Shown here: one piece after another, positions 1 through 64,000 of the stretch
How the letters are laid out: each line of letters opens with the position of its first letter
Numbering within the stretch: position 1 is the stretch's first letter
Source: an uncultured Bacteriovoracaceae bacterium
GTDB lineage: Bacteria; Bdellovibrionota; UBA1018
Direction: 5' to 3'
DNA length: 64,000 nucleotides
Assembly: GCA_964363305.1 (NCBI GenBank)
Contig: CAYIHX010000010.1
Coordinates: forward strand, 4,036-68,035
Notes under the pieces: model-generated
What the model saw: only the letters and a program-made list of their open reading frames with translations
Databases searched by the model: none
What the model was told of the DNA's origin: nothing
Translations under genes and position numbers: made by a program

Positions 1-671
1 TCGACCTGAAACTTCCGGATATGTCGGGCGAACAGCTTCTGAAGCAAATGACCGAGCAAGAGGAGTTGGCCTCGTTTCCGCCGGTCATCGTCTATACCGG
101 GCGCTCGCTCTCGCGGGACGAGGAGAGCGCGCTTCGGAAGTATTCCCGCTCCATCATCATCAAGGGCGCCAAGTCTCCCGAGCGGCTTGTCGACGAAGTC
201 AGTCTTTTCCTTCATCACACGGAATCCCAGCTCTCGCCCGAAAGGCAGCAGATGCTGAAAACCCTGCGGAGCCATGAAGATATTTTCGAGGGGAGAAAGA
301 TTCTCGTGGTGGATGACGACGTCCGGAACCTCTTTGCGCTGACGGCGGCGTTAGAGCAGAAAGGTGCCAGCATCGAGATCGCGAGGAACGGCAAGGAGGC
401 GCTCGCGAAGCTGAAGGAGGATCCCCGCGTGGATCTCGTGCTCATGGACGTTATGATGCCGGAGATGGATGGCTACCAGGCGACCCGTGAGATCAGGAAG
501 CAAAAGCAGTTCGCGAGGCTTCCCATCATCGCCGTGACGGCTAAAGCGACGAAAAACGATCAGCTACTGTGCATGGAAGCGGGTGCGACGGATTATCTCG
601 CCAAGCCCATTGACCTTCATCAGCTCTTCTCGGTTATCCGGGTCTGGGCGCCGAAATTGGGGCAAAACTAA
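1..671 (+). CDS. C-terminal part of a multi-receiver (REC-REC) signalling protein, 5' end outside window
   Basis: The frame is open from the window edge with no start. It opens with DLKLPDMSG (receiver phospho-acceptor motif), followed by a second complete CheY-like receiver (ILVVDDD, LMDVMMPEMDG, AKP). Confidence 0.8.
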   Translation, partial: DLKLPDMSGEQLLKQMTEQEELASFPPVIVYTGRSLSRDEESALRKYSRSIIIKGAKSPERLVDEVSLFLHHTESQLSPERQQMLKTLRSHEDIFEGRKILVVDDDVRNLFALTAALEQKGASIEIARNGKEALAKLKEDPRVDLVLMDVMMPEMDGYQATREIRKQKQFARLPIIAVTAKATKNDQLLCMEAGATDYLAKPIDLHQLFSVIRVWAPKLGQN

Positions 672-676
672 GGCTC

Positions 677-1504
677 ATGGAACGGACTCTCACCCTCGAA
701 TTCGAGATCGAGATGAAGCGCTTGCTCGAGGCGATCAATCTCAAATACGACTACGATTTCAGGAACTACTCGGCTTCTTCGATAGGACGCACGCTGGTCC
801 ATGCGATGAATCGGATGGGGTGTCCCACTCTTTCGCTCCTTCAGGATAGAGTCCTCCGGGATTCGGAGTGTTTTGACGAGCTGCTGCAATCCCTCACGAT
901 CCCCGTGAGCGAGATGTTTCGCGATCCAACCTATTTCCTGGCGCTGCGGGAAAAAGTGATCCCCATTCTCAAGACCTATCCCTCGCTTAAAGTCTGGGTC
1001 GCCGGTTGTAGCACGGGGGAAGAGGTCTATTCGCTCGCGATCTTGCTTCATGAGGAAGGGCTGCTGGAGCGGACGATTCTGTACGCGACCGATATCAACC
1101 CCAGAAGCCTGAAAAAGGCGGAAGCGGGCGTTTTTTCATTGGAAGAAATCCAAAGAGCCACCCCAAACTATTCGCAGTCCGGTGGGAGGGGCGCGCTTTC
1201 CGATTACTACACGACGACACTTGGGTCGGCTCAATTCGATGAGGCTTTGAAGAGAAACGTCACGTTTACGGACCATAGCCTCGTGACCGATGCGGTATTC
1301 TCGGAGACGCATCTCATTTCGTGCCGAAATGTCCTCATCTATTTCGATCGCGAACTTCAGGATCGGGTGTTCGGCCTCTTTCTTGAGTCGCTTTGCCGGA
1401 AATGTTTTTTAGGTTTGGGCTCCAAGGAGACCCTCCAGTTTTCGAAACACGCGGAACATTTCGATCCTTTCGTGAAGAGGGATCGGATTTTTCGGAAGAA
1501 GTGA
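677..1504 (+). CDS. cheR: CheR-type protein-glutamate O-methyltransferase
   Basis: 275-aa ORF with the SAM-binding signature VWVAGCSTGEEVYSLAILL and CRNVLIYF. The ATG lies 5 nt after the upstream stop. Confidence 0.9.
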   Translation: MERTLTLEFEIEMKRLLEAINLKYDYDFRNYSASSIGRTLVHAMNRMGCPTLSLLQDRVLRDSECFDELLQSLTIPVSEMFRDPTYFLALREKVIPILKTYPSLKVWVAGCSTGEEVYSLAILLHEEGLLERTILYATDINPRSLKKAEAGVFSLEEIQRATPNYSQSGGRGALSDYYTTTLGSAQFDEALKRNVTFTDHSLVTDAVFSETHLISCRNVLIYFDRELQDRVFGLFLESLCRKCFLGLGSKETLQFSKHAEHFDPFVKRDRIFRKK

Positions 1505-1506
1505 AC

Positions 1507-2652
1507 ATGCTAATGAAGATTCTGCTCGTCGACGATCTGAAGGACAATCTTCTTGCCTTGGAAGGCTTGCTGAGGAGGGATGACGTCGAGATTTTAAAAG
1601 CGAGATCTGGAGCCGAAGCGTTGGAACTCATGATTTCCCACGAATTTGCCGTGGCGTTCGTCGATGTTCAGATGCCCGGCATGAGCGGATTTGAGCTCGC
1701 CGAGCTGATGCGCGGGGCGAAGAAGACCAAAAATATCCCGATCATCTTCGTGACCGCGACGGCGCATGAGCAGAGCTTCTCGTTTAAGGGCTATGAAAGC
1801 GGCGCGGTGGATTTTCTCCTGAAGCCCCTCGATGCCCATGCGGTCCAGCGCAAGGCGAATATCTTCATTGAGCTTTGCCGGAATAAGCGGCAGCAGCAAG
1901 AACTCCTGGCCGAGCTGAAGAACACCAAGGCCGAGCTCGAGCAGGCAGTTCGGATTCGGGACGAGTTCATGTCGATGGCGTCTCATGAACTCAAAACCCC
2001 TCTCACCTCCTTGAAGCTTCAATCCCAGCTGAGAAAACGCAAGGTGCAGCTCGGTGACCTCGCCGCGTTCTCGCTCGAGCGTCTAGCGAAGATGTTCGAG
2101 GCAGACGAAAAGCAGCTCCAGCGGATCACTCACCTTATTGACGACATGCTGGATGTATCCCGGATCGGCTCGGGGGTGCTTTCCATGCGGTTCGAGCAGT
2201 TTGATCTCTGCGAGCTGGCCCGGGACGTCGTTGAACGAAGCTCCGAGCAGTTCGTCGTGGCGGGATGCGCGCTGAAAGTAGAGCTTTGCCCGTCCGCCGT
2301 GGGGAACTGGGATCGGTTTCGCATCGAGCAGGTGCTCATGAATCTCCTGACGAATGCCATGCGGTATGGTGCTGGAAAGCCGATTTTGCTCCAGGTGTAT
2401 AGCTCTTCCGCCGGGGCAAGGCTCGTCGTTTGTGATCAGGGACGGGGCGTTGCTCCCGAGCACCATGAGCGAATTTTTCACAAGTTCGACCGCGCCGTCT
2501 CAAACAGCGAGATCAGTGGGCTCGGCCTGGGCCTCTATATCGCCCATCAGATCGTGGATGCTCATCACGGATCCATTTGGGTGGAAAGCGAGCTGGGCCA
2601 GGGTGCTGCTTTTATCGTTGAGCTTCCGGTGCTTCGACCATCAGGCAGTTAA
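1507..2652 (+). CDS. Response-regulator receiver fused to histidine kinase (REC-HisKA-HATPase)
   Basis: Internal ATG 1507 (MLMKILLVDD) lies 2 nt after the cheR stop. Receiver motifs DVQMPGMSG and LKP, H-box SHELKTPL, ATPase boxes NLLTNAMRYG, DQGRGV and GLGLGLYI. Confidence 0.85.
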   Translation: MLMKILLVDDLKDNLLALEGLLRRDDVEILKARSGAEALELMISHEFAVAFVDVQMPGMSGFELAELMRGAKKTKNIPIIFVTATAHEQSFSFKGYESGAVDFLLKPLDAHAVQRKANIFIELCRNKRQQQELLAELKNTKAELEQAVRIRDEFMSMASHELKTPLTSLKLQSQLRKRKVQLGDLAAFSLERLAKMFEADEKQLQRITHLIDDMLDVSRIGSGVLSMRFEQFDLCELARDVVERSSEQFVVAGCALKVELCPSAVGNWDRFRIEQVLMNLLTNAMRYGAGKPILLQVYSSSAGARLVVCDQGRGVAPEHHERIFHKFDRAVSNSEISGLGLGLYIAHQIVDAHHGSIWVESELGQGAAFIVELPVLRPSGS

Positions 2653-2700
2653 TAATTAATTAACTCAAACAATAACAATAAGTTATAGATCCCTCTTTAA

Positions 2701-2759
2701 CTACGATACAATTGGTCGTATATGGATAGGAGATTGAAATCCGATCCAAAGTATCGTAG
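2701..2759. promoter_or_regulatory. Inverted repeat in the AT-rich iscR upstream region (candidate operator)
   Basis: CTACGATAC (2701-2709) and its exact reverse complement GTATCGTAG (2751-2759). A CAATTG palindrome sits at 2709-2714. All lie directly upstream of the iscR ATG at 2777. Confidence 0.3.
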
Positions 2760-2776
2760 ATGGAGTCAAGGGATTT

Positions 2777-3247
2777 ATGATTCGCCTCAACAGAACCACC
2801 GAATACGGATTGCTTGCTCTTCAGCACATGAGTGACAAGCAGGACCACGAAATCGAAGGCGTGACGAGCGCTCGCGAAGTGGCGGATCTGTACGGGCTTC
2901 CGTTTGAGATTACGGCGAAAACGCTTCAGCGATTGAAAGACACGGGGCTGATCGGTTCCGCGCAAGGCGCGCGTGGAGGTTACACGCTGAAACGCCCTCT
3001 GAAGGACATCACCCTCGCCGAGTTTCTTGACATGATGGAAGGGCCGCAGGGCGTGGTGGCGTGCGCAGGGCATCGGCAGGCCAGCGCGGCCGAAGCTCAA
3101 GGTTCGGTGGGAGCGCCGGGTGGCGCGAGCTGCGAGTATCATTCACGCTGCGGGATTCACGCGCCGATGGTGGCGCTCAATCAAAGGATTCAGGGTTTTC
3201 TTTCGGGAATTCGCCTCGCGGAATTGGCAGGAGTGAAGCGGCAATGA
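2777..3247 (+). CDS. iscR: Rrf2-family Fe-S cluster regulator IscR
   Basis: Rrf2 winged-HTH N-terminus ([18 protein letters not shown]) and a Cys/His ligand set C-x22-C-x5-C-x2-H. ATGA overlap with iscS, at the head of the isc operon. Confidence 0.8.
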
Positions 3248-4458
3248 AATTTCCAATCTATCTCGATTACCATGCGACGACGCCGGTCGATCCCGAAGTA
3301 CTGAAGGCGATGCTGCCGTACTTCACCGAGGTGTTCGGCAATGCCGCGAGCCGTAACCATGAATACGGTTGGAGTGCCGAGGCTGGGGTGGAGAAGGCGC
3401 GAGCCCAGGTCGCCAAACTCATCGGCGCGATCGACAAAGAGATTATTTTCACGAGCGGCGCCACGGAGAGCAATAACCTCGCCATCACCGGCGTGGCCGA
3501 GATGTACCGAGAGAAGGGCAATCACATCATTACCTCGCCGATCGAACATAAGGCCGTGCTGGATACCTGCAAGTATCTCGAGACGAAGGGCTATGAGCTG
3601 ACCACCCTCTCCGTCGATCAGTATGGCCGGATCAACTTGGATGAGCTTCGGGCCGCCATCACTCCGAAGACGATTCTTGTTTCGATCATGTTCGCGAATA
3701 ACGAGATCGGCACGATTCAGCCGGTGGCTGACATCGGAAAAATTTGCAAAGAAAAAGGCGTGATCTTTCATACCGACGCGGTTCAAGCGGCGGGCAAGGT
3801 CGAGATCGACGTGAATGCGATGGGGATCGATCTTCTTTCGATCACCGCGCACAAGATGTATGGCCCGAAAGGTGTCGGTGCCCTTTACGTTCGGCGCAGA
3901 GGCCCGAGAGTACGGCTTTCTCCTTTGATTCATGGCGGCGGCCATGAGCGCGGAATGCGCTCCGGTACCTTGAACGTGCCGGGCATCGTGGGATTCGGCA
4001 AAGCCGCCGAGCTGGCTCGGCTCAACCTGAAGGAAGAATCGGCGAAGATGAAGCGCCAGCGGGATCGCCTCTGGACGGGCTTTCAGGAGCAGCTGGACGA
4101 GGTGTTCTTGAACGGACATCCGACTGAGCGCCTCCCGAACAATCTCAATGTGAGCTTTGCTTACGTCGAGGGTGAATCGTTGATCATGGGTACGAAGGAG
4201 CTCGCGGTCTCGAGTGGCTCGGCGTGTACTTCGGCCAGTCTTGAGCCCTCTTATGTGCTCAAGGCGATCGGCGTGGGCGAGGATTTAGCTCATACGAGCA
4301 TTCGATTCAGCGTGGGCCGCTTCACGACGGATGAGGAAGTGGAGTTCGCGCTTCAGAAGATGGTGACGGCCGTGAAGAGGCTTCGCGAGCTGTCTCCGCT
4401 TTATGAAATGGTGAAAGACGGAATCGACATCAAATCGATTCAATGGACGGCGCACTAA
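3244..4458 (+). CDS. iscS: Cysteine desulfurase IscS
   Basis: Internal ATG 3244 ([14 protein letters not shown]). PLP lysine context [12 protein letters not shown] and active-site loop SSGSACTS. About 404 aa, the typical IscS length. Confidence 0.95.
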
Positions 4459-4482
4459 GCGCCGCGAGACGGGAGAAGCTTT

Positions 4483-4878
4483 ATGGCATACACGCAAAAG
4501 GTAGTGGATCATTACGAAAACCCCCGCAATGTGGGCTCGATGGACAAAAACGCAGGCAACGTGGGTACGGGCTTGGTCGGCGCCCCGGAATGCGGTGACG
4601 TGATGAAGCTCCAGATCGAGGTCGATGAGAAGACCCACGTCATCAAAGATGCCAAGTTCAAGACCTTTGGCTGCGGTAGTGCCATCGCGAGTTCTTCGCT
4701 CGCGACCGAGTGGATCAAGGGCAAGACCTTGGATGAGGCTTTGACGATCAAGAACACGGATATCGTCGAGGAGCTGTCTCTCCCTCCGATCAAGATTCAC
4801 TGCTCGGTTTTGGCCGAGGATGCGATCAAAGCGGCAATCGGCGACTATCTGAAGAAGGCCGGTGGGGCCCGCGTATGA
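4483..4878 (+). CDS. iscU: Fe-S cluster scaffold IscU
   Basis: MAYTQKVVDHYENPRNVGS, GAPECGDVMKL, FKTFGCGSAIASSS and LPPIKIHCSVLA are canonical IscU motifs. Confidence 0.95.
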   Translation: MAYTQKVVDHYENPRNVGSMDKNAGNVGTGLVGAPECGDVMKLQIEVDEKTHVIKDAKFKTFGCGSAIASSSLATEWIKGKTLDEALTIKNTDIVEELSLPPIKIHCSVLAEDAIKAAIGDYLKKAGGARV

Positions 4879-5261
4879 ACGATACGGCGCAGACCCCGAT
4901 TTCTTCTCCTCCTGCTTCGAAGCCTCAGCCGAGTATTTCGATGACGGACAAGGCCGTGAAAGAGATCATGCGGATACGATCAAGTGATCCCGCTACTGCG
5001 AACGCCTATTTACGCGTGCAAGTCGTCGGCGGCGGCTGTTCGGGGATGAGTTACAAGCTCGGGTTCGAGAGTGATGCGCCATCCGAGAAGGATAAGATTT
5101 TCGAGAAAGACGGAGTGAAGGTCGTCGTCGATTCGAAGTCGCTCCTTTACATCACCGGCACGGAGCTGGATTTCACGGACGGATTGAACGGCCAGGGATT
5201 TGTTTTCAAGAATCCCAACGCCAAACGCACCTGTGGCTGCGGGTCGAGCTTCTCGGCTTGA
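4875..5261 (+). CDS. iscA: Fe-S cluster insertion protein IscA/HesB family
   Basis: GGGCSGMSY and a C-terminal CGCGSSF motif. ATGA overlap with iscU. Confidence 0.9.
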   Translation: MNDTAQTPISSPPASKPQPSISMTDKAVKEIMRIRSSDPATANAYLRVQVVGGGCSGMSYKLGFESDAPSEKDKIFEKDGVKVVVDSKSLLYITGTELDFTDGLNGQGFVFKNPNAKRTCGCGSSFSA

Positions 5262-5270
5262 CCGTTCGGT

Positions 5271-5771
5271 ATGAATGACTTTGACGTATTTTCTTTGCCG
5301 GTCCGCTTTGAGGTCGATCTTGGGCGCCTTCAGGCGCGCTTCTACGAACTCTCGCGGGAGCTGCATCCAGATCGATTCGTGCGACAGGGCCCTGAAGCCG
5401 TGAAGGCCTCGCTGGAAAAAATGAGCCGGGTGAACCAGGCGTATACGACCTTGAAGGACCCCGCTCGGCGGCGCGATTACCTCCTCAGTCTTCAAAAAAT
5501 ACCGCCCCCCGCAGGGAAGGCATCATTGCCGCTCGAGCTAGCGGAGGCGTGGTTTGACCTTCAGGATGCGTGGATTTGGGCTCATGCGCTTGAGTTCAAG
5601 ATGAAGCTAGAGGAGCATCGCGCTGCCCTGGAACAGAGGGCGCTTGAATGCGAGCGGGCTTTTGATTCCGGAAACGAGGAGGCGCTCCTGGAATTAAGCG
5701 CCATTGTGCGAGAGCAATCTTACCTGGTTTCGTTGCAGCGAGACCTAGATTCCAAGCTCGCAAGGAGTTAA
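5271..5771 (+). CDS. hscB: Co-chaperone HscB
   Basis: J-domain-like N-terminus with HPDRF, 166 aa, positioned between iscA and hscA. Confidence 0.8.
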   Translation: MNDFDVFSLPVRFEVDLGRLQARFYELSRELHPDRFVRQGPEAVKASLEKMSRVNQAYTTLKDPARRRDYLLSLQKIPPPAGKASLPLELAEAWFDLQDAWIWAHALEFKMKLEEHRAALEQRALECERAFDSGNEEALLELSAIVREQSYLVSLQRDLDSKLARS

Positions 5772-5780
5772 GACCAGGTC

Positions 5781-7652
5781 ATGGCCATTCAGATCGACCT
5801 CAAGCTTTCAGGGCATGGGTACTCCCAGGGCCCGGACGACCAGGAGCAAGGCCCGATCGTGGGCATTGATCTGGGGACGACCAATAGCCTGGTTTCGATC
5901 GTTCGGAATGGCGTGCCCGAGGTGCTCAAGACCGAATCTGGAGAGCGCCTGATTCCCTCCGTGGTCAGTGAGGTCGCTGGCCGGTTGGTTGTTGGGCGTG
6001 AGGCTCGGCATCGAAAAATGCGGGATCCCCGACACACGGTGTTTTCGGTGAAGCGATTGCTGGGTCGGGGGTTCGAAGACTTGGCTGAAGCGCAGGGAGA
6101 TCTTCCGTATACGGTCGTGGCAGATCGCGCAGGGGGCCCCTTGCGAGTGCAGATTGGCGACCGTTTCTTCACACCCGTTGAAATCTCGGCTATGATTCTT
6201 CGCGAGCTAAAAGCTGCCGCAGAGAAGTCACTCGGCCGCGCCGTCAAACGCGCGGTCGTCACGGTACCGGCCTATTTCAACGATGCCCAGCGGCAGGCCA
6301 CCCGAACGGCAGGTCGGCTGGCGGGTCTCGACGTGTTGCGAATCGTGAACGAGCCGACGGCGGCCGCTTTGGCCTACGGGCTCGATCGAAAGAAGGAAGG
6401 CCTGATCGCCGTTTATGACCTCGGGGGCGGGACCTTCGATGTCTCGATTCTGCGGCTTCACGGCGGGATTTTCGAGGTGCTTGCTACGCGCGGAGACACG
6501 CGGTTGGGGGGCGATGATATTGACCTTGTCGTCGCGCGCCAGTTCTCGCAGCAAATCAGCGCGCAATTTGGCGTCGAGCCGTTTGGAGATCCGAATCTGC
6601 AGGCGGAACTCATCGAGCGCTGCGAGCAGGCAAAAATTCAACTCGCCGAAGCTCAGAGCTCGATCATTCGGATGGAGATCCCGGGCAAGGGAACCTTCGT
6701 GGCCGAGCTGACCCGTGCGCAGTTTGAAGAATGGGTGCGGCCGGTGCTGGAACGAACGCGCGAGCCGTGCCAGCAGGCACTGGCAGACGCGGGTCTGACT
6801 TTCGAGCAACTTTCAGATGTCATCCTGGTCGGTGGTCCGACTCGTTTGAGAGTGGTGCAGGATGTAGCGCGCTCTATTTTTTCCCGAGAGCCGAACACGT
6901 CGCTCAATCCGGACGAGGTGGTCGCACAGGGCGCCGCTATTCAGGCGGACATTTTGGCGGGCAACAATCAGGAGCTGCTGCTTCTGGATGTCGTGCCTCT
7001 TTCGCTCGGCATGGAGACCTATGGAGGCATCGTCTCCGTTCTGGTTCCGCGGAACACCCGCATTCCGACCGTTGCGCGCGAGACCTTTACGAACTTCGTC
7101 GATAACCAGACGGGCGTGGATATTCATATTCTCCAGGGTGAGCGCGAGCGAGTTGCTGATAATCGTTCGCTGGCACGTTTCAAGCTCACGGGCCTCGGGC
7201 CAAAGCCTGCCGGGTTCCACCGTATCGAGGTGACTTACCTCATCGACGCGGATGGCATTCTGAACGTTTCAGCGCGAGATCTACACACTGGCCTGGAGCA
7301 ATCGGTGGAGGTTCGTCCCACCTTTGGTTTGTCTGACGCGCAGGTCGAAGATATGCTTCTCGCGTCGCTTGAGCACGCTGAGGAGGACGTGGGTTTTCGC
7401 AAGTTGGTAGACGCCCGGAACGAGGCCGAGCCTATTTTGCGCCAAACCGAAAAGGCGCTCTCTCAGGGAAAAAAACTCCTTTCGGATGAAGAGTATCATT
7501 CGATCGAGCAGCGTATCTCTGGGCTCAAGGTGGCGCTCGGCGGGAGCGACTCAGAGTTGATTCGAGAGGCGAAGGCGGCACTCGATCAAGCGACGGTGAA
7601 TATGGCGGAGTTGTTACTCAAGGATGCGATGACGCAAGCGAGGAGAAGATGA
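5781..7652 (+). CDS. hscA: Fe-S cluster chaperone HscA (Hsp70 family)
   Basis: Hsp70 signatures [19 protein letters not shown] and VILVGGPTR. 623 aa, in isc operon context. Confidence 0.9.
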
Positions 7653-7957
7653 TGTCCAAGCGATGGAAGGTGACTTTTCAGCCGACTCAACAAACAGTTG
7701 AGGCGAATGACGGTGATACGCTGCTTGAGGTGGCCATCGCGAACGATGTGCCGCTCATGCACGCCTGCGGTGGGTTCTGCGCCTGCACGACTTGTCATGT
7801 GAAGGTCGTGGCGGGCCCCCAGAGCCTCTCGACGGCTGAGCCGGATGAACTGGATCGGATGGAAGGCGTCGAGGGTTATGCCGATGCTTCGCGTTTGGGT
7901 TGCCAGGCGAAAGTGCACGGCGACGTGACAGTCGAGATTCTCAACCTGGATCGCTAG
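7649..7957 (+). CDS. fdx: 2Fe-2S ferredoxin (Fdx, adrenodoxin type)
   Basis: Cys ligands in [13 protein letters not shown] with a distal C in LGCQ. ATGA overlap with hscA. Confidence 0.9.
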
Positions 7958-8994
7958 CTCTTGGCGGCGAAGACGGTCTGCGTCGGATAGGCGAAGTCGA
8001 TCTTCATTTGGTTGAAGGTATTGAAGATCTGCCAGTTGATCTCCTGCTGGTGGTCCATGAAGCGACCGTAGTCGGAGGTGAGAATCCAGTAGACCGTTTC
8101 GAAATCCAGGGACGAGGATCCAAAGGTTTTGAAATGGGCGCGATCGAAGCGCACCTCGGGTTGACGTGCTATGATCTCGCGCAGAATGCCGGGAATTTTT
8201 TTCACCTGTTCGGGCGAGGTCTGGTACGTCACGCCCAGGGCGAGCGTCACGCGACGCTCCTGCATCCGTTTGAAGTTGTGAATCCGGCTCTGGAGCAAGG
8301 CGGAGTTCGGGTAGATGAGTTGCTCGCCGGTCAGCGCCCGCACGCGAGTGGTCTTGAGGCCGATGTGTTCGACCGTTCCTGAGATGTTATCGACTAAAAT
8401 GGAGTCGCCGACGATAAACGGCTTATCGAGCACGATCGTGAGCGAGCTGAAGAGATCGCCCAGAATATTTTGCGCCGCGAGGGCGACGGCAATGCCGCCG
8501 ACACCGAGGCCCGCCACTAATGCGGAGATATTCACGCCGAGGTTGTTCAGGCCCAGCATGACGAGCGTGGAGTAGAGGCCCGCTTGGGCGAGCGTGCTGA
8601 TCAGACCCACCGTATTCTTGATCGATTCATCACCGTCGCCGCGTTTGAGGAAGGTATGTTCGATCCAGAATCGGAGCCAGATGTTGCCCCACGCTCCGGC
8701 CTGGAGAAGGCTTCCGATCATCAAGGCGCGAGAAAAGGTCAAGTCGACGGTGGGAGAAAGATCGAGCGGTATGGAGGCGAGGAAGAGGGCAAGCGTGAGG
8801 AGAAAAATGCGAGATACTTTTTCACTCATCGGTCGGACGACCGCGGGACCTCGTGCAAAGCGAAGGGCAAGGAGGTGGGCGGTGCCTCGCAACCCAAAAT
8901 AAAGAACAGCGAAAAGAATCGGTGTCAGGACCCAGAGGTAGATCGGGTTTCCCAGCCAGCTTACGTCGATCCAGTTATGAATGAGTTCCTGCAT
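7954..8994 (-). CDS. Mechanosensitive ion channel (MscS family)
   Basis: 346 aa with multiple N-terminal TM helices, then the MscS beta-domain pattern (LDKPFIVGDSI, GTVEHIGLKTTRVR). Confidence 0.85.
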   Translation of the reverse strand: MQELIHNWIDVSWLGNPIYLWVLTPILFAVLYFGLRGTAHLLALRFARGPAVVRPMSEKVSRIFLLTLALFLASIPLDLSPTVDLTFSRALMIGSLLQAGAWGNIWLRFWIEHTFLKRGDGDESIKNTVGLISTLAQAGLYSTLVMLGLNNLGVNISALVAGLGVGGIAVALAAQNILGDLFSSLTIVLDKPFIVGDSILVDNISGTVEHIGLKTTRVRALTGEQLIYPNSALLQSRIHNFKRMQERRVTLALGVTYQTSPEQVKKIPGILREIIARQPEVRFDRAHFKTFGSSSLDFETVYWILTSDYGRFMDHQQEINWQIFNTFNQMKIDFAYPTQTVFAAKS

Positions 8995-9009
8995 ATTTTT
9001 CCTGATTTT

Positions 9010-10563
9010 TCATGGGGTGGCGAGAGCACCCTTGAGATGCACTCTTTTGAGGAAAAGGTAGTTGAGAGGAGTGAGTTCTAACCCTTCGACGCGGCGCCTG
9101 ACAAGCGCCAGGTTGGGTTCATAGTAGAGGGGAATAATCACGGTATCGTGGTTTACGAGGAGGGTTTGCGCCCGGAGAAAGAGCGCGGTGCGAGCCTTGC
9201 CAAGCGGAAGCCCTCTCGCCTTCGTGATCAAGGCGTCGAAAGAATCGCTTTTCCAGCCAGTTCTGTTGTTCCCTGAGTCAGCGAGAAAGACCGAGAGAAA
9301 ATTATCCGGATCCGGGAAATCCGCGCTCCAGCTGCGAAGGAACAGCGGCTCCTGCTTGGACGCGGTCATCGCTTGATAGGCTTTGTGATCGAGCGACAAG
9401 ATGGATATCTCAAGTTTGAGGGCTTTTCGAAGCTGTTCCTGCAGATACTGCGCGACGGTGAGGATTTTGTCCGTGTTTGGAACCACGAGTGTCAGTTTTT
9501 TCGGTCGGTGCTCGACAGGGATCGAGGTCCAGAGTTCTAGTGCGCTTTTTGCGCGAGGCGAATGGCCGGCCTGGGCGTCGAAGCCCGTCATGGCGGGAGG
9601 AACGAAGGAATGCCCGGGGGTTTGCCCGCCGAATAAGAGATCTCCGAATCCATTGCGCTCGATGGCGAGAGCGATGGCTTGGCGTACGAGCGGGTTAGAG
9701 ACGGCCTGTTGCGAGGTCACGAATCCGAGATAGACGGTTTTCAGGTAGGGGAAGCTTCTCAGTTCAGGGCGGTCCTTCAGTCTGATCAGATCGATGGGTG
9801 AGATGTCGTTCATGAAATCGAGTCGGCCGGCCTCGAAAATGCTCAGAGCGGTGGAGTGATCGGCGACGATCAGGCACTCTACCGTTTTCAGCGTCACGGA
9901 CGCTTTTCCATAATAGTATGGGTTTCTTTTTAGGACGATCTTGGAGTCGGCCAGGTGTGAGCTCAAGGTGAAGGGCCCTGTTGTAACGAGTTTTTCCGGT
10001 CGGGTGAACTGGGGTCCGTAGCGGGCGACCAAATCTTCGCGAATGGGGAAGGTAACCCAGAAGGTGGGCATGTAGAGCCAGTGGGCAATCGGGCGCGTGA
10101 GACGGACTTCGAGCGTGCGGTCGTCCAAGGCCGTGACTCCCACCTTGGAGAAATCGGTCTCTTTGCCGGCGTAGAAATTTTCTGCGTTCTCAAGATCAAA
10201 AAGAAAATAGGCGTAGGGCGCCCCGGTCGAGGCAGAGAGAAGGCGCTTCCAGCTGGCTACGAAATCGCGCGCTTTTACGGGCACTCCGTCGGACCAACTC
10301 GCGTCCGTCCTCAAATGAAAGGTATACTTTTTTCCGTCCGGACTTTTCGTCCAACTTTTCGCTAGGGCCGGCACGGTCCGCAAATTTCCGTCGAGTTCGA
10401 CCAGGCCTTCCATGAGGTTCATCAGCAGGTGAGTTTCGACGGGCGTGTGGGCCTTGTTCCAATCCAGCGTCTCGGGTTCGGCAGTGAGTCGAATCGAGAG
10501 CGTGTCGGGCGTGGGTTCGGACGCCAGCGTCAGGTTCACAAAAAGTGCGAGAAGGAGGCTCAT
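9010..10563 (-). CDS. ABC transporter substrate-binding protein, family 5 (peptide/nickel, OppA/DppA-like)
   Basis: 517 aa with family-5 SBP architecture (LVELDGNL, AKSW, SPDGKKYTFHLR, WSDG). Overlaps the upstream permease gene by 4 nt. Confidence 0.85.
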   Translation of the reverse strand: MSLLLALFVNLTLASEPTPDTLSIRLTAEPETLDWNKAHTPVETHLLMNLMEGLVELDGNLRTVPALAKSWTKSPDGKKYTFHLRTDASWSDGVPVKARDFVASWKRLLSASTGAPYAYFLFDLENAENFYAGKETDFSKVGVTALDDRTLEVRLTRPIAHWLYMPTFWVTFPIREDLVARYGPQFTRPEKLVTTGPFTLSSHLADSKIVLKRNPYYYGKASVTLKTVECLIVADHSTALSIFEAGRLDFMNDISPIDLIRLKDRPELRSFPYLKTVYLGFVTSQQAVSNPLVRQAIALAIERNGFGDLLFGGQTPGHSFVPPAMTGFDAQAGHSPRAKSALELWTSIPVEHRPKKLTLVVPNTDKILTVAQYLQEQLRKALKLEISILSLDHKAYQAMTASKQEPLFLRSWSADFPDPDNFLSVFLADSGNNRTGWKSDSFDALITKARGLPLGKARTALFLRAQTLLVNHDTVIIPLYYEPNLALVRRRVEGLELTPLNYLFLKRVHLKGALATP

Positions 10564-11396
10564 CCTTCCAGTCCCATTTTTGCTTTGGGATCGAGCCCGT
10601 CGCGTAGGCCGTCGCCGAGGTAATTGAACGCCAGCATGGTGAGGAAGAGCACCGTACTGGGGAAGATCATGAGGTACGGATAGGAGCGCATGGCCCGGAA
10701 GCCTTCATTCGCGAGAGTTCCCCAGCTCGAGAACGGGGGCTGCAGCCCCAAACCGATAAAGGAGAGGAAGCTCTCGGCCATGATATTGGTCGGGATTTGA
10801 TAGGTCAGGGAAACGATGATCGGTCCCCATAAATTGCGTAGGATATGTTTCGCGATGATGCGCCATGAAGAAGCGCCGAGCGCCCGAGCCGATTCGACGT
10901 AGGGCAGTTCGCGCGCTTGCAGCACGAGCCCGCGAACCAGTCGGGCTTGTGTGACCCAGGAGGTGATTCCGATCGCCAGCAGAATTCCATAAACCCCTCG
11001 ACCTAGAATCACCATGATCAGAATGGCGATGAGAAGGGAGGGGAAGATATAGAAAAGATCGACGGTTCTCATCAGGAGGCCATCGACCCAGCCGCCTTTA
11101 TAACCGGAGAGGGCGCCCGTGAGGGTTCCAAGCGCGAGCGCGAAGATGCCGGTAAAGATACCGACCGTCAGAGACATTCGGGCGCCATAAAGAATGCGGC
11201 TGTAGAGGTCCCTGCCCAGGGTATCCGTGCCCATCCAGTGTTGCCGGCTGGGTCCTTGGAGTTTCTCCGAGATATTTTGTTCCTCGTATGAATAGCGCGT
11301 GATCAGGGGCGCGGCGGCGGCCGCGAGCGAGAGGGCGACGAGAAAGAGGAGGCTGAGGACCGCCAGTCGATGAGCAAAAAACCGTTTCCAACCCAT
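10560..11396 (-). CDS. ABC transporter permease (OppC/DppC-like)
   Basis: 278 aa. N-terminal OppC-type region (GTDTLGRDLYSRILYGARMSL) and an EAA-loop-like ESARALGAS. Confidence 0.9.
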   Translation of the reverse strand: MGWKRFFAHRLAVLSLLFLVALSLAAAAAPLITRYSYEEQNISEKLQGPSRQHWMGTDTLGRDLYSRILYGARMSLTVGIFTGIFALALGTLTGALSGYKGGWVDGLLMRTVDLFYIFPSLLIAILIMVILGRGVYGILLAIGITSWVTQARLVRGLVLQARELPYVESARALGASSWRIIAKHILRNLWGPIIVSLTYQIPTNIMAESFLSFIGLGLQPPFSSWGTLANEGFRAMRSYPYLMIFPSTVLFLTMLAFNYLGDGLRDGLDPKAKMGLEG

Positions 11397-12331
11397 TACC
11401 CACCGCCCTTTTTTTCCGAAACCCTGACTCGGGGATCGATCAAGCCGTAGGTTAGATCCACTGCCAGATTTGAAAAAATAAGAATGACCCCAAAGAAAAG
11501 CGTTACCCCCATCACAAGGGGGTAGTCGCGATTGAGCATTGCGCTCACGAAATGGCGTCCCAGGCCTGGAATTTGAAAGACGATCTCGACCAGGAAGGAG
11601 CCAGTAATCAGGTTCGCGGTGATGGGGCCCATCAAAGTGATGACGGGAATCAACGAGTTGCGGAGCGCGTGTTTGAAGACGACAGGGGGCGCCGCCAGGC
11701 CCTTGCTGTATGCCGTCCGGACGTAGTCAGAGGACAGGGCTTCGAGCATCGAGCTGCGGGTCATGCGTGCGACCAGTGCCAGCGGTCGGAGCGCCAGGGT
11801 GATCGTCGGCAGGATCATGGAGCTCGGCCCCTCCCAGAGTGCAGGCGGCAGCCAGTCGAGGCCGATTGAAAAGACCAGAATCAGAAGGCTCGCAACGAGG
11901 TAGCTCGGTAAGCTCACTCCCGCGATCGTGAGAAAAACCGCGCCGAAGTCAAGCCAGGTGTTCTGCTTCCAGGCCGCAAGCGCACCGAGCGAGACTCCCG
12001 CTCCGAGCGAAAGGATGAGTGAGAGCAATCCGAGCTGAGCTGACGCGGGGAATGATTCCGCGATGATTTCGGTCACGGGGCGTCCCAGATATTGGAGCGA
12101 TTCGCGGAGGTCGCCATGGGCGAGGTCGCCGAGCCAATGAGCGAGTTGTAGCCAAATCGGCTGATCGAGGCCGTACTTGGCGTCGATCGCGGCCTTCACT
12201 TCCGGCGGGAAAGCGCGATCCGTGTCGAAGGGCCCGCCCGGCGCCAGACGAAGGAGTAGAAAGGTGGCCACGGCGAGGACGAGCAAGGTCGGAATTGCTC
12301 CTGCCAGGCGCCGCAGGGCATACTGGATCAC
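11396..12331 (-). CDS. ABC transporter permease (OppB/DppB-like)
   Basis: A GTG at 12331 gives the classic VIQYALRRL N-terminus and forms a GTGA overlap with the upstream gene stop. EAA loop DYVRTAYSKGL. Confidence 0.9.
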   Translation of the reverse strand: MIQYALRRLAGAIPTLLVLAVATFLLLRLAPGGPFDTDRAFPPEVKAAIDAKYGLDQPIWLQLAHWLGDLAHGDLRESLQYLGRPVTEIIAESFPASAQLGLLSLILSLGAGVSLGALAAWKQNTWLDFGAVFLTIAGVSLPSYLVASLLILVFSIGLDWLPPALWEGPSSMILPTITLALRPLALVARMTRSSMLEALSSDYVRTAYSKGLAAPPVVFKHALRNSLIPVITLMGPITANLITGSFLVEIVFQIPGLGRHFVSAMLNRDYPLVMGVTLFFGVILIFSNLAVDLTYGLIDPRVRVSEKKGGG

Positions 12332-13284
12332 GCGAGAACCTCGCCCGACCGCGGACCTTCGGCGCGAAGCCCCAGGCCTGCGCTGTTTGGGATGGCAATC
12401 CACCCCGACTTCTTTGGAAACCCCGCAGGACTCTTCTGGCAGAGGCCGAGGTCGACCAGGAGCGCAGTATACGCGCAGATGAATGAATCAAAGGCCGCAA
12501 GGCTGGCTGAAAGTTTCTTGAGGTCGCGATCGTAAATGAAGACGCCTTGGCGTTCCGAGATGTGCTCGAGAATCTCGGTGCGGGCGTCGACTCCGGATTC
12601 AAGTTGTCGATAGTTTTGCAGAACCCGTTTCGAGAGCTTCAGCGGGTCGGCGAAGAGCGAGACCGAGAGCTTGGGCCAAACCTCGACAAGTTGGAAATCC
12701 TCGAGCGCCCTTTTAAGGAAATGCATGCGGGCCGTGAGCGGCGCTCTGTTTCCACCCAGGGTCTCGTCGATTTCAAATCGAAGGTTTTCCGGGATTTTCG
12801 GTAAAATGGAGTAACGCACGAAGAGCTCGATCGGTCGTTGCGTGTAAGGGGTGATAGGCAGGCTTCGAATGCCTTTCGCCTGGGCCGCGCGTGCAGTCCG
12901 TTTGACATAGTCGCGCATCCATTTCGAGTCGACGGACGAGCACTCCGCGGGTTTCTTGCAGATTCTCGGTGTGCAGAGAAAGCACGGGGGTAGAGAAAGC
13001 GGCACGTTCACGCCCATGCGGGAAACTCCGACCCTCAGTTCACCGATCAGTCCGAGGAGGGCGTTGTCGCTCGTCTCATGACCGAGAGGGACCACCCGGT
13101 CGTACACGTCGAGTAGGAATATTTTCTTTTCGCGGGGGTAATATTCCAGCGCGGAAAGAGCGGTCTTGGGGTTTTTGGCACCGGACAGCTCGAGGCCAAG
13201 ATACCGGCGGGGAGCCGCCGGTTCAGCGTGCGTTGACTTCCAACCCATGGGGCACCGCCTGGAAGTCGAGCAATCGAACGGCAT
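12328..13284 (-). CDS. Conserved hypothetical protein (cytoplasmic; possible RNase-H-like fold)
   Basis: 318-aa ORF with coding-like composition, translationally coupled to oppB. I recognise no family motif. The true start may be ATG 13248 (MGWKS). Confidence 0.55.
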   Translation of the reverse strand: MPFDCSTSRRCPMGWKSTHAEPAAPRRYLGLELSGAKNPKTALSALEYYPREKKIFLLDVYDRVVPLGHETSDNALLGLIGELRVGVSRMGVNVPLSLPPCFLCTPRICKKPAECSSVDSKWMRDYVKRTARAAQAKGIRSLPITPYTQRPIELFVRYSILPKIPENLRFEIDETLGGNRAPLTARMHFLKRALEDFQLVEVWPKLSVSLFADPLKLSKRVLQNYRQLESGVDARTEILEHISERQGVFIYDRDLKKLSASLAAFDSFICAYTALLVDLGLCQKSPAGFPKKSGWIAIPNSAGLGLRAEGPRSGEVLA

Positions 13285-14284
13285 CTCCGGTTTTTCGGAG
13301 CACCCGTTCGATCAGTTTGTTTTTTTTCTCTAAATCATCCGAAGGGAGATACAGGAAGAAGCATCCGCCGCCCCCCGCTCCGCAGATCTTACCCGTACCG
13401 CCGAAATCCTTCTCGCAGAGGGCAAAGGCCTGATCCATGGCGGGCGTGGAAATTTCAGCGGCGAGGGTTCGTCGCGCGGTCCATTCCCGATGGATCGCCT
13501 CTCGAACACCCTGCCAATCGTTCGTTCGGAGGGCGGCCCCGAGCTCGTGGGTCGCGGCGATGATCTGAGCAAAGCGCTCGCGGACCTTGTTTTCACCATC
13601 GATATAACTCTTGTACAGGGCCCAGTTATTGATGCCTGAGTTCCGCGACTGGCCTGAATAAAAGAGCGCGAGGCGATTCTGGAGAGGTGCAAGCAGGGCA
13701 GGCGCGAAAGACTCTCGTTTATGGCGACTGACGCCCCAATGAAGCGATTGCAGCCCGCCGTGCATTGCGGCGTAGTAGTCCTGTACCCCCGCCGGAACGC
13801 GAATCACCGTCGTTTCAATGTCGCGGGTGATCTCAACGAGTGCGTCGCCCTCGGTCTCGGGATTGATTTTACCCCGCGCCCAGGTAGCGAGGGCGCCGAT
13901 CATGGCGACGCTCAGCGTGGACGAGCCACCCAGTCCCGCGCCCGCCGGGCTTTTGGCTTGAGTGCGCAGGGTCAAGGTGCCCCGGCCGATTTTGCCGTTG
14001 GTCTCCTCGACGAAATGGCGCAGCAGCTTTGCGTGCAGCTCGAGCTGCGGAACCGTTTTGAGCTGCGGAAGGTCTTTCCAGCGGAAGCGAAGTTCGTGCC
14101 CCTGGTCCGCACTTTGGAGCAGAACTTCATCGCCTTCTTCGCTGAAGTGGAGATCGGCCTCCGCGAAGAGGTTGATTCCGAGATTGATGGTGCATGCGCG
14201 TTCCGCCAGCAGATAGATCGGCCAGATGTCGACAGTGCCGCCAGCCAAATCGATTCGGGTAGGGGCGCGCGAATGAAGTTTCAT
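13223..14284 (-). CDS. GHMP-family sugar kinase (heptose-phosphate/fucose kinase-like)
   Basis: ATG 14284 gives MKLHSRAPTRIDLAGGTVD, the sugar-kinase branch N-terminus. GHMP motif PAGAGLGGSSTLSVA and C-terminal GAGGGG. Confidence 0.8.
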   Translation of the reverse strand: MKLHSRAPTRIDLAGGTVDIWPIYLLAERACTINLGINLFAEADLHFSEEGDEVLLQSADQGHELRFRWKDLPQLKTVPQLELHAKLLRHFVEETNGKIGRGTLTLRTQAKSPAGAGLGGSSTLSVAMIGALATWARGKINPETEGDALVEITRDIETTVIRVPAGVQDYYAAMHGGLQSLHWGVSRHKRESFAPALLAPLQNRLALFYSGQSRNSGINNWALYKSYIDGENKVRERFAQIIAATHELGAALRTNDWQGVREAIHREWTARRTLAAEISTPAMDQAFALCEKDFGGTGKICGAGGGGCFFLYLPSDDLEKKNKLIERVLRKTGDAVRLLDFQAVPHGLEVNAR

Positions 14285-14288
14285 CGGC

Positions 14289-14828
14289 TTAGTGGGCACT
14301 CTCGACGATGCCAATATAGGGAAGACCACGGTACTTCCCCGCGAGGTCCACGCCGTATCCCACTACGAAATCATTTCCGATTTTGAAGCCGACATAGTCG
14401 ATGGGGATGTCGATTTTCAGGCTATCGGGTTTGAAAAGGAGCGAGCAGCTCTTCAGGGTAGCCGGTCGGCGGGATCGGAGCATGTTCATGATGTAAGAAA
14501 GCGTCAGTCCCGAGTCGACGATGTCTTCGACGACGATGACATGTTTGCCCTCGATGGGCTCATTGAGGTCCAGCGTGACCTTCACTTCGCCCGATGAGAC
14601 CATTTTATTGCCGTAGCTGGAAACGCCGAGGAACTCGCACGTGAGGGCGAGATCGAGATTGCGGATCAAGTCGGAAAAGAAAATAAAACTCCCCTTGAGC
14701 ACGCAGATAAAGACCACTTCTTTACCTTCATAGTCATGGCGGATCTCCTGCGCGAGCTCGGCGACGCGAGCCTGTAGTTTTATTTCCGGAATCAGGACCT
14801 TCAGCTTCTTTTCTTCAGACATAGGCAT
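14289..14828 (-). CDS. hpt: Hypoxanthine-guanine phosphoribosyltransferase
   Basis: 179 aa with VCVLKGSFIFFSDL and the PRPP loop VIVVEDIVDSGLTL. Confidence 0.9.
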   Translation of the reverse strand: MPMSEEKKLKVLIPEIKLQARVAELAQEIRHDYEGKEVVFICVLKGSFIFFSDLIRNLDLALTCEFLGVSSYGNKMVSSGEVKVTLDLNEPIEGKHVIVVEDIVDSGLTLSYIMNMLRSRRPATLKSCSLLFKPDSLKIDIPIDYVGFKIGNDFVVGYGVDLAGKYRGLPYIGIVESAH

Positions 14829-15606
14829 TGTTTAGAATCTCTCCAAATCCGCCGCCGCCCGGCACGATGTAGTCGTGATCGTTGAGGCCCTTTTCCTGAC
14901 TCCACTTCGTTCCGGGCGCTAACGCCAAGACTTCGGGAGGAGACAGTCCGCGATCCACTCGGACGGCGTAAACTCTCAGTTCGGGAGCCTCTCTGGCGAC
15001 CCGTTGAAGGTATTCTGGTGTCACGATGCAGTGAATCGCAACGAATTTCGCGCTTTTTGCCCCTTCCAGGGAGCGATAAAGATTCATGATTTCGACCATC
15101 GTCGAGCCGGTTGCCGCCATCGGGTCTGGGAAGAGGACGAGGGCCTCCTTCAGGTCTCCGCCGATCTTGTGGCCCGAGACATGGCTTCCGGTGACGTGAT
15201 GAGTAGACTCAGAAGATTGACGCGCAATCCCGATGTGATCCTGTCGAACTCCTGCGGGATTGAGGAGGTAGTTCAGTTCTTCGTAGCAAATCTGGGAGGG
15301 CACCGTACCGGCTCGTGCGAGATTGACGCAAATGGCCCGCTGGGAAACGCTCACTCCTCGCGTGCGGAGGAGGCCTGCCTGCGGGTGAAGATCCACCATT
15401 CGCGTGGGGATTTCGGTTTCGGAGGCGGCGCCTTCGGCTGCGAGTACTCGGGCGATGAGGTGGCGGTAGATCCGCTTGATGAGTTCATGGATCAGGGGCC
15501 CTTGGGTGTCCTTGGCGCAGAGCTTTCCGAGCCATGACGAGAGCACCGGATCGTCGAAAATTCGAAAGGCCTCGCCGTAGTGATGCTGTACCCAGGGGGA
15601 TGACAT
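14815..15606 (-). CDS. upp: Uracil phosphoribosyltransferase family protein (long form)
   Basis: PRPP and uracil motifs LVLFPDPMAATGSTM and YIVPGGGGFGE. About 50 extra N-terminal residues relative to classical Upp. Confidence 0.75.
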   Translation of the reverse strand: MSSPWVQHHYGEAFRIFDDPVLSSWLGKLCAKDTQGPLIHELIKRIYRHLIARVLAAEGAASETEIPTRMVDLHPQAGLLRTRGVSVSQRAICVNLARAGTVPSQICYEELNYLLNPAGVRQDHIGIARQSSESTHHVTGSHVSGHKIGGDLKEALVLFPDPMAATGSTMVEIMNLYRSLEGAKSAKFVAIHCIVTPEYLQRVAREAPELRVYAVRVDRGLSPPEVLALAPGTKWSQEKGLNDHDYIVPGGGGFGEILNNAYV

Positions 15607-15609
15607 GGC

Positions 15610-16266
15610 TTACCCGAGCCGACCTTGCGGAGAACCTTCGCCGCCGGAGGTTGAGCCCCCTTGCGCGGGGAGGCCCATTGCACGGGCGAGAACGCCCTGT
15701 CCATCGGGCTCGTGGCAAAAGCGGCATCGCGGCTCGTACATTTCTTGAGCGCCCACAAGCACTCGCTCAGACGCCGCTCCCGTCGGGCCGCAGGTTCGCT
15801 GCGTTCTTGATGCGGCCCCGCCACAAACCATGCAGACCGCCTGCAGTTTGGTGACGCTTTCCGCGATGGCAAGGAGGCGCGGCATGGGGCCGAAGGGTTG
15901 TCCGCGAAAGTCCATATCCAAGCCGGCGACGATGACTCGCACGCCGCGGTAAGCTATTTTTTGGGCAACCTCGACGATGCTCTCATCAAAAAATTGGGCC
16001 TCGTCGATGCCAACGACTCGGGTATTGTCGTCGAGTCGTTCCAGAATCTCCAATGAGCGCGCTACTGGAATGGAAAGGATTTTTCCAGCATCGTGACTTT
16101 GAACGTGGTCTTCGCTGTATCGATTGTCGATGGCGGGTTTGAATACCTGGACCTTCAGGCGGCCGATTTGCGCGCGTTTTAAACGGCGCAGCAACTCCTC
16201 GGTTTTGCCGCTGAACATGCTGCCACAGATAACCTCTACAGAACCGGAAAGTGCTCGATGAATCAT
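15610..16266 (-). CDS. tdk: Thymidine kinase
   Basis: Internal ATG 16266 (MIHRAL). P-loop [20 protein letters not shown], and a C-terminal zinc-ribbon with Cys pairs (CMVCG, CRFCH). Confidence 0.9.
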
Positions 16267-16279
16267 GTCTTTCTTCGGC

Positions 16280-17293
16280 TTACTCGAGACCCGGGGTCCA
16301 GTCAAAGCCGCATTGTCGTGGGGTGCTTGAGGATGGGGCGGTGCAGCCAAGGAGGCGGCGCACCGTAGGGTGGGTGCCGAAAATGCGTTCGATCCGAATT
16401 TGAGGAGAGGGATGATAAGTGAGGTCTTCGTCGCGGAAGTCCTCTCGTTGTTCGCACAGGTCTCTCACGGAATTTTGTACGGCCTTTCGAAGTTGCTGAG
16501 CGTCAAATTCAGTCGCGTAACGCTCTAGCACCCGTGCTGTGATTTGGACACCGATCCAATCGGAGAAAGCCTCGCTGAGATGGTCATGGCTCCCGCACTC
16601 ATTTCGATTTTTTGTCAAAGCCACGACGCCGCTGGTTTGAAGGCATGCGGAGAGCCGATCGATGGCCGGAAGCGCGTGGCGAGCTTCTCTGAGTTCGCAG
16701 GGATCGATCGAGTGGGCGAGTTCATGAGCGAAGGTAAATACGAGGTTGAACCAGGAGCTGACTGCGAAAAGAAAGGCTCCGCCGACTCGAATTCGGAGCT
16801 TGCCACTTTGCATTCTCTGGAAAAAAACGCCGTTCTTCGTGTAGAGGTCGGGTTCGTCCGCATAGACTTCCGCCGGAGGCGGAAGGTCGAGCCTGACTTT
16901 GTTGAGTGTGGTGCTGAGGACCTTTTTCTCGTGGGCGTTAAACACCGACGCGGGCTGTTCGCGGATAAACCGCAGCATTTCGTTTCTTGTTCGTTCGAAC
17001 GCGGTTCTCAGTTTTTGCACCCGGCTCCGGGAGTAGACGACTCGGACGAGTTCCTTGTAGGCTTCTTCCCTGGTCCATTCCGGATTTTCGAGCAGCAGTT
17101 CCTCGAACATCCTCAAAACTTCGATCTCTGCGTCGATATCGCGGCGAACGCGGCCGGTCGGGTCACGCAGTGGCCACTGTGCGTCTTCGCAGATCGTCTC
17201 GTAAATATCCTCGCAGGGGTCTTCTTCCTGTGTCAGGGAGTGTTCGTCTCCTGAAATAGAGAGGGCCCCGGAATTCGGCTTCCGAAAGACCAC
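16280..17293 (-). CDS. Zinc metalloprotease (HExxH), probably exported
   Basis: [10 protein letters not shown] zincin motif and several Cys residues. The ORF as given starts at GTG 17293, but a hydrophobic signal-like segment is encoded in frame upstream (see finding), so the 5' end is uncertain. Confidence 0.7.
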
Positions 17294-17366
17294 CGCTCCT
17301 AGGACAACCAGCGCGAGAGCCAGGATGGGTGCAAGGATGCGGATGAAGAGTTTCTTGTGAATGGCC

Positions 17367-18176
17367 TCACCCCATCCATGTGGCGAACAGCCCGAACATC
17401 AGCAGCAGGATCGCGAAAAGTCCCGCGGCAATGAATCCAAAGAAAAGAACCTGCGGGAATAGGCCGACGATCAGCGCTCGTCCGGTGCTGATTCGATAGA
17501 CCTCTCGAGTGGCGATGACCGTGATGATCCAGGTTCCTAGGCTTGCTAAAAAGCCTCCGATGAACGGGATGCCTCTGAAGAGAGAGGCCGTCATCCCATA
17601 CGATACGATGCGCACCGCCGATTCATAGTCGATATTGCGGGGCGAGCCATCGCGCCCGGGGGAGATGAGCAGACGGGCCCCGATCCAAACCAGGAACGCG
17701 GTCACCAGGATGATGAGCGCAGTGGAGAAGGGATCCGTAATGACTGAGCCAACGCCGAACGCCCAGTCCTTGAGACCATCCCGAAGCATTTGGTATGGAG
17801 CGCCTTTTCCCAACGATTCGATTTCGGGAAGAGCCTCAAAAGAGCGTATGGCTTCATCGAAGCGGCGAGCGAGGCCGCCGCCGAAGACCAGGGACGCCAG
17901 GTAGCTGAGGGCGGTTCCGAGCCAGTGGCAAACGAGGGCGAACGCTAGAGGGCCGGAGATTCCCCCGGAGAGAGGGATTCGTCTGAAGTAGGCCGTGGGC
18001 CGAGTGAGGATAGTGCGAACATCGGTGAAAAAGCGACGAATCAGGGACGTACTGGGGAGCGCACGCAGGGGGGACGGTTCGCCGTCGGAAGACAAGGCGC
18101 GGCCACAGCTCATGCATTCACGAGTGTCTGCCGCATGGACGAAGCCGCAGTGGGGACATTTGCTTGCAGCAGTCAT
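17367..18176 (-). CDS. Zinc-ribbon + Yip1-domain integral membrane protein
   Basis: N-terminal CPHCG-x12-CMSCG zinc ribbon followed by about 5 TM helices typical of Yip1/DUF1282 proteins. 4-nt overlap with the upstream DUF4340 gene. Confidence 0.7.
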   Translation of the reverse strand: MTAASKCPHCGFVHAADTRECMSCGRALSSDGEPSPLRALPSTSLIRRFFTDVRTILTRPTAYFRRIPLSGGISGPLAFALVCHWLGTALSYLASLVFGGGLARRFDEAIRSFEALPEIESLGKGAPYQMLRDGLKDWAFGVGSVITDPFSTALIILVTAFLVWIGARLLISPGRDGSPRNIDYESAVRIVSYGMTASLFRGIPFIGGFLASLGTWIITVIATREVYRISTGRALIVGLFPQVLFFGFIAAGLFAILLLMFGLFATWMG

Positions 18177-19705
18177 TTTTTCTCGCTCGGAATCGGGGCT
18201 GGCGTGGTCGGCTCAAAGTGATTCGCTGCAAAAGGGATCGCATCCAAAAGCGAGGGGTCAAGCAGGAGCGCCTCGTGAATCGCGCCAGCGGCTTTTAGGT
18301 CGCGAGCGTAGAGAGTGGTTCCGTCTTTCGCGTTCTTGGCTTTTGGTCCGGCTTTCACCTTCCAGAAGACGTAAGAGCGCAGGCCTTCATCTTGCTCATT
18401 CATGAGCTCGACGCGGACGCCGCCTTCTTCCCCGCCCGGAATCGCGCTGGCTCGAAAGAATTCGCGAATTCGGTTGCCGGTCATCCGGTCCAGCAGCGTA
18501 TTCACCTTTTCGGGTGCTAGCGCGGTTTTTCCGTCCGTGTTCGCCCATTTTCCGTCCTTCTGGATGAAGGCCAGGGGCGCTGGGCCTATTGCCTTGCCCG
18601 AGATACGAATTTTCCTCGTATTGAATCGATCCGTCGAAGTGAGAAGTTTTGCCCATCTCAGTTCGTTCAGATTTTTCGCAAGCCGATCTCGGGCCGCGGG
18701 ATCCAGTTCGTAGAGCGGGTCGGAAGTCGAAAGTGTGGCATACAGAGGCGCCTTGGGTTTCGAGCCGTTTTGATACAGAAGCAGCGTGAGCGTGTCCCCG
18801 CCTTCTTTCGTCAGTGAAAGGGAAAGAGCCTGAGGCGAGCCTTTGAGTCTTGCCCGGGCCGGAGCCGAGGCTTTGTTCTCGGAGACGAAAGATTTTGCAG
18901 TGAGGAATCCGGCCGCGCTCAACAAGTTATCGATGGCCTCGAGATCGCCCGGGACGGTTTCTGCTTTTTCCTTCACGACCGAAGAGAGATTCCACGTGCC
19001 GTCTTTTTTGGTTCCGGAGATTTTGCTTTTTTGGGTTGCCAGCGTGAAGCTGACGACTTGATGAGTGGCGAGCGAAAATAGGCGCTTGTCACGCCAGTGA
19101 GTGAGGTCACGCTCGAAGTTGCTCTTGAAGTATGAAGGGACGAAGAGAACCTTCGATTCGTCGAATTTCCCGGCCGCGCTGATCCCGCCGAAAAAACTTT
19201 CGCCGACGGGATGGAGGTCACCCAGCACCAGAGATTTGGTTGCGCCATCGCCGAAGGTCACATCCACTCGACGAGACGTCTTTTGGGATCTCGAGGCGTC
19301 GTCCAGAAGGTACTCCTTCAGGAGGCGGGCTCTCTTGTCAGGAGTCTCGGGGGTGAGATCGATCGAATCGGTGGGTTGCAGGTTCGTGAGCGTGGTCAGG
19401 AGGGCGTTGACGTTGGCGTCATCCGCTTTGATCTTTACGGGCTCAGTGAGCTCCCATTTTGAGTTGTCCCCTGACTTACAAAGCTTCTGCTCGAGATCGA
19501 GGCACTTGAAGGAGAAAAAGGTCTTGCCGTCCCCGATCCGCAACATGGAGACGCCGTTTTCCTTGAGGTTCAGGATTCGCTTGGCATTGAGCTCTGATTC
19601 CGCCCGCTTTTCTTTCAGGCTGTGTTCATACCCGTACACGAGCAATCCGGCCACCGCGAGGATGGCCGCGAAAACCATTAAACGACCCCATTTGAGTTCG
19701 TTCAT
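18173..19705 (-). CDS. DUF4340-like protein (accessory to GldG-type ABC system)
   Basis: 510 aa with a single N-terminal TM anchor and a long periplasmic region. It sits directly after the GldG-like gene, as is typical for DUF4340. 4-nt overlap. Confidence 0.7.
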   Translation of the reverse strand: MNELKWGRLMVFAAILAVAGLLVYGYEHSLKEKRAESELNAKRILNLKENGVSMLRIGDGKTFFSFKCLDLEQKLCKSGDNSKWELTEPVKIKADDANVNALLTTLTNLQPTDSIDLTPETPDKRARLLKEYLLDDASRSQKTSRRVDVTFGDGATKSLVLGDLHPVGESFFGGISAAGKFDESKVLFVPSYFKSNFERDLTHWRDKRLFSLATHQVVSFTLATQKSKISGTKKDGTWNLSSVVKEKAETVPGDLEAIDNLLSAAGFLTAKSFVSENKASAPARARLKGSPQALSLSLTKEGGDTLTLLLYQNGSKPKAPLYATLSTSDPLYELDPAARDRLAKNLNELRWAKLLTSTDRFNTRKIRISGKAIGPAPLAFIQKDGKWANTDGKTALAPEKVNTLLDRMTGNRIREFFRASAIPGGEEGGVRVELMNEQDEGLRSYVFWKVKAGPKAKNAKDGTTLYARDLKAAGAIHEALLLDPSLLDAIPFAANHFEPTTPAPIPSEKK

Positions 19706-21276
19706 TGCCTCCTCCTGAGGATCCAGAGGATGATTCCCGCCATTGCGATTGCAAGCGGCAGAATCAGCATCGAGAAAATCCCGATGGTGCCTGCGGCACG
19801 CGAGGAGAGCTCAAGCTTGCTCGGTGCGTCTTCGGCCTTTCGGACTGAGATCACGCTTTCGTCGTCGAGTACCCAGCTCACGGCGTTCGCGAAAAAGTCG
19901 AGATTGAGTCCGAAGCGCGCAAAGTTATTGTTGGCAAAGTTCGAGCTTCCAAAGACGACAAGGCGAGTTTTCTTCTCGGCTTTCGAGTCTTTGAGTTTTC
20001 CTTCTACCGCAATGGCTGCGTTGAAAGGACCGGCCTTTGTTTTCGAGGGGTCGACGGCCACCTTGCCTGTGGCAAATTGCTTGAGGTCGTTGATCAGCAG
20101 GCTCTTCGCCGTCGTTTGTCCTAGCCATTGCACGGTCAGGCCCTCGGGGGCGCCGGCGACGATCTCCAGAGGAGAGGTGAACGGGAAAAACGAATTCCCC
20201 TGAAAATCGCGTGAAATGGCGTTGTCTTTGGAGTAGGAAGCGATGATCGGCATCGACATGTCCTGACCCAGGAGTTTGGATACGGGGTCGATGATGATCC
20301 CGAGGACAGGTTTGACATACCAATCCTTCATGAGTTCTTCGACGCCGCTAGGAAACTGGCCCGCCCGAATATCAAGGTCGAAGGAAAGAACCATACGGCC
20401 GCCGTTGGCGAGGTACTCGCGGAGCAGCTTCACCTCCGGAGCGAATAGTGCTTTCGCCGCCCCTACGATTGCCACGGCGGTGCAGTCCTTGAGCGTGGTC
20501 GCGCCCTCGAGGACTGAAATGTCCTTTACGAGGTACGACTGGTCTTCAAGGGCTTTTTTGGCCACCGTCATCCCGTCGGCCTCCTGGCCGCCAAAGCTTC
20601 GCTCCCCATGGCCGGTGATCGCGCACAAAGTGGGCGCGTGATCCTTGAGGAGTTTCATCAGAGCATTGAGGACCTTTTCCTCCGTAGGCTCTTCGACCTG
20701 GGTATTGCGCTCGCCGACGGAGATCTGCAGCGTGTTGTATTTTTTGATCCCCGCTTGGCGCGCCCGAGCCGGTTCTTTATCGGGATCGACATACTCGACG
20801 TCAAACTTCGGGTTGAGCCCTTTCAGTTCGTCGAGGAGCGGGCGAGCCGTTTGCTGTCCGCCCTTCGCGTACAAAATAGCCTTGATCTCTCGGCTGAGGC
20901 CTTTAACTACTTTGACAGTCTGTTCGTTGAGGGTGTTTTGTTTGGAACGGGTCAGGTCGAGCTTTTGTGGATAGCGGAAGCCCACGAAGTTCACGATTCC
21001 AAGCAGCACGAGAGTCAGCACCGTGACGATCGTCGAATAGAGGCCGAAGGCGCCGGTCCGGGTGGAGAGTGCTTTGCGGTACCGGTAGATGAGGCCACCG
21101 GCGCATGCCACGGTGAGGACACTGAACACGACCGTGAGCCAGGTCATCTCTTGAAATACCGCGACGGCGAAAAGAAGGCCGAGCAGCGAAAAGATGAGTC
21201 CCGTCCAGGCGCTGATGTTGATATTGTTCTCGGTCAGAAGCGATTTTTTGGTGTGGCCAGATTTTACCATGGTCAT
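19702..21276 (-). CDS. GldG-like ABC transporter auxiliary protein (ABC_transp_aux)
   Basis: 524 aa with N-terminal TM helices, a large periplasmic domain and a C-terminal TM anchor (LILPLAIAMAGIILWILRRR). Follows the ABC-2 permease. Confidence 0.8.
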   Translation of the reverse strand: MTMVKSGHTKKSLLTENNINISAWTGLIFSLLGLLFAVAVFQEMTWLTVVFSVLTVACAGGLIYRYRKALSTRTGAFGLYSTIVTVLTLVLLGIVNFVGFRYPQKLDLTRSKQNTLNEQTVKVVKGLSREIKAILYAKGGQQTARPLLDELKGLNPKFDVEYVDPDKEPARARQAGIKKYNTLQISVGERNTQVEEPTEEKVLNALMKLLKDHAPTLCAITGHGERSFGGQEADGMTVAKKALEDQSYLVKDISVLEGATTLKDCTAVAIVGAAKALFAPEVKLLREYLANGGRMVLSFDLDIRAGQFPSGVEELMKDWYVKPVLGIIIDPVSKLLGQDMSMPIIASYSKDNAISRDFQGNSFFPFTSPLEIVAGAPEGLTVQWLGQTTAKSLLINDLKQFATGKVAVDPSKTKAGPFNAAIAVEGKLKDSKAEKKTRLVVFGSSNFANNNFARFGLNLDFFANAVSWVLDDESVISVRKAEDAPSKLELSSRAAGTIGIFSMLILPLAIAMAGIILWILRRRQ

Positions 21277-22040
21277 TATCTCCAGCGATACGAGTCAAGC
21301 ACTCGGTGGGTAAGGAAAATTCCGAAAAAGATGAACGAAAAATAATAAATCAGATCAGACGTATTGACGATGCCCATGCTGAAGTTGTTGTAGTGCGAGA
21401 TCAACGAAAGAAAGCCCAGGAATTCACCCATACTCCCTCCAGCGGCGGATTGCGCCCAGCTGATGAGCCAGAAGAATAGGCCCGTCGCGAACGAGAGGGC
21501 GCCGGCTACGATCTGGTTCTCCGTCATCGCCGAGAAGACCATGCCGATGACCAGGGTGCAGGAGGCCATGAGTAGCGTGCCGATATAGGAGCCGATGATC
21601 GGGCCGGGGTCGGGGTTCCCCGTGATCGCGAGAACGATGGGATAGAAGGCCGTCGTGCCCACCATCACGGCCAGCAGGAGGAACGCGCTGGAGAATTTTC
21701 CGAGCACGATTTCCAGCATAGTGACTGGCGCGGTCATCAGAAGCTGAATCGTTTGATTTTTGCGTTCTTCAGCGAAGAGCCGCATGGTGATGAACGGGAC
21801 GAGAAGCAGGAAAACCACATTCATATTTCCGAATACGGGCCGGATGATCTGATCCGTGATGCTTGCGCCTTTTCCCTGGTTGTACTGCTGATACTGCAGG
21901 TTCGCCGTGTGGAAATAGACGAGGCTCATGTAAAACATCCACCCCATGATGGCCGTGAAGCCCGCAATCACGAAGTAGGCGATGGGCGAAGTAAAGTAGC
22001 TTCGGAAGTCTCTGCGTGCGATGGTCCAGATATTTTTCAT
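21276..22040 (-). CDS. ABC-2 type transporter permease (GldF-like)
   Basis: 254 aa, six predicted TM segments, ATGA overlap with the ATPase gene. Confidence 0.85.
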   Translation of the reverse strand: MKNIWTIARRDFRSYFTSPIAYFVIAGFTAIMGWMFYMSLVYFHTANLQYQQYNQGKGASITDQIIRPVFGNMNVVFLLLVPFITMRLFAEERKNQTIQLLMTAPVTMLEIVLGKFSSAFLLLAVMVGTTAFYPIVLAITGNPDPGPIIGSYIGTLLMASCTLVIGMVFSAMTENQIVAGALSFATGLFFWLISWAQSAAGGSMGEFLGFLSLISHYNNFSMGIVNTSDLIYYFSFIFFGIFLTHRVLDSYRWR

Positions 22041-22963
22041 ACCGCCTCCTCAGTGGTCAGTTGCAGGAAAATTTCTTCAAGGCTGACGCGCTCGGTGCTG
22101 AATTCCAGCACGCCCATTTGGCTTTGTACCGCCGCGCTCACGATCTGATCTCGGATTTCCGCGTTTCCTGGCGCGATCTCGACGACCAGCTTCGATCCCG
22201 CCACGGTGACGTTTGAGACGCCCGAGACTTTTCTCACGGCCTCAATGCCCGAGGCCGCGGGGTTCTTCACCTGCATGGAATAGATCAAGCCCTTTTTTAG
22301 GCGTAGGGTCAGCTGTTCGAGGGTGTCTTCCGCGACGATCTTGCCCCGCGAGATGATGATGATGCGCTGGCAAGTCGCCGTGACTTCAGGAAGAATATGC
22401 GAACTGAGAATGACGGTATGGTCTCCGCCAAGACCCTTGATCAGCTCGCGAATTTCGAGGATCTGCTTGGGATCAAGGCCCACCGTCGGTTCGTCGAGAA
22501 TCAGAACGGGCGGATTGTGAACCAGTGCTTGGGCCAGGCCAACTCGTTGCCGGTAACCTTTCGAAAGATTGCCGATCAGGCGTTTACGAACCGATCCGAG
22601 ATTGGTTTTTTGAAGCGCGACGTCGACCGCTTTTTTTCTTTCAGAAGAAGGGACTTGATGAAGACGCGCTGCGAAATCCAGATAGTCATCAACCTGCATC
22701 TCGAGGTAGACCGGCGGATTTTCAGGAAGGTAGCCGATGCTGCGTTTGACTTCGATGGGTGCCTTGAACACGTCGTGGCCGGCCACGGTTACAGTGCCGG
22801 TCGTGGCCGGCATGAACGCGGTGATCATTCGCATCGTGGTACTCTTGCCCGCGCCGTTTGGCCCGAGAAATCCCACGATTTCGCCTTTTTTTACCTCAAA
22901 ATTCAAATCTTCGACGGCAGTCCGCAATCCATACATCTTGGTGAGATGAGAGACGTGAATCAT
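22037..22963 (-). CDS. ABC transporter ATP-binding protein (GldA-like)
   Basis: Walker A GPNGAGKST, signature LSKGYRQRV, Walker B LILDEPTVGLD. Confidence 0.95.
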   Translation of the reverse strand: MIHVSHLTKMYGLRTAVEDLNFEVKKGEIVGFLGPNGAGKSTTMRMITAFMPATTGTVTVAGHDVFKAPIEVKRSIGYLPENPPVYLEMQVDDYLDFAARLHQVPSSERKKAVDVALQKTNLGSVRKRLIGNLSKGYRQRVGLAQALVHNPPVLILDEPTVGLDPKQILEIRELIKGLGGDHTVILSSHILPEVTATCQRIIIISRGKIVAEDTLEQLTLRLKKGLIYSMQVKNPAASGIEAVRKVSGVSNVTVAGSKLVVEIAPGNAEIRDQIVSAAVQSQMGVLEFSTERVSLEEIFLQLTTEEAV

Positions 22964-23119
22964 TAATGTGCTCCTCGCATTCGTTCAATGTAGAGAGTCT
23001 TGTGGGAGAGGATTAGAATGTCGACCAATAAAAAAAGCAACAGGTTGCTGAGAGGGATCAGATCGGTTATGTTCCCGCGCGGAACAAAAACCCTTTTCCC
23101 CTAAGGCTGGTGCCGTTTG

Positions 23120-23731
23120 ATGACTTCGAAGAACCCGACTTCAAAGCCCTTGACACTCCGCTTCCTGTCTTTTCTCTTTTCTTCCATCCTCTTTTTTTCC
23201 CTAGTAGTCGTAGATTCGAGCTGGGCTCGTGGCCGTCATCCGCCTCAGCCGACCCAGGAGGGAACCCCCCCCTGCATTGACAAGACCCAAGGTGGAATTG
23301 CCCTTCCGGTGATGAATGAGGTCGTATTGGGGTGGAAACAAAGTACGCCGAATCAGACTCTCAAGCGCGCCCACGTCGCCGGGGTACTCGTCCGAGTGGT
23401 CGAGGCGAGGAAGTCGCATGCTCACTTTGAAGTGAAAATTGGCGAGCACGCGGGCGAGTCACTTGAGCTTATTTATAACGTCGAATTTGGGCGTCTTCCC
23501 GCATTAAGTCCAGGCGCGCAGGTGGAAGCCTGCGGTGATTATATTACCTCCACGGCGAGAGCCGGGCGCTATCCTCCTTCTCCCATGGGGGCGATCTTGC
23601 ACTGGATTCACTTCAATCCGGGCGATCGAGACGGAGGCAGGCACGAGCATGGCTATGTCATGATCGATGGCGTGGTTTACGGCGGTGCTCGTGGCGAGAC
23701 TGCTCCCGGTTTGTTTTCAGTCTCTTTCTGA
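23120..23731 (+). CDS. Secreted DUF3465-like protein
   Basis: N-terminal hydrophobic signal. The C-terminal pattern (HFEVKIG, IYNVEF, GDYI, ILHWIHFNP, GRHEHGYVMIDGVVYG) matches my recollection of DUF3465. Confidence 0.6.
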   Translation: MTSKNPTSKPLTLRFLSFLFSSILFFSLVVVDSSWARGRHPPQPTQEGTPPCIDKTQGGIALPVMNEVVLGWKQSTPNQTLKRAHVAGVLVRVVEARKSHAHFEVKIGEHAGESLELIYNVEFGRLPALSPGAQVEACGDYITSTARAGRYPPSPMGAILHWIHFNPGDRDGGRHEHGYVMIDGVVYGGARGETAPGLFSVSF

Positions 23732-23746
23732 TTTCGGTTTCTAAAT

Positions 23747-23790
23747 GAAAAAGGGCCCGACGTTTTGGCGTCGGGCCCTTTTGTTTCTTT
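23747..23790. terminator. Bidirectional rho-independent terminator
   Basis: 10-bp GC-rich stem GGGCCCGACG / CGTCGGGCCC (23753-23778) with a 6-nt loop. It is flanked by an A-run upstream and a T-run downstream, between convergent genes. Confidence 0.8.
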
Positions 23791-23854
23791 CGGCGCCTCG
23801 AAGATCGGGGGGGGTGACGTCCGAGACGCTGAAAGAATGAAAATCGATTTTTGC

Positions 23855-24112
23855 TCAGTGACCGCGAGCTACGGCGTCGCACTCGGCACGGGATTCAAAG
23901 ACGAATGGATTTGCGCAGCCGCTCGCGGAACGGGCTTCGCATTTTCCGGTGTCGGTATTGATCACGAAGCCTGTCCAATAGGCCATGCAATATCCGTTGT
24001 CCGGTGTCATGCCCCAGAGATCCATCGCATCCGCTGATTGAATCGATGCCGCTGCTGCAAGAGTGAGAATGAGTGTCTTCATGTTTGAGAGGGATACAGT
24101 TGTGCTCGCCAT
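23855..24112 (-). CDS. Small secreted Kunitz/BPTI-like protein (4-Cys variant)
   Basis: Sec signal MKTLILTLAAAASIQSADA (alternative start ATG 24082). The mature part has C-x15-C-x7-C-x11-C, with N-x5-C, G-x-C and F-x-S-x3-C positions matching BPTI. Confidence 0.6.
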   Translation of the reverse strand: MASTTVSLSNMKTLILTLAAAASIQSADAMDLWGMTPDNGYCMAYWTGFVINTDTGKCEARSASGCANPFVFESRAECDAVARGH

Positions 24113-24208
24113 CTCTCCAATTATTCTTCTTGGTGGAAGTTCATTACGAATAGTTATATCGCGATGCGTAAATATGCAGATTGATCAGCTTTCCAGTAGA
24201 GTAGGGGC

Positions 24209-25177
24209 ATGCGTATCTGGATAGCGTTGATCTCCATCTTGGGAGGCTCCGTCATACTTGCACTCAAGTGGGTGGCCTATGCATGGACTGGCTCGGCCGC
24301 GTTAAAGTCGGATGCGCTCGAGGGAATCGTGAACGTGGTCGCGGCGGTCTTTGCTTTGGGCGCGTTGGTTTACTCGGAAAAGCCTTCTGATCGGGAGCAT
24401 CCGTACGGCCACGGAAAAATGGAAAATTTTTCCGCGGCGTTTGAAGGAGGGTTGGTCACTCTTGCAGCAATCTTGATTCTTTATGAGGGTGCTTCCGCAA
24501 TTCTCTACGGAGTGCAACCGCGTGAGCTCGGTACAGGGCTGTTGGTGAATGCGATTTCTGGAATTTTAAATGGTCTCCTGGGGTGGTTTCTGATCGCTCA
24601 GGGAAGGAAGCACCAGTCAAAAGCCATCGAGGCGGATGGGCATCATGTTCTTTCTGACTTTTTCACCACGATCGGCCTTTTGCTGGGGCTCCTTCTTGTC
24701 TGGCTGACGGGCTGGGTCTGGTTAGACGGTGTGATCGCCATCGCGATCGGTCTGCTGTTAGTTCGCACCGGCTTCAAGTTGGTGAGGGAGTCTTCGTCTG
24801 CGTTGCTCGATTCCGAGGATCCGAACATTCTGGAGAAAATCGTGGGCTTCCTGAATGGGTCAGTGCCGCGAGAAATGATTACGATACACGGTCTGCGCAC
24901 GTTGAGGAGCGGGCGGAACACTCATGTTCAGGCTGATTTTGTGGTGCCGGAGTTTCTCAGTGTTCGTGAGGCTCACGACCTCGTCGCCGATCAGTGTTCG
25001 CGCCTCATGACCGAGCTGGGCCTGGCCGGAGAGGTTCAGGCGCACATCGATCCTTGCGGCAGGGCCTATTGCTCCAGTTGTGCGGTAGACCCTTGTCCCG
25101 TGCGCGAGGCCCCCTGTGCGGGGCGTGAGGTTTTGACGGTCGAGGGCGCGACCTCTTACTTGCCGAATCGTTCGTAG
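24209..25177 (+). CDS. Cation diffusion facilitator (CDF) family metal efflux transporter
   Basis: Six TM segments, the CDF signature region (SDALEGIVNVV, HPYGHGKMENF, DGHHVLSD), a cytoplasmic C-terminal domain and a Cys-rich tail. Confidence 0.9.
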   Translation: MRIWIALISILGGSVILALKWVAYAWTGSAALKSDALEGIVNVVAAVFALGALVYSEKPSDREHPYGHGKMENFSAAFEGGLVTLAAILILYEGASAILYGVQPRELGTGLLVNAISGILNGLLGWFLIAQGRKHQSKAIEADGHHVLSDFFTTIGLLLGLLLVWLTGWVWLDGVIAIAIGLLLVRTGFKLVRESSSALLDSEDPNILEKIVGFLNGSVPREMITIHGLRTLRSGRNTHVQADFVVPEFLSVREAHDLVADQCSRLMTELGLAGEVQAHIDPCGRAYCSSCAVDPCPVREAPCAGREVLTVEGATSYLPNRS

Positions 25178-26214
25178 CTATGCACCAGCTGTTCGATCCG
25201 CTTGATGACCGCGTCGACGGTCTTGTCGAGCGGAACGGATAAAGCGAGGCCGGCGGCAAAGTCATGTCCTCCGCCTCCCAGTTCCATCGCAACGCGATTG
25301 ATGACGATTTTGCCCTTCGACTTCATCGACACCCTGACCGTGTGGTCATCCTCTTCTCTGAAGAGGCAGACCACTTCGGCGTCTTTGAGGAGGAGCAGGA
25401 GGTTGAGAAAGGATTGAGTATCATCGGACGAGGCTTGGTGTTTTTTTCGAAGATCCAGCGGCATTTCTAGCCACGCAATCTTGCCCCCGTGCGCGATTTT
25501 CACGTTTTGCAGCATGTGGCCGAGGAGCTGCAGGTGGGAGAGCTCCTTGCTGGAGTAGATCGCCTGATAGACTTCTTCGGGATTGACGCCTTGGGCGATC
25601 ATGTCCGCGGCGATCCGGTGGGCGAGAGGGGTGGTCCGCGCGTATCTAAAGCTATTTGTGTCGGTCATGACGGATACGTAGAGGCCGAGAGCGACGTCTT
25701 TGTTGATTTTCGCCAAACTGAGCTGATCGAAGACGTGGTGAAGCAGCTCGCCGATGCTGCTCGACGCGATATCAGAGACCACCATGGCATGAGGGGGATA
25801 GGGGATGTCCCCGTTACCACCGATGTTGTCGGGGTGGTGATCAAGGAAAACAATTTTTTTGGCTCGAAGCGAGAGTTCGGGCCATAGCTTGCCCAGGCGG
25901 CGTGGGTCATTCGTGTCGAGGATGACCCAGAGATCGCAGGTGTCCCAAAGCTCTACCTCGCCAGGTCCCAGGAGAATTTGGGCTTTCGGATCGAGAAAAC
26001 GATACCGTTTTGGCAGTAAGTCGGGGTTGTAGATCCGGCAGGCCTTCCTGGCGCGTTTGAGATAGTGAAAGAGCGCAATTTCCGCGCCGAGGCCGTCCCC
26101 GTCAGGAAGTTGATGAGTCGAGATCAGGATTCGCTTGGCCTGTCCGAGGTATTCTTTAAACTTCTGAAACTCTTTAGATTTCGAGAGCTCAGGAGGTTTT
26201 TCTTTCGGGCTCAA
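25156..26214 (-). CDS. nrnA: DHH/DHHA1 phosphoesterase (NrnA-like oligoribonuclease/pAp phosphatase)
   Basis: DHH motifs HQLPDGDGLGAE, LDHH and DTNSFRY, and DHHA1 GGGGHDFAAG. Confidence 0.85.
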   Translation of the reverse strand: MSPKEKPPELSKSKEFQKFKEYLGQAKRILISTHQLPDGDGLGAEIALFHYLKRARKACRIYNPDLLPKRYRFLDPKAQILLGPGEVELWDTCDLWVILDTNDPRRLGKLWPELSLRAKKIVFLDHHPDNIGGNGDIPYPPHAMVVSDIASSSIGELLHHVFDQLSLAKINKDVALGLYVSVMTDTNSFRYARTTPLAHRIAADMIAQGVNPEEVYQAIYSSKELSHLQLLGHMLQNVKIAHGGKIAWLEMPLDLRKKHQASSDDTQSFLNLLLLLKDAEVVCLFREEDDHTVRVSMKSKGKIVINRVAMELGGGGHDFAAGLALSVPLDKTVDAVIKRIEQLVHSYERFGK

Positions 26215-26296
26215 GCTAGTGTCCTCAATTGCCGATTTTTCTATCTGAATGAAGTGGTGAACCCAGGGTACGGCCTTAAGAGGAAGCGATCAAGAC

Positions 26297-26629
26297 ATGG
26301 CGATAAGAAAGAAGACGAAAGAAGATCAGATAGATCCCTTGTATGTCATTTTTGAGCAACATTTGTTCAGTTTTTCTGATCCCGAGGTGGATCGGAAGAC
26401 TTTTGTCGCCCACGTGGTGGTCGAGTACCTGAACTTCCTCCGTAAAAAGAGCGTTACCGTCCCGCGATCGCTAGAAGGGGCGATTATCGAGGAGATCGGG
26501 AGTCAGGTGAACACGATGCTCGTGAAGAAAATTTATGGCTGTCTGAGCATCCGGGACTTTCAGAGGGGAATACCCCCGCAGGTCCGAAAGCGCGCGAGGA
26601 AACGCTATACCAAGCTCGAGGCGGCCTAG
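26297..26629 (+). CDS. Hypothetical protein
   Basis: 110-aa ORF preceded by a purine-rich RBS (AAGAGGAAG). No recognisable motif. Confidence 0.5.
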   Translation: MAIRKKTKEDQIDPLYVIFEQHLFSFSDPEVDRKTFVAHVVVEYLNFLRKKSVTVPRSLEGAIIEEIGSQVNTMLVKKIYGCLSIRDFQRGIPPQVRKRARKRYTKLEAA

Positions 26630-27577
26630 TCAGATGCGGGCGGCGGAGCGTGCTTTTTTCGCTACCCTTTTTTGATCAGTGCGCTCGATCTGAATAGGAT
26701 CGCCATTTGCGATAGCGATCATCCGGCTGATGATCGCTCCGGCCATATTGAGTCCGGTCGCTTTTTCGATTCCTTCGAATCCGGGCGAGCTGTTGGCTTC
26801 GAGAATCAAAGGCCCTTGGCGGCTTGTGATGATGTCGATACCGGCGATGTCGAGTCCCAGCACCCTTGCCGCCTGAACGGCCGCTTTAGCGTAGGAGGCC
26901 GGCAATTTGACCATCGAGCCCTGGGCGCCTCGATGAATATTTGCGCGAAATTCGCCATTCGCGGCTTTTCTCATCATGGCAGCGGCGATTTGGTCACCAA
27001 CGACGAAGGCCCGGTAGTCGCTTCCGGCGCATTCAGCGATGAACTGCTGGATGATGACGTCTTGATCCAGGCCTTGTAGCGTTTCCATGACGGATTCAAG
27101 CGAGATGGGCGTATCGAGGAGCATGACTCCTGAGCCCTGGGTCCCTTGCAGCATCTTCAGAACCACAGGGAACCCGCGGACGGCCTCGATCGCCTGAGGC
27201 AAACCAATTTGAGAGCGGCTCAAGACCGAGGCCGGCACTCGAAGTCCCGCTTCCCCGAGGAGTTGCAGGCAACGAAATTTATCGCGTGATTCGGCGATGG
27301 CGCGAGAGGGGTTGAGAACTCGCATGCCCAACGCCTCGAATTGCCGGACCACGGCGAGTCCATATCGAGTGATCGAGGCCCCGATACGGGGGAGGATGGC
27401 GTCGTAGTTGGGGAGGCGAATGCCTTTGTAGAGGATTCGGGTGCGTTTGCCGTCGATGACGAGCTGGCACGCAAGGGGGTCGATCACATCGCAGGCGATA
27501 TCCCGCATGCGGGCCTCTTGGAGAAGTCTCCTGATGCTGTGCAGATTGGAATTTCGGGACAAGATTGCGAAGTGCAT
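26630..27577 (-). CDS. rimK: RimK-family alpha-L-glutamate ligase (ATP-grasp)
   Basis: MHFAILSRNSNLHSIRRL, VLKMLQGTQGSGV, AGIDIITSRQGPLILEANSSPGFEGIE. Confidence 0.9.
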   Translation of the reverse strand: MHFAILSRNSNLHSIRRLLQEARMRDIACDVIDPLACQLVIDGKRTRILYKGIRLPNYDAILPRIGASITRYGLAVVRQFEALGMRVLNPSRAIAESRDKFRCLQLLGEAGLRVPASVLSRSQIGLPQAIEAVRGFPVVLKMLQGTQGSGVMLLDTPISLESVMETLQGLDQDVIIQQFIAECAGSDYRAFVVGDQIAAAMMRKAANGEFRANIHRGAQGSMVKLPASYAKAAVQAARVLGLDIAGIDIITSRQGPLILEANSSPGFEGIEKATGLNMAGAIISRMIAIANGDPIQIERTDQKRVAKKARSAARI

Positions 27578-27610
27578 AGACGTTAAGCCCAGTGTAGCAT
27601 CGAGATACGA

Positions 27611-28828
27611 GTGCGCCTACGCGATATCCTTCCTCTTCTTTTGCTGACGGCTTTGGGGTGTTCTACTTCCGCGCCGCCTCTGGATCTTCCCAGCCCGGTC
27701 GAGGGCCTTCCGTCGTTTGATCGTTTGAGCGTCAAGCCGGTGACGCGCTCGGCCTGGTCGAAGCAGTTGCCCGGGTTGATCACGGAATTGCATCTTGCTC
27801 GGGGAGGAGAGCCGGTATTCTCTTCGCGCCCGGAGAACGGGCGGGGCGTCCATTCGGTGAGTCGGTATGCTCATTCCGGGCGGCCGCGTTGGAGGTCCAG
27901 ATTTCGGAACCTGGTTCGTGCTCTTTCGGTGTCGCCCAACGGGAAAGAGGTTTTTTATAATGCTTATCCCGAGGATTTCGGGGCCCTTGGCTCCACGGGA
28001 AAGCCACTCTGGAAGTCACAGGCGCTTTGCAGGCCTGTCGCGCTGATCGATGGGCAAGCCATTTGCTTTCAGGATGACGACACACAGCCAGGGGTCGCGT
28101 TCGAGCTTTTCGGAGCCGGAGGGGAAAAGATCGCATTGCAGCCTGCGTTGAAGGATGCGGTTGCGCTTGGTTCGGATCGATCCGGGAGGGGCGTGGTCGT
28201 GGCCTCTGTAGACGGACGTTTCGAGATGTTTCGTGTTTCTCCGTTTGCACGGACGTTCGAAGGGAGGGTGGACGGAGAGATCACCGACATCGACCTCAGA
28301 GCGGCGGTCAGCGATACAGAGTCACGCGTCGCGATTCTGTATACGGATCTTAAGCACAGTAAGCGGTTGGCGGTCTTTGATGCGGCCGGAAAGCGGCTGG
28401 GAGACGTGCAGATTCCCTTTTCTGCGGAGCAAGTCGTCTTTGCGGGCGAGGTCGACGAGGTGATGGTCGCGGATCCCACCGGAAACGCGCCCCGTTTCGC
28501 AGTATTTGATGTTCTGACTTCCCCTCGGCTGCTTTGGGAGGGGAAGAGTGAATTTGCGACGGAGTATGCTGTATTGGTTCGGCCCCTTTCAAAAGGCTGG
28601 GCGATTTACTGGGGGGTCGAAGCCAGTGCGGGCAAGTTGACTCGTTGGGCGGAGCTGATCGGGATATCCGCCGAGAATCCGAGGCATCCGATGTGGCGAG
28701 TTCGCGTCCCCGTTCCTGCCGGTGGGTATGTCTATTCTTTTGACGTGAGCGAGGAGGGAAAGAAGACCTGGTTGGCGGTCGCCACGGACCTGGGAAGTCT
28801 GTCGCTTTTTCGTTTGCTGCCGAAATAG
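27611..28828 (+). CDS. Hypothetical lipoprotein
   Basis: GTG start and the signal LLLLTALGC with a lipobox Cys. 405 aa, repetitive beta-rich composition, no family recognised. Confidence 0.6.
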   Translation: MRLRDILPLLLLTALGCSTSAPPLDLPSPVEGLPSFDRLSVKPVTRSAWSKQLPGLITELHLARGGEPVFSSRPENGRGVHSVSRYAHSGRPRWRSRFRNLVRALSVSPNGKEVFYNAYPEDFGALGSTGKPLWKSQALCRPVALIDGQAICFQDDDTQPGVAFELFGAGGEKIALQPALKDAVALGSDRSGRGVVVASVDGRFEMFRVSPFARTFEGRVDGEITDIDLRAAVSDTESRVAILYTDLKHSKRLAVFDAAGKRLGDVQIPFSAEQVVFAGEVDEVMVADPTGNAPRFAVFDVLTSPRLLWEGKSEFATEYAVLVRPLSKGWAIYWGVEASAGKLTRWAELIGISAENPRHPMWRVRVPVPAGGYVYSFDVSEEGKKTWLAVATDLGSLSLFRLLPK

Positions 28829-28868
28829 AAAACGCCGACCCCGGTGTAAGAAGGTCGGCGTTTCGTTT
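28829..28868. terminator. Bidirectional rho-independent terminator
   Basis: 11-bp stem AAACGCCGACC / GGTCGGCGTTT (28830-28840 / 28853-28863), T-rich on both strands, between convergent genes. Confidence 0.7.
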
Positions 28869-28895
28869 ACGGAGAAAAATGACTTGGCCCGCCCG

Positions 28896-29207
28896 CTAGC
28901 TGGCGGCCTGATGCAGATGCAGATGGTTCGTAGTTTTTTCCTTGTGTCGTTTGAGCTGCCTTTCAATCTTGGTCAGCGCTCCCTCGATTGAGCGATAGAG
29001 GTTCTCGGTTGCCGCCTCGCCAAAGTAGTCCATGTGGTTTCCAACCAGATGCACATGCGCGATCTGCCCCTGCTTCTCGACGCTGAAGCTCCACGTAATC
29101 GACACGCGACCTTGAAAGTACCTCGCAAGCCGCTTCGTTTTTTCCTGCGCGAACATCTTGATCGCCTCGGTAGAGTCGAGGTGTTTGAACGTCATGGTGA
29201 TTTCCAT
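28896..29207 (-). CDS. hpf: Ribosome hibernation promoting factor (HPF / sigma-54 modulation protein)
   Basis: 103 aa with an S30AE-family sequence. AGGAGG RBS upstream of ATG 29207. Canonical position downstream of rpoN. Confidence 0.9.
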   Translation of the reverse strand: MEITMTFKHLDSTEAIKMFAQEKTKRLARYFQGRVSITWSFSVEKQGQIAHVHLVGNHMDYFGEAATENLYRSIEGALTKIERQLKRHKEKTTNHLHLHQAAS

Positions 29208-29388
29208 TGGATAGGTCCTCCTGGTAGGGAAATGTGAGAGTTCCTCGGCTCGCTGAGACTAGCCCCAGTGGAGGTTGGGCCTCTCACGGTTCAACAAAAC
29301 AACGATACTCCCGATGCTTGAGGCGAAGCAAAAGAGGGTGTTTTTTTGTGATGCGTCATCGATCAGGTATTGGGCGTTTAGGCGGTGT

Positions 29389-30891
29389 CTAAAAGACTTT
29401 TTTACGCTTCCCAGAAGACAAAATGCCAAGCATATCTCGATACTTGGCGACGGTTCGGCGCGCAATATCGATATTGTCGCCCTGTAAGAGCTCGACAATT
29501 TTTTGATCGGAGAGGGGGTTTTTCGGGTCCTCTTTAGTGACGAGATGTTTGATCTTCTCTTTCACCGCTTCGCTGGCGAGCGCGTCTGATCCGTCGCCCG
29601 ATTGAATGCTTGAGTTGAAGAAGTACTTGAGTTCAAAAATCCCCACCGGGGTATGAACGTATTTGTTCGTCGTCACGCGCGAAATGGTGGATTCGTGCAT
29701 GCCGATATCGGCGGCAATGTCTTTGAGGATCATCGGCTTCAGCTGCTGGACGCCTTTTTCGAAAAAATCTCGCTGTCGCTTCACGATGGCCTCAGTCACT
29801 TTGAAAATAGTTTTTTGTCGGTTGTGAATGGACCGAATCAGCCAGATCGCCGAACGGAGTTTGTCTTGCACATACTCTTTGGTGTTTTTGTTGCCGTCCT
29901 TCTGGGCGCTCTGAAGGATGTTCCGGTAGTACGGCGAGATGCGAAGCTTCGGCATGCCATCTTCGTTTAAAACCACGACGAACTCTTCAGCCACCTTGTA
30001 AACGTAGATGTCGGGGGTGATGTACTGGGTGTCCGAGGCGCCGAAAGATCGGCCGGGCTTCGGCTCGAACTCCAGAATCAGCTTGGTCGCTTCGATCACC
30101 TCACTCATCGATTGACCGGTTATTTTTGCAATCGACGCGTAGTTCTTCCGCTCCAGATCGCCGAGGTGGTTTTCCAGAATGAGTTCCACAAGCGGTTGCC
30201 GCGGACGCATGAGTCGGGCCTGGTGCAGGAGGCATTCTTTCAAATCTCGCGAAGCGACGCCAACCGGGTCAAACGTCTGGATGACCTTGAGAACCTCCTC
30301 GGCATCTTCGAGGTGAATGCCGGTTTCCACGGCGAGATCTTCCAGTTTTGCGTTGAAATAGCCGTCATCGCTCAGGTTGCCGATGATCAGGTCGCCGAGC
30401 AGCGTTTCTTCGGGCGTCAGATTCGCCATGGAGAGCTGCCAAGTGAGGTGCTCTTCTAAGGAGGTCGTTCGGGTGAGGATGTTTTCAAAGCTGGGGAGGT
30501 CCTCGTTGATTTCTCTCATCGAGGGGCCGGGGCTTGAGGAGGAGGAGTTGAAGTCCTCGATATAAGAGTCCCAGTTGAAGTCGTCATCCTTTCCCGCAAC
30601 GACTTGGTCCTCTTTGGGCTGGTCCTTTTGGAAGGCTTCTTCGTCCCGGAGCTGCTCGGCCTCTGGATCGGCAGGAAGATCCGCCTGCGTTTCGGCATCG
30701 GTGGGAATCTCAGGGTCGGACTCAGGCCCCTCGCCCAACTCTTCCAGGATGGGGTTCTCGACGAGCTCCTGATTGACGACTTCCGCCAGCTCCATGCGAT
30801 TGAGTTGGAGTAGCTTGATCGCCTGTTGGAGCTGGGGAGTCATCACCAGCTGTTGGCTCAGTCTTAAGCTTTGTTTAATTTCAAAAGCCAT
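29389..30891 (-). CDS. rpoN: RNA polymerase sigma-54 factor
   Basis: Gln/Leu-rich region I (LSQQLVMTPQLQQAIKLLQL), an acidic region II, and a C-terminal HTH with the RpoN box ARRTVAKYR. Confidence 0.95.
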   Translation of the reverse strand: MAFEIKQSLRLSQQLVMTPQLQQAIKLLQLNRMELAEVVNQELVENPILEELGEGPESDPEIPTDAETQADLPADPEAEQLRDEEAFQKDQPKEDQVVAGKDDDFNWDSYIEDFNSSSSSPGPSMREINEDLPSFENILTRTTSLEEHLTWQLSMANLTPEETLLGDLIIGNLSDDGYFNAKLEDLAVETGIHLEDAEEVLKVIQTFDPVGVASRDLKECLLHQARLMRPRQPLVELILENHLGDLERKNYASIAKITGQSMSEVIEATKLILEFEPKPGRSFGASDTQYITPDIYVYKVAEEFVVVLNEDGMPKLRISPYYRNILQSAQKDGNKNTKEYVQDKLRSAIWLIRSIHNRQKTIFKVTEAIVKRQRDFFEKGVQQLKPMILKDIAADIGMHESTISRVTTNKYVHTPVGIFELKYFFNSSIQSGDGSDALASEAVKEKIKHLVTKEDPKNPLSDQKIVELLQGDNIDIARRTVAKYRDMLGILSSGKRKKVF

Positions 30892-30948
30892 CTTCTACAC
30901 GTTTCCTACTGCCGAGCCCCATACTGCAGCGCCGACGTGATGTTGTCT

Positions 30949-31710
30949 CTACAGAGAGAAATTCTCACCAAGATAGGTATCGCGAGCGGTTTGACTGTTC
31001 GCGATTTCCTGGGGAGTTCCATGTTCTACTATTTTACCATCGCTGAGCAAATATCCAACGTCACAAATTTCTAATGTTTCTCGGACGTTATGATCTGTGA
31101 TGAGAATTCCGATCTGCCGTTTCTTTAAAATTCGGATCATATTCTGGATGTCATCGACGGCCTTGGGGTCGATGCCGGCGAAGGGCTCGTCGAGGAGGAG
31201 GAAAACCGGGTTGAGCGCGAGGGCCCGTGCCACCTCTACGCGCCGCCGCTCGCCCCCCGAAAGAGTGAAAGCCTTTTGTTTCGCGACATGAGTGAGTCGA
31301 AATTCCTCAAGAAGGAAGTCGAGCCGCTCTTTTCTGATCTTTTCGTTGAGGTCGAGCGTTTCGAGAACGGCGCGCACATTTTCTTCCACGGTCAATTTTC
31401 TGAAAACGGAGGCTTCCTGGGGAAGATAGGCAATCCCTTGGCGGGCCCGTTCATGCATTTTCCATTGGGCGATGTCCGTTCCGTCAAAAAGAACCCGCCC
31501 CTGGTCCGCGCGCACCAGACCGATGACCATGTAGAAAGAGGTCGTTTTGCCCGCGCCGTTAGGCCCGAGTAGGCCGACGACCTGCCCGCTTTTGACTTCA
31601 AACGAGACTCCGCGGACGACCGTTCGGCCCTTGTAGGCCTTGACCAAATCCTCCGCCTTAAGCAGGCGCTCGCTTGAACTGTTACTTGTTTTCACCGCTG
31701 CTGAAGGCAT
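30949..31710 (-). CDS. lptB: LPS export ABC transporter ATP-binding protein LptB
   Basis: Walker A GPNGAGKTT, signature LSGGERRRVE, Walker B LLLDEPFAGID. Immediately upstream of rpoN. Confidence 0.9.
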   Translation of the reverse strand: MPSAAVKTSNSSSERLLKAEDLVKAYKGRTVVRGVSFEVKSGQVVGLLGPNGAGKTTSFYMVIGLVRADQGRVLFDGTDIAQWKMHERARQGIAYLPQEASVFRKLTVEENVRAVLETLDLNEKIRKERLDFLLEEFRLTHVAKQKAFTLSGGERRRVEVARALALNPVFLLLDEPFAGIDPKAVDDIQNMIRILKKRQIGILITDHNVRETLEICDVGYLLSDGKIVEHGTPQEIANSQTARDTYLGENFSL

Positions 31711-32911
31711 TTCCGTGTTCGACCTCGACGATTCCCGTGTCCCGATGCATGAGGATCACGTCTCCCACTAGCGTATCACTGTCCTGGTAGACTTGGGGAA
31801 ACTGAGTGAGGATCACGAGTTCCTTCTTCGAGTCGAAGTCGGCTCTCCCTCCTGTGCCGTACTGGAGCGATTTGGCTTCAGTCGATGTCTCTCTGATGAG
31901 CACGTCCTCCCAGGCCGTCAGGTAGTGGACCACGTCGGTGAAGTCGCCGTAGCTGAGGTCGGCTCTTCTCGATTTCGCGAAGAGATCCGGCTGGGTGATT
32001 TTCACGAATTTTTCGGCCAAGGGCCGACTGGCATACATCGTAAAATGGGCAATATTGGTATTGCGGTCGATTACGCACTGGTCCGAGCGAATCTCGGTGG
32101 AGCTTTGGACTCCTTTGTTTGTGGCGTCCCTTTTCTTCGCTTGCCTCATGATGGCTTTCACATTTTTGGGAAGCAGCACGTGATTATCGTTCATGGGATA
32201 GTCCATGCCTAGGCTGTCGAATTCGAGGGTTTGATCGCTTTCGCCGTCTTCATCGCCTTCCCCATGTACCCAGTATTTTTCTGGGATCTGAACTCGCCGG
32301 GGCCCGGGGCGATAACGGAGGTATTCGCTCTTTGTTGAAAACCCATCGGGGAACTGCGTGACGACATCGCCATAGATCTCCAGATCGCGGTCATCGAGAA
32401 AATATTTGGCCTCTTTTCCGGTCACGATCGTGGGTTCTGAGTCAGGGTTGAAAAGGTAGGCGGTGATTTTTCTTGAGTGCATTACTCTCAAGCTGTTGAA
32501 CATATAGGCTTTTTCAGCCACCAGTCGCCATTGTCGTACGCCCCCTTGGGCTGAGACGTATTCAAACTTTTCAACGGTGTACTCGGGAATCTGGTCCTTC
32601 GGGATACCGGGGGCGAGGACTTCCTCCTGGGCGTTGGGTTTCAACTCTTCAGGATCGATTTGACCCGCTACAAAGGGCTTTTCGAGTGTCGACGGCATGA
32701 GGGCGACCCCTTGAATGACGACAAAGAGGGCCACCAGAGCGATCAGGATCGCACGAAAACGGAGTCGGGCTGGACGAGGGTGGGCTGAAACGGGTTCCAC
32801 AGTAGTTCTGAGCCTATCTGAGTCTTCTTTCGGTGGCCACCGAGGAGCGCCGGATACGGGGTAGAATAGCCGTCCCATCTGGGTTAATGTCGCGCCTACC
32901 CATATGGACAT
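31682..32911 (-). CDS. Membrane-anchored LptC/LptA (OstA)-like fusion protein
   Basis: One TM (ILIALVALFVVIQGV) followed by two OstA-like beta-jellyroll-like segments, in the position occupied by lptC and lptA upstream of lptB. The start is uncertain (ATG 32911 or 32878). Confidence 0.55.
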   Translation of the reverse strand: MSIWVGATLTQMGRLFYPVSGAPRWPPKEDSDRLRTTVEPVSAHPRPARLRFRAILIALVALFVVIQGVALMPSTLEKPFVAGQIDPEELKPNAQEEVLAPGIPKDQIPEYTVEKFEYVSAQGGVRQWRLVAEKAYMFNSLRVMHSRKITAYLFNPDSEPTIVTGKEAKYFLDDRDLEIYGDVVTQFPDGFSTKSEYLRYRPGPRRVQIPEKYWVHGEGDEDGESDQTLEFDSLGMDYPMNDNHVLLPKNVKAIMRQAKKRDATNKGVQSSTEIRSDQCVIDRNTNIAHFTMYASRPLAEKFVKITQPDLFAKSRRADLSYGDFTDVVHYLTAWEDVLIRETSTEAKSLQYGTGGRADFDSKKELVILTQFPQVYQDSDTLVGDVILMHRDTGIVEVEHGNAFSSGENK

Positions 32912-33980
32912 CCTCCAGTTCGAAGAACGAAAACGCGATCACCTTCGTCACGCTCTTGATTCAGCCAATCAGGCGGATGGGGCTGGTAGCCTCGATCGCA
33001 TCCGCCTCGTGCACGAAGCCCTTCCCGATCTGGATCTCGAGGAGGTCAGTCTTTCGTCCCAGTGCTTGGGTAGTTCGAGCGAGACGCCCTTTTTTATCGC
33101 GGCGATGACGGCCGGACATGCTGATGCGCCTCGCCTGAACCGCCAGTTGGCATTGGCCTGCTCACGTCGTGGATGGGCAATGGGCGTCGGGTCCCAGCGT
33201 CGGGAGCTAGAGTCTTTTGAGCTGACCCTGGGGAGTGACGGGGGGGATCGCTGGTCGAAACTTCGTGCGGAAGCGCCCGCTCTTCGACTCTACGCTAACA
33301 TCGGTTTGTCTCAGCTTCCTCGTGCACGGCTGGAGAATCTCCAAAGGCTGGTTGGCGAGATGGATGCGACGGCCCTCGTTGTTCACGCGAACGCCTTGCA
33401 GGAAGGGTTGCAACGGGAGGGTACTCCACAATTCGGAGGAAGTATCGACGCACTGGCCCGTTTATGCGAGGGAATGAAGATCCCCGTTATTTTGAAAGAA
33501 ACAGGCTGCGGCTTTTCGGAAGGCTCGGTGCGTCGCGTTGCCTGTCTGGGTCTTGCGGCCATCGACGTGAGCGGACTGGGCGGCACTCACTGGGGACGAA
33601 TCGAGGGGGCTCGCGCCGGTGAGGTCGACGCCCTGGGGCGCCGCCTGACTCGTGCCGCTCAGGTGTTTAAAGATTGGGGCATCTCGACCGTGCAGTCGGT
33701 TCTGAATGCTCGAAAAGTATTGGGGTCCGGTCCGGTCGAGACCTGGGCCTCGGGTGGAGTACGTAGCGGTCTCGACGCGGCTAAACTCATGGCCCTCGGG
33801 GCTTTCCAGGTCGGGTTTGCCAAACCCGCGCTTGAGGCGGCACAGCTCGGCGACGAGGGTCTCGATGAATGGATGGAGCAAATCGAGTTTGAGACGCGGC
33901 TCGCGATGTTTTGTTCTGGTATGAAATCGACAGCGCAGCTTCGAGGACGGGAGACGGTATGGACGAAACACGCACCATGA
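32904..33980 (+). CDS. fni: Type 2 (FMN-dependent) isopentenyl-diphosphate delta-isomerase
   Basis: N-terminal RKRDHLRHAL, TIM-barrel FMN motifs (KETGCGFS, IDVSGLGGTHW, ASGGVRSGLD). 358 aa. Confidence 0.9.
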   Translation: MDILQFEERKRDHLRHALDSANQADGAGSLDRIRLVHEALPDLDLEEVSLSSQCLGSSSETPFFIAAMTAGHADAPRLNRQLALACSRRGWAMGVGSQRRELESFELTLGSDGGDRWSKLRAEAPALRLYANIGLSQLPRARLENLQRLVGEMDATALVVHANALQEGLQREGTPQFGGSIDALARLCEGMKIPVILKETGCGFSEGSVRRVACLGLAAIDVSGLGGTHWGRIEGARAGEVDALGRRLTRAAQVFKDWGISTVQSVLNARKVLGSGPVETWASGGVRSGLDAAKLMALGAFQVGFAKPALEAAQLGDEGLDEWMEQIEFETRLAMFCSGMKSTAQLRGRETVWTKHAP

Positions 33981-35266
33981 TGGAAGGTTTTCATCGTCTT
34001 TCGAGAGAGGAGCGCTTGAGACGAGTTCAGGCGATCGCGGGGCTGTCGAGCCACGAGGCCGATATTCTTTCTGGGGCGATTCCCACTCCGCCTGAGGTGG
34101 CCGAGCATCTCATCGAGAACGTGGTCGGCTATTTTTCCATCCCGCTCGGCGTGGCGACGAACTTCAACATCGATGGTCGTGATCTCCTCATTCCGATGGC
34201 GGTTGAGGAATCTTCGATCATCGCGGCCGCCAGCGCCAATGCGAAGTGGGTGCGCCAGGAGGGCAGCATCGTCACCTATATGAAGGGCAATCTGATCATC
34301 GGGCAGATTCAGCTTCCGACGGTGCTCAACGTCCCGCGAGCCCGGCACCTTTTGCATTTTCATCGAGACGAGTTGATGAAGCTCGCCGATTCGGTTCAGC
34401 CCGGCCTGGTGGCCCGCGGAGGTGGGGTGCGTGATATCGCGATTCGTGAAATTCAGCGTCCGCAGGGCACGGGTACTATGCTCGTGATTCACGTGCTGTG
34501 TGATCCCTGCGATGCCATGGGCGCGAATCTGATCAATCAGGTTTGCGAAGTGCTCAAGCCGCGCATTGAGGAGCTGACTTCAGAGAAGGTGGGCCTGTGC
34601 ATCCTGTCCAACCTGGTCGATACGAAGCTGGCTGTAGCTGAGTTGGTGATTCGTGACATCCAGCCGCAGTTAGGGCGGGGTATTGAGGAAGCGACTGCTT
34701 TTGCCAAGCTCGATCCGTATCGGGCAGCGACGCACAACAAAGGCGTCTTGAACGGGATTGATCCCATTCTGATCGCTACCGGCAATGATTGGCGCGCGGT
34801 AGAGGCGGGTGTTCATGCCTATGCTGCGCGCTCTGGGACGTATCAGCCCGTGACGGAATGGCGGATGGAAGGCTCGGATCTGCGGGGTCGGATCGAGGTT
34901 CCGATGGCGGTTGGAACGGTCGGTGGCGTGACGCGATTGCACCCCACCGCGCGAGTGGCGTTGAAGATTCTAGGAATCGAGCATGCGGAAGATCTTGCTC
35001 GCATTTGCGCCGCGGTCGGCCTGGTGCAGAATTTAGCGGCGCTGAAGGCGCTTTCGACCGTGGGGATCGTCAGGGGGCACATGGCGCTTCATGCCGCGAA
35101 TCTCGCCATAGCGGCCGGCGCCGAGACGCATGAGGTGCCGGAGGTTCGGGCTCGTTTGGCCGAAGTGCTTAAAACTGAGAAGACCATCAGTTTGACCCGT
35201 GCGCGACAGATTCTTGAGGCGCTTCGCTTCGAAGGGAAGAAGAGTGGGCTCGGTGTTGGAAATTAG
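33977..35266 (+). CDS. mvaA: Hydroxymethylglutaryl-CoA reductase, class II
   Basis: ATGA overlap with fni. Class II motifs (ENVVGYFSIPLGVA, MAVEESSIIAA, DAMGANLIN, ATHNKGVLNGID, GTVGG). Confidence 0.9.
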   Translation: MMEGFHRLSREERLRRVQAIAGLSSHEADILSGAIPTPPEVAEHLIENVVGYFSIPLGVATNFNIDGRDLLIPMAVEESSIIAAASANAKWVRQEGSIVTYMKGNLIIGQIQLPTVLNVPRARHLLHFHRDELMKLADSVQPGLVARGGGVRDIAIREIQRPQGTGTMLVIHVLCDPCDAMGANLINQVCEVLKPRIEELTSEKVGLCILSNLVDTKLAVAELVIRDIQPQLGRGIEEATAFAKLDPYRAATHNKGVLNGIDPILIATGNDWRAVEAGVHAYAARSGTYQPVTEWRMEGSDLRGRIEVPMAVGTVGGVTRLHPTARVALKILGIEHAEDLARICAAVGLVQNLAALKALSTVGIVRGHMALHAANLAIAAGAETHEVPEVRARLAEVLKTEKTISLTRARQILEALRFEGKKSGLGVGN

Positions 35267-36170
35267 CATTCCCGGAAAAATATTTCTTCTCGGGGAGTAC
35301 GCGGTGCTTGGGGGCTCGCCCGCCTGGGTTGCCGCGCTTGGACCTCGGTTCTCGCTCCGGGCGGAAAAGGCCGAAGAGTGGGAGTTTCCGTTCTCTTCGC
35401 AATCGCCAGCGGGGCGTCTGCTTCAGGCGTGGAAGGAACAGGGAGAAATCGGGCCTTTTCGTTTCGCGTTCCGGGACGCGCACGGCGGAGCCGGTGGCTT
35501 CGGCGGTTCGACGGCGGAGTTCGCTCTCGCCTACGTGGCTGAAAAATTGATTTCTAGGGAGGCTCAAACAGGGTCATTTGATGCGATCGCGCTCCCTACA
35601 TGGAAAAAATACCGCGAGGTGACGGGTCGCGATCCAGGCATCGCGCCGAGTGGGGCTGATTTGCTCGTTCAGCTTCTCGGTGGTGTTCAGAGGGTGCGGG
35701 TGGATCGGACGGGCGAGGCGCATGTATCGCCAATTCACGATCAGTTGCCGCTCGAGCGGTTTGTGATTTTGAGTGCGGCCGGAGTTCCAGGCAGGAAAGT
35801 GACCACCCACGCTCATCTCGCTTCATTTGAGGGGGGGACCCAGTTTCATCGGGATTTGGAGCAGATTGTCGCTGATGCGGAGATGGCGCTTCACGCCGGA
35901 GACGTGATCGCGCTCGGTGCGAGTTTGACGAGGTACGCGGAAGTGCTTGGCGAACTTGGACTGGAGGCGCCGGCCGCGCGAGAGGAGCGCGAGCGGTTCA
36001 CGCGTCTGCCGGGGGTCTTGGGTTACAAAGGGTGCGGCGCTTTGCTTTCGGATGCGGCGGTGGCGCTAGTCAGTGATGATGTCGCCGCGAGCGGCCTCAT
36101 TCAGGCGGCCTCGGCGCGCGGGCTTCGTTTGGTCACTCAGGGCTTGAAGGTCGAACCGGGGGTTCGATGA
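35244..36170 (+). CDS. Phosphomevalonate kinase (GHMP family)
   Basis: N-terminal SIPGKIFLLGEYAVLGGSPA and a GHMP motif GGFGGSTAEFAL. Position between mvaA and mvaD. The start is uncertain (GTG 35244, or 35253/35256). Confidence 0.75.
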   Translation: MGSVLEISIPGKIFLLGEYAVLGGSPAWVAALGPRFSLRAEKAEEWEFPFSSQSPAGRLLQAWKEQGEIGPFRFAFRDAHGGAGGFGGSTAEFALAYVAEKLISREAQTGSFDAIALPTWKKYREVTGRDPGIAPSGADLLVQLLGGVQRVRVDRTGEAHVSPIHDQLPLERFVILSAAGVPGRKVTTHAHLASFEGGTQFHRDLEQIVADAEMALHAGDVIALGASLTRYAEVLGELGLEAPAAREERERFTRLPGVLGYKGCGALLSDAAVALVSDDVAASGLIQAASARGLRLVTQGLKVEPGVR

Positions 36171-37234
36171 GCCGGAAAATTTTAGCGCGCGCGTCGGCGA
36201 ATATCGCGATCGTGAAATACATGGGGAAGGCCGATGCGCGTTTGAACCTCCCCGCGAATGCTTCTCTTTCGATGACGCTTGATTCGCTTTGCACCGTGGT
36301 CGAGCTTCGTGAAGCTTCGACCAACGCCTGGGTGCCCGAGGTGCCCGCGGTTCGGTTGCCTGGCCTTCTCGTTCCGACTCTCGACGAGAGGGGCGTGAAA
36401 AAATTCGAAGCGCATTTTGAACGCGTGCTAAGCGAGGCCCCTGCTATTCTTCGGGCGGCCGGTGTTCAGCCACAGCCGCCAGAATCGTGGGTGATTCGGT
36501 CAGCGAACACCTTTCCGGCCGCCTCGGGCATTGCGTCGAGCGCGTCGGCGTTCGCCGCGCTGACCTTGGCGGGCGCGGCGGCGTGCGCGGAAAATATCGC
36601 TGATCTGGAGGCCGCCTTGGAGCGCGGGCCGGTGTTGAGGCGCGCGCTGGCGCGACTGTCTCGGCGCGGTTCGGGCAGCTCGTGCCGATCGTTCGAGGGT
36701 CCTTGGGTGCGGTGGTCGGGCGAGGAAGCGCGGGGCGTTTTTTCATCGCTTGGCCGGTACGTTGATCTGGTTTTGCTCGTGGCGAGCGTGCGCAAGGATG
36801 TGTCGTCCTCTGACGCTCATGAGGCGGTGACCAGTTCTCCGCTCTGGTCGGGACGCGCCGAGCGCGCCAACGCCCGGGTGCGGGATTTAGAAGAAGCCTT
36901 GGCGAGCGGCGCGCCTTCGAGGTTGGCGCGGATCGCCTGGGAGGAGTCGTGGGAGATGCACAGCCTGTTTCACACCTCGTCGCATCCGTTCAGCTACTGG
37001 CTGCCGCAGAGTCTCGAGCTCTTGCAGTGGCTCCGACCCGGGGTAGAGGAGGGGTTGGCCCTGCGCTCGTCCGACGTACCGGTCGTGACGATGGATGCCG
37101 GCCCGAACGTGCATCTGCTCGTCCCGGAAGCGCACGCGGCTCGGTGGCGGGCGCGGGTGGCCGAGCGTTTTCCGGGGCTCGCGGTGCTGGAGGACCGGGC
37201 TGGCTCCGGGGCCCGTCTCATTTCTGAGCGCTGA
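36167..37234 (+). CDS. mvaD: Diphosphomevalonate decarboxylase
   Basis: ASANIAIVKYMGK, ANTFPAASGIASSASAFAAL, GSGSSCRS, MDAGPNVHLL. ATGA overlap with the upstream gene. Confidence 0.9.
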   Translation: MSRKILARASANIAIVKYMGKADARLNLPANASLSMTLDSLCTVVELREASTNAWVPEVPAVRLPGLLVPTLDERGVKKFEAHFERVLSEAPAILRAAGVQPQPPESWVIRSANTFPAASGIASSASAFAALTLAGAAACAENIADLEAALERGPVLRRALARLSRRGSGSSCRSFEGPWVRWSGEEARGVFSSLGRYVDLVLLVASVRKDVSSSDAHEAVTSSPLWSGRAERANARVRDLEEALASGAPSRLARIAWEESWEMHSLFHTSSHPFSYWLPQSLELLQWLRPGVEEGLALRSSDVPVVTMDAGPNVHLLVPEAHAARWRARVAERFPGLAVLEDRAGSGARLISER

Positions 37235-37300
37235 CTCTGCTCGGCGCCTCTGCTCGGCGCGGGGTTTCGCCCAATGCGAAATCTGAGCGAAGCACGAAGC

Positions 37301-37787
37301 TTAGAAGAAAATCCCGAAGCGCAGGAGGTTGAAGGTCAGAGTCGGGGTTCCGTTGACCGTGAAAATAGTGGAGAAGGACGGCGTCCAAGAGACAAACGAG
37401 TTGAGCGCGAACTTCTTGCCGAGGTCGAATCCGGCCGAAAAATTCGTGGTTGTGGTGCTTCCCGACGAAAGGAGGGTGAACCCCGCCAAGCCGCGGAGGA
37501 AGAAATCGTCGTTCAGGTCCTTGCCGAAATGACTGAGGCCAATCCCGACAAGATTCTGCGTGAGAATGGTGTTCGAGCCTGATGAACTATTAACGAACCC
37601 AAAAGTACTCTTTAGTCCTACCTGAGCCATCAATTCCGAAAACAGTGACTGTTTCCATGACCTGAAGAGTGGCTGCCGTCCCTCCCGCAATCTCATGATG
37701 AAGAGAGTCGCCATCCTCTTTCGCGTAAGTGGTGGTGGCGGCCAGAAAACAAACGGCAAGAAGAGCGAGCATACGGTTCAAGTTCAA
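37301..37787 (-). pseudogene. Small outer-membrane beta-barrel protein gene split by a +1 frameshift
   Basis: The ORF 37590-37787 encodes a Sec signal (MNLNRMLALLAVCFLAATTTYA). The overlapping ORF 37301-37759, in another frame, encodes alternating beta-strand sequence ending in the OMP-type C-terminus RFGIFF. The frames switch around 37620-37660. Confidence 0.5.
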
Positions 37788-37835
37788 ACTCTATAGGGCT
37801 TTCGGTTTCGTGCAAATAGGCATAACGGTGAAACC

Positions 37836-38642
37836 ATGGGGCAGTGGTCGAGCTTTCAAGTTGAAGTTCCGGGCAAATGGGTTCTGTGCGGAGAGCACTC
37901 CGTTCTGCGCGGTGTGACCGCGATCGCGTTCCCGCATCCTGAGTTTTCGCTTCGGCTCGAATTTCAAGCCGGGACCTCGGCTCTGCACATTCATGCTCCC
38001 GCGGGACCGGTTCGAGAGTTGTTGGAGAGCGCTCTTCGATCCCTGCGCGGATCGGGACGAGTCGTCGAAGAGCCGCTAGGCGAGCTTCATATCGAAAGCT
38101 CAATTCCCGTGGGTGCGGGATTGGGCAGTTCGGCGGCGCTTTGTGTGGCGGTCACAAAGTGGCTCACGGATTCACACCGATTGAGTTTCGAGCAACAGTT
38201 CGAGTTTGCACGCGAGCTGGAGAATCGCTTTCATGGCCGCTCGAGCGGAATGGACGTCGCCGTCGTCATGGCCGCCGCGCCCGTGGCTTTCACGATGGGA
38301 CGGCCGGCTGAGGTCCTTTCCTTCAAGAGCCTCCCCCGATTCACTTTTCATGACACCGGCCTTCGGGCGCGCACGAGCGAATGTACCGCTCAGGCGGGGG
38401 AGGGAGATGAGCTCATGCGGCAAGCGGCGGTCCTGGCCCGCGATGGACTTGAAAACGAGGTGCTCGACCGGGTGAAACAGGCGATGGATCTTGCCCACCG
38501 GGCTTTCGAGGGGTGGGGCTTGGTCCCATCCGAAGCGCAAGAGTTGCGAAAAAAGCTTCTAGCTCAGGGCGCGTTGTCGGCCCGGCTGACCGGCTCTGGC
38601 CGGGGGGGATTTGTCGTTGCCCTGTGGTCAGCCCTGGGTTAA
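37836..38642 (+). CDS. mvk: Mevalonate kinase (short GHMP form)
   Basis: VPGKWVLCGEHSVLRG N-terminus, GHMP motif PVGAGLGSSAALCVA, C-terminal LTGSGRGG. 268 aa. Confidence 0.8.
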   Translation: MGQWSSFQVEVPGKWVLCGEHSVLRGVTAIAFPHPEFSLRLEFQAGTSALHIHAPAGPVRELLESALRSLRGSGRVVEEPLGELHIESSIPVGAGLGSSAALCVAVTKWLTDSHRLSFEQQFEFARELENRFHGRSSGMDVAVVMAAAPVAFTMGRPAEVLSFKSLPRFTFHDTGLRARTSECTAQAGEGDELMRQAAVLARDGLENEVLDRVKQAMDLAHRAFEGWGLVPSEAQELRKKLLAQGALSARLTGSGRGGFVVALWSALG

Positions 38643-38690
38643 GCCCTACGGTCTTAACTATTCGAGAGTTTGAGGGGAGGTGAATTTTAT

Positions 38691-38888
38691 ATGCCAGGTA
38701 TTGTAATCCGAGACGGTGATTCGTTCGAAGCCGCGATCAAGAAGTTCAAGAAGACCTGCGAGAAGGCAGGGATCCTCGCTGAAGTGCGTAAACGCGAAGC
38801 CTACGAAAAGCCCTCGGTCAAACGCAAGAAGAAGGCGATCGCCGCCAAAAAGCGTGGAACCAAGAAGCCCCGTACTCCTCGCTTCTGA
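38691..38888 (+). CDS. rpsU: 30S ribosomal protein S21
   Basis: [52 protein letters not shown] upstream of ATG 38691. Confidence 0.95.
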
Positions 38889-38912
38889 TCCTCGTTGAGT
38901 GAAATATTTAGG

Positions 38913-38959
38913 CGCCCGGTTTCAGCAAGCTTTGCCTGAGACCGGGCGTTTGTGTTTGT
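38913..38959 (+). terminator. Rho-independent terminator after rpsU
   Basis: 13-bp stem CGCCCGGTTTCAG / CTGAGACCGGGCG with one G-U pair, followed by TTTGTGTTTGT. Confidence 0.8.
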
Positions 38960-38969
38960 ATGAGAGACT

Positions 38970-39419
38970 ATGGCGACCATTAAAGAGCAGCTTTCTGAGA
39001 AGATTAAGGCCTCGATGAAGGGCGGAGACAAAGAGACGCTGATGTTTGCGCGTAATCTGCACGCGGCGATCCGGAAGAAAGAGATCGACGACCGGATCGA
39101 TCTCGATGATGCCGCCGTCCAGAAGATCATCACCACGCTGCTCAAACAGCGGCAAGACTCGCACGATCAGTTCAAGGCGGGCGGTCGTGAAGATTTGGTG
39201 GCGAAGGAGCTGGCCGAGATGCAGTTCCTCCTTCAGTACATGCCGAAGCAGATGTCGGAGGCGGAGATTCGCGAGGTGGTCAGCTGGGCCGTCGCGGAAG
39301 CAAAGGCCACCACCGCGAAAGATCTGGGTGCAGTGATGAAGTTGGTGCTCCCCAAGACCCAGGGCAAGGCGGATGGCAAGCTCGTTAGCCAGCTCGTGAA
39401 AGACAAGCTGGGCGGATAG
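38970..39419 (+). CDS. yqeY: GatB/YqeY domain-containing protein
   Basis: 149 aa. LSEKIKASMKGGDKETL, LLKQRQDS, DLGAVMK. The classic neighbour of rpsU. Confidence 0.9.
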   Translation: MATIKEQLSEKIKASMKGGDKETLMFARNLHAAIRKKEIDDRIDLDDAAVQKIITTLLKQRQDSHDQFKAGGREDLVAKELAEMQFLLQYMPKQMSEAEIREVVSWAVAEAKATTAKDLGAVMKLVLPKTQGKADGKLVSQLVKDKLGG

Positions 39420-40316
39420 TTATTGCGGGTGCGGAAGAGGGGGCTTCGCCAGGCGTTCGAGCAGACGGCGCCTTAGCGTGCTGTCTTTTCCTTGGAACGC
39501 GTTGATGTGGTCCCCGGTGGTTTCCCAAAATTCTTTTGGTTCACCGGCGGCCTCGAACAGGTCTTTTCCTAGGCGGAGGTCGATGACCGGGTCATCTTTT
39601 GAATGGACCACGATGATGGGTGTGGGGCTCAGGCTGCGGATGCGTTCTTCGTTCGGTGCATGGGCATCGCTTAGAACCAGATGAGCCAGCCATTGGAACG
39701 GCCAAGTCCAGGCGGATTTCGCAAGCGCCGAGACCCCCGCGGCTCGATACGATTTGAAGCTGGCTTCGATGACGATGAGTTGCGGATGAAACCAGCTTCG
39801 GTTCTCGCTGAGCGCTCTCAGGGCGATTGCTCCGCCGAGGCTCTGGGCGAAGATCACCTTGGGCCTACGGGGATACTTTGCTTCTGCCCAGCGAAAGAAG
39901 GCGCTGCCGTCTTGGACGGTTCCCTGGGGACTGGGATCGCCCTCGGAGCCTCCATAGCCGCGGTAGTCGAGAATCGTGAAGTCATAGCCATGATCAAGAA
40001 TCCAATAGAGGCCGACAAAGTGAGCTGAAACATTTTGCGCGTTTCCGTGAAAGAAGAGGAGTAGGGGGGCGTCCTTTTTTGGGCGTGGCGCGCGAAACGA
40101 CCACGCCACCAAGTCCAGGCCGTCTTCCGTTTGGATTTTTAACTCTTCCGGCCGATAGGGAATTTTACTGGGAGCGACAAAAAACTGGGACGAGGGATAG
40201 TAAAGAAGTGATGAGCACCCGAGGTTGAAGAGCGGAGCGAGTCCCGCGAGTGCGAGAAGAGTGCGGGAGGGGAAGTGTCGCTGGGAATTATTTTCTTGGT
40301 TGAAACGCAACCTCAT
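39420..40316 (-). CDS. Alpha/beta hydrolase (membrane/lipoprotein-associated)
   Basis: Nucleophile elbow AQSLGG, HGNAQN oxyanion region, distal D and H (SKDDPV, GDHINAF). N-terminal hydrophobic segment with a possible lipobox-like Cys (NLGCSS). Confidence 0.8.
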   Translation of the reverse strand: MRLRFNQENNSQRHFPSRTLLALAGLAPLFNLGCSSLLYYPSSQFFVAPSKIPYRPEELKIQTEDGLDLVAWSFRAPRPKKDAPLLLFFHGNAQNVSAHFVGLYWILDHGYDFTILDYRGYGGSEGDPSPQGTVQDGSAFFRWAEAKYPRRPKVIFAQSLGGAIALRALSENRSWFHPQLIVIEASFKSYRAAGVSALAKSAWTWPFQWLAHLVLSDAHAPNEERIRSLSPTPIIVVHSKDDPVIDLRLGKDLFEAAGEPKEFWETTGDHINAFQGKDSTLRRRLLERLAKPPLPHPQ

Positions 40317-40335
40317 AGGTCTAGTCTACGAAGTC

Positions 40336-42279
40336 ATGAGTCTAGCCCTCGGGTCAAAGGGTTTCGTATTTCGGTTGGGGGTCGTTTTCGGTATTTCCGC
40401 GTTCGGGTTTACGGGGCTGGCTTTCGGTCAGGAAAGCGACCTCAGCGAGTTCGCACGCTCCGAGCTCTGGTTGCGAGCCTTGCACTATGGCCGTTCGTTT
40501 CCATGGATATTTTTGAAGAAAAGCGCGGTCGACGGCGGGGCGTTTTTTATCGACCCTGCCGGTGGCACCGATGCGCTGTCCGAGCTCCGCGCGAGTATCC
40601 GGGCGTTTCGAGATCCCGAGGCGCGTCTTCCGAAGATCGGCCTCCATCCTCAGTGTGGCCTTCCCTTTCGTTATCGGGTGATCAAGAGGCGTTTTCCGGG
40701 TCCCTGGGTCGATCAGGATTGTCCCAACGTGAGGGAAGTCCTCCGGAATTTCAATGCGGAGTCGGTCGCCCTCGTTTTTTCGAGCGCGCACGCGGATAAC
40801 CCTGGTTCGATGTTCGGGCATACGTTTCTTCGTTTTAATTCCCGCAGGGGGACCGCGAGGAAAATCGACCTCCTGGATCTTTCGGTGGGATATGCCGCCG
40901 CCACCGCTAAAGAGGACAGTACGGCGATTTTCTATTGGAAGGGTCTCTTCGGCGGGTATCCCGGCAAATTCTCTTCGTTGCCCTATTACGCGAAAGTGAA
41001 TGAATACCTCAACTCCGAAAGCCGGGATCTCTGGGAGTATCGGTTGAGCCTGAGCGAGGAGGAGACCGAGCTTTTGCTTCTTCACGTGTACGAGCTCGAG
41101 AAGACCAGCTACCTCGCCTATTTTTTCTTTGATGAAAATTGCTCCTGGATTCTCCTGGCTTTGTTGGAGGCGGTCAAACCCGAGTGGCGGTTGACGGCGC
41201 CCAGGGTTTTCGTGATTCCGGGAGAGACCATCAAGACGCTCCAGGGAACCCCGGGCGCAATCCTCGACGTACAGTTCAGGCCATCGATGAAGAAGCGTTT
41301 TCTTCATCGATACGCCCTTTTGGATTCGAGCCAACGGAGGTTGATTCGAGATCTGATTGAGGGCGCTTCCTCGGCGGTTCAGGCCAGTGAAATCCGTGAC
41401 CCCAGTACGCTTTCAACGGCGGCGCTTTATTTTCAATATCGCATTCAGAAGGAGGGGGGCGATAAGTCAGGGAAAGCCACGCAATGGAAAATAAAATCAG
41501 ACGAACTTCTTGCCGCCCGAGCGCGATTGGGGAAACAGGAAGAGCAGGCGCTTCCCGCTCTCGAAGGGTCTACTCGCCCGGATTGGGGTCATCACCCGAG
41601 TCGTTTCTGGTTGTCGGGAGGCGCGAATACCGAGGTGGGGCGGGCGCAGTCCTTTGTTGAACTGGGCATCAAGCTCCCTTTTCACGATCTTTTGAATGAT
41701 GACACGGGCTATGCCCGTTTTCAGCAGATCGACTTTCCGGGCATGTCGTTTCGCTATTATCCTCAGTTGCGGCGTTTTCATGTCGAGTCCATCTCCGGGT
41801 TGACGGCCACTTCTCTTTTTCCGATCAATTTCATGGAGGCGAAGCCATCGTGGGCGTTCAAGCTGGGCGCCTTCTCGCCGAAGGATTTCGGGTGTGCTCG
41901 CTGCCTGGTTTTCCATCTGAGTGGAAACTTCGGCGGCGCCGTCAATGTTTTGACTGAGTCCGATGTGCTTTATGCTCTCCCCGGTCTCTATTTTGAAGCA
42001 GGTGAGGGACTTCGCGGGCGACCTCGATTCGGTCCGCTCGCGCGTCTGGGTTGGATCTGGGGGCCCTTTCGGTTTTTCAAATTTCAGCTGGAGTACGAGG
42101 CGGTGGCGGACATCTTTCAACCCTACCGCCGGCAGTTTTTTCATCAGCTCTCGCCGGCGTTGAGCATGAGTTTCTCTCCCTCGGTTGAGGTCCGCCTTCG
42201 CGGTCAGGGAAATTTTAGTGCCACCTTCCAGGATGAGCCTTTCTTGGAGTCGAAGGCGGATTTGAATGTTTATTTTTGA
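40336..42279 (+). CDS. DUF4105 (Lnb-type N-terminal domain) protein with C-terminal beta-rich domain
   Basis: ATG 40336 gives a signal-like N-terminus. DUF4105-type motifs: ELWLRALHY, FFIDPAGGTDALSEL, PQCGLPFRYR, VFSSAHADNPGSMFGHTFLRF, YFFFDENCSW. Confidence 0.7.
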   Translation: MSLALGSKGFVFRLGVVFGISAFGFTGLAFGQESDLSEFARSELWLRALHYGRSFPWIFLKKSAVDGGAFFIDPAGGTDALSELRASIRAFRDPEARLPKIGLHPQCGLPFRYRVIKRRFPGPWVDQDCPNVREVLRNFNAESVALVFSSAHADNPGSMFGHTFLRFNSRRGTARKIDLLDLSVGYAAATAKEDSTAIFYWKGLFGGYPGKFSSLPYYAKVNEYLNSESRDLWEYRLSLSEEETELLLLHVYELEKTSYLAYFFFDENCSWILLALLEAVKPEWRLTAPRVFVIPGETIKTLQGTPGAILDVQFRPSMKKRFLHRYALLDSSQRRLIRDLIEGASSAVQASEIRDPSTLSTAALYFQYRIQKEGGDKSGKATQWKIKSDELLAARARLGKQEEQALPALEGSTRPDWGHHPSRFWLSGGANTEVGRAQSFVELGIKLPFHDLLNDDTGYARFQQIDFPGMSFRYYPQLRRFHVESISGLTATSLFPINFMEAKPSWAFKLGAFSPKDFGCARCLVFHLSGNFGGAVNVLTESDVLYALPGLYFEAGEGLRGRPRFGPLARLGWIWGPFRFFKFQLEYEAVADIFQPYRRQFFHQLSPALSMSFSPSVEVRLRGQGNFSATFQDEPFLESKADLNVYF

Positions 42280-42343
42280 AATTGACGGGAATAATTCAAA
42301 ATCGGGCAATGATAAATGAGTCCGAAACCTCAAGGAGAAGAGA

Positions 42344-42874
42344 ATGAAAAATTGGATTGCTTTGGTGATTTTTACGATGTTGGCTTCTGGGTCTGCTTTC
42401 GCGGCCGCCGCGAAGGGCGTGGCGCCTGTCGCGAAGGGAGCCGTGGATGTTGGCGACCCGGGCGATGGCTGCGGGCTTGGCTGGCAGGTTACGGATAAGC
42501 GTACCCTCATCGCGAGCACCACGCGCGGCACGATCAATGGCTTCGTGCCTCCTACATTCGGCCTGACCTCGGGCACGATTGGTTGTATGAAGTACGATTT
42601 CGCGAAAAACGAGGAGGCGGCCGCGACGTTTGCCTACGCGAATAGCGATTCGCTGCGCACGGACATGGCCGAAGGTCATGGTGAATATCTTGCGGGGATG
42701 GCTCGTTCATTTGGATGTTCGGATGCGGTTACTTCTCGTTTTGGAGAGGTGACCCAGAAGAATTACTCTGAAATCACCCAAGATGGAGCCGCTAGCCCGA
42801 TTCAGATGTTTCGCAACCTTCAGCAACAGATTCGCGCCGATGAGGTGCTGTCGGTCTCTTGCGACGTAGTTTAA
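42344..42874 (+). CDS. Secreted DUF3015-like protein
   Basis: AAGGAG RBS and signal MKNWIALVIFTMLASGSAFA. GCGLGW motif and a C-terminal GHGEYLAGMARSFGC region, as I recall for DUF3015. Confidence 0.6.
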   Translation: MKNWIALVIFTMLASGSAFAAAAKGVAPVAKGAVDVGDPGDGCGLGWQVTDKRTLIASTTRGTINGFVPPTFGLTSGTIGCMKYDFAKNEEAAATFAYANSDSLRTDMAEGHGEYLAGMARSFGCSDAVTSRFGEVTQKNYSEITQDGAASPIQMFRNLQQQIRADEVLSVSCDVV

Positions 42875-42905
42875 ACCTCATCGGATTCTTTAGTCGTTGT
42901 TCAGG

Positions 42906-42937
42906 AGCCACCTGGGTCTTCCCAGGTGGCTTTTTTG
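42906..42937 (+). terminator. Rho-independent terminator
   Basis: 11-bp perfect stem AGCCACCTGGG / CCCAGGTGGCT with a 4-nt loop, followed by TTTTTT. Confidence 0.85.
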
Positions 42938-43048
42938 CGTCAGAATAGCGCAATGCGCCATCTGGGGCGTCCCTAACGCGCCCGCTCTTTCGTTCCCGAC
43001 CTTCCGCTGTTAGTTTGCCGACCGTCCCCGGGGAGTTGCGAAGGTTTC

Positions 43049-43762
43049 ATGTCACTCATTCAGATCAGTCGAGAGTTGAGCGATGGCGTTGCGCGCCTGA
43101 AATTTCGCGCGCCGGTGGCGTACGTCTACAATCCTCTCGAGTATGCGCGTGTTCCCCATGAGGCCTATCTGCATCGCTGGGGCGTCGGAAAAAAAGACGT
43201 TCTTTTTTTGGGGATGAATCCCGGACCTTTCGGGATGGCTCAGACCGGTGTCCCGTTTGGCGAGGTCAATCTGGTTCGTGATTTTTTAAAAATCACCGGC
43301 TCGGTCTCCAAGCCTCCGAAGGAGCATCCCAAGCGACCCATTGAGGGTTTTTCCTGTGAAAAAAGCGAGGTCAGCGGTCGAAGGCTCTGGGGCTGGGTCC
43401 TGAATCGTTTCGAGAAGCCTGAGCGTTTTTTTGAGCATTTTTTCGTCGCGAATTGGTGCCCGCTGGTTTTCATGGAGGACGGCGGGAAGAATCTTACGCC
43501 CGACAAACTCCCGGCGGCGGAACGCGCGGAACTCTATGCACTCTGTGATCGGGCATTGGTGAGAACGGTGGAGACCCTTGATCCGCGGCGGGTCATCGGC
43601 GTGGGGGCCTTTGCGAAAGCGCGCGCCGAGGAGGCCTTACGAGGTCGGCGTGGCGTGCGCATCGATACGATTCTTCATCCAAGTCCCGCCAGCCCCGCCG
43701 CCAACCGAGGTTGGGAGGCGGCGGCTGAGAAACAGCTCCAGGCTCTCGGGGTGATCGACTAG
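43049..43762 (+). CDS. SMUG1-family uracil-DNA glycosylase
   Basis: Motif 1 GMNPGPFGMAQTGVPFGE matches the SMUG1 signature I recall for the animal enzyme. Motif 2 is HPSPASPAANRGW. Confidence 0.85.
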   Translation: MSLIQISRELSDGVARLKFRAPVAYVYNPLEYARVPHEAYLHRWGVGKKDVLFLGMNPGPFGMAQTGVPFGEVNLVRDFLKITGSVSKPPKEHPKRPIEGFSCEKSEVSGRRLWGWVLNRFEKPERFFEHFFVANWCPLVFMEDGGKNLTPDKLPAAERAELYALCDRALVRTVETLDPRRVIGVGAFAKARAEEALRGRRGVRIDTILHPSPASPAANRGWEAAAEKQLQALGVID

Positions 43763-45810
43763 TGCAGAAGAAACGGATTTCTCCCGAGGTGCTGGCGAAG
43801 GTTAAGGAGGCGGTCGAGCTGATCGAAGTGATCGGTGAGCATGTCGTCCTGCGCAAAGCCGGGCGTGAATATGTCGGGTTGTGCCCGTTTCATAATGAGC
43901 GAAGCGGCTCGTTCTATGTCAACGCCGACAAGCAGGTGTACCACTGCCACGGTTGTCAGGCGGCGGGCGACGTCGTGAGGTTCGTTCAGGAGATTCACGG
44001 CGTTTCGTTCATCGAGGCGGTGCAAGAGCTGGCGGATCGCGCGCGGATCAAGTTGCCCTCGGAGCTGCTCCGAGAAGTCGAGGGCATGAACCCCGAGGAG
44101 GCCAAGGTCCGAGAGGCTCGCCTTGAGAAGATCTCGCTAGCGTCCCGCTTGAATCGATTCGTCGCGGAGTTCTACTTTCAAAAGCTCAAACAGACGCCGC
44201 TGGCGATGAGTTACCTGACGCGCCGAGGCCTGACCGCGGATTGGATTCGGCATTTCTACGTAGGCTACGCGACGAAGGAATGGGATTCTCTTTCGCGCTT
44301 TTTGACGGAAAAAAAGGCGCCGATGGCGTTGGCGGAAGAGCTCGGCCTGATTCGTAAGTCGACCCGCCAGGACCCGCGCCCAGGTGAGTCCGGATATTTC
44401 GATCTTTTTCGCAACCGAGTGATGTTTCCCATTTTGGATACACGGGGTCGTGTGGTCGGTTTCGGCGGGCGGACGCTCCCTGGTGGGGACGATGCGGCTG
44501 ATCCGAAATCTCCCAAGTACCTCAATTCGTCCGATTCTCTTCTCTTTAAGAAGAGCCGCATCGCTTATGGCTTGTTTCAGGCTCAGAAGCACATTCGCGA
44601 AAAGGACGAGGTGGTGTTTGTCGAAGGGTATTTCGACGTGACGGCCCTTCACTCAGCGGGTTTCGCTCACGCGGTGGCAACCTGCGGTACCGCGCTGACC
44701 CCCGAGCACGTCGATCTCGTCAAGCGCTTCGGGAAGAAGTTCATCCTCCTGTTCGATGCGGACAAGGCTGGCGAGGCCGCCACTTTGAGAGCCATGGAGC
44801 TGGGTTTGGAGCTCGGGATGGTATTCCATGGGGCCAAGATGCCTTCCGGGCTCGATCCGGATGAGGTTCTTTTTGACCCTTCGACGGGTTCTTTGCGTAC
44901 CAACGGCAAAGAGGAGATGGAGGGAATCCTCAAGCGCGCCACTCCTCTGCTGGATTTGCTCATGGATGAAAAGCTCGCTCTGGCGGGGGGCGGGAGCAAT
45001 GAGGACCGGGTTGCCTCGCTGAAGCAGGTGGCAGGCTGGCTGAGGAAGTTTAGTGATCCCATTGGGCGATCCGTACGCGTTGAAATTCTTCGAGATCGCT
45101 ATCAGGTGAGTGCGGATTTGCTTCGGCAGCTGGGATTGCCGGTCGCCGGCGCTCGTTCCGCTTCTGAGACGCAGCCCTCGCCGAGCACCCGCCCCCCTCA
45201 GAAGCCTTGGGTGTCGAGGGAAGAGTTCATGGAATCATTGGCGAAATCACGTTCTGTGACGGCTCGAGGGCCGGGCTCGTCCGGTCCGGTCAGGGCTCCG
45301 GTCATCCGGGCGGGGCAGCTCACCGATCGGGAGAAGTCCCTTCTGCTGGGGCTTGCGCGGGGCGAGCCCTTTGCCGGGATTTTGAGTCAGGCGCGCCAAG
45401 AGATGCCTGCTGGGCTGACACTTGCTGACTTCTTCGACTATCCGCCTGCTCGCCAATGGGTCTCTCGCCTTTCGAACGAGCCTGGTTTTCTGGAGCGGTT
45501 ACGAAATGCACCGGCCAGCCTGATTGAACCCGATTTAGACCGGCAAGTTCTCTCAACCCTTACGGAAGCTTGGGTCACTCGCCAGGGACAAGGCGACGCA
45601 CAGGAGGGCGTTCCCTCCACGGAAGAGTTCAGGTTGACGGTGCGTCGCTCTTTGGCCCGGATCTGGGCACGATTCTCGCACGGAGTTAAGTTGGCGCTGG
45701 CCGATGCAGAAGCCAAGAACGACGCAGGGTTAGCCGCGAAATTGATGAAGGATTACCTTGACGGTCAGCGCAAACTGAAGGAGTTTAGCAACTTCTATGA
45801 CGAAGCTTAA
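43762..45810 (+). CDS. dnaG: DNA primase
   Basis: GTG 43762 overlaps the upstream TAG by 1 nt. Zinc finger [23 protein letters not shown] polymerase and TOPRIM motifs ([14 protein letters not shown]). Confidence 0.95.
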
Positions 45811-47842
45811 GGATTCCCACTCGTCGAAATCTTCGACGAAGTCCGTACCTACCTCTGCTCAAAAAACGGCCACGCCCAAATCCGCGAAGGCTGGAAAAGA
45901 AGCCCCGCCCTCTGTGGCTTCCACGGTGGCCTCCAAGGCGGCTTCTAAGGCAGCCTCCGCGAAGGAGCACGCTCTCAGTACGATGGCGTCGTCCGCCGTG
46001 TTGAACTCGGCTGTCGATGCATCGATTGCGATCGCCAGCGAGAAACCTTCCGTGGATCGCCTGGCCACGCTCGCCAAGAATAAAGAAATTAAGAAGCTGC
46101 TCGATATGGGTGAGCAGCGCGGCTATCTCACTTTTGAAGAAGTGAACGAGTTGTTGCCGCCGGATATTATTTCACCGCAGGCGATCGATGAGATCATGCA
46201 CCTCCTCGGCGAGCACGAGATTGAAGTGCTCGACACGACCAAGCGTCCTCGCGAAGGCGACGAGGACGACGATGAGGAAGAGGCGGGTCTTGGCGCGGCT
46301 CCGGCCGGTGCTGAAGGTGCGGCTGAAATCGCCCCTGGAGCGGATTATGCTCGAGGTGCTGACCCGGTTAAGCTTTATCTGAAAAAGATGGGGAGCGTTT
46401 CGCTCCTGACCCGCGAGGGCGAAGTCGAGATTGCCAAGCGAATCGAAGAAGGCGAAATCGAGATTCTTCGCGCGCTTTTGGCTTCCCGGCTCGGCACGAT
46501 TGCGATCGTCGAGCTCGGCGAGCGCCTCGAGAGCGGTCGCACGAAGGTCAAGGATGTCATTCGTGGCGTCGATGAAGAAGTTTCTGTCGATGACGAAAAG
46601 GCCTACTTGGAGAAGGTGCTTACTGCGATCGCCAAGGTGAAGGGTTTTCTCGCCTATCAAGAGAAGTCTGACGAGAAGCTGGCTTCGCCGGAAGGCAAGA
46701 AGGCGGATGCTCGCGAGAAGATTCTCTCGGAGTTAAAGAAGCGTGAGCGCCAGGTCGAGCAAGCTTTCGAGAACATCGCGTTCAATCGTAAAACGATTAA
46801 CGCGTTGTCGGTTCGGATCAAGACGCTTTGGGGTCGCGGCACGGAGATCGTCCTCGAGCGGAAGAAGATTCTTGCCTATATCGGAACGAAGAGCGTGCAA
46901 GAGCTGACCGATCTGGGCAACGAGTACCGCCGGGGCGCGGAGACTCATCCTGCGCTCTGCAAGAAGTGGGATCTCACTGCCGAGAAGCTCGCGCAGATTG
47001 TGCAGCAGGAAGAGGGCATCGCCACTCGCATCGAGAGTCTCGAAGGCGAAGCGGGTCTTCCCGTTGAGGCGCTTCTGGAAATCAATGATTCCCTGAATAT
47101 CGGTGAGAGAAAAGCCGACCAGGCGAAGAGCGAGCTCGTCGAGGCGAATCTTCGTCTCGTGGTCTCGATCGCGAAGAAGTATACCAACCGCGGCCTTCAG
47201 TTTCTGGATCTCATCCAGGAAGGTAATATCGGTTTGATGAAGGCGGTCGACAAGTTCGAGTATCGTCGAGGGTATAAGTTTTCGACCTACGCCACCTGGT
47301 GGATTCGTCAGGCCATTACTCGCGCCATCGCCGATCAAGCTCGTACGATCCGTATTCCGGTTCATATGATCGAGACAATCAATAAGCTGATTCGAACTTC
47401 CCGCCTGCTCATTCAGCAGCTGGGTCGGGAGCCGACGCCCGAAGAGATCGCGACGAAGATGGAGCTTCCGGTTGATAAGGTTCGGAAGGTGCTGAAAATC
47501 GCGAAGGAGCCGATCTCTCTCGAGACCCCGATCGGGGAAGAGGAAGATTCATACCTGGGTGATTTCATCGAAGATAAGAAGATCATCAATCCCGCTGAGG
47601 CGGTGATGAATATCAACCTCTCCGAGCAGACTCGCAAGGTCCTGGCGACTCTGACTCCGCGTGAGGAGAAGGTTCTTCGCATGCGCTTTGGGATCGGCGA
47701 GAAGTCCGATCATACGTTGGAAGAGGTCGGACAGGATTTCTTCGTGACTCGCGAGCGGATCCGGCAGATTGAAGCCAAGGCCCTGCGGAAGCTTCGGCAT
47801 CCGTCCCGTGCTAAGCTTCTCAAGGCCTTCGTCGACAGTTAA
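45797..47842 (+). CDS. rpoD: RNA polymerase primary sigma factor RpoD
   Basis: Region 2 [40 protein letters not shown], region 3, and region 4 [29 protein letters not shown]. Overlaps the dnaG end by 14 nt. Confidence 0.95.
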
Positions 47843-47867
47843 GCTGATGAAATGATTAAATGAATTT

Positions 47868-47904
47868 GCCCCGGGGCACCGTAAGGTTTCCCGGGGCTTT
47901 TTTT
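47868..47904 (+). terminator. Rho-independent terminator after rpoD
   Basis: Stem GCCCCGGG / CCCGGGGC (47868-47875 / 47890-47897) followed by TTTTTTT. Confidence 0.85.
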
Positions 47905-47932
47905 ATGTGGTTGGTATGAACTGTTCCTTTGA

Positions 47933-48001
47933 GGGCGGGGAGATCAGCTCAGGGGCCGGATGCCTTTTCTACCTGCATCCGGCCTCTGAGCTGATCCGCC
48001 C
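47933..48001. repeat. Long imperfect inverted repeat (about 27-bp arms, 11-nt loop)
   Basis: Arm 1 is GGGCGGGGAGATCAGCTCAGGGGCCGGATGC (47933-47963). Arm 2 is GCATCCGGCCTCTGAGCTGATCCGCCC (47975-48001). The pair is flanked by TTTATGTG / CACATAAA. Confidence 0.7.
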
Positions 48002-48034
48002 ACACATAAATGGGTCAGCTCATGAGAATTATCA

Positions 48035-48076
48035 CGCAGTGCGGCAATTTTTCACTTGATGAGATGCCGCACTGCG
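48035..48076 (+). promoter_or_regulatory. Perfect 12-bp stem-loop in the 5' leader of the 48110 gene
   Basis: CGCAGTGCGGCA (48035-48046) and TGCCGCACTGCG (48065-48076) with an 18-nt loop, about 22 nt upstream of the GGAGGAG RBS. Confidence 0.6.
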
Positions 48077-48109
48077 ATGTAGTGACCTCGTCATCTCTGG
48101 AGGAGTACG

Positions 48110-49915
48110 ATGAGGCAGTTCAACTGGGGTATTTCTTGGGCATTTCTGGCTGTGGCGGGTCTAGCGGTGGCGCCTTTTGCGCACGCGGAAGACATGGAGA
48201 CGCTTTCAGCGCCCAGCCTTCGGTTTCTCGATCATCTGGTGCCTGAGGATGCGGAAGATTCTCCGCGTGAGCTTCTGACTTGGTACGAGCTCATGCAAAC
48301 TCGCAAGGAGCAGGAGTCGGCCGGTCGTCATGATGCCACTCTGGATACGCGGATTCGGCAACTTCAGAGTCGGGTCAGCAACTATCTCCGTCGCGACGAG
48401 CTCATGATGTGGTACGCGCCCGGGCAATATCTCCAGTCGCTGCGAAACGCTCGTCATCGTCAGTATGTGGTGCGCTACGGTTGGATGCCAGCGACGACGC
48501 TGGGGCAGCTCGTCGGTCATGAGGCATACTCTCGCAACCTTCGGGACATGGATTTCGGCGGCTTGCGGCGCGCATCTCTTCGTGAAGAAGGCTGGTCTGA
48601 AACCTTTTGGCCCGACCTGACGGGTTCGATTGCGGCTCCTTATGCGGATCCGAATATCACGCTCAATTTCGTCAATTTTCTATTTTACGGTCAAAACAGA
48701 TCCTATCTCAACGCTCGTCCGGCGGTGCATGAACGAATTGCCCGCGGGGATTTTCGCCCGGAAGATAGTGAGAGACTATCGGCTGCGGAAAAGTATGATC
48801 TTCTCGTCGGTGACCTCGATTTTACCTTCACGAATCGCGTGCTCCGGATGGTTGAGCAGATCAACGCGGATGGCCAGATGGCGACCTGGAGTGGGGTTTG
48901 TGATGGTTGGTCTTCCGCTTCGTTGAATTTTTTCCGGCCTGAGCGCGCGGTTGAGATCACCGGCGCCCGGGGGCATCATTTGAAATTTTACACATCTGAC
49001 ATCAAGGGGCTGGCGTCTTTTCTGTGGGCGAAGTCATTTGATCGAAGTGGTTTGAACCTGACTTTCGGCGCCGGTTACCAGTGCAAGGACAGCACGCGCG
49101 ATATGTTGGGTCGTTCGCTCGATCCGACCTGCAATGACGTGAATCCGGGCTTCTTTCATGCTGCCGCGGTCAATATGATCGGGATTGATCGACACGGTTT
49201 CGTCTTCGACAAATCCGAAGCGTCGACGGTCATGAACCAGCCCGCTTTCAAGTATGAGTACAAATATTTCCGAGTGACGAATGGTTTGGAGACGGATCGC
49301 ATGGATGTGGCGAAGGTGCCGCTCAGCCGTCTCGGTGATCGCGATCCGTACAAGGCTTACCGTTCTCCGCGCGCAGTGGATGTCGTCGGGGTGAAGATGA
49401 AAGTCTGGTTCAAGAAGGAGCACGCTCAACCCCGGGCGCGTACGGTCGACCCGGTCTCGGCGGACGCCAATCATTCCGTCGACTTGACTTATGATCTTGA
49501 GCTCGATGCCCGGGGCAACATCGTGGGTGGAGAATGGCGGTTTCATCGGAACCTCGTGAACAGCCTGGCCGACTCCCATCCCGACACGCTGTGGTTAGTC
49601 GTGCCGGGGATTCGGATGTATTCGCGCATATCGGAATTCGAGATGCCCGCCTGGGCTGCTCATGATCCGATTCCCGAGGCCCTTCTCCCTTTCGCGAAGC
49701 AGGCGGCTTTGACCATGAAGCCACCCTTTGGGCCGAATGACCTGGTTCAGCACGATGTGTATCGTCCTCAACCGTTGGCGCTTATCGTCGATAATTTGGT
49801 CGAACTTTCTCGTCCAGGACGCACCCAGCACGAGATCTCACGGATTCCAGGTCGCTACCGGTCTTCGTTCTCCTGGCTGTCGGACGCCGATTGGGCGCGT
49901 CCCGACGCGCCCTAG
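48110..49915 (+). CDS. Secreted protein with a Cys-nucleophile-like motif (possible transglutaminase-elicitor/cysteine-peptidase-like)
   Basis: Strong RBS and Sec signal (AFLAVAGLAVAPFAHA). A WSGVCDGWSSASL motif resembles cysteine-enzyme active-site contexts. 601 aa. The family assignment is tentative. Confidence 0.65.
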   Translation: MRQFNWGISWAFLAVAGLAVAPFAHAEDMETLSAPSLRFLDHLVPEDAEDSPRELLTWYELMQTRKEQESAGRHDATLDTRIRQLQSRVSNYLRRDELMMWYAPGQYLQSLRNARHRQYVVRYGWMPATTLGQLVGHEAYSRNLRDMDFGGLRRASLREEGWSETFWPDLTGSIAAPYADPNITLNFVNFLFYGQNRSYLNARPAVHERIARGDFRPEDSERLSAAEKYDLLVGDLDFTFTNRVLRMVEQINADGQMATWSGVCDGWSSASLNFFRPERAVEITGARGHHLKFYTSDIKGLASFLWAKSFDRSGLNLTFGAGYQCKDSTRDMLGRSLDPTCNDVNPGFFHAAAVNMIGIDRHGFVFDKSEASTVMNQPAFKYEYKYFRVTNGLETDRMDVAKVPLSRLGDRDPYKAYRSPRAVDVVGVKMKVWFKKEHAQPRARTVDPVSADANHSVDLTYDLELDARGNIVGGEWRFHRNLVNSLADSHPDTLWLVVPGIRMYSRISEFEMPAWAAHDPIPEALLPFAKQAALTMKPPFGPNDLVQHDVYRPQPLALIVDNLVELSRPGRTQHEISRIPGRYRSSFSWLSDADWARPDAP

Positions 49916-51987
49916 TCCATCAGCGTTTGAAAGAGAAACGTGTACTGTAAAGCCGCCATGCGCGCGCGCTGCTCGAGATCAGCAGCGGCGCCGTGGCCGC
50001 CCTCCATGTTTTCGAAGTAGAGAAAGGGATGGCCGAGCTCTTCCATGCGGGCAGCCATCTTGCGGGCATGGCCCGGGTGAACGCGATCATCTTCTGTTGA
50101 GGTCATGAAGAGAACCTCGGGGTACTTCGCGTCTTTTCTCAGGTTTTGATACGGCGAGTACTTCAGGATGTACTCGCGCTCCTCGGCAATATCGGGGTTG
50201 CCATACTCCGCGACCCAGCTCGCCCCAGCCAGAAGCTGATGGTAGCGAAGCATGTCGAGCAGAGGGACCTGGCAGATCACCGCGCGAAAAAGCTCGGGTC
50301 TTTGAGTGAAGGTGGCGCCCATCAAGAGGCCGCCATTGCTTCCGCCTTGAATGGCGAGCTTCCGCGGTGAGGTGATGTCCGTCGAGATCAGGTGTTCGGC
50401 GACGGCCGCGAAATCATCGAAGGCGCGTTGGCGATTTTCCTTGAGTGCGGCCTGGTGCCAGCGGGGGCCAAATTCGCCCCCACCCCGGATATTCGCGAGC
50501 GCATAGGCCCCTCCACGTTCGAGCCAGAGTTTGCCGACGGATGAGGCGTAGAAGGGGGTCTCCGAGATCTCAAAGCCTCCATACCCATAGAGGAGGGTGG
50601 GGAGAGGGCCCGCCTTTTTCGACTTTGAAGAGGTGAGGAGAAAATAGGGAATGCGAGTTCCGTCCTTACTGATCGCCCATTTTTGTTCGGCCTTCATGCC
50701 GGTTGGGTCGAAGCGCGGAGGAAGCTGCTTCAATTTTTGAGTCGAGTGGTCTCGCAGCTCAATGAGTTGCGTGGGCTCGAAAAAGCTCTGGTAAGAGAGG
50801 AACGCATCGTCTTCATAGGGCCAGAGATCGAGGACGGAGATCATGCCCATTTCCGGCAGGGGTAAGCGGTTCAGGGCCCACCCTCCCGACGGGTTTGCCT
50901 TCGCCTCGATGATTTGCGCGCGCACGTTTTTCAGAACTGTGATCAGCAGGCGAGATTTTCCGGCGTCGATGGAGAGGAGGGCGCTCTTGGCGTCGGGCGC
51001 ATGGATTTTTTCGGCTTTCCAGGCGTGCAGATCGAAAGCGAGCAGCGTGCCGGCTTCGAATTTTTTACTCGTGATCGTCGTGTGCTTCCTCAGCGTGCCA
51101 ATCACTTTTCCCAGAAAGATCCCGCGAACCTCGAAGTCGGGTCCGGTGGGCAGTTTCGCAAGGGTGCCGTTTTCGCGGTAGACGTAAGCTTCCTCCTCGA
51201 AAAACGTCTTGCCTCGAATCAGCAGCGTCACTCGGCCTTCCGGGCGGAAGGAGACGAAGGGGCGGGCCCAAATCTCCGTGCGGGGAATCTCAAAGAGGAG
51301 CTGAGCCTCCGAAAGCGGCGTGCCGCGCTTCCAGAGCTTCACCTGGCGGGCGTACCCAGACTCGGTCATCGTTCCTTCGCCAAAGTCGGTGGCGACGAGC
51401 AAGGTATTCTCGTCGTACCAAGTCACCGATGATTTCGCTTCAGGGAGGATGAATCCGTTCGCGACGAACTCGCGCTTGACGGAGTCCCACTCGCGAATCA
51501 CCTCGGCGTCTTTTCCGCCTTCAGAAAGAAACGCCAGGCATTTATGGTGAAGCGGGGGAAGGCAACTCAATCCGTGCCACACCCAGCTTTTTCCCTCTTT
51601 TTGTCCGAGTTCGTCGACGTCGAAGAGAGTTTCCCAGTCGGGGGTGCCGCTCCGGTAGCTTTCGAGAGAGGCGTGCCTCAAGATGCCGCGGCGATGATCC
51701 GCGTCCTGATAGAAATCCTCGACCCAGCTTCCCTTGCGGTTCGGGGTGATGATGCGATCTTTCGCTTCAAGAATTTCCTTCACGTTGGCCTTGGCCAGCG
51801 CGAAGCGGGCGTCTGATTCAAGGCGTGTCGTCGCCCGCTGATTTCGTTCTCGAACCCAATTCAGGCTTTTCTCAGAATGAATCTCTTCGAGCGGAAGATA
51901 GGGATCGACCGGAGAGGAAGCGCACGCCATGGTTGTCATTGAAAAAGTCATCATGAAAAGAATGCCCTGAAGGCGAAGTGAAGACAT
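49912..51987 (-). CDS. Prolyl oligopeptidase (S9A family), exported
   Basis: Catalytic Ser context GGSNGGLLMG, distal DDRV and GGHG. A beta-propeller N-terminal half. The likely start is ATG 51987 (MSSLRLQGILFMM.. signal). Confidence 0.9.
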   Translation of the reverse strand: MSSLRLQGILFMMTFSMTTMACASSPVDPYLPLEEIHSEKSLNWVRERNQRATTRLESDARFALAKANVKEILEAKDRIITPNRKGSWVEDFYQDADHRRGILRHASLESYRSGTPDWETLFDVDELGQKEGKSWVWHGLSCLPPLHHKCLAFLSEGGKDAEVIREWDSVKREFVANGFILPEAKSSVTWYDENTLLVATDFGEGTMTESGYARQVKLWKRGTPLSEAQLLFEIPRTEIWARPFVSFRPEGRVTLLIRGKTFFEEEAYVYRENGTLAKLPTGPDFEVRGIFLGKVIGTLRKHTTITSKKFEAGTLLAFDLHAWKAEKIHAPDAKSALLSIDAGKSRLLITVLKNVRAQIIEAKANPSGGWALNRLPLPEMGMISVLDLWPYEDDAFLSYQSFFEPTQLIELRDHSTQKLKQLPPRFDPTGMKAEQKWAISKDGTRIPYFLLTSSKSKKAGPLPTLLYGYGGFEISETPFYASSVGKLWLERGGAYALANIRGGGEFGPRWHQAALKENRQRAFDDFAAVAEHLISTDITSPRKLAIQGGSNGGLLMGATFTQRPELFRAVICQVPLLDMLRYHQLLAGASWVAEYGNPDIAEEREYILKYSPYQNLRKDAKYPEVLFMTSTEDDRVHPGHARKMAARMEELGHPFLYFENMEGGHGAAADLEQRARMAALQYTFLFQTLMD

Positions 51988-52097
51988 GGAGAATCCTCTA
52001 CAGAGGCCGGTGGGGTCGCGCAAGTTTTTGACGGGGTGCTGCGTACCGTCATTATTTTCTGTTGCTACTGGGAGGCACTGGTCTAGTGTGCCGGGTT

Positions 52098-52925
52098 ATG
52101 GATCCAATCGAACAGTTTTTTGATAATGTGAAGCACCTCCATAAATATATCGGCGTGGGAGTCGTTATTTTCCTGCTCGTCGTCCTGGGTACCGGAGGGA
52201 CGTTCATCATTCCTCCTGGTCATCGCGGGGTTCTGATTACGATGGGGAAGGTCTCTCCCGCGTTTGCTCCCGAGGGGCTCGGTTTCAAGATCCCGTTTAT
52301 CACGACGGTGGTGCCGATCTCGATTCGGCAGCAGACGAAGACTGCTCAAGCGGAGTGTTACTCCTCCGATCTGCAGCAGATCAACGTGGAGCTGAGAATT
52401 CTTTACCGCATTCCTGAAAACATGATCGTGAAGACGTTTCAGGATTATTCGGGGGATCCGTTCGACAGCCTGATCTCGCCGCGCGTGAGCGAGGCGCTCA
52501 AGGAAGTGACCGCGCTTCAGAGCGCGGAGCAGATCGTGAAGAAGCGGGAGGAGATCAAGGCCAAGGCTTTTTCCGCCGCGAAAATCAAGGTGGGCTCGCT
52601 TCTCGTGATCGAGGATGTGGTGATTCAGAACGTGGCGCTTTCGAAGGAGCTGGAGACCGCGATCGAGGCGAAGATGGTTCAGGAGCAGGAAGCGGCCAAG
52701 GCCAAGTTCATTCAGCAGAAGGCCGAGATCGAAGCGAACACCGCCATTATTCGCGCCAAGGGCGAGGCGGAGGCGATTCGGGTTCGCGGACGCGCGTTGC
52801 GCGACAGCCCGGGCCTCGTGCAGTTGCAGATTGTTGAGAAATGGAACGGCATCTCGCCTCTGGTGGTCGGAGGGGGCGGAGGCGCGAATATTCTTCTGCC
52901 GATTGGTGAGCTGAAGCAAAAATGA
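52098..52925 (+). CDS. SPFH/Band 7 (prohibitin-like) protein
   Basis: N-terminal TM, then an SPFH core (PPGHRGVLITMGKV, QQINVELRILYRI) and a coiled-coil Ala/Glu-rich C-terminus. Confidence 0.9.
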   Translation: MDPIEQFFDNVKHLHKYIGVGVVIFLLVVLGTGGTFIIPPGHRGVLITMGKVSPAFAPEGLGFKIPFITTVVPISIRQQTKTAQAECYSSDLQQINVELRILYRIPENMIVKTFQDYSGDPFDSLISPRVSEALKEVTALQSAEQIVKKREEIKAKAFSAAKIKVGSLLVIEDVVIQNVALSKELETAIEAKMVQEQEAAKAKFIQQKAEIEANTAIIRAKGEAEAIRVRGRALRDSPGLVQLQIVEKWNGISPLVVGGGGGANILLPIGELKQK

Positions 52926-53119
52926 AGGCGCGGTCACGTGGGCTTTTTCAGCTCATCTTTCTGCTTGTCTTCGTTTTCGTCCTGATTCGTTTTTTTCCTG
53001 TCCTAGCGCGGATCGCCCAGGCGGCCGCGCTGGGCAGCGTTGAATTAGGGTGGATCATCCTCGTCTTTGCCCTGGGGGGCTGGCTGGTCTGGGTGCTGAG
53101 CAAGCGAAATTCAGGTTGA
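52922..53119 (+). CDS. Small two-TM membrane protein
   Basis: 65 aa, ATGA overlap with the SPFH gene, two hydrophobic helices. Confidence 0.5.
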   Translation: MKARSRGLFQLIFLLVFVFVLIRFFPVLARIAQAAALGSVELGWIILVFALGGWLVWVLSKRNSG

Positions 53120-53749
53120 GCCTTTGAGGGGCTTGAGCCGAAAGGCGTTTTCCTTCGTTTCCGGCGCGAAAAAGCGCTCGATTTCGAAGCACGATGCGTA
53201 GTGTTCGCGCACTTCCTCTTCGGGAACGCGAAAGGGAGGGCCGGCCGTATGGTCGGCCGGGAATTCTGGCGTGATGAGGAGCATCTGCTTGCGTTGGCCG
53301 ATCGGCCGACTTGCCAAGAGGTGGGCGACATACCGCAGTCGAAGCTCCGGCGGGAGCGCGATGAGAGCGGCTCGATCGTAGAGGAATTCGCAGCCTGCCC
53401 AGGCCTGAGCGGGGACGGCAAAAAAATCGCCGCACCAAAGGGTGATGCCGAGCCCTTCGTAGATATCCCACTCGCCTTGCTTTCGTTTTTCATAAGGGAG
53501 GCCATTCTCCTGAAAGAAAGCCTCGCAAGCGAGGGGGCTGAGCTCAATGCCGATCACCTCGTGGCCTTGGTCACTGAGCCAGAGGAGATCCTTTGATTTT
53601 CCGCAGAGCGGCACCATGACTTTTCCGGGGGGCAGATCGCCGAAGTACTGGATGAGGAGGGGGTGCGGGGCATCTCGGTGCCAGCCGATTTCGCCGGTTT
53701 TCCATCTTGCGAGCCAGAAGGATGAGTCCATGGGAACCATTGGTAGCAC
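53111..53749 (-). CDS. Thiopurine S-methyltransferase (TPMT) family methyltransferase
   Basis: FWLARWKTGEIGWH N-terminus and SAM motif VPLCGKSKDLLWLSDQGHEVIGIELS. Confidence 0.85.
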   Translation of the reverse strand: MLPMVPMDSSFWLARWKTGEIGWHRDAPHPLLIQYFGDLPPGKVMVPLCGKSKDLLWLSDQGHEVIGIELSPLACEAFFQENGLPYEKRKQGEWDIYEGLGITLWCGDFFAVPAQAWAGCEFLYDRAALIALPPELRLRYVAHLLASRPIGQRKQMLLITPEFPADHTAGPPFRVPEEEVREHYASCFEIERFFAPETKENAFRLKPLKGST

Positions 53750-53809
53750 GATGATGCGCCGAGCATCAAAAGGGTGTCAGACACCCCTTGATGATGGTAA
53801 AGCTGAGCC

Positions 53810-54676
53810 GTGGCAGAAATCATCCCCGCGCAGAATCTCAGGGCCTGGCGAAACATCGACCGCCTCCGCATGGCGGCCGGGCTGTCGCGCGGCGATCTCG
53901 CCGAGGTGATGGATGTGCGGCAGTCCGAGCTGGACGGATTTCGGCGGGGCACTCGGGCGATCACGGATAGCGAGGCTCGGAATGTCCTCGATTTTTTCCA
54001 GGTGCCGGAATCAGCGATCGACTCGATCGACAGCGTGGATCTCGGCGTTGTCAGCCGCCGCTTTCAGGGCGATCAGCTGGCGATCCCTGAGCGGTATCTA
54101 CTGAAGAACTCGAGCCGGATGCGGGTCTTGAATGACATCATGAGGTGGGTCCACGCCAACCTCGGGGAGGACGCCTTCTTCTGGATCTTGCAGCAATTTC
54201 AGATCCCGTTTTTCGCTTTGGCCGCGCAGGATACGGAGATTAGTTTGAATTTAGTGAAGGAGCTCTGCACCTTGCTTCGTCAGTCCGGGGCGCGGGACCG
54301 GGACTTCGTGAATATGGGGATGGAGGCGCTGGAGATTCACCGGGGTATGGAGGTGGGTACGATGTTCGCTTCGGCACGATCTTCGGGTGAAGCGATTGAG
54401 GTGCTGGTTGCGCAAGTATTGAAACGGTTTGACACGAACTGCGCGTATAGCTTGTCCAGTCTCGACTCGCTGGGGGCAACAATTCGAATCGAGCCACGAT
54501 CAGAAACACAGGACTCTTTGGGGTCTAGGACCCCAGGCAGTCAGGAATGCTGTTTGACCCGAGACGGTCGGATCCGAATTGTGCCAGCGTTCGCGGGTTT
54601 TGCCGCGGCCTTCGCCGTCCACTCCATGTGCATTCATCGCGGCGACCCGCACTGCGAAAGCAAGCTATTTTTCTAG
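53810..54676 (+). CDS. XRE-like HTH regulator with C-terminal V4R-like ligand-binding domain (paralog A)
   Basis: HTH segment NLRAWRNIDRLRMAAGLSRGDLAEVMDVRQSELDGFRRG. The C-terminal end FDTNCAYS...CIHRGDPHCES resembles the V4R terminal E-x-C-x3-GD-x2-C-x-F pattern. Paralogous to 55554-56384. Confidence 0.6.
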   Translation: MAEIIPAQNLRAWRNIDRLRMAAGLSRGDLAEVMDVRQSELDGFRRGTRAITDSEARNVLDFFQVPESAIDSIDSVDLGVVSRRFQGDQLAIPERYLLKNSSRMRVLNDIMRWVHANLGEDAFFWILQQFQIPFFALAAQDTEISLNLVKELCTLLRQSGARDRDFVNMGMEALEIHRGMEVGTMFASARSSGEAIEVLVAQVLKRFDTNCAYSLSSLDSLGATIRIEPRSETQDSLGSRTPGSQECCLTRDGRIRIVPAFAGFAAAFAVHSMCIHRGDPHCESKLFF

Positions 54677-55431
54677 GCCGCCCGTTTGGCATCCACTGGT
54701 TTTGGAAAAGGTCTGTAGTGCCCAATTTCGAGGCGCTTTTCCCAAGCATTCGAATATTTTTGGGCCCATTCTTCCGCTTGTGGAGGGACGGAATCGATAT
54801 GCAGAGCTAGGGTCGGATCTCCCGCGAGGGGAGGAAAGGAAAATGAGGGAAGTTCTTGACCCGTACGGACGTCTCTCAATCGCTTATAGCCAATAAGTTG
54901 CAGGGTGAGAGGCGCTTTTGCTTTTACTGATCCGCCGATGAGCGATTCGTTAACGCGAAACGTCTTAGTGTGGAGAACATGGGAGGCGACTGAGAGTTCG
55001 GTGAGAAGTTCATGAGATCCGGGGTTTACCCTGAAGTCAGGGTCGACGGTCCAGCTGCTGGTATATCCAATCGACATTCCTCGCCGAGACGCAGACTCGA
55101 TGATGACCTCCGCACTCCTTTTATGCGCATCGCTCGCAGAATTGAAAAGGGCCAGTCCATTAAAGGGGAGACCGTATTGCTCGCAGGTCGCTTTTTCGAT
55201 GAATTTATAAGACATGATTGGCCGTCTCATTCCGTCGATTTCAGTAAACGTGATGATGTGGGTTCCGATCCAGTCATAGGTATCGAGGGGAAGGACTCGA
55301 TGGGCATCATAGTATTTTCCAAAACCACGCCTCTTGATATCGATGACCTCAAGCATTGCCGCCTGCGTTTCAGGCTGGTCCCAGTAGAGAAAGGGGTGGT
55401 GTAGTACGGTGAAACTAATGCGTTGGTTCAT
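54673..55431 (-). CDS. Cytoplasmic hypothetical protein, weakly acyl-HSL/N-acyl-amino-acid synthase-like (GNAT-type fold suspected)
   Basis: 252 aa, AGGAG RBS 6 nt upstream of ATG 55431, no TM or signal. Segments KRRGFGKYYDAHRVLPLDTYD and SSWTVDPDFR loosely resemble LuxI-family blocks. The functional call is tentative. Confidence 0.5.
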   Translation of the reverse strand: MNQRISFTVLHHPFLYWDQPETQAAMLEVIDIKRRGFGKYYDAHRVLPLDTYDWIGTHIITFTEIDGMRRPIMSYKFIEKATCEQYGLPFNGLALFNSASDAHKRSAEVIIESASRRGMSIGYTSSWTVDPDFRVNPGSHELLTELSVASHVLHTKTFRVNESLIGGSVKAKAPLTLQLIGYKRLRDVRTGQELPSFSFPPLAGDPTLALHIDSVPPQAEEWAQKYSNAWEKRLEIGHYRPFPKPVDAKRAA

Positions 55432-55553
55432 GGCGGTCTCCTAGAATCCTCACCGACTTCTCGGAAGCGTCCGGCGCCGGACTGAAGAAAGAAATCTTAA
55501 CTCCCAGAGTGGCTGAGAAAGATTTAGTGTTGGCGTCTCGAGGGAGCGGCAGC

Positions 55554-56384
55554 ATGGCTTTGGCGACATGGCAAATAGTTGACGAAATCGGCGACAGGGT
55601 GGGGATTCGAAAAACCGAGTTGCTCGCCCGCATCGGCATTGCGCCGTCGGAATACTGGCAAATGCGCTCGAAAAGTATGTTTGTCGATCGTGAGTTTCTC
55701 GGGAAGCTGACCAAGAGCGTTTCACTCAATCCGGCCGACTTGCCCCGAAAATTTCATCAGGTGTTCGAGGCGAGTCCAGTGATTCCCCATGAGTACAGGG
55801 AGCCTGCGACGGTTTCAGTGGGACTGATCCAAGATATCATTGAGTGGGTCGAGATGATGAACCCGGCGATCACCGCCGACGTTCTCGAAAGTCTCCAATT
55901 GGATGAGCGCTTTCTTTCGTTGCCGACCTGGGTTCGGGTAAACACCTTTCTTCAGGTGAATCTTCTCGATGTGTTATCGGCTCGGTACGGATGGCATACC
56001 GATATGCTCTGCGGGCTGGGGGCTCGCACTTATTTCAAGTATCGAAATACCGCGGTGGGAGACGAAATCAGCAAGGGCAGGACGACGAAGGAATGCGTTG
56101 AAATCGCCTTTGGAAGCGTCATAGAGAATTTTGACACCAACCATGACTACTCGATCAGGCGCGTGGACGATCGCTCGTGTGTGCTTCGTGCGACTGTCAG
56201 AGAGCAGGCAAAAAGCCTGATGAAGCGGAAGGTCATCGGGTCGAAGCTCGCTTGTTGGGCGAGGATATGCAGGTGTACGGTTGTGCCGAGATTCGGAGGC
56301 CATCGGCCGTATTCTCGTGTGCGGGAGCTGAAGTGCATTCACGATGGCGACGCTTTTTGCGAAGCGCGTTTTTCCGACCACTAG
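55554..56384 (+). CDS. XRE-like HTH regulator with C-terminal V4R-like ligand-binding domain (paralog B)
   Basis: ATG 55554 has a GGGAG RBS (the ORF opens at GTG 55509). HTH ATWQIVDEIGDRVGIRKTELLARIGIAPSEYWQMR. C-terminal FDTNHDYS...ELKCIHDGDAFCEARF. Confidence 0.6.
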   Translation: MALATWQIVDEIGDRVGIRKTELLARIGIAPSEYWQMRSKSMFVDREFLGKLTKSVSLNPADLPRKFHQVFEASPVIPHEYREPATVSVGLIQDIIEWVEMMNPAITADVLESLQLDERFLSLPTWVRVNTFLQVNLLDVLSARYGWHTDMLCGLGARTYFKYRNTAVGDEISKGRTTKECVEIAFGSVIENFDTNHDYSIRRVDDRSCVLRATVREQAKSLMKRKVIGSKLACWARICRCTVVPRFGGHRPYSRVRELKCIHDGDAFCEARFSDH

Positions 56385-56929
56385 GTGCCGGTCCTGCTCG
56401 TCTTTTTTGGTTTCGTTCCGAAGGATTCGGGCAAAGTGTCGCGCTCTTTTCGTCGGCTTTGCGCAATCGCATCGCAAGCGGAGATGAGCCGGTTTTGGAT
56501 TTCCAGGAGTTCGTGATCCCGAAACCCCGAGCTCGCCAGGGCCGCGACGCGGGCGAGACCTTCGGTGCCGGCCGCTTGAGCTAAGGAGGCGAGTCCGACG
56601 TTTTGGTGCGGCAATGGGTGGGCGGGGTCGTACTCGCGCGGGGGATACTCATTCCTGGTTCGGGCGAGCTCTTCGCGGATCGCTTCTCGGACGCCGGCAG
56701 AGAGCCGAACCTCTTCGGTCTGCGTCGGCTTGATCATTTCCCAGGGGTGGATGCCGAGGGCTTCGGCTAGGCGATCGAGGGTCTCGAGCGAGGGAGAGGT
56801 TTCGCCCGAGAGGTATCGTTGCAACTGTGGGGGTTTAAGGGCCGCTTTTCGAGCCAGCTCCGATATCGATCCATAGGGCTTCGTGGCTGCCCGCAACAGA
56901 TTCAGTAGATGTTTTGCACTTTGAGACAT
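56381..56929 (-). CDS. XRE-family HTH transcriptional regulator
   Basis: N-terminal HTH (GSISELARKAALKPPQLQRYLSGETSPSLETLDRLAEALG). 182 aa. Confidence 0.8.
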   Translation of the reverse strand: MSQSAKHLLNLLRAATKPYGSISELARKAALKPPQLQRYLSGETSPSLETLDRLAEALGIHPWEMIKPTQTEEVRLSAGVREAIREELARTRNEYPPREYDPAHPLPHQNVGLASLAQAAGTEGLARVAALASSGFRDHELLEIQNRLISACDAIAQSRRKERDTLPESFGTKPKKTSRTGT

Positions 56930-56945
56930 GAGATGACTTACCTTA

Positions 56946-56979
56946 AACTAAATAGTTACAAACTAACCACTTATTAGTT
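56946..56979. promoter_or_regulatory. Four AACTA/TAGTT half-sites in a divergent promoter region (candidate operator)
   Basis: AACTA 56946-56950, TAGTT 56953-56957, AACTA 56961-56965, TAGTT 56975-56979. They lie in the AT-rich 160-bp spacer between the XRE gene and the cold-shock-like gene. Confidence 0.35.
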
Positions 56980-57089
56980 ATATCTAGAGGCATGACAGAG
57001 ATTATACGCACTGAAGCCCTCGCTTCGCCCACGAAAGTCTCGCCGACGTCCCACCAGGTCGCAAGCTGAACTTTTTTTGAGGAGGCCTG

Positions 57090-57398
57090 ATGAAAGCGAA
57101 GCGGCTCAAAGGGATCGTCAAGTACTGGAATGCACTCAAAGGCTTCGGTTTCATCCGGACCGAAGGCCAGGAGGGGGTGGAGGTCGAGGTTGTTCCAGGC
57201 GAGCTTAGCCCCGTCGCCAAGAATTTTCGGAGGGTCGACTCTGCTGTCGCGCAGAGGACGGCTGCGAATATCCTGAGATCAAAGAGCATCGAAGTACTTC
57301 TCGAGGCGGCCATCGAAAACGAGATCTCCGACTTGGAGCTGGGAAAGCGCTTGAACGATCTGATTCGGGCTTCGGGGGGGTGGAGACTGTCCGATTGA
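57090..57398 (+). CDS. Atypical cold-shock-domain-like protein
   Basis: GGAGG RBS. The N-terminus KGIVKYWNALKGFGFI carries the RNP1-like KGFGFI motif, but no DVFVHFS-type RNP2 follows. It has a helical-looking C-terminal extension. Confidence 0.55.
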   Translation: MKAKRLKGIVKYWNALKGFGFIRTEGQEGVEVEVVPGELSPVAKNFRRVDSAVAQRTAANILRSKSIEVLLEAAIENEISDLELGKRLNDLIRASGGWRLSD

Positions 57399-57501
57399 AG
57401 GAGAGTGACAGGAGCTGCGCGAGACCATCCGTGAAGTCGTGCGGGAGGAATTGGCTAAGGCGTCTTGAGGGGATGACTGTCGGCTGAGGTGCTCATTGTG
57501 A

Positions 57502-58410
57502 TCAGCGAAGCAAGCCATCCCAGACCGCTCTCGCGGCCGGTGGAAATTGGTGAGTGGTTCGAGCTGCATTCAGCCAAACGCTGACGATCCATGGTCGCCG
57601 CTTGTCCAAGCGATGCTCGATCAGCGTGCCTGCGGCCAGTTCAGCGGCGATGACATGTCGGGGCACAATGGCGCATCCCACCCCACTGAAAACCATTTGG
57701 AGCACATGATCCAAATTCGATCCGAACACGCGGATGCGGGTTTTCACGCGCCGCTGCTGATGATGTTTTAACCAGCCTTCGATCAGGAGCGGCTTCTGAT
57801 AATAGTCAACCACGGGCAGCTCACTCAGCTCGCCGGTGCAAAGGTGACGATACCTGGAAGGGACTGCCAGAATCAGATTCTCCTCGCGAAGCCGTACGCT
57901 CCGGATCCGTCGATTCCACTTCCGCAAGGGTTGCAGCGAAAGCGCCATTTCCAGATTATTTTTCTGCAGGCCCTCCGCGAGCTCAGCATGCGCGAGAAAG
58001 CGCAGCCGAAGTTGCAGTTCGGGACAATCCAGGAGCATCGCACCCAATCCGTTTCCAAGCGATACGGCCGGGTATCCCGGAGGCATGCCTAGTGTCACGC
58101 GTCCCCGCACCAGCGCAGGCTCATCGCGCACCTCTTCCAGGACGGACTTCAATCCTTGTTCGTTCTGTCTGACTTGCTGCAAGATCCGTCGCCCCGCCGC
58201 AGTCAGCTCCAATCGAATCCCCGACCGGATAAAGAGCTGAACGCCCAGGCCGCGTTCAAGGCTCGTAACGCTTTGGCTGACCGCGGAAGGCGTCCTGAGA
58301 AGTTTTTCTCCCGCCTCGCGCATGGACGAGGATTCCGCGACAACCCGAAATACGTGGAGTTTATTGAGGTCCAGTTCGTTCAGTTTCACTGAACGGTTCG
58401 TATAATCCAT
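57502..58410 (-). CDS. LysR-family transcriptional regulator
   Basis: N-terminal HTH LNKLHVFRVVAESSSMREAGEKLLRTPSAVSQSVTSLE. 302 aa. Divergent from the folate cluster. Confidence 0.9.
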   Translation of the reverse strand: MDYTNRSVKLNELDLNKLHVFRVVAESSSMREAGEKLLRTPSAVSQSVTSLERGLGVQLFIRSGIRLELTAAGRRILQQVRQNEQGLKSVLEEVRDEPALVRGRVTLGMPPGYPAVSLGNGLGAMLLDCPELQLRLRFLAHAELAEGLQKNNLEMALSLQPLRKWNRRIRSVRLREENLILAVPSRYRHLCTGELSELPVVDYYQKPLLIEGWLKHHQQRRVKTRIRVFGSNLDHVLQMVFSGVGCAIVPRHVIAAELAAGTLIEHRLDKRRPWIVSVWLNAARTTHQFPPAARAVWDGLLR

Positions 58411-58453
58411 TTGATTCGACTAATCCATATCCATTGGTCATCCTTCTTTCAAT

Positions 58454-59080
58454 ATGATCTCTATCGAACCTAAATTGCTCTCTCACCCGTGGTACGCGAA
58501 ATGGGAATGTGGCGCGCTGCCTGTAGACTCCATTCGCTTTTATGCCCGCGAATATTACTGGCAGGTCGCTCATTTTCCACGCTATTTGAGCAGGCTGCAC
58601 TCACAGATCGACGATCTGGAGCAGCGGCAGGTGATTCTCGGCAACCTCCTCGACGAGGAGAACTCGGAATTTCCCCACCCGGTGCTTTGGCTCGACTTCG
58701 CCGAAGCCCTTGGCCTGGATCGCGCGGCCGTTCAGGCGGGAACGCCGGGCCCTGCGGCGCAAGAGCTCGTCAGGGAGTTTCAGGCCCTCACGGCTTCAAG
58801 CCCGGCGGAAGGCTTGGGTGCCATCCTGGCATATGAGTCCCAGGTGCCGGAGGTTGCGCGATTCAAAACGAAATCGCTGAAACAACACTATCTCAGCAGC
58901 GAGATGGCGACGAAGGGCGCGCGGTTCTTTGCAGTGCACGAGGAGGCCGATGTTTGGCACACCCAGGCTTTGGAAGGAGTCATCGCGAAGTTTTCGGACG
59001 GGCAGAAGCATCAGGCGCGGGAAGGCGCGGCGCGGGCGTGCTCGGCGCTTTGGAGATTTCTCGATGCCATGCCGTATTGA
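58454..59080 (+). CDS. CADD/PqqC-like heme-oxygenase-fold di-iron protein (candidate non-canonical PABA synthase)
   Basis: HPWYAKWECGAL, FYAREYYWQVAHFPRYL, LGNLLDEENSEFPHPVLWLDFAEALG, FFAVHEEADVWH. Heads the folB-folKP-folC cluster. Confidence 0.7.
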   Translation: MISIEPKLLSHPWYAKWECGALPVDSIRFYAREYYWQVAHFPRYLSRLHSQIDDLEQRQVILGNLLDEENSEFPHPVLWLDFAEALGLDRAAVQAGTPGPAAQELVREFQALTASSPAEGLGAILAYESQVPEVARFKTKSLKQHYLSSEMATKGARFFAVHEEADVWHTQALEGVIAKFSDGQKHQAREGAARACSALWRFLDAMPY

Positions 59081-59411
59081 GCTCGCGGATATAGAGCTGA
59101 TGCTCCATATCGGCTGTACTGAGGAGGAGCGCGCGTCCCCACAACTTCTCCGCTTCCGCATGGTGGTGCGGAGCGTGGAAACTTTTCCAGCCAGCCGCAC
59201 TGATGAGCTTCAAGACACGCTGGACGTCAAGGCGCTTCGCGATCTGCTGATCACTTCCGCGGAAAAATCCAGGGTTCGAACTCTGGAGCGGCTCGGACAG
59301 CTTTTGGAATCCGGTTTTCGCCAGCGGTTTTCCATGGCGGGGTGTGAGTGGGAGATTGCGATCGAAAAAACCAAGTTCGGGTGGTCCTATGTTCATGCTT
59401 GGTCCTCATGA
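59064..59411 (+). CDS. folB: Dihydroneopterin aldolase-like (FolB family)
   Basis: Internal ATG 59064 (MPCRIELADIELMLHIGCTEEERASPQ). About 115 aa, with a FolB-type beta-alpha pattern and context. Confidence 0.75.
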   Translation: MPCRIELADIELMLHIGCTEEERASPQLLRFRMVVRSVETFPASRTDELQDTLDVKALRDLLITSAEKSRVRTLERLGQLLESGFRQRFSMAGCEWEIAIEKTKFGWSYVHAWSS

Positions 59412-60705
59412 ATTTATCGTGGGACTCGGTTCGAATAGTCCCCATGCCATCACGATGTTACGACAGGCTCGCCATGAGCTTCGGGCTCATCGACTGTTTC
59501 GGCTTCTCTCGTCGTCACCGATTTATGAATCCGATGCTTTGTTACCGCCCCACGCGCCCGTGAGCTGGAATCAGCCCTATTTAAACGCCGCCTGTCTCTT
59601 GGAGGCGGTCGCCCCTCAGTCGGCGCGGCTCATTGTGGAAATGCTGAAAGAGCTGGAGCGCTCTCTCGGACGTGCCGAATCGCCACGCTGGGCACCGCGC
59701 CCGATGGATCTCGATCTTCTTGCCTGGGGCGGGCCGGATATCAAAGACCCCTCGGCTTCGGTGCCCCATCCGGGGTTGGCGGAACGCCCGTTTGCCCTTC
59801 TTCCGGCGCAGGATTGCGTGGCTTTTCGGAAACCAGTCCAGCCCCACCCTTGGCGGTACTCTCATCATGAGCAAGTGCCGCAGAAAACCCGACCGTCTTC
59901 CGCCGTTTGGCCCGAAATCGTCGGAGTTTTGAACCTGACTTTAGGCTCATTCTCCGATGGCGGCTCGCTTCGTTCTCAGGCTGATGTTGAGTGCTCCGCC
60001 AGGAGGATGATCGCCGATGGCGCGACTGTGCTCGACATCGGAGCGGAGTCCACTCGGCCAGGCGCAAATCCGGTCTCCTGGCAGGAGGAGGTCGAACGGC
60101 TTGAATCCTCGCTGAGTGTCCTGTCCGCGTTAAAGAGAGAGCTTCACTTCAAGCTCAGCCTGGATTCACGTCATCCCGAGACCGTTTCGTGGTGCCTGGA
60201 AAAATTTCCACTCGATTGGATCAATGATGTCGAGGGTTTTTCAAATCCAAAAATGCTGGAGATCGCCGCCAGGTCGGAGTGTGACTTGGTCCTGATGCAT
60301 TCGCTCGGAATACCGCCGCGCCAGGATGCTGTACTCCCTCCCGATCGCGATCCGATCGCCGAGCTTTTAGCTTGGGGGACGGAGCGCGTCGGACAGCTCG
60401 CCAGAAGCGGCATTTCGCCCAGACGGATCATCTTTGATCCCGGCATTGGATTTGGCAAGAGTCCCGCTCAGAGTCTCGCCATCGTCCTGCGCGCACGCGA
60501 GCTGAATGCCCTCGCGACTCGGCTTCTGATGGGTCACTCCCGGAAGCGATTTCTCGATTTGACAGGAACCATTCCCGCGTCGGACCGGGATCTGGAGACC
60601 GCGCTGGTTACCGCGCGGATTGCCAATAGCGGAGTCGATTACGTGCGCGTGCATTCCCCTGGGATTCAGTCGAGGGCTCTGCGCATGGGTTCGAGGTTGA
60701 TGTGA
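59389..60705 (+). CDS. folKP: Bifunctional HPPK / dihydropteroate synthase (FolK-FolP fusion)
   Basis: HPPK half (VGLGSN, PIYESDA, RWAPRPMDLDLL, VPHPGLAERPF). DHPS half (VGVLNLTLGSFSDGG, DIGAESTRPG, IFDPGIGFGK, GHSRKRF). Confidence 0.9.
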   Translation: MFMLGPHEFIVGLGSNSPHAITMLRQARHELRAHRLFRLLSSSPIYESDALLPPHAPVSWNQPYLNAACLLEAVAPQSARLIVEMLKELERSLGRAESPRWAPRPMDLDLLAWGGPDIKDPSASVPHPGLAERPFALLPAQDCVAFRKPVQPHPWRYSHHEQVPQKTRPSSAVWPEIVGVLNLTLGSFSDGGSLRSQADVECSARRMIADGATVLDIGAESTRPGANPVSWQEEVERLESSLSVLSALKRELHFKLSLDSRHPETVSWCLEKFPLDWINDVEGFSNPKMLEIAARSECDLVLMHSLGIPPRQDAVLPPDRDPIAELLAWGTERVGQLARSGISPRRIIFDPGIGFGKSPAQSLAIVLRARELNALATRLLMGHSRKRFLDLTGTIPASDRDLETALVTARIANSGVDYVRVHSPGIQSRALRMGSRLM

Positions 60706-61934
60706 CTTACCTCGAAGTGGTCCATGAACTGGAGCAGTTGGGGATCATGCCTTTGGGAATGCCAGCGCTCGCGTCTTTTCGGCGCGCCCTGGAGAGGACT
60801 GGATTCGCCTATGGCATCGATCCGGGGAAAAACATCATTATCGCCGGAACAAACGGAAAAGGATCCACTGCGGCCACTCTGAGTCGGCTGCTTCTGGCCG
60901 CGGGCCAAAGAGTGGGTTTGTATACGTCTCCTCACCTGGTCACGACGCGCGAGAGAATTCGTTTAAATGACGAGGATGTTTCAGAGAATGACTTCGTTTT
61001 CGCATACCGTGCTTTAAAAAAGGTGATCCAGGAAGAGGAGCTGACGCATTTTGAAGCGTTAACCTTGATCGCCGCCTTTATTTTTTTCTCAGGACGTACC
61101 GCGCCCGCCGTGGATTGGGTCATCTGGGAAGTTGGCATGGGCGGGCTTTTCGATGCGACCAACGCTATTCCTCATCGTTATTGCGTGATCACGAAGCTTG
61201 GGCTCGATCACACCGCGATCCTCGGAACCAGTCTGCGGGAAATCGCCTTTCAGAAATTCGGAATCATCGGGAAAAACGCGGTGGTCGTTTACAGTCCCAT
61301 GGAGCCCGAGCTTTCAGCACTTCGTGCGGAAGCCTCCGCGCGCACGGGCTGCGAGTGGATTGCGGCGAAACAAGTCGAAGCAGTCTCGCCCAACCGCGTC
61401 TCGACTCCTTGGGGGGATGCGGCTTTGAGTCTCTGCGGCGCCCGAGCGGCGGAAAACACGGGCACCGCGCTGACACTTTTTGAGGTCATGGGATTTGAGC
61501 CCACCCCTGTTCTCCATGCCTTGTCTCGGGTTCGATGGCCCGGAAGATTCAGCAGCTTTGGCACCGACCGATTCCCTTGTCCCGCTTATCTCTCGGGGGA
61601 TCATAACGGTCAGGGTGTCGAAAGCTTGCTGCAAATTTTAGAAGGCTTTTCATGGGACATCCTTCATCTCGTGGTCGGAATCGGAAGAGACAAGGACGCG
61701 GGCCTGATGCTAAAAAGGCTCTGTGGCCTACCGCGAATGAAGCTTTATCTGACGGAAACCCCCTTTAAGCCCACCCGTCTCGAAGAGTACCCTTCGCGAT
61801 TCAAAAAATTGGCGATCGCTGAAAACGTTGATTCAGCTCAACTTCTATCGCTCATCGGCAAGAATGCGGTCTCGCGCGATTTGATTGTCGTAACGGGTTC
61901 ACTCTATCTGGTTGGGCAGATCCTCGCACAATGA
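60702..61934 (+). CDS. folC: Dihydrofolate synthase / folylpolyglutamate synthase
   Basis: GTGA overlap with folKP. P-loop GTNGKGSTAA, HLVTTRERI, and a Mur-ligase-type architecture. Confidence 0.9.
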   Translation: MTYLEVVHELEQLGIMPLGMPALASFRRALERTGFAYGIDPGKNIIIAGTNGKGSTAATLSRLLLAAGQRVGLYTSPHLVTTRERIRLNDEDVSENDFVFAYRALKKVIQEEELTHFEALTLIAAFIFFSGRTAPAVDWVIWEVGMGGLFDATNAIPHRYCVITKLGLDHTAILGTSLREIAFQKFGIIGKNAVVVYSPMEPELSALRAEASARTGCEWIAAKQVEAVSPNRVSTPWGDAALSLCGARAAENTGTALTLFEVMGFEPTPVLHALSRVRWPGRFSSFGTDRFPCPAYLSGDHNGQGVESLLQILEGFSWDILHLVVGIGRDKDAGLMLKRLCGLPRMKLYLTETPFKPTRLEEYPSRFKKLAIAENVDSAQLLSLIGKNAVSRDLIVVTGSLYLVGQILAQ

Positions 61935-61956
61935 GGCGTTACGGTTTGGCAACTTT

Positions 61957-63261
61957 TTAACTCGGGCGTCGCTTCTTCTTGGCTAACAGCCACTTCCACG
62001 CCGGCAAGATTTCGACCTCGCCCACGCCCTTTACGCGGTGACTGCCCTCCTCATCCTGGGTCAGGATAAGGGCCTCGCGCGATCCAAGACTGACCATCGC
62101 AGCTTCAAGCGCGCGCAGCTCACGGGTTCGCGTCTCTTCGTCTGCAAGCGTGTAACAGCACTGAATGGGGGGCTGCCCCGGTGCTACAAAATCGACCTCA
62201 TGACCCTGCGGTGTCAAGAAATAGCGGATATCAAAACATTGGCGTTTGAGTTCAAGAAAAACCAGATTTTCGAGCCGGCGCCCGGCATCGTCATTTCTTG
62301 AAACGGAAAGGGCGGCGGGGAGGCCAACGTCGATGGCGTAAGCTTTTTTTGGGCGTGTGTTTTGCTGATGCACGCTTTCACTCAAGATCGGAACGGTGAA
62401 GGCCACATAGGCGTCTTCGGCAGCAGCCAACAATCGAGCCGCGTTTTCCCTGCCTATTCCGTGTCCCTGGGCTTTCAGGCGCTCAATGAAGCGGTTCAGG
62501 GTCATGGGAGCGCCGAATTGCATAAGAAGCATCTTAAGAAAGGCACGCGCCGCGGGAATGCTGGGCAACTGAAGGCGTTCCACCAGATCGCGAGTCACCC
62601 AAGTCGCAAAGTATTCCTGGAGGATCGGTTTTCGGGAAGGAGCAGGAGCTAGCACGACTTCCGGGAACCCGCCGGTTGTTGAATACTCTCGCCAGGCTTT
62701 TCGAATCAGCGCTCTCTCTGATGAGGAGCTTCCTTCAGCAACCTTTCGGGCGCGTAGGAACTCTCCGAACGAGAAGGGGAATAGTTCATGCCTCAATGAC
62801 CTTCCCCGCATTTCCGTGGCGATATCGGCACTGAACATACGGGCACTCGATCCCGTGAGGAAAATCTCAAACAGGCCCAAGCGAAGCTGGCGTTCAACGA
62901 AAAGCTCCCAACCATTCACTCGCTGAATCTCGTCCAGACAAAGGATCGGCGATCCCGACCGTGGAACCGAGGGGTGATCCTCCAGAAACGCCGTAACCAT
63001 CCCGCCGAGATCTGGAGCGTTCACCCCGCTCAGTCGCTCATCGACGAAATTCAAGGAAAGGATAGGATGGCTGCCTCGGTGCTCCCCTAGCCATTGTCGC
63101 AAGTAGGTCGACTTTCCCGCACGCCTGGAACCTGTGATGATCGTAGCCTTTCCACGCAAGGGGCGGAGGACGAGGTCATCTCGCCGCACTGCGGGAGGCA
63201 GGACGCCTGGCTCCTTCGCTTGATCAGCGATGATTTCTTTCCATACGGTAGAAGCGATCAA
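61957..63261 (-). CDS. AAA+ ATPase with DUF4143-type C-terminal domain
   Basis: Walker A GSRRAGKST, Walker B ILCLDEIQ, and a C-terminal restriction-endonuclease-like DUF4143 pattern (EVDFV). 434 aa. Confidence 0.8.
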   Translation of the reverse strand: MIASTVWKEIIADQAKEPGVLPPAVRRDDLVLRPLRGKATIITGSRRAGKSTYLRQWLGEHRGSHPILSLNFVDERLSGVNAPDLGGMVTAFLEDHPSVPRSGSPILCLDEIQRVNGWELFVERQLRLGLFEIFLTGSSARMFSADIATEMRGRSLRHELFPFSFGEFLRARKVAEGSSSSERALIRKAWREYSTTGGFPEVVLAPAPSRKPILQEYFATWVTRDLVERLQLPSIPAARAFLKMLLMQFGAPMTLNRFIERLKAQGHGIGRENAARLLAAAEDAYVAFTVPILSESVHQQNTRPKKAYAIDVGLPAALSVSRNDDAGRRLENLVFLELKRQCFDIRYFLTPQGHEVDFVAPGQPPIQCCYTLADEETRTRELRALEAAMVSLGSREALILTQDEEGSHRVKGVGEVEILPAWKWLLAKKKRRPS

Positions 63262-63471
63262 GATCTAGTCTCCACTTAGGATCAGTATAGGCTTTAACTG
63301 GTATCCATACAAGACTGGATTTAAGACTCCATTCTCAACTCAGAGCGGATGGGAATGTCCCCCCTTAAAAGACCGTAGATAGCTTCGTTGGCGGGCTTCT
63401 CGATGGTTTCTGGTGCGGGCGTGACTTGTGGGGCCTATTGGGGACCACCCATGAATGGGTCTCGAAAAAAT

Positions 63472-63548
63472 TGGTGGGTCCACTCGGACTTGAACCGAGG
63501 ACCTATCCGTTATGAGCGGACTGCTCTAACCAGCTGAGCTATGGACCC
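63472..63548 (-). tRNA. tRNA with CAT anticodon (elongator Met, or Ile2 if lysidine-modified)
   Basis: The reverse complement folds as a cloverleaf: acceptor GGGTCCA/TGGACCC, D arm GCTC-AGCTGGTTA-GAGC, anticodon loop CTCATAA, T arm CTCGG-TTCAAGT-CCGAG, encoded CCA. It is not initiator-like, since positions 1 and 72 pair. Confidence 0.9.
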
Positions 63549-63571
63549 CCGTGGTCGTGCATATCATACCT

Positions 63572-63997
63572 TCAGAACGCCGCGAAGAGTTGCCATGTGA
63601 GTCTCAACCACAGGGCCCAGAGGATGAATGAGGAGAGCGCATAAGCAATAAAGCGATGCATGATGCGATTGTAGGTGCAGTGAATGAAGCTGTGGATGCA
63701 CCGAAGCGCGACGAACGCCCACCCTGCCCCAACATAAAACGGGTCGGTGAGCTGCGTAACGTAAATCACCAAGAGCGCGACGTAGAAGAGCACGGGAATT
63801 TCGAAGAGATTCTCAAAGTTGTCCGAGGGGTTCACGACGCCCTTGAGGGCGTCCCACCGGGCTGGGTCTGCGAGGTCCTGGGTGCGAACCTTCTTGCGGA
63901 ACATTTCGCCGATGCGCGTGACGTAAAGGTACATCCAGACCACGAACGTGAGGAGTGTTTGTCCGGACAGGGGCAGCAGTATTGGGTGGGAATCCAT
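63572..63997 (-). CDS. MAPEG-family-like small membrane protein
   Basis: 141 aa with four hydrophobic helices. NLFEIPVLFY and RCIHSFIH segments resemble bacterial MAPEG proteins. Confidence 0.55.
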   Translation of the reverse strand: MDSHPILLPLSGQTLLTFVVWMYLYVTRIGEMFRKKVRTQDLADPARWDALKGVVNPSDNFENLFEIPVLFYVALLVIYVTQLTDPFYVGAGWAFVALRCIHSFIHCTYNRIMHRFIAYALSSFILWALWLRLTWQLFAAF

Positions 63998-64000
63998 ACC

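Follow-up and report, generated by a model that had tools for sequence, protein, structure and literature searches.

The described systems closest to the locus analysed here are LuxI/LuxR pairs, the FeeM (PF21926) and Acetyltransf_5 (PF13444) families, and several groups of sensor proteins. To our knowledge, no N-acyl amino acid synthase has been described with a dedicated V4R regulator as partner. LuxI/LuxR-type genes can be arranged convergently, as in easI/easR (PMC7585371). On the sensor side, MopR, PoxR, DmpR and XylR are NtrC-type AAA+ sigma54 enhancer-binding proteins that respond to exogenous phenols, H-NOX proteins are haem gas sensors, and the archaeal regulator MsvR controls oxidative-stress genes. 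Three cysteines recur in these V4R-type proteins, as the zinc site C151/C177/C185 of DmpR (PMC7264223) and as C206/C232/C240 of MsvR (PMC3729527). Bdellovibrionota have been reported to lack acyl-HSL synthases. Our literature search found no paper describing the combination of genes presented below.

In the 64,000-nucleotide stretch of DNA that was analysed (the window), which comes from a groundwater bacterium, regulator genes A and B bracket enzyme gene C (Table 1). A first-pass annotation made from the sequence alone had proposed a signal synthase with two V4R-type receptors at this site. Its coordinates match the sequence for all open reading frames, as do the tail-to-tail overlap of A and C and the divergent transcription of B and C across a spacer of 77 bp (GTG start of B at 55509) or 122 bp (ATG start at 55554). 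A occupies the position termed 'reg1', which converges on the enzyme gene and overlaps it. The gene caller picks a shorter start for A (268 aa), which would remove the first helix of the helix-turn-helix (HTH); the longer form, from the GTG, agrees better with the homologs and with the AF2 model.

Table 1. Positions in the window of the cassette genes and of the sequence elements associated with them.
Feature	Position	Strand	Description
Regulator A	53810..54676	+	288 aa; N-terminal XRE-type helix-turn-helix and C-terminal H-NOX/V4R-type ligand-pocket domain (predicted)
Enzyme C	54673..55431	-	252 aa; predicted GNAT-fold acyltransferase of an unmodelled family
Regulator B	55554..56384 (ATG) or 55509..56384 (GTG)	+	276 aa or 291 aa; divergent paralog of A
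CTAG stop-codon overlap	54673..54676		4-nt palindrome common to convergent A and C; read from the sequence
Candidate operator GTCCGGCGCCGGAC	55469..55482		perfect 14-bp palindrome in the C-B divergent promoter region; palindrome scan
Candidate operator of A, AAAGGGTGTC-a-GACACCCCTT	53769..53789		inverted repeat; repeat search

Enzyme C models confidently as a GNAT fold (AF2, pLDDT 95.4, pTM 0.91), with LuxI-type AHL synthases and FeeM as its nearest predicted structural neighbours. The best Foldseek match in the PDB was the N-acyl amino acid synthase FeeM (2g0b, E 4e-5). BjaI (5w8g, 5w8a) aligned with TM-scores of 0.52-0.54 normalised by query length and 0.60-0.63 normalised by target length, and LasI, EsaI, MesI and RpaI were other top neighbours. 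The aminoglycoside acetyltransferases AAC(6')-Im and AAC(6')-Ib also ranked high, and generic N-acetyltransferases such as AAC(6') scored nearly equal to LuxI and FeeM. The model therefore gives the GNAT/LuxI-like fold that had been expected of C, and its neighbours are not those of an unrelated housekeeping enzyme.

Sequence comparison places C elsewhere. No sequence match to C was found in Pfam, NCBIfam, PADLOC or the PDB, including with the Pfam LuxI model Autoind_synth, and profile searches with the C-family consensus gave none either. Hints of the FeeM and Acetyltransf_5 models were negligible (1-2 of 142 members, E 0.03-0.09), and Y-x-S-S-W-T stands at the position of the LuxI beta4 motif E101-x-S103-R104. 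Judged by the missing Pfam match and the different beta4 catalytic motif, C falls outside the sequence families of LuxI and FeeM. The likeness to LuxI and N-acyl amino acid synthases drawn in the first-pass annotation, which had named the blocks R-x2-F, LDTYD and SSWTVDPDFR (present in C as R-R-G-F, LPLDTYD and SSWTVDPDFR), holds for the fold but not for sequence-family membership.

The C family is large, with at least 440 sequence clusters in an exhaustive HMMER search. Near-invariant positions are K/R33, G36, Y/F37, P48, D50, D53, H58, K/R76, F90, H103, Y123, S126, T128, P131, R134, G181, W230 and R233, and the protein ends in -R-A-A. By column conservation about a dozen near-invariant residues are polar, and these argue for a working active site. 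A weak hhalign match of the C profile to LuxI sequences (probability 22.6%) pairs D50/D53 with D44/D47 of LasI, K/R76 with R70 and F90-P91 with F84-P85; the paired residues of C are 91-100% conserved in the family, except P91 at 76%.

The proposed paralogy of A and B was confirmed by BLASTP (E 4e-18, 25% identity across 204 aa of the C-terminal domain) and by end-to-end matches, including the HTH region, to a family profile built without window sequences (198 bits for A, 102 bits for B). B groups with A and the regulator of locus L005 in the reg1 clade, outside the 'reg2' subfamily. Pfam HTH_3 just passes its cutoff of 23 bits in A (23.1 bits) and reaches 48 bits with the family consensus; a Pfam search of B gave no HTH call. 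The XRE-like HTH ascribed to both proteins is accordingly found by Pfam in A, while that of B is backed at the family level only, through the profile. Both proteins do contain the blocks FDTN-x2-YS and C-I-H-x-G-D-x2-C-E pointed out earlier, the latter in B as CIHDGDAFC. The Cys triad of A (C248/C274/C282) has the spacing of 26 and 8 residues seen in DmpR and MsvR. Pfam V4R matches 7 of 12 regulator homologs and the family consensus (E 1.5e-5), and there is a weak profile match to the zinc-site segment of MopR.

The AF2 model of A (pLDDT 86.7) agrees with these assignments. For its C-terminal 195 residues, H-NOX was the best Foldseek match overall (E 6e-5, TM-score 0.71 normalised by target length, rmsd 3.9 A); the phenol-sensor domains of MopR and PoxR and palmitate-bound Bet3 also matched. 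A models as an XRE-type HTH joined to an H-NOX/V4R-type pocket domain, and the V4R/H-NOX-like C-terminus foreseen for the regulators is upheld by this match, the V4R calls and the Cys spacing. The haem-propionate motif Y-x-S-x-R is absent from the regulator family, the corresponding strand having Y-S-L-x-x. Since this motif is missing and the proteins carry a V4R Cys metal site in its stead, they are unlikely to bind haem.

The pairing of enzyme and regulator is conserved. Of 18 independent modules of the C family, 15 have an A-like regulator gene that is convergent with the enzyme gene and abuts or overlaps it, which bears out the expected co-localisation; L009, L017 and L041 are the three loci lacking a regulator. 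Among 11 modules measured, six have a 4-nt CTAG or TTAA overlap and the remaining five overlap by 0-71 nt. Two regulators occur in six modules (6 of the 15 with a regulator), so the dual-receptor layout proposed for this locus does apply here but not to most modules. Five of the six named source genomes belong to Bdellovibrionota. Apart from this pair, the modules lie among unrelated genes, at GC contents between 38% and 59%, and neither a transporter nor a ligase nor any other biosynthetic gene accompanies them consistently. The additional XRE gene D, its AACTA/TAGTT array (palindromes at 56945-56980) and the cold-shock-like gene E, which had been listed with the system, are present but lie outside the conserved cassette. 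The modules whose enzymes are most alike (L019/L030 and L007a/b) also have the most similar regulators, which indicates inheritance and duplication of the module as a whole. Over all pairs, enzyme and regulator distances, which are saturated, show no overall correlation (r 0.09, p 0.29).

Candidate operators are present in both promoter regions. The palindrome GTCCGGCGCCGGAC lies at -51 to -38 from the start codon of C, and its chance expectation in the C-B spacer was estimated at roughly 0.01-0.07. The inverted repeat, a possible operator of A, is found 21 bp upstream of the A start in a 60-bp spacer shared with a divergent TPMT gene. No operator motif common to different module loci was found.

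The most likely function of the locus is that of a signal (or metabolite) synthase with its cognate ligand-sensing regulators. As a LuxI/FeeM-like GNAT acyltransferase, C would use an acyl thioester, either acyl-CoA or acyl-ACP, to acylate an acceptor that bears an amine, giving a small hydrophobic product. A and B would be one-component transcription factors that bind DNA through the XRE-type HTH and the C product through the H-NOX/V4R-type pocket domain, in which a Cys3 (+Glu/His) metal site would have the stabilising role that it has in DmpR. When the ligand binds, their occupancy of the palindromic operators in front of C/B and A would change, and this would determine how strongly the synthase gene and their own genes are expressed. 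A self-contained cassette of this mechanism and of a kind conserved across Bdellovibrionota is our tentative proposal, to which we give slightly less than an even chance; a role in cell-to-cell signalling may follow from it.

The regulators might instead respond to a hydrophobic or aromatic compound of outside origin, for instance from prey or the environment, and induce C to N-acylate or acetylate it, with no self-made signal. We consider this unlikely but worth serious attention: regulators are often paired with an enzyme under their control, the V4R domains of MopR, PoxR and DmpR bind exogenous phenols, and the AAC(6') enzymes are near neighbours of C. However, a strict convergent stop overlap is unusual for a regulator and its target, for which a divergent or operonic order is expected, the conserved D-x-x-D, K/R and F-P of C align with the acceptor-binding region of LuxI, and the surroundings of the compared modules show no conserved efflux or catabolic genes. 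It is rather improbable that the Cys triad reads oxidants or metal and that A and B control a GNAT in a stress response independent of any organic ligand. A V4R Cys triad can serve redox or metal sensing in place of ligand sensing: the cysteines of MsvR modulate redox-dependent DNA binding (PMC3729527), and the NCBIfam MsvR model weakly matches the regulator consensus over the V4R region (E 1.4e-4), but the equivalent DmpR triad is a structural zinc site beside the ligand pocket (PMC7264223). Moreover, A keeps the full 195-residue pocket domain, one regulator (reg1 of L019) has lost the cysteines and kept the rest of the domain, and this reading gives no account of why the regulators are so closely linked to a LuxI-like enzyme.

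Many GNATs acetylate protein lysines or N-termini, and Naa10- and NatA-type proteins appear in the Foldseek list of C. Together with the genetic linkage, this could indicate that the substrate of C is a protein, either the regulator or a different one, or that C and the regulator form a complex, with no diffusible product; we regard this as very unlikely, given that the best neighbours of C are small-molecule acyltransferases and that the regulators retain a domain typical of small-ligand sensors. A toxin-antitoxin or other defence module is the least probable. In its favour, GNAT toxins with HTH antitoxins are known, the regulators have an XRE-type HTH and the C family is highly diversified. 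Against it, the genes are convergent and not co-transcribed, C with its 250 aa is longer than GNAT toxins (roughly 170 aa), the regulators have about 290 aa with a sensor domain, PADLOC and PHROGs gave no match for C or the sensor domain, and no plasmid homologs were found.

The proposed synthase-sensor cassette combines features of several known systems. H-NOX is the best structural match of the sensor domain, but the regulators lack Y-x-S-x-R and carry the V4R Cys metal site. They resemble MopR, PoxR, DmpR and XylR in sensor-domain structure, zinc-site profile and Cys spacing, whereas the AAA+ architecture of those proteins is replaced by direct fusion to an XRE HTH and linkage to a synthase-like gene. 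With MsvR they share the one-component HTH-V4R organisation and the Cys spacing; they differ in HTH type, in the adjacent acyltransferase and in scoring 21.7 bits against a cutoff of 220 with the NCBIfam MsvR model. FeeM and the N-acyl amino acid synthases are matched by C in fold, and C too would make a hydrophobic N-acylated product, but its family fails their sequence membership. LuxI/LuxR systems provide the closest parallel: a compact, self-contained cassette in which a single synthase-like gene with a GNAT-fold product is joined by one or two genes for ligand-binding transcription factors, convergent 3' ends that abut or overlap as in esaI/esaR and easI/easR, and an enzyme near BjaI, LasI, EsaI, MesI and RpaI in structure and aligned with LasI at its D-x-x-D, basic and F-P positions. 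Unlike LuxI, C lacks the Autoind_synth match and beta4 E-x-S-R and is about 50 residues longer, and the host phylum differs in its reported lack of acyl-HSL synthases. Because the pairing of a LuxI-like enzyme with a V4R-type sensor recurs widely in predatory Bdellovibrionota, thought to be devoid of such synthases, it may represent an undescribed chemical signalling system, in which the autoinducer-binding and GerE domains of LuxR are replaced by a V4R/H-NOX-like domain and an XRE HTH.

The open reading frames of the locus lie where the first-pass annotation had placed them (table), and its description of their arrangement holds as well. The two regulator genes A and B are paralogous (BLASTP E-value 4e-18, 25% identity in a 204-residue stretch of the C-terminal domain), and both encode the FDTN-x2-YS block and the C-I-H-x-G-D-x2-C-E ending. 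A and the enzyme gene C are convergent and share four bases, CTAG, tail to tail (54673-54676). C and B are divergent, with a gap of 77 or 122 bp that is set by the start codon of B. Proteins identical to those of the window were found only in assemblies from Hainich groundwater, the metagenome source of the window. An Rfam search of 53000-58000 gave no match, and a promoter and terminator scan performed no better than chance.

Genes and candidate operators of the locus, with positions in the window
Feature	Position	Strand	Description
A	53810-54676	+	288 aa, regulator
C	54673-55431	-	252 aa, enzyme
B	55509 or 55554 to 56384	+	291 or 276 aa by start codon, regulator
D	56381-56929	-	182 aa, XRE gene
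E	57090-57398	+	102 aa, cold-shock-like gene
Candidate operator	55469-55482		perfect 14-bp palindrome, -51 to -38 of C
Candidate operator	53769-53789		10+10 inverted repeat, 21 bp upstream of A

The surroundings of the locus contain recognizable genes. A clear thiopurine S-methyltransferase family gene is present at 53111-53749 on the minus strand (PF05724, E-value 8.5e-56). The corresponding stretch of the sister assembly L001 is split into two short gene calls, which suggests a frameshift or an assembly difference there. At 58454-60705, a TENA_THI-4/Haem_oxygenas_2 (PqqC/CADD-like) gene immediately precedes folB and a fused folK-folP, followed by folC, a setting in which a CADD-type p-aminobenzoate synthase would be expected in place of pabABC.

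Enzyme C had no match in Pfam, NCBIfam, PADLOC, PHROGs or PDB sequences, and in a word-indexed search A, B and C each retrieved only themselves (for C, from 5.8 billion proteins). The family was found only through an exhaustive HMMER search from C, by which it comprises at least 440 clusters when grouped at 50% identity (440 at E ≤ 1e-3, of which 257 at E ≤ 1e-10). Members in this set are single-domain proteins of ~250 aa with 23-36% identity to C, and those bearing a name are called 'hypothetical protein'. The Autoind_synth model of LuxI-type AHL synthases (PF00765) was matched neither by C, nor by 142 family members (E ≤ 0.1), nor by the family consensus (E ≤ 10). No significant match was obtained with the models of N-acyl amino acid synthases, FeeM (PF21926) and Acetyltransf_5 (PF13444), for which only faint scores were seen with one (E 0.09) and two (E 0.035) of the 142 members, respectively; the members had no other Pfam match, and the consensus had none at all. 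Of 142 family representatives, 97 have -A-A as their last residues (KAA in 45, RAA in 13), and C itself ends in -R-A-A (54673-54681). Because this ending looks like an ssrA/ClpXP-type C-terminal degron, the enzyme may be proteolytically unstable.

The AlphaFold2 model of C, obtained with a 142-sequence alignment, was confident (pLDDT 95.4, pTM 0.91), and its secondary structure matches the beta1-alpha1-alpha2-beta2-beta3-beta4-alpha3-beta5-alpha4-beta6 order of the GNAT core. GNAT-fold acyltransferases accounted for all of the top 50 Foldseek matches in the PDB, so that the model and the structural search agree with the GNAT/LuxI-like fold that had been foretold for C. The top match was to chains of FeeM, an N-acyl amino acid synthase (2g0b; E 4e-5, TM 0.47 by query length and 0.59-0.63 by target length). 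For BjaI, a CoA-dependent AHL synthase, TM values were 0.52-0.54 by query length and 0.60-0.63 by target length, and E-values for BjaI, LasI, EsaI, MesI and RpaI ranged from 1e-4 to 2.5e-3. Generic N-acetyltransferases such as AAC(6') scored just below these LuxI/FeeM-type proteins.

The family profile was also aligned by hhalign with four LuxI-family sequences, i.e., LasI (checked against 1ro5) and TofI, BjaI and RpaI (read from PDB alignments). The match was weak (probability 22.6%) and paired D50/D53 with LasI D44/D47, K/R76 with R70 and F90-P91 with F84-P85; D50, D53, K/R76 and F90 are near-invariant in the C family. The likeness of K/R33-x3-Y/F37 to LasI R23-x3-F27 was drawn by eye only, and no counterpart of W33 or E42 was located in the family. 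The E101-x-S103-R104 motif of LuxI strand beta4 is missing in the C family, where that strand reads Y123-x-S-S-W-T128-x-x-P131-x-x-R134, and hhalign did not pair the Y-x-S-S-W-T strand with E-L-S-R. In view of the Foldseek neighbors, the absent family matches and the missing E-x-S-R, the modeled structure places C in an unmodelled GNAT family with the LuxI/FeeM branch as nearest structural relatives. As judged from sequence, it lies outside both the LuxI and the FeeM families.

The regulators carry an XRE-type HTH at the N-terminus. The HTH_3 (PF01381) score of A is borderline (23.1 bits; cutoff, 23), and B on its own had no match in the Pfam HTH search. Five of 12 regulator homologs match HTH_3, the family consensus does so with 48.2 bits, and the family profile matches solved XRE regulators such as 3op9 (E 2e-6). 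With a profile built from relatives in the neighborhoods of C homologs, leaving out the window sequences, A scored 198 bits and B 102 bits, both end to end including the HTH region.

In the AlphaFold2 model of A (pLDDT 86.7), an HTH of five helices precedes a sensor domain of ~195 residues, for which the closest structures in the PDB included Nostoc H-NOX (3tfd; E 6e-5, TM 0.71 by target length, rmsd 3.9 Å over 195 columns), the phenol-sensor domains of MopR (5kbh, 5kbg) and PoxR (5frx) with E 1.4e-3 to 6e-3, and palmitoylated Bet3. All of these proteins are members of the H-NOX/V4R/Bet3 group of pocket domains, as the first-pass annotation had expected for the regulator C-termini, and the modeled fold thus supports that expectation. 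Pfam V4R (PF02830) is not matched by A and B themselves at E ≤ 1; seven of 12 family members match it alone (best E 2.4e-5), and the consensus reaches 25.4 bits (E 1.5e-5), under the gathering cutoff of 31. The family profile gave a weak match to the zinc-site segment of MopR, and nothing relevant for the sensor domain was found in PADLOC or PHROGs. LuxR-type receptor domains (autoinducer-binding domain, GerE HTH) occur in neither A, B nor any homolog.

Residues C248, C274, G278-D279 and C282 of A reproduce the V4R metal-site pattern C-x25-C-x7-C with G-D between the last two cysteines, and B has the equivalent residues. The cysteines, spaced by 26 and 8 residues, are near-invariant in the family, and their spacing equals that of the zinc ligands C151, C177 and C185 of DmpR (PMC7264223) and of the redox-relevant C206, C232 and C240 of MsvR (PMC3729527). 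The haem-propionate motif Y-x-S-x-R of H-NOX proteins is missing: the strand that we take to correspond to it has Y213-S-L-S-S in A and Y-S-I-R-R in B, with Y-S-L-E-K as the family consensus. Because this motif is absent, haem binding by the regulators is unlikely.

To define the linkage of the two genes, 18 independent C-family modules were collected from contigs of representative matches, GTDB species genomes and JGI metagenomes, the latter two scanned by means of a degenerate DNA pattern encoding Y-x-S-S-W-T-I-D-P-x-x-R; matches from all sources were filtered by HMMs. The pairing proposed from the window is found well beyond it: an A-like regulator gene lies adjacent to the enzyme gene, immediately downstream and on the opposite strand, in 15 of the 18 modules (convergent in 15/15). 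Among the 11 modules for which the overlap of the 3' ends was measured (0-71 nt), six share 4 nt, CTAG or TTAA. The genes flanking the modules vary from locus to locus, GC contents of the loci range from 38% to 59%, and the median pairwise identity is ~30% among enzymes and 27% among regulators. The closest enzyme pairs are also the closest regulator pairs (L019 with L030, and the two modules of contig L007), so the cassette moves and duplicates as one unit. A mirror-tree (Mantel) test of enzyme against regulator distances was uninformative (r 0.09, p 0.29), since identities are saturated near 27-30%.

The dual-receptor arrangement that had been suggested applies to a minority of the modules: six of them have two regulators. 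Four of the six second regulators form a distinct clade, reg2, in which the HTH_3 is canonical and the motif reads C-x-[FH]-x-G-x3-C. Membership of B in reg2 was rejected. Since B clusters with A, its sequence suggests a lineage-specific duplicate that was relocated to the far side of C.

Named sources of the modules are Bdellovibrio sp., Bdellovibrionota bacterium FG-1, Bdellovibrionales and Bacteriovoracaceae, and a plasmid tblastn search found no homologs. One further contig (L019, CALPVV020000045.1; GC 42.8%) is labeled as a Nitrosovibrio sp. Nv4 MAG; besides a typical module, it has a third A-like regulator that stands alone at 7331-7999. Misbinning is possible, as this is the sole source genome without a Bdellovibrionota label. 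Contig L007, from a MAG, has two complete enzyme-regulator modules separated by 2.7 kb (3331-8525), each with two regulators, the upstream one of the first module being broken by Ns. The enzymes of this pair are 53% and the regulators 37% identical; the whole module was therefore duplicated, with the regulators diverging faster.

The regulator is missing beside three C-family members (L009, L017 and L041). In L017 (560-2974), the enzyme homolog is followed by a co-directional Haem_oxygenas_2 'iron-containing redox enzyme' gene, convergent with a 91-aa XRE HTH gene that is preceded by a 247-aa gene without Pfam match; this set might represent a split sensor or an alternative one. L041 (5001-6290) encodes a 429-aa fusion of the C domain with a ~160-aa extension that has no Pfam match; genes for an MMPL transporter, a cNMP-binding protein, a methyltransferase and a flavoprotein share its operon, and a V4R regulator is absent. 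In L006 (4175-5865) and L042 (2915-4575), a ThiF (E1-like) and PALP (PLP enzyme) gene pair lies upstream of the enzyme gene in divergent orientation, and ThiF genes are also close to two more family members (L007 9978-10898, L041 1-534). This recurrence may connect the family with a sulfur or adenylation step, or merely reflect common ancestry of the loci.

The further XRE gene and the cold-shock-like gene, D and E, had been counted with the module. Both are present: D is XRE repressor-like (HTH_3, E 1e-9), and E resembles a cold-shock domain in its first ~25 residues only. The 160 bp spacer between these divergent genes holds the palindromes AACTAAATAGTT and AACTAA...TTAGTT (56945-56980). Since the other modules have no homolog of D or E beside them, both genes were rejected as parts of the cassette and are a separate small regulatory pair. 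An operator motif common to several of the module loci was not found.

Beyond folds, motifs and synteny, we infer the function, and the following reading is the best supported. C would produce a small acylated molecule, A and B would be its cognate intracellular XRE-V4R sensors, and these would control the cassette from the palindromic sites. The small two- or three-gene make-up, the convergent layout and the strong diversification are consistent with a synthase-receptor system. We tentatively propose a phylum-wide, highly diversified quorum-sensing-type system of Bdellovibrionota, in which an acylated signal from a distant LuxI relative is read by XRE HTH-H-NOX/V4R receptors (two in some modules) rather than LuxR-type ones; this is possible, but we would not call it probable.

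Among the other explanations, C might be a modifying or detoxifying acyltransferase under sensor control. The regulators might instead be MsvR-like redox or metal sensors, given the cysteine spacing that they share with MsvR; the MsvR model (NF053755) gave the regulator consensus 21.7 bits against a cutoff of 220, in the V4R region alone. It is also conceivable that C acylates a protein partner. A toxin-antitoxin module fits poorly, since type II GNAT systems are co-directional operons, whereas the genes here are convergent in every regulator-bearing module, the protein sizes are unsuited (~250 aa for C against about 170 aa for a GNAT toxin), and PADLOC, a defence database, gave no match.

If the product of C is diffusible, acylated and sensed by A and B, the signaling reading would make this the first synthase/receptor signaling cassette described for Bdellovibrionota. 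It would add a new, deeply divergent branch of LuxI/FeeM acyltransferases and a new acyl-signal receptor architecture, in which V4R/H-NOX-type pockets can be cognate receptors for self-made signals, and would raise the question whether predators coordinate attack, prey exit or growth-phase switching chemically. Even on a conservative reading, there are two unannotated protein families, the enzyme one with at least 440 clusters, in fixed genetic linkage, and the candidate operators bring direct experiments within reach.

Full-text searches covering V4R in Bdellovibrio and in quorum sensing, autoinducer synthases in Bdellovibrionota and LuxI-like GNATs in predators turned up no description of this pairing, and a comparative-genomics preprint predicted no acyl-HSL synthases in Bdellovibrionota (10.1101/2020.11.01.364414). 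The enzyme and regulator families and their fixed linkage appear undescribed. The components come from known superfamilies (GNAT, XRE HTH, V4R/H-NOX), and the cassette, with its putative function, would be of a known general type, a synthase with its cognate regulator, sharing the convergent gene layout of luxI/luxR-type pairs.
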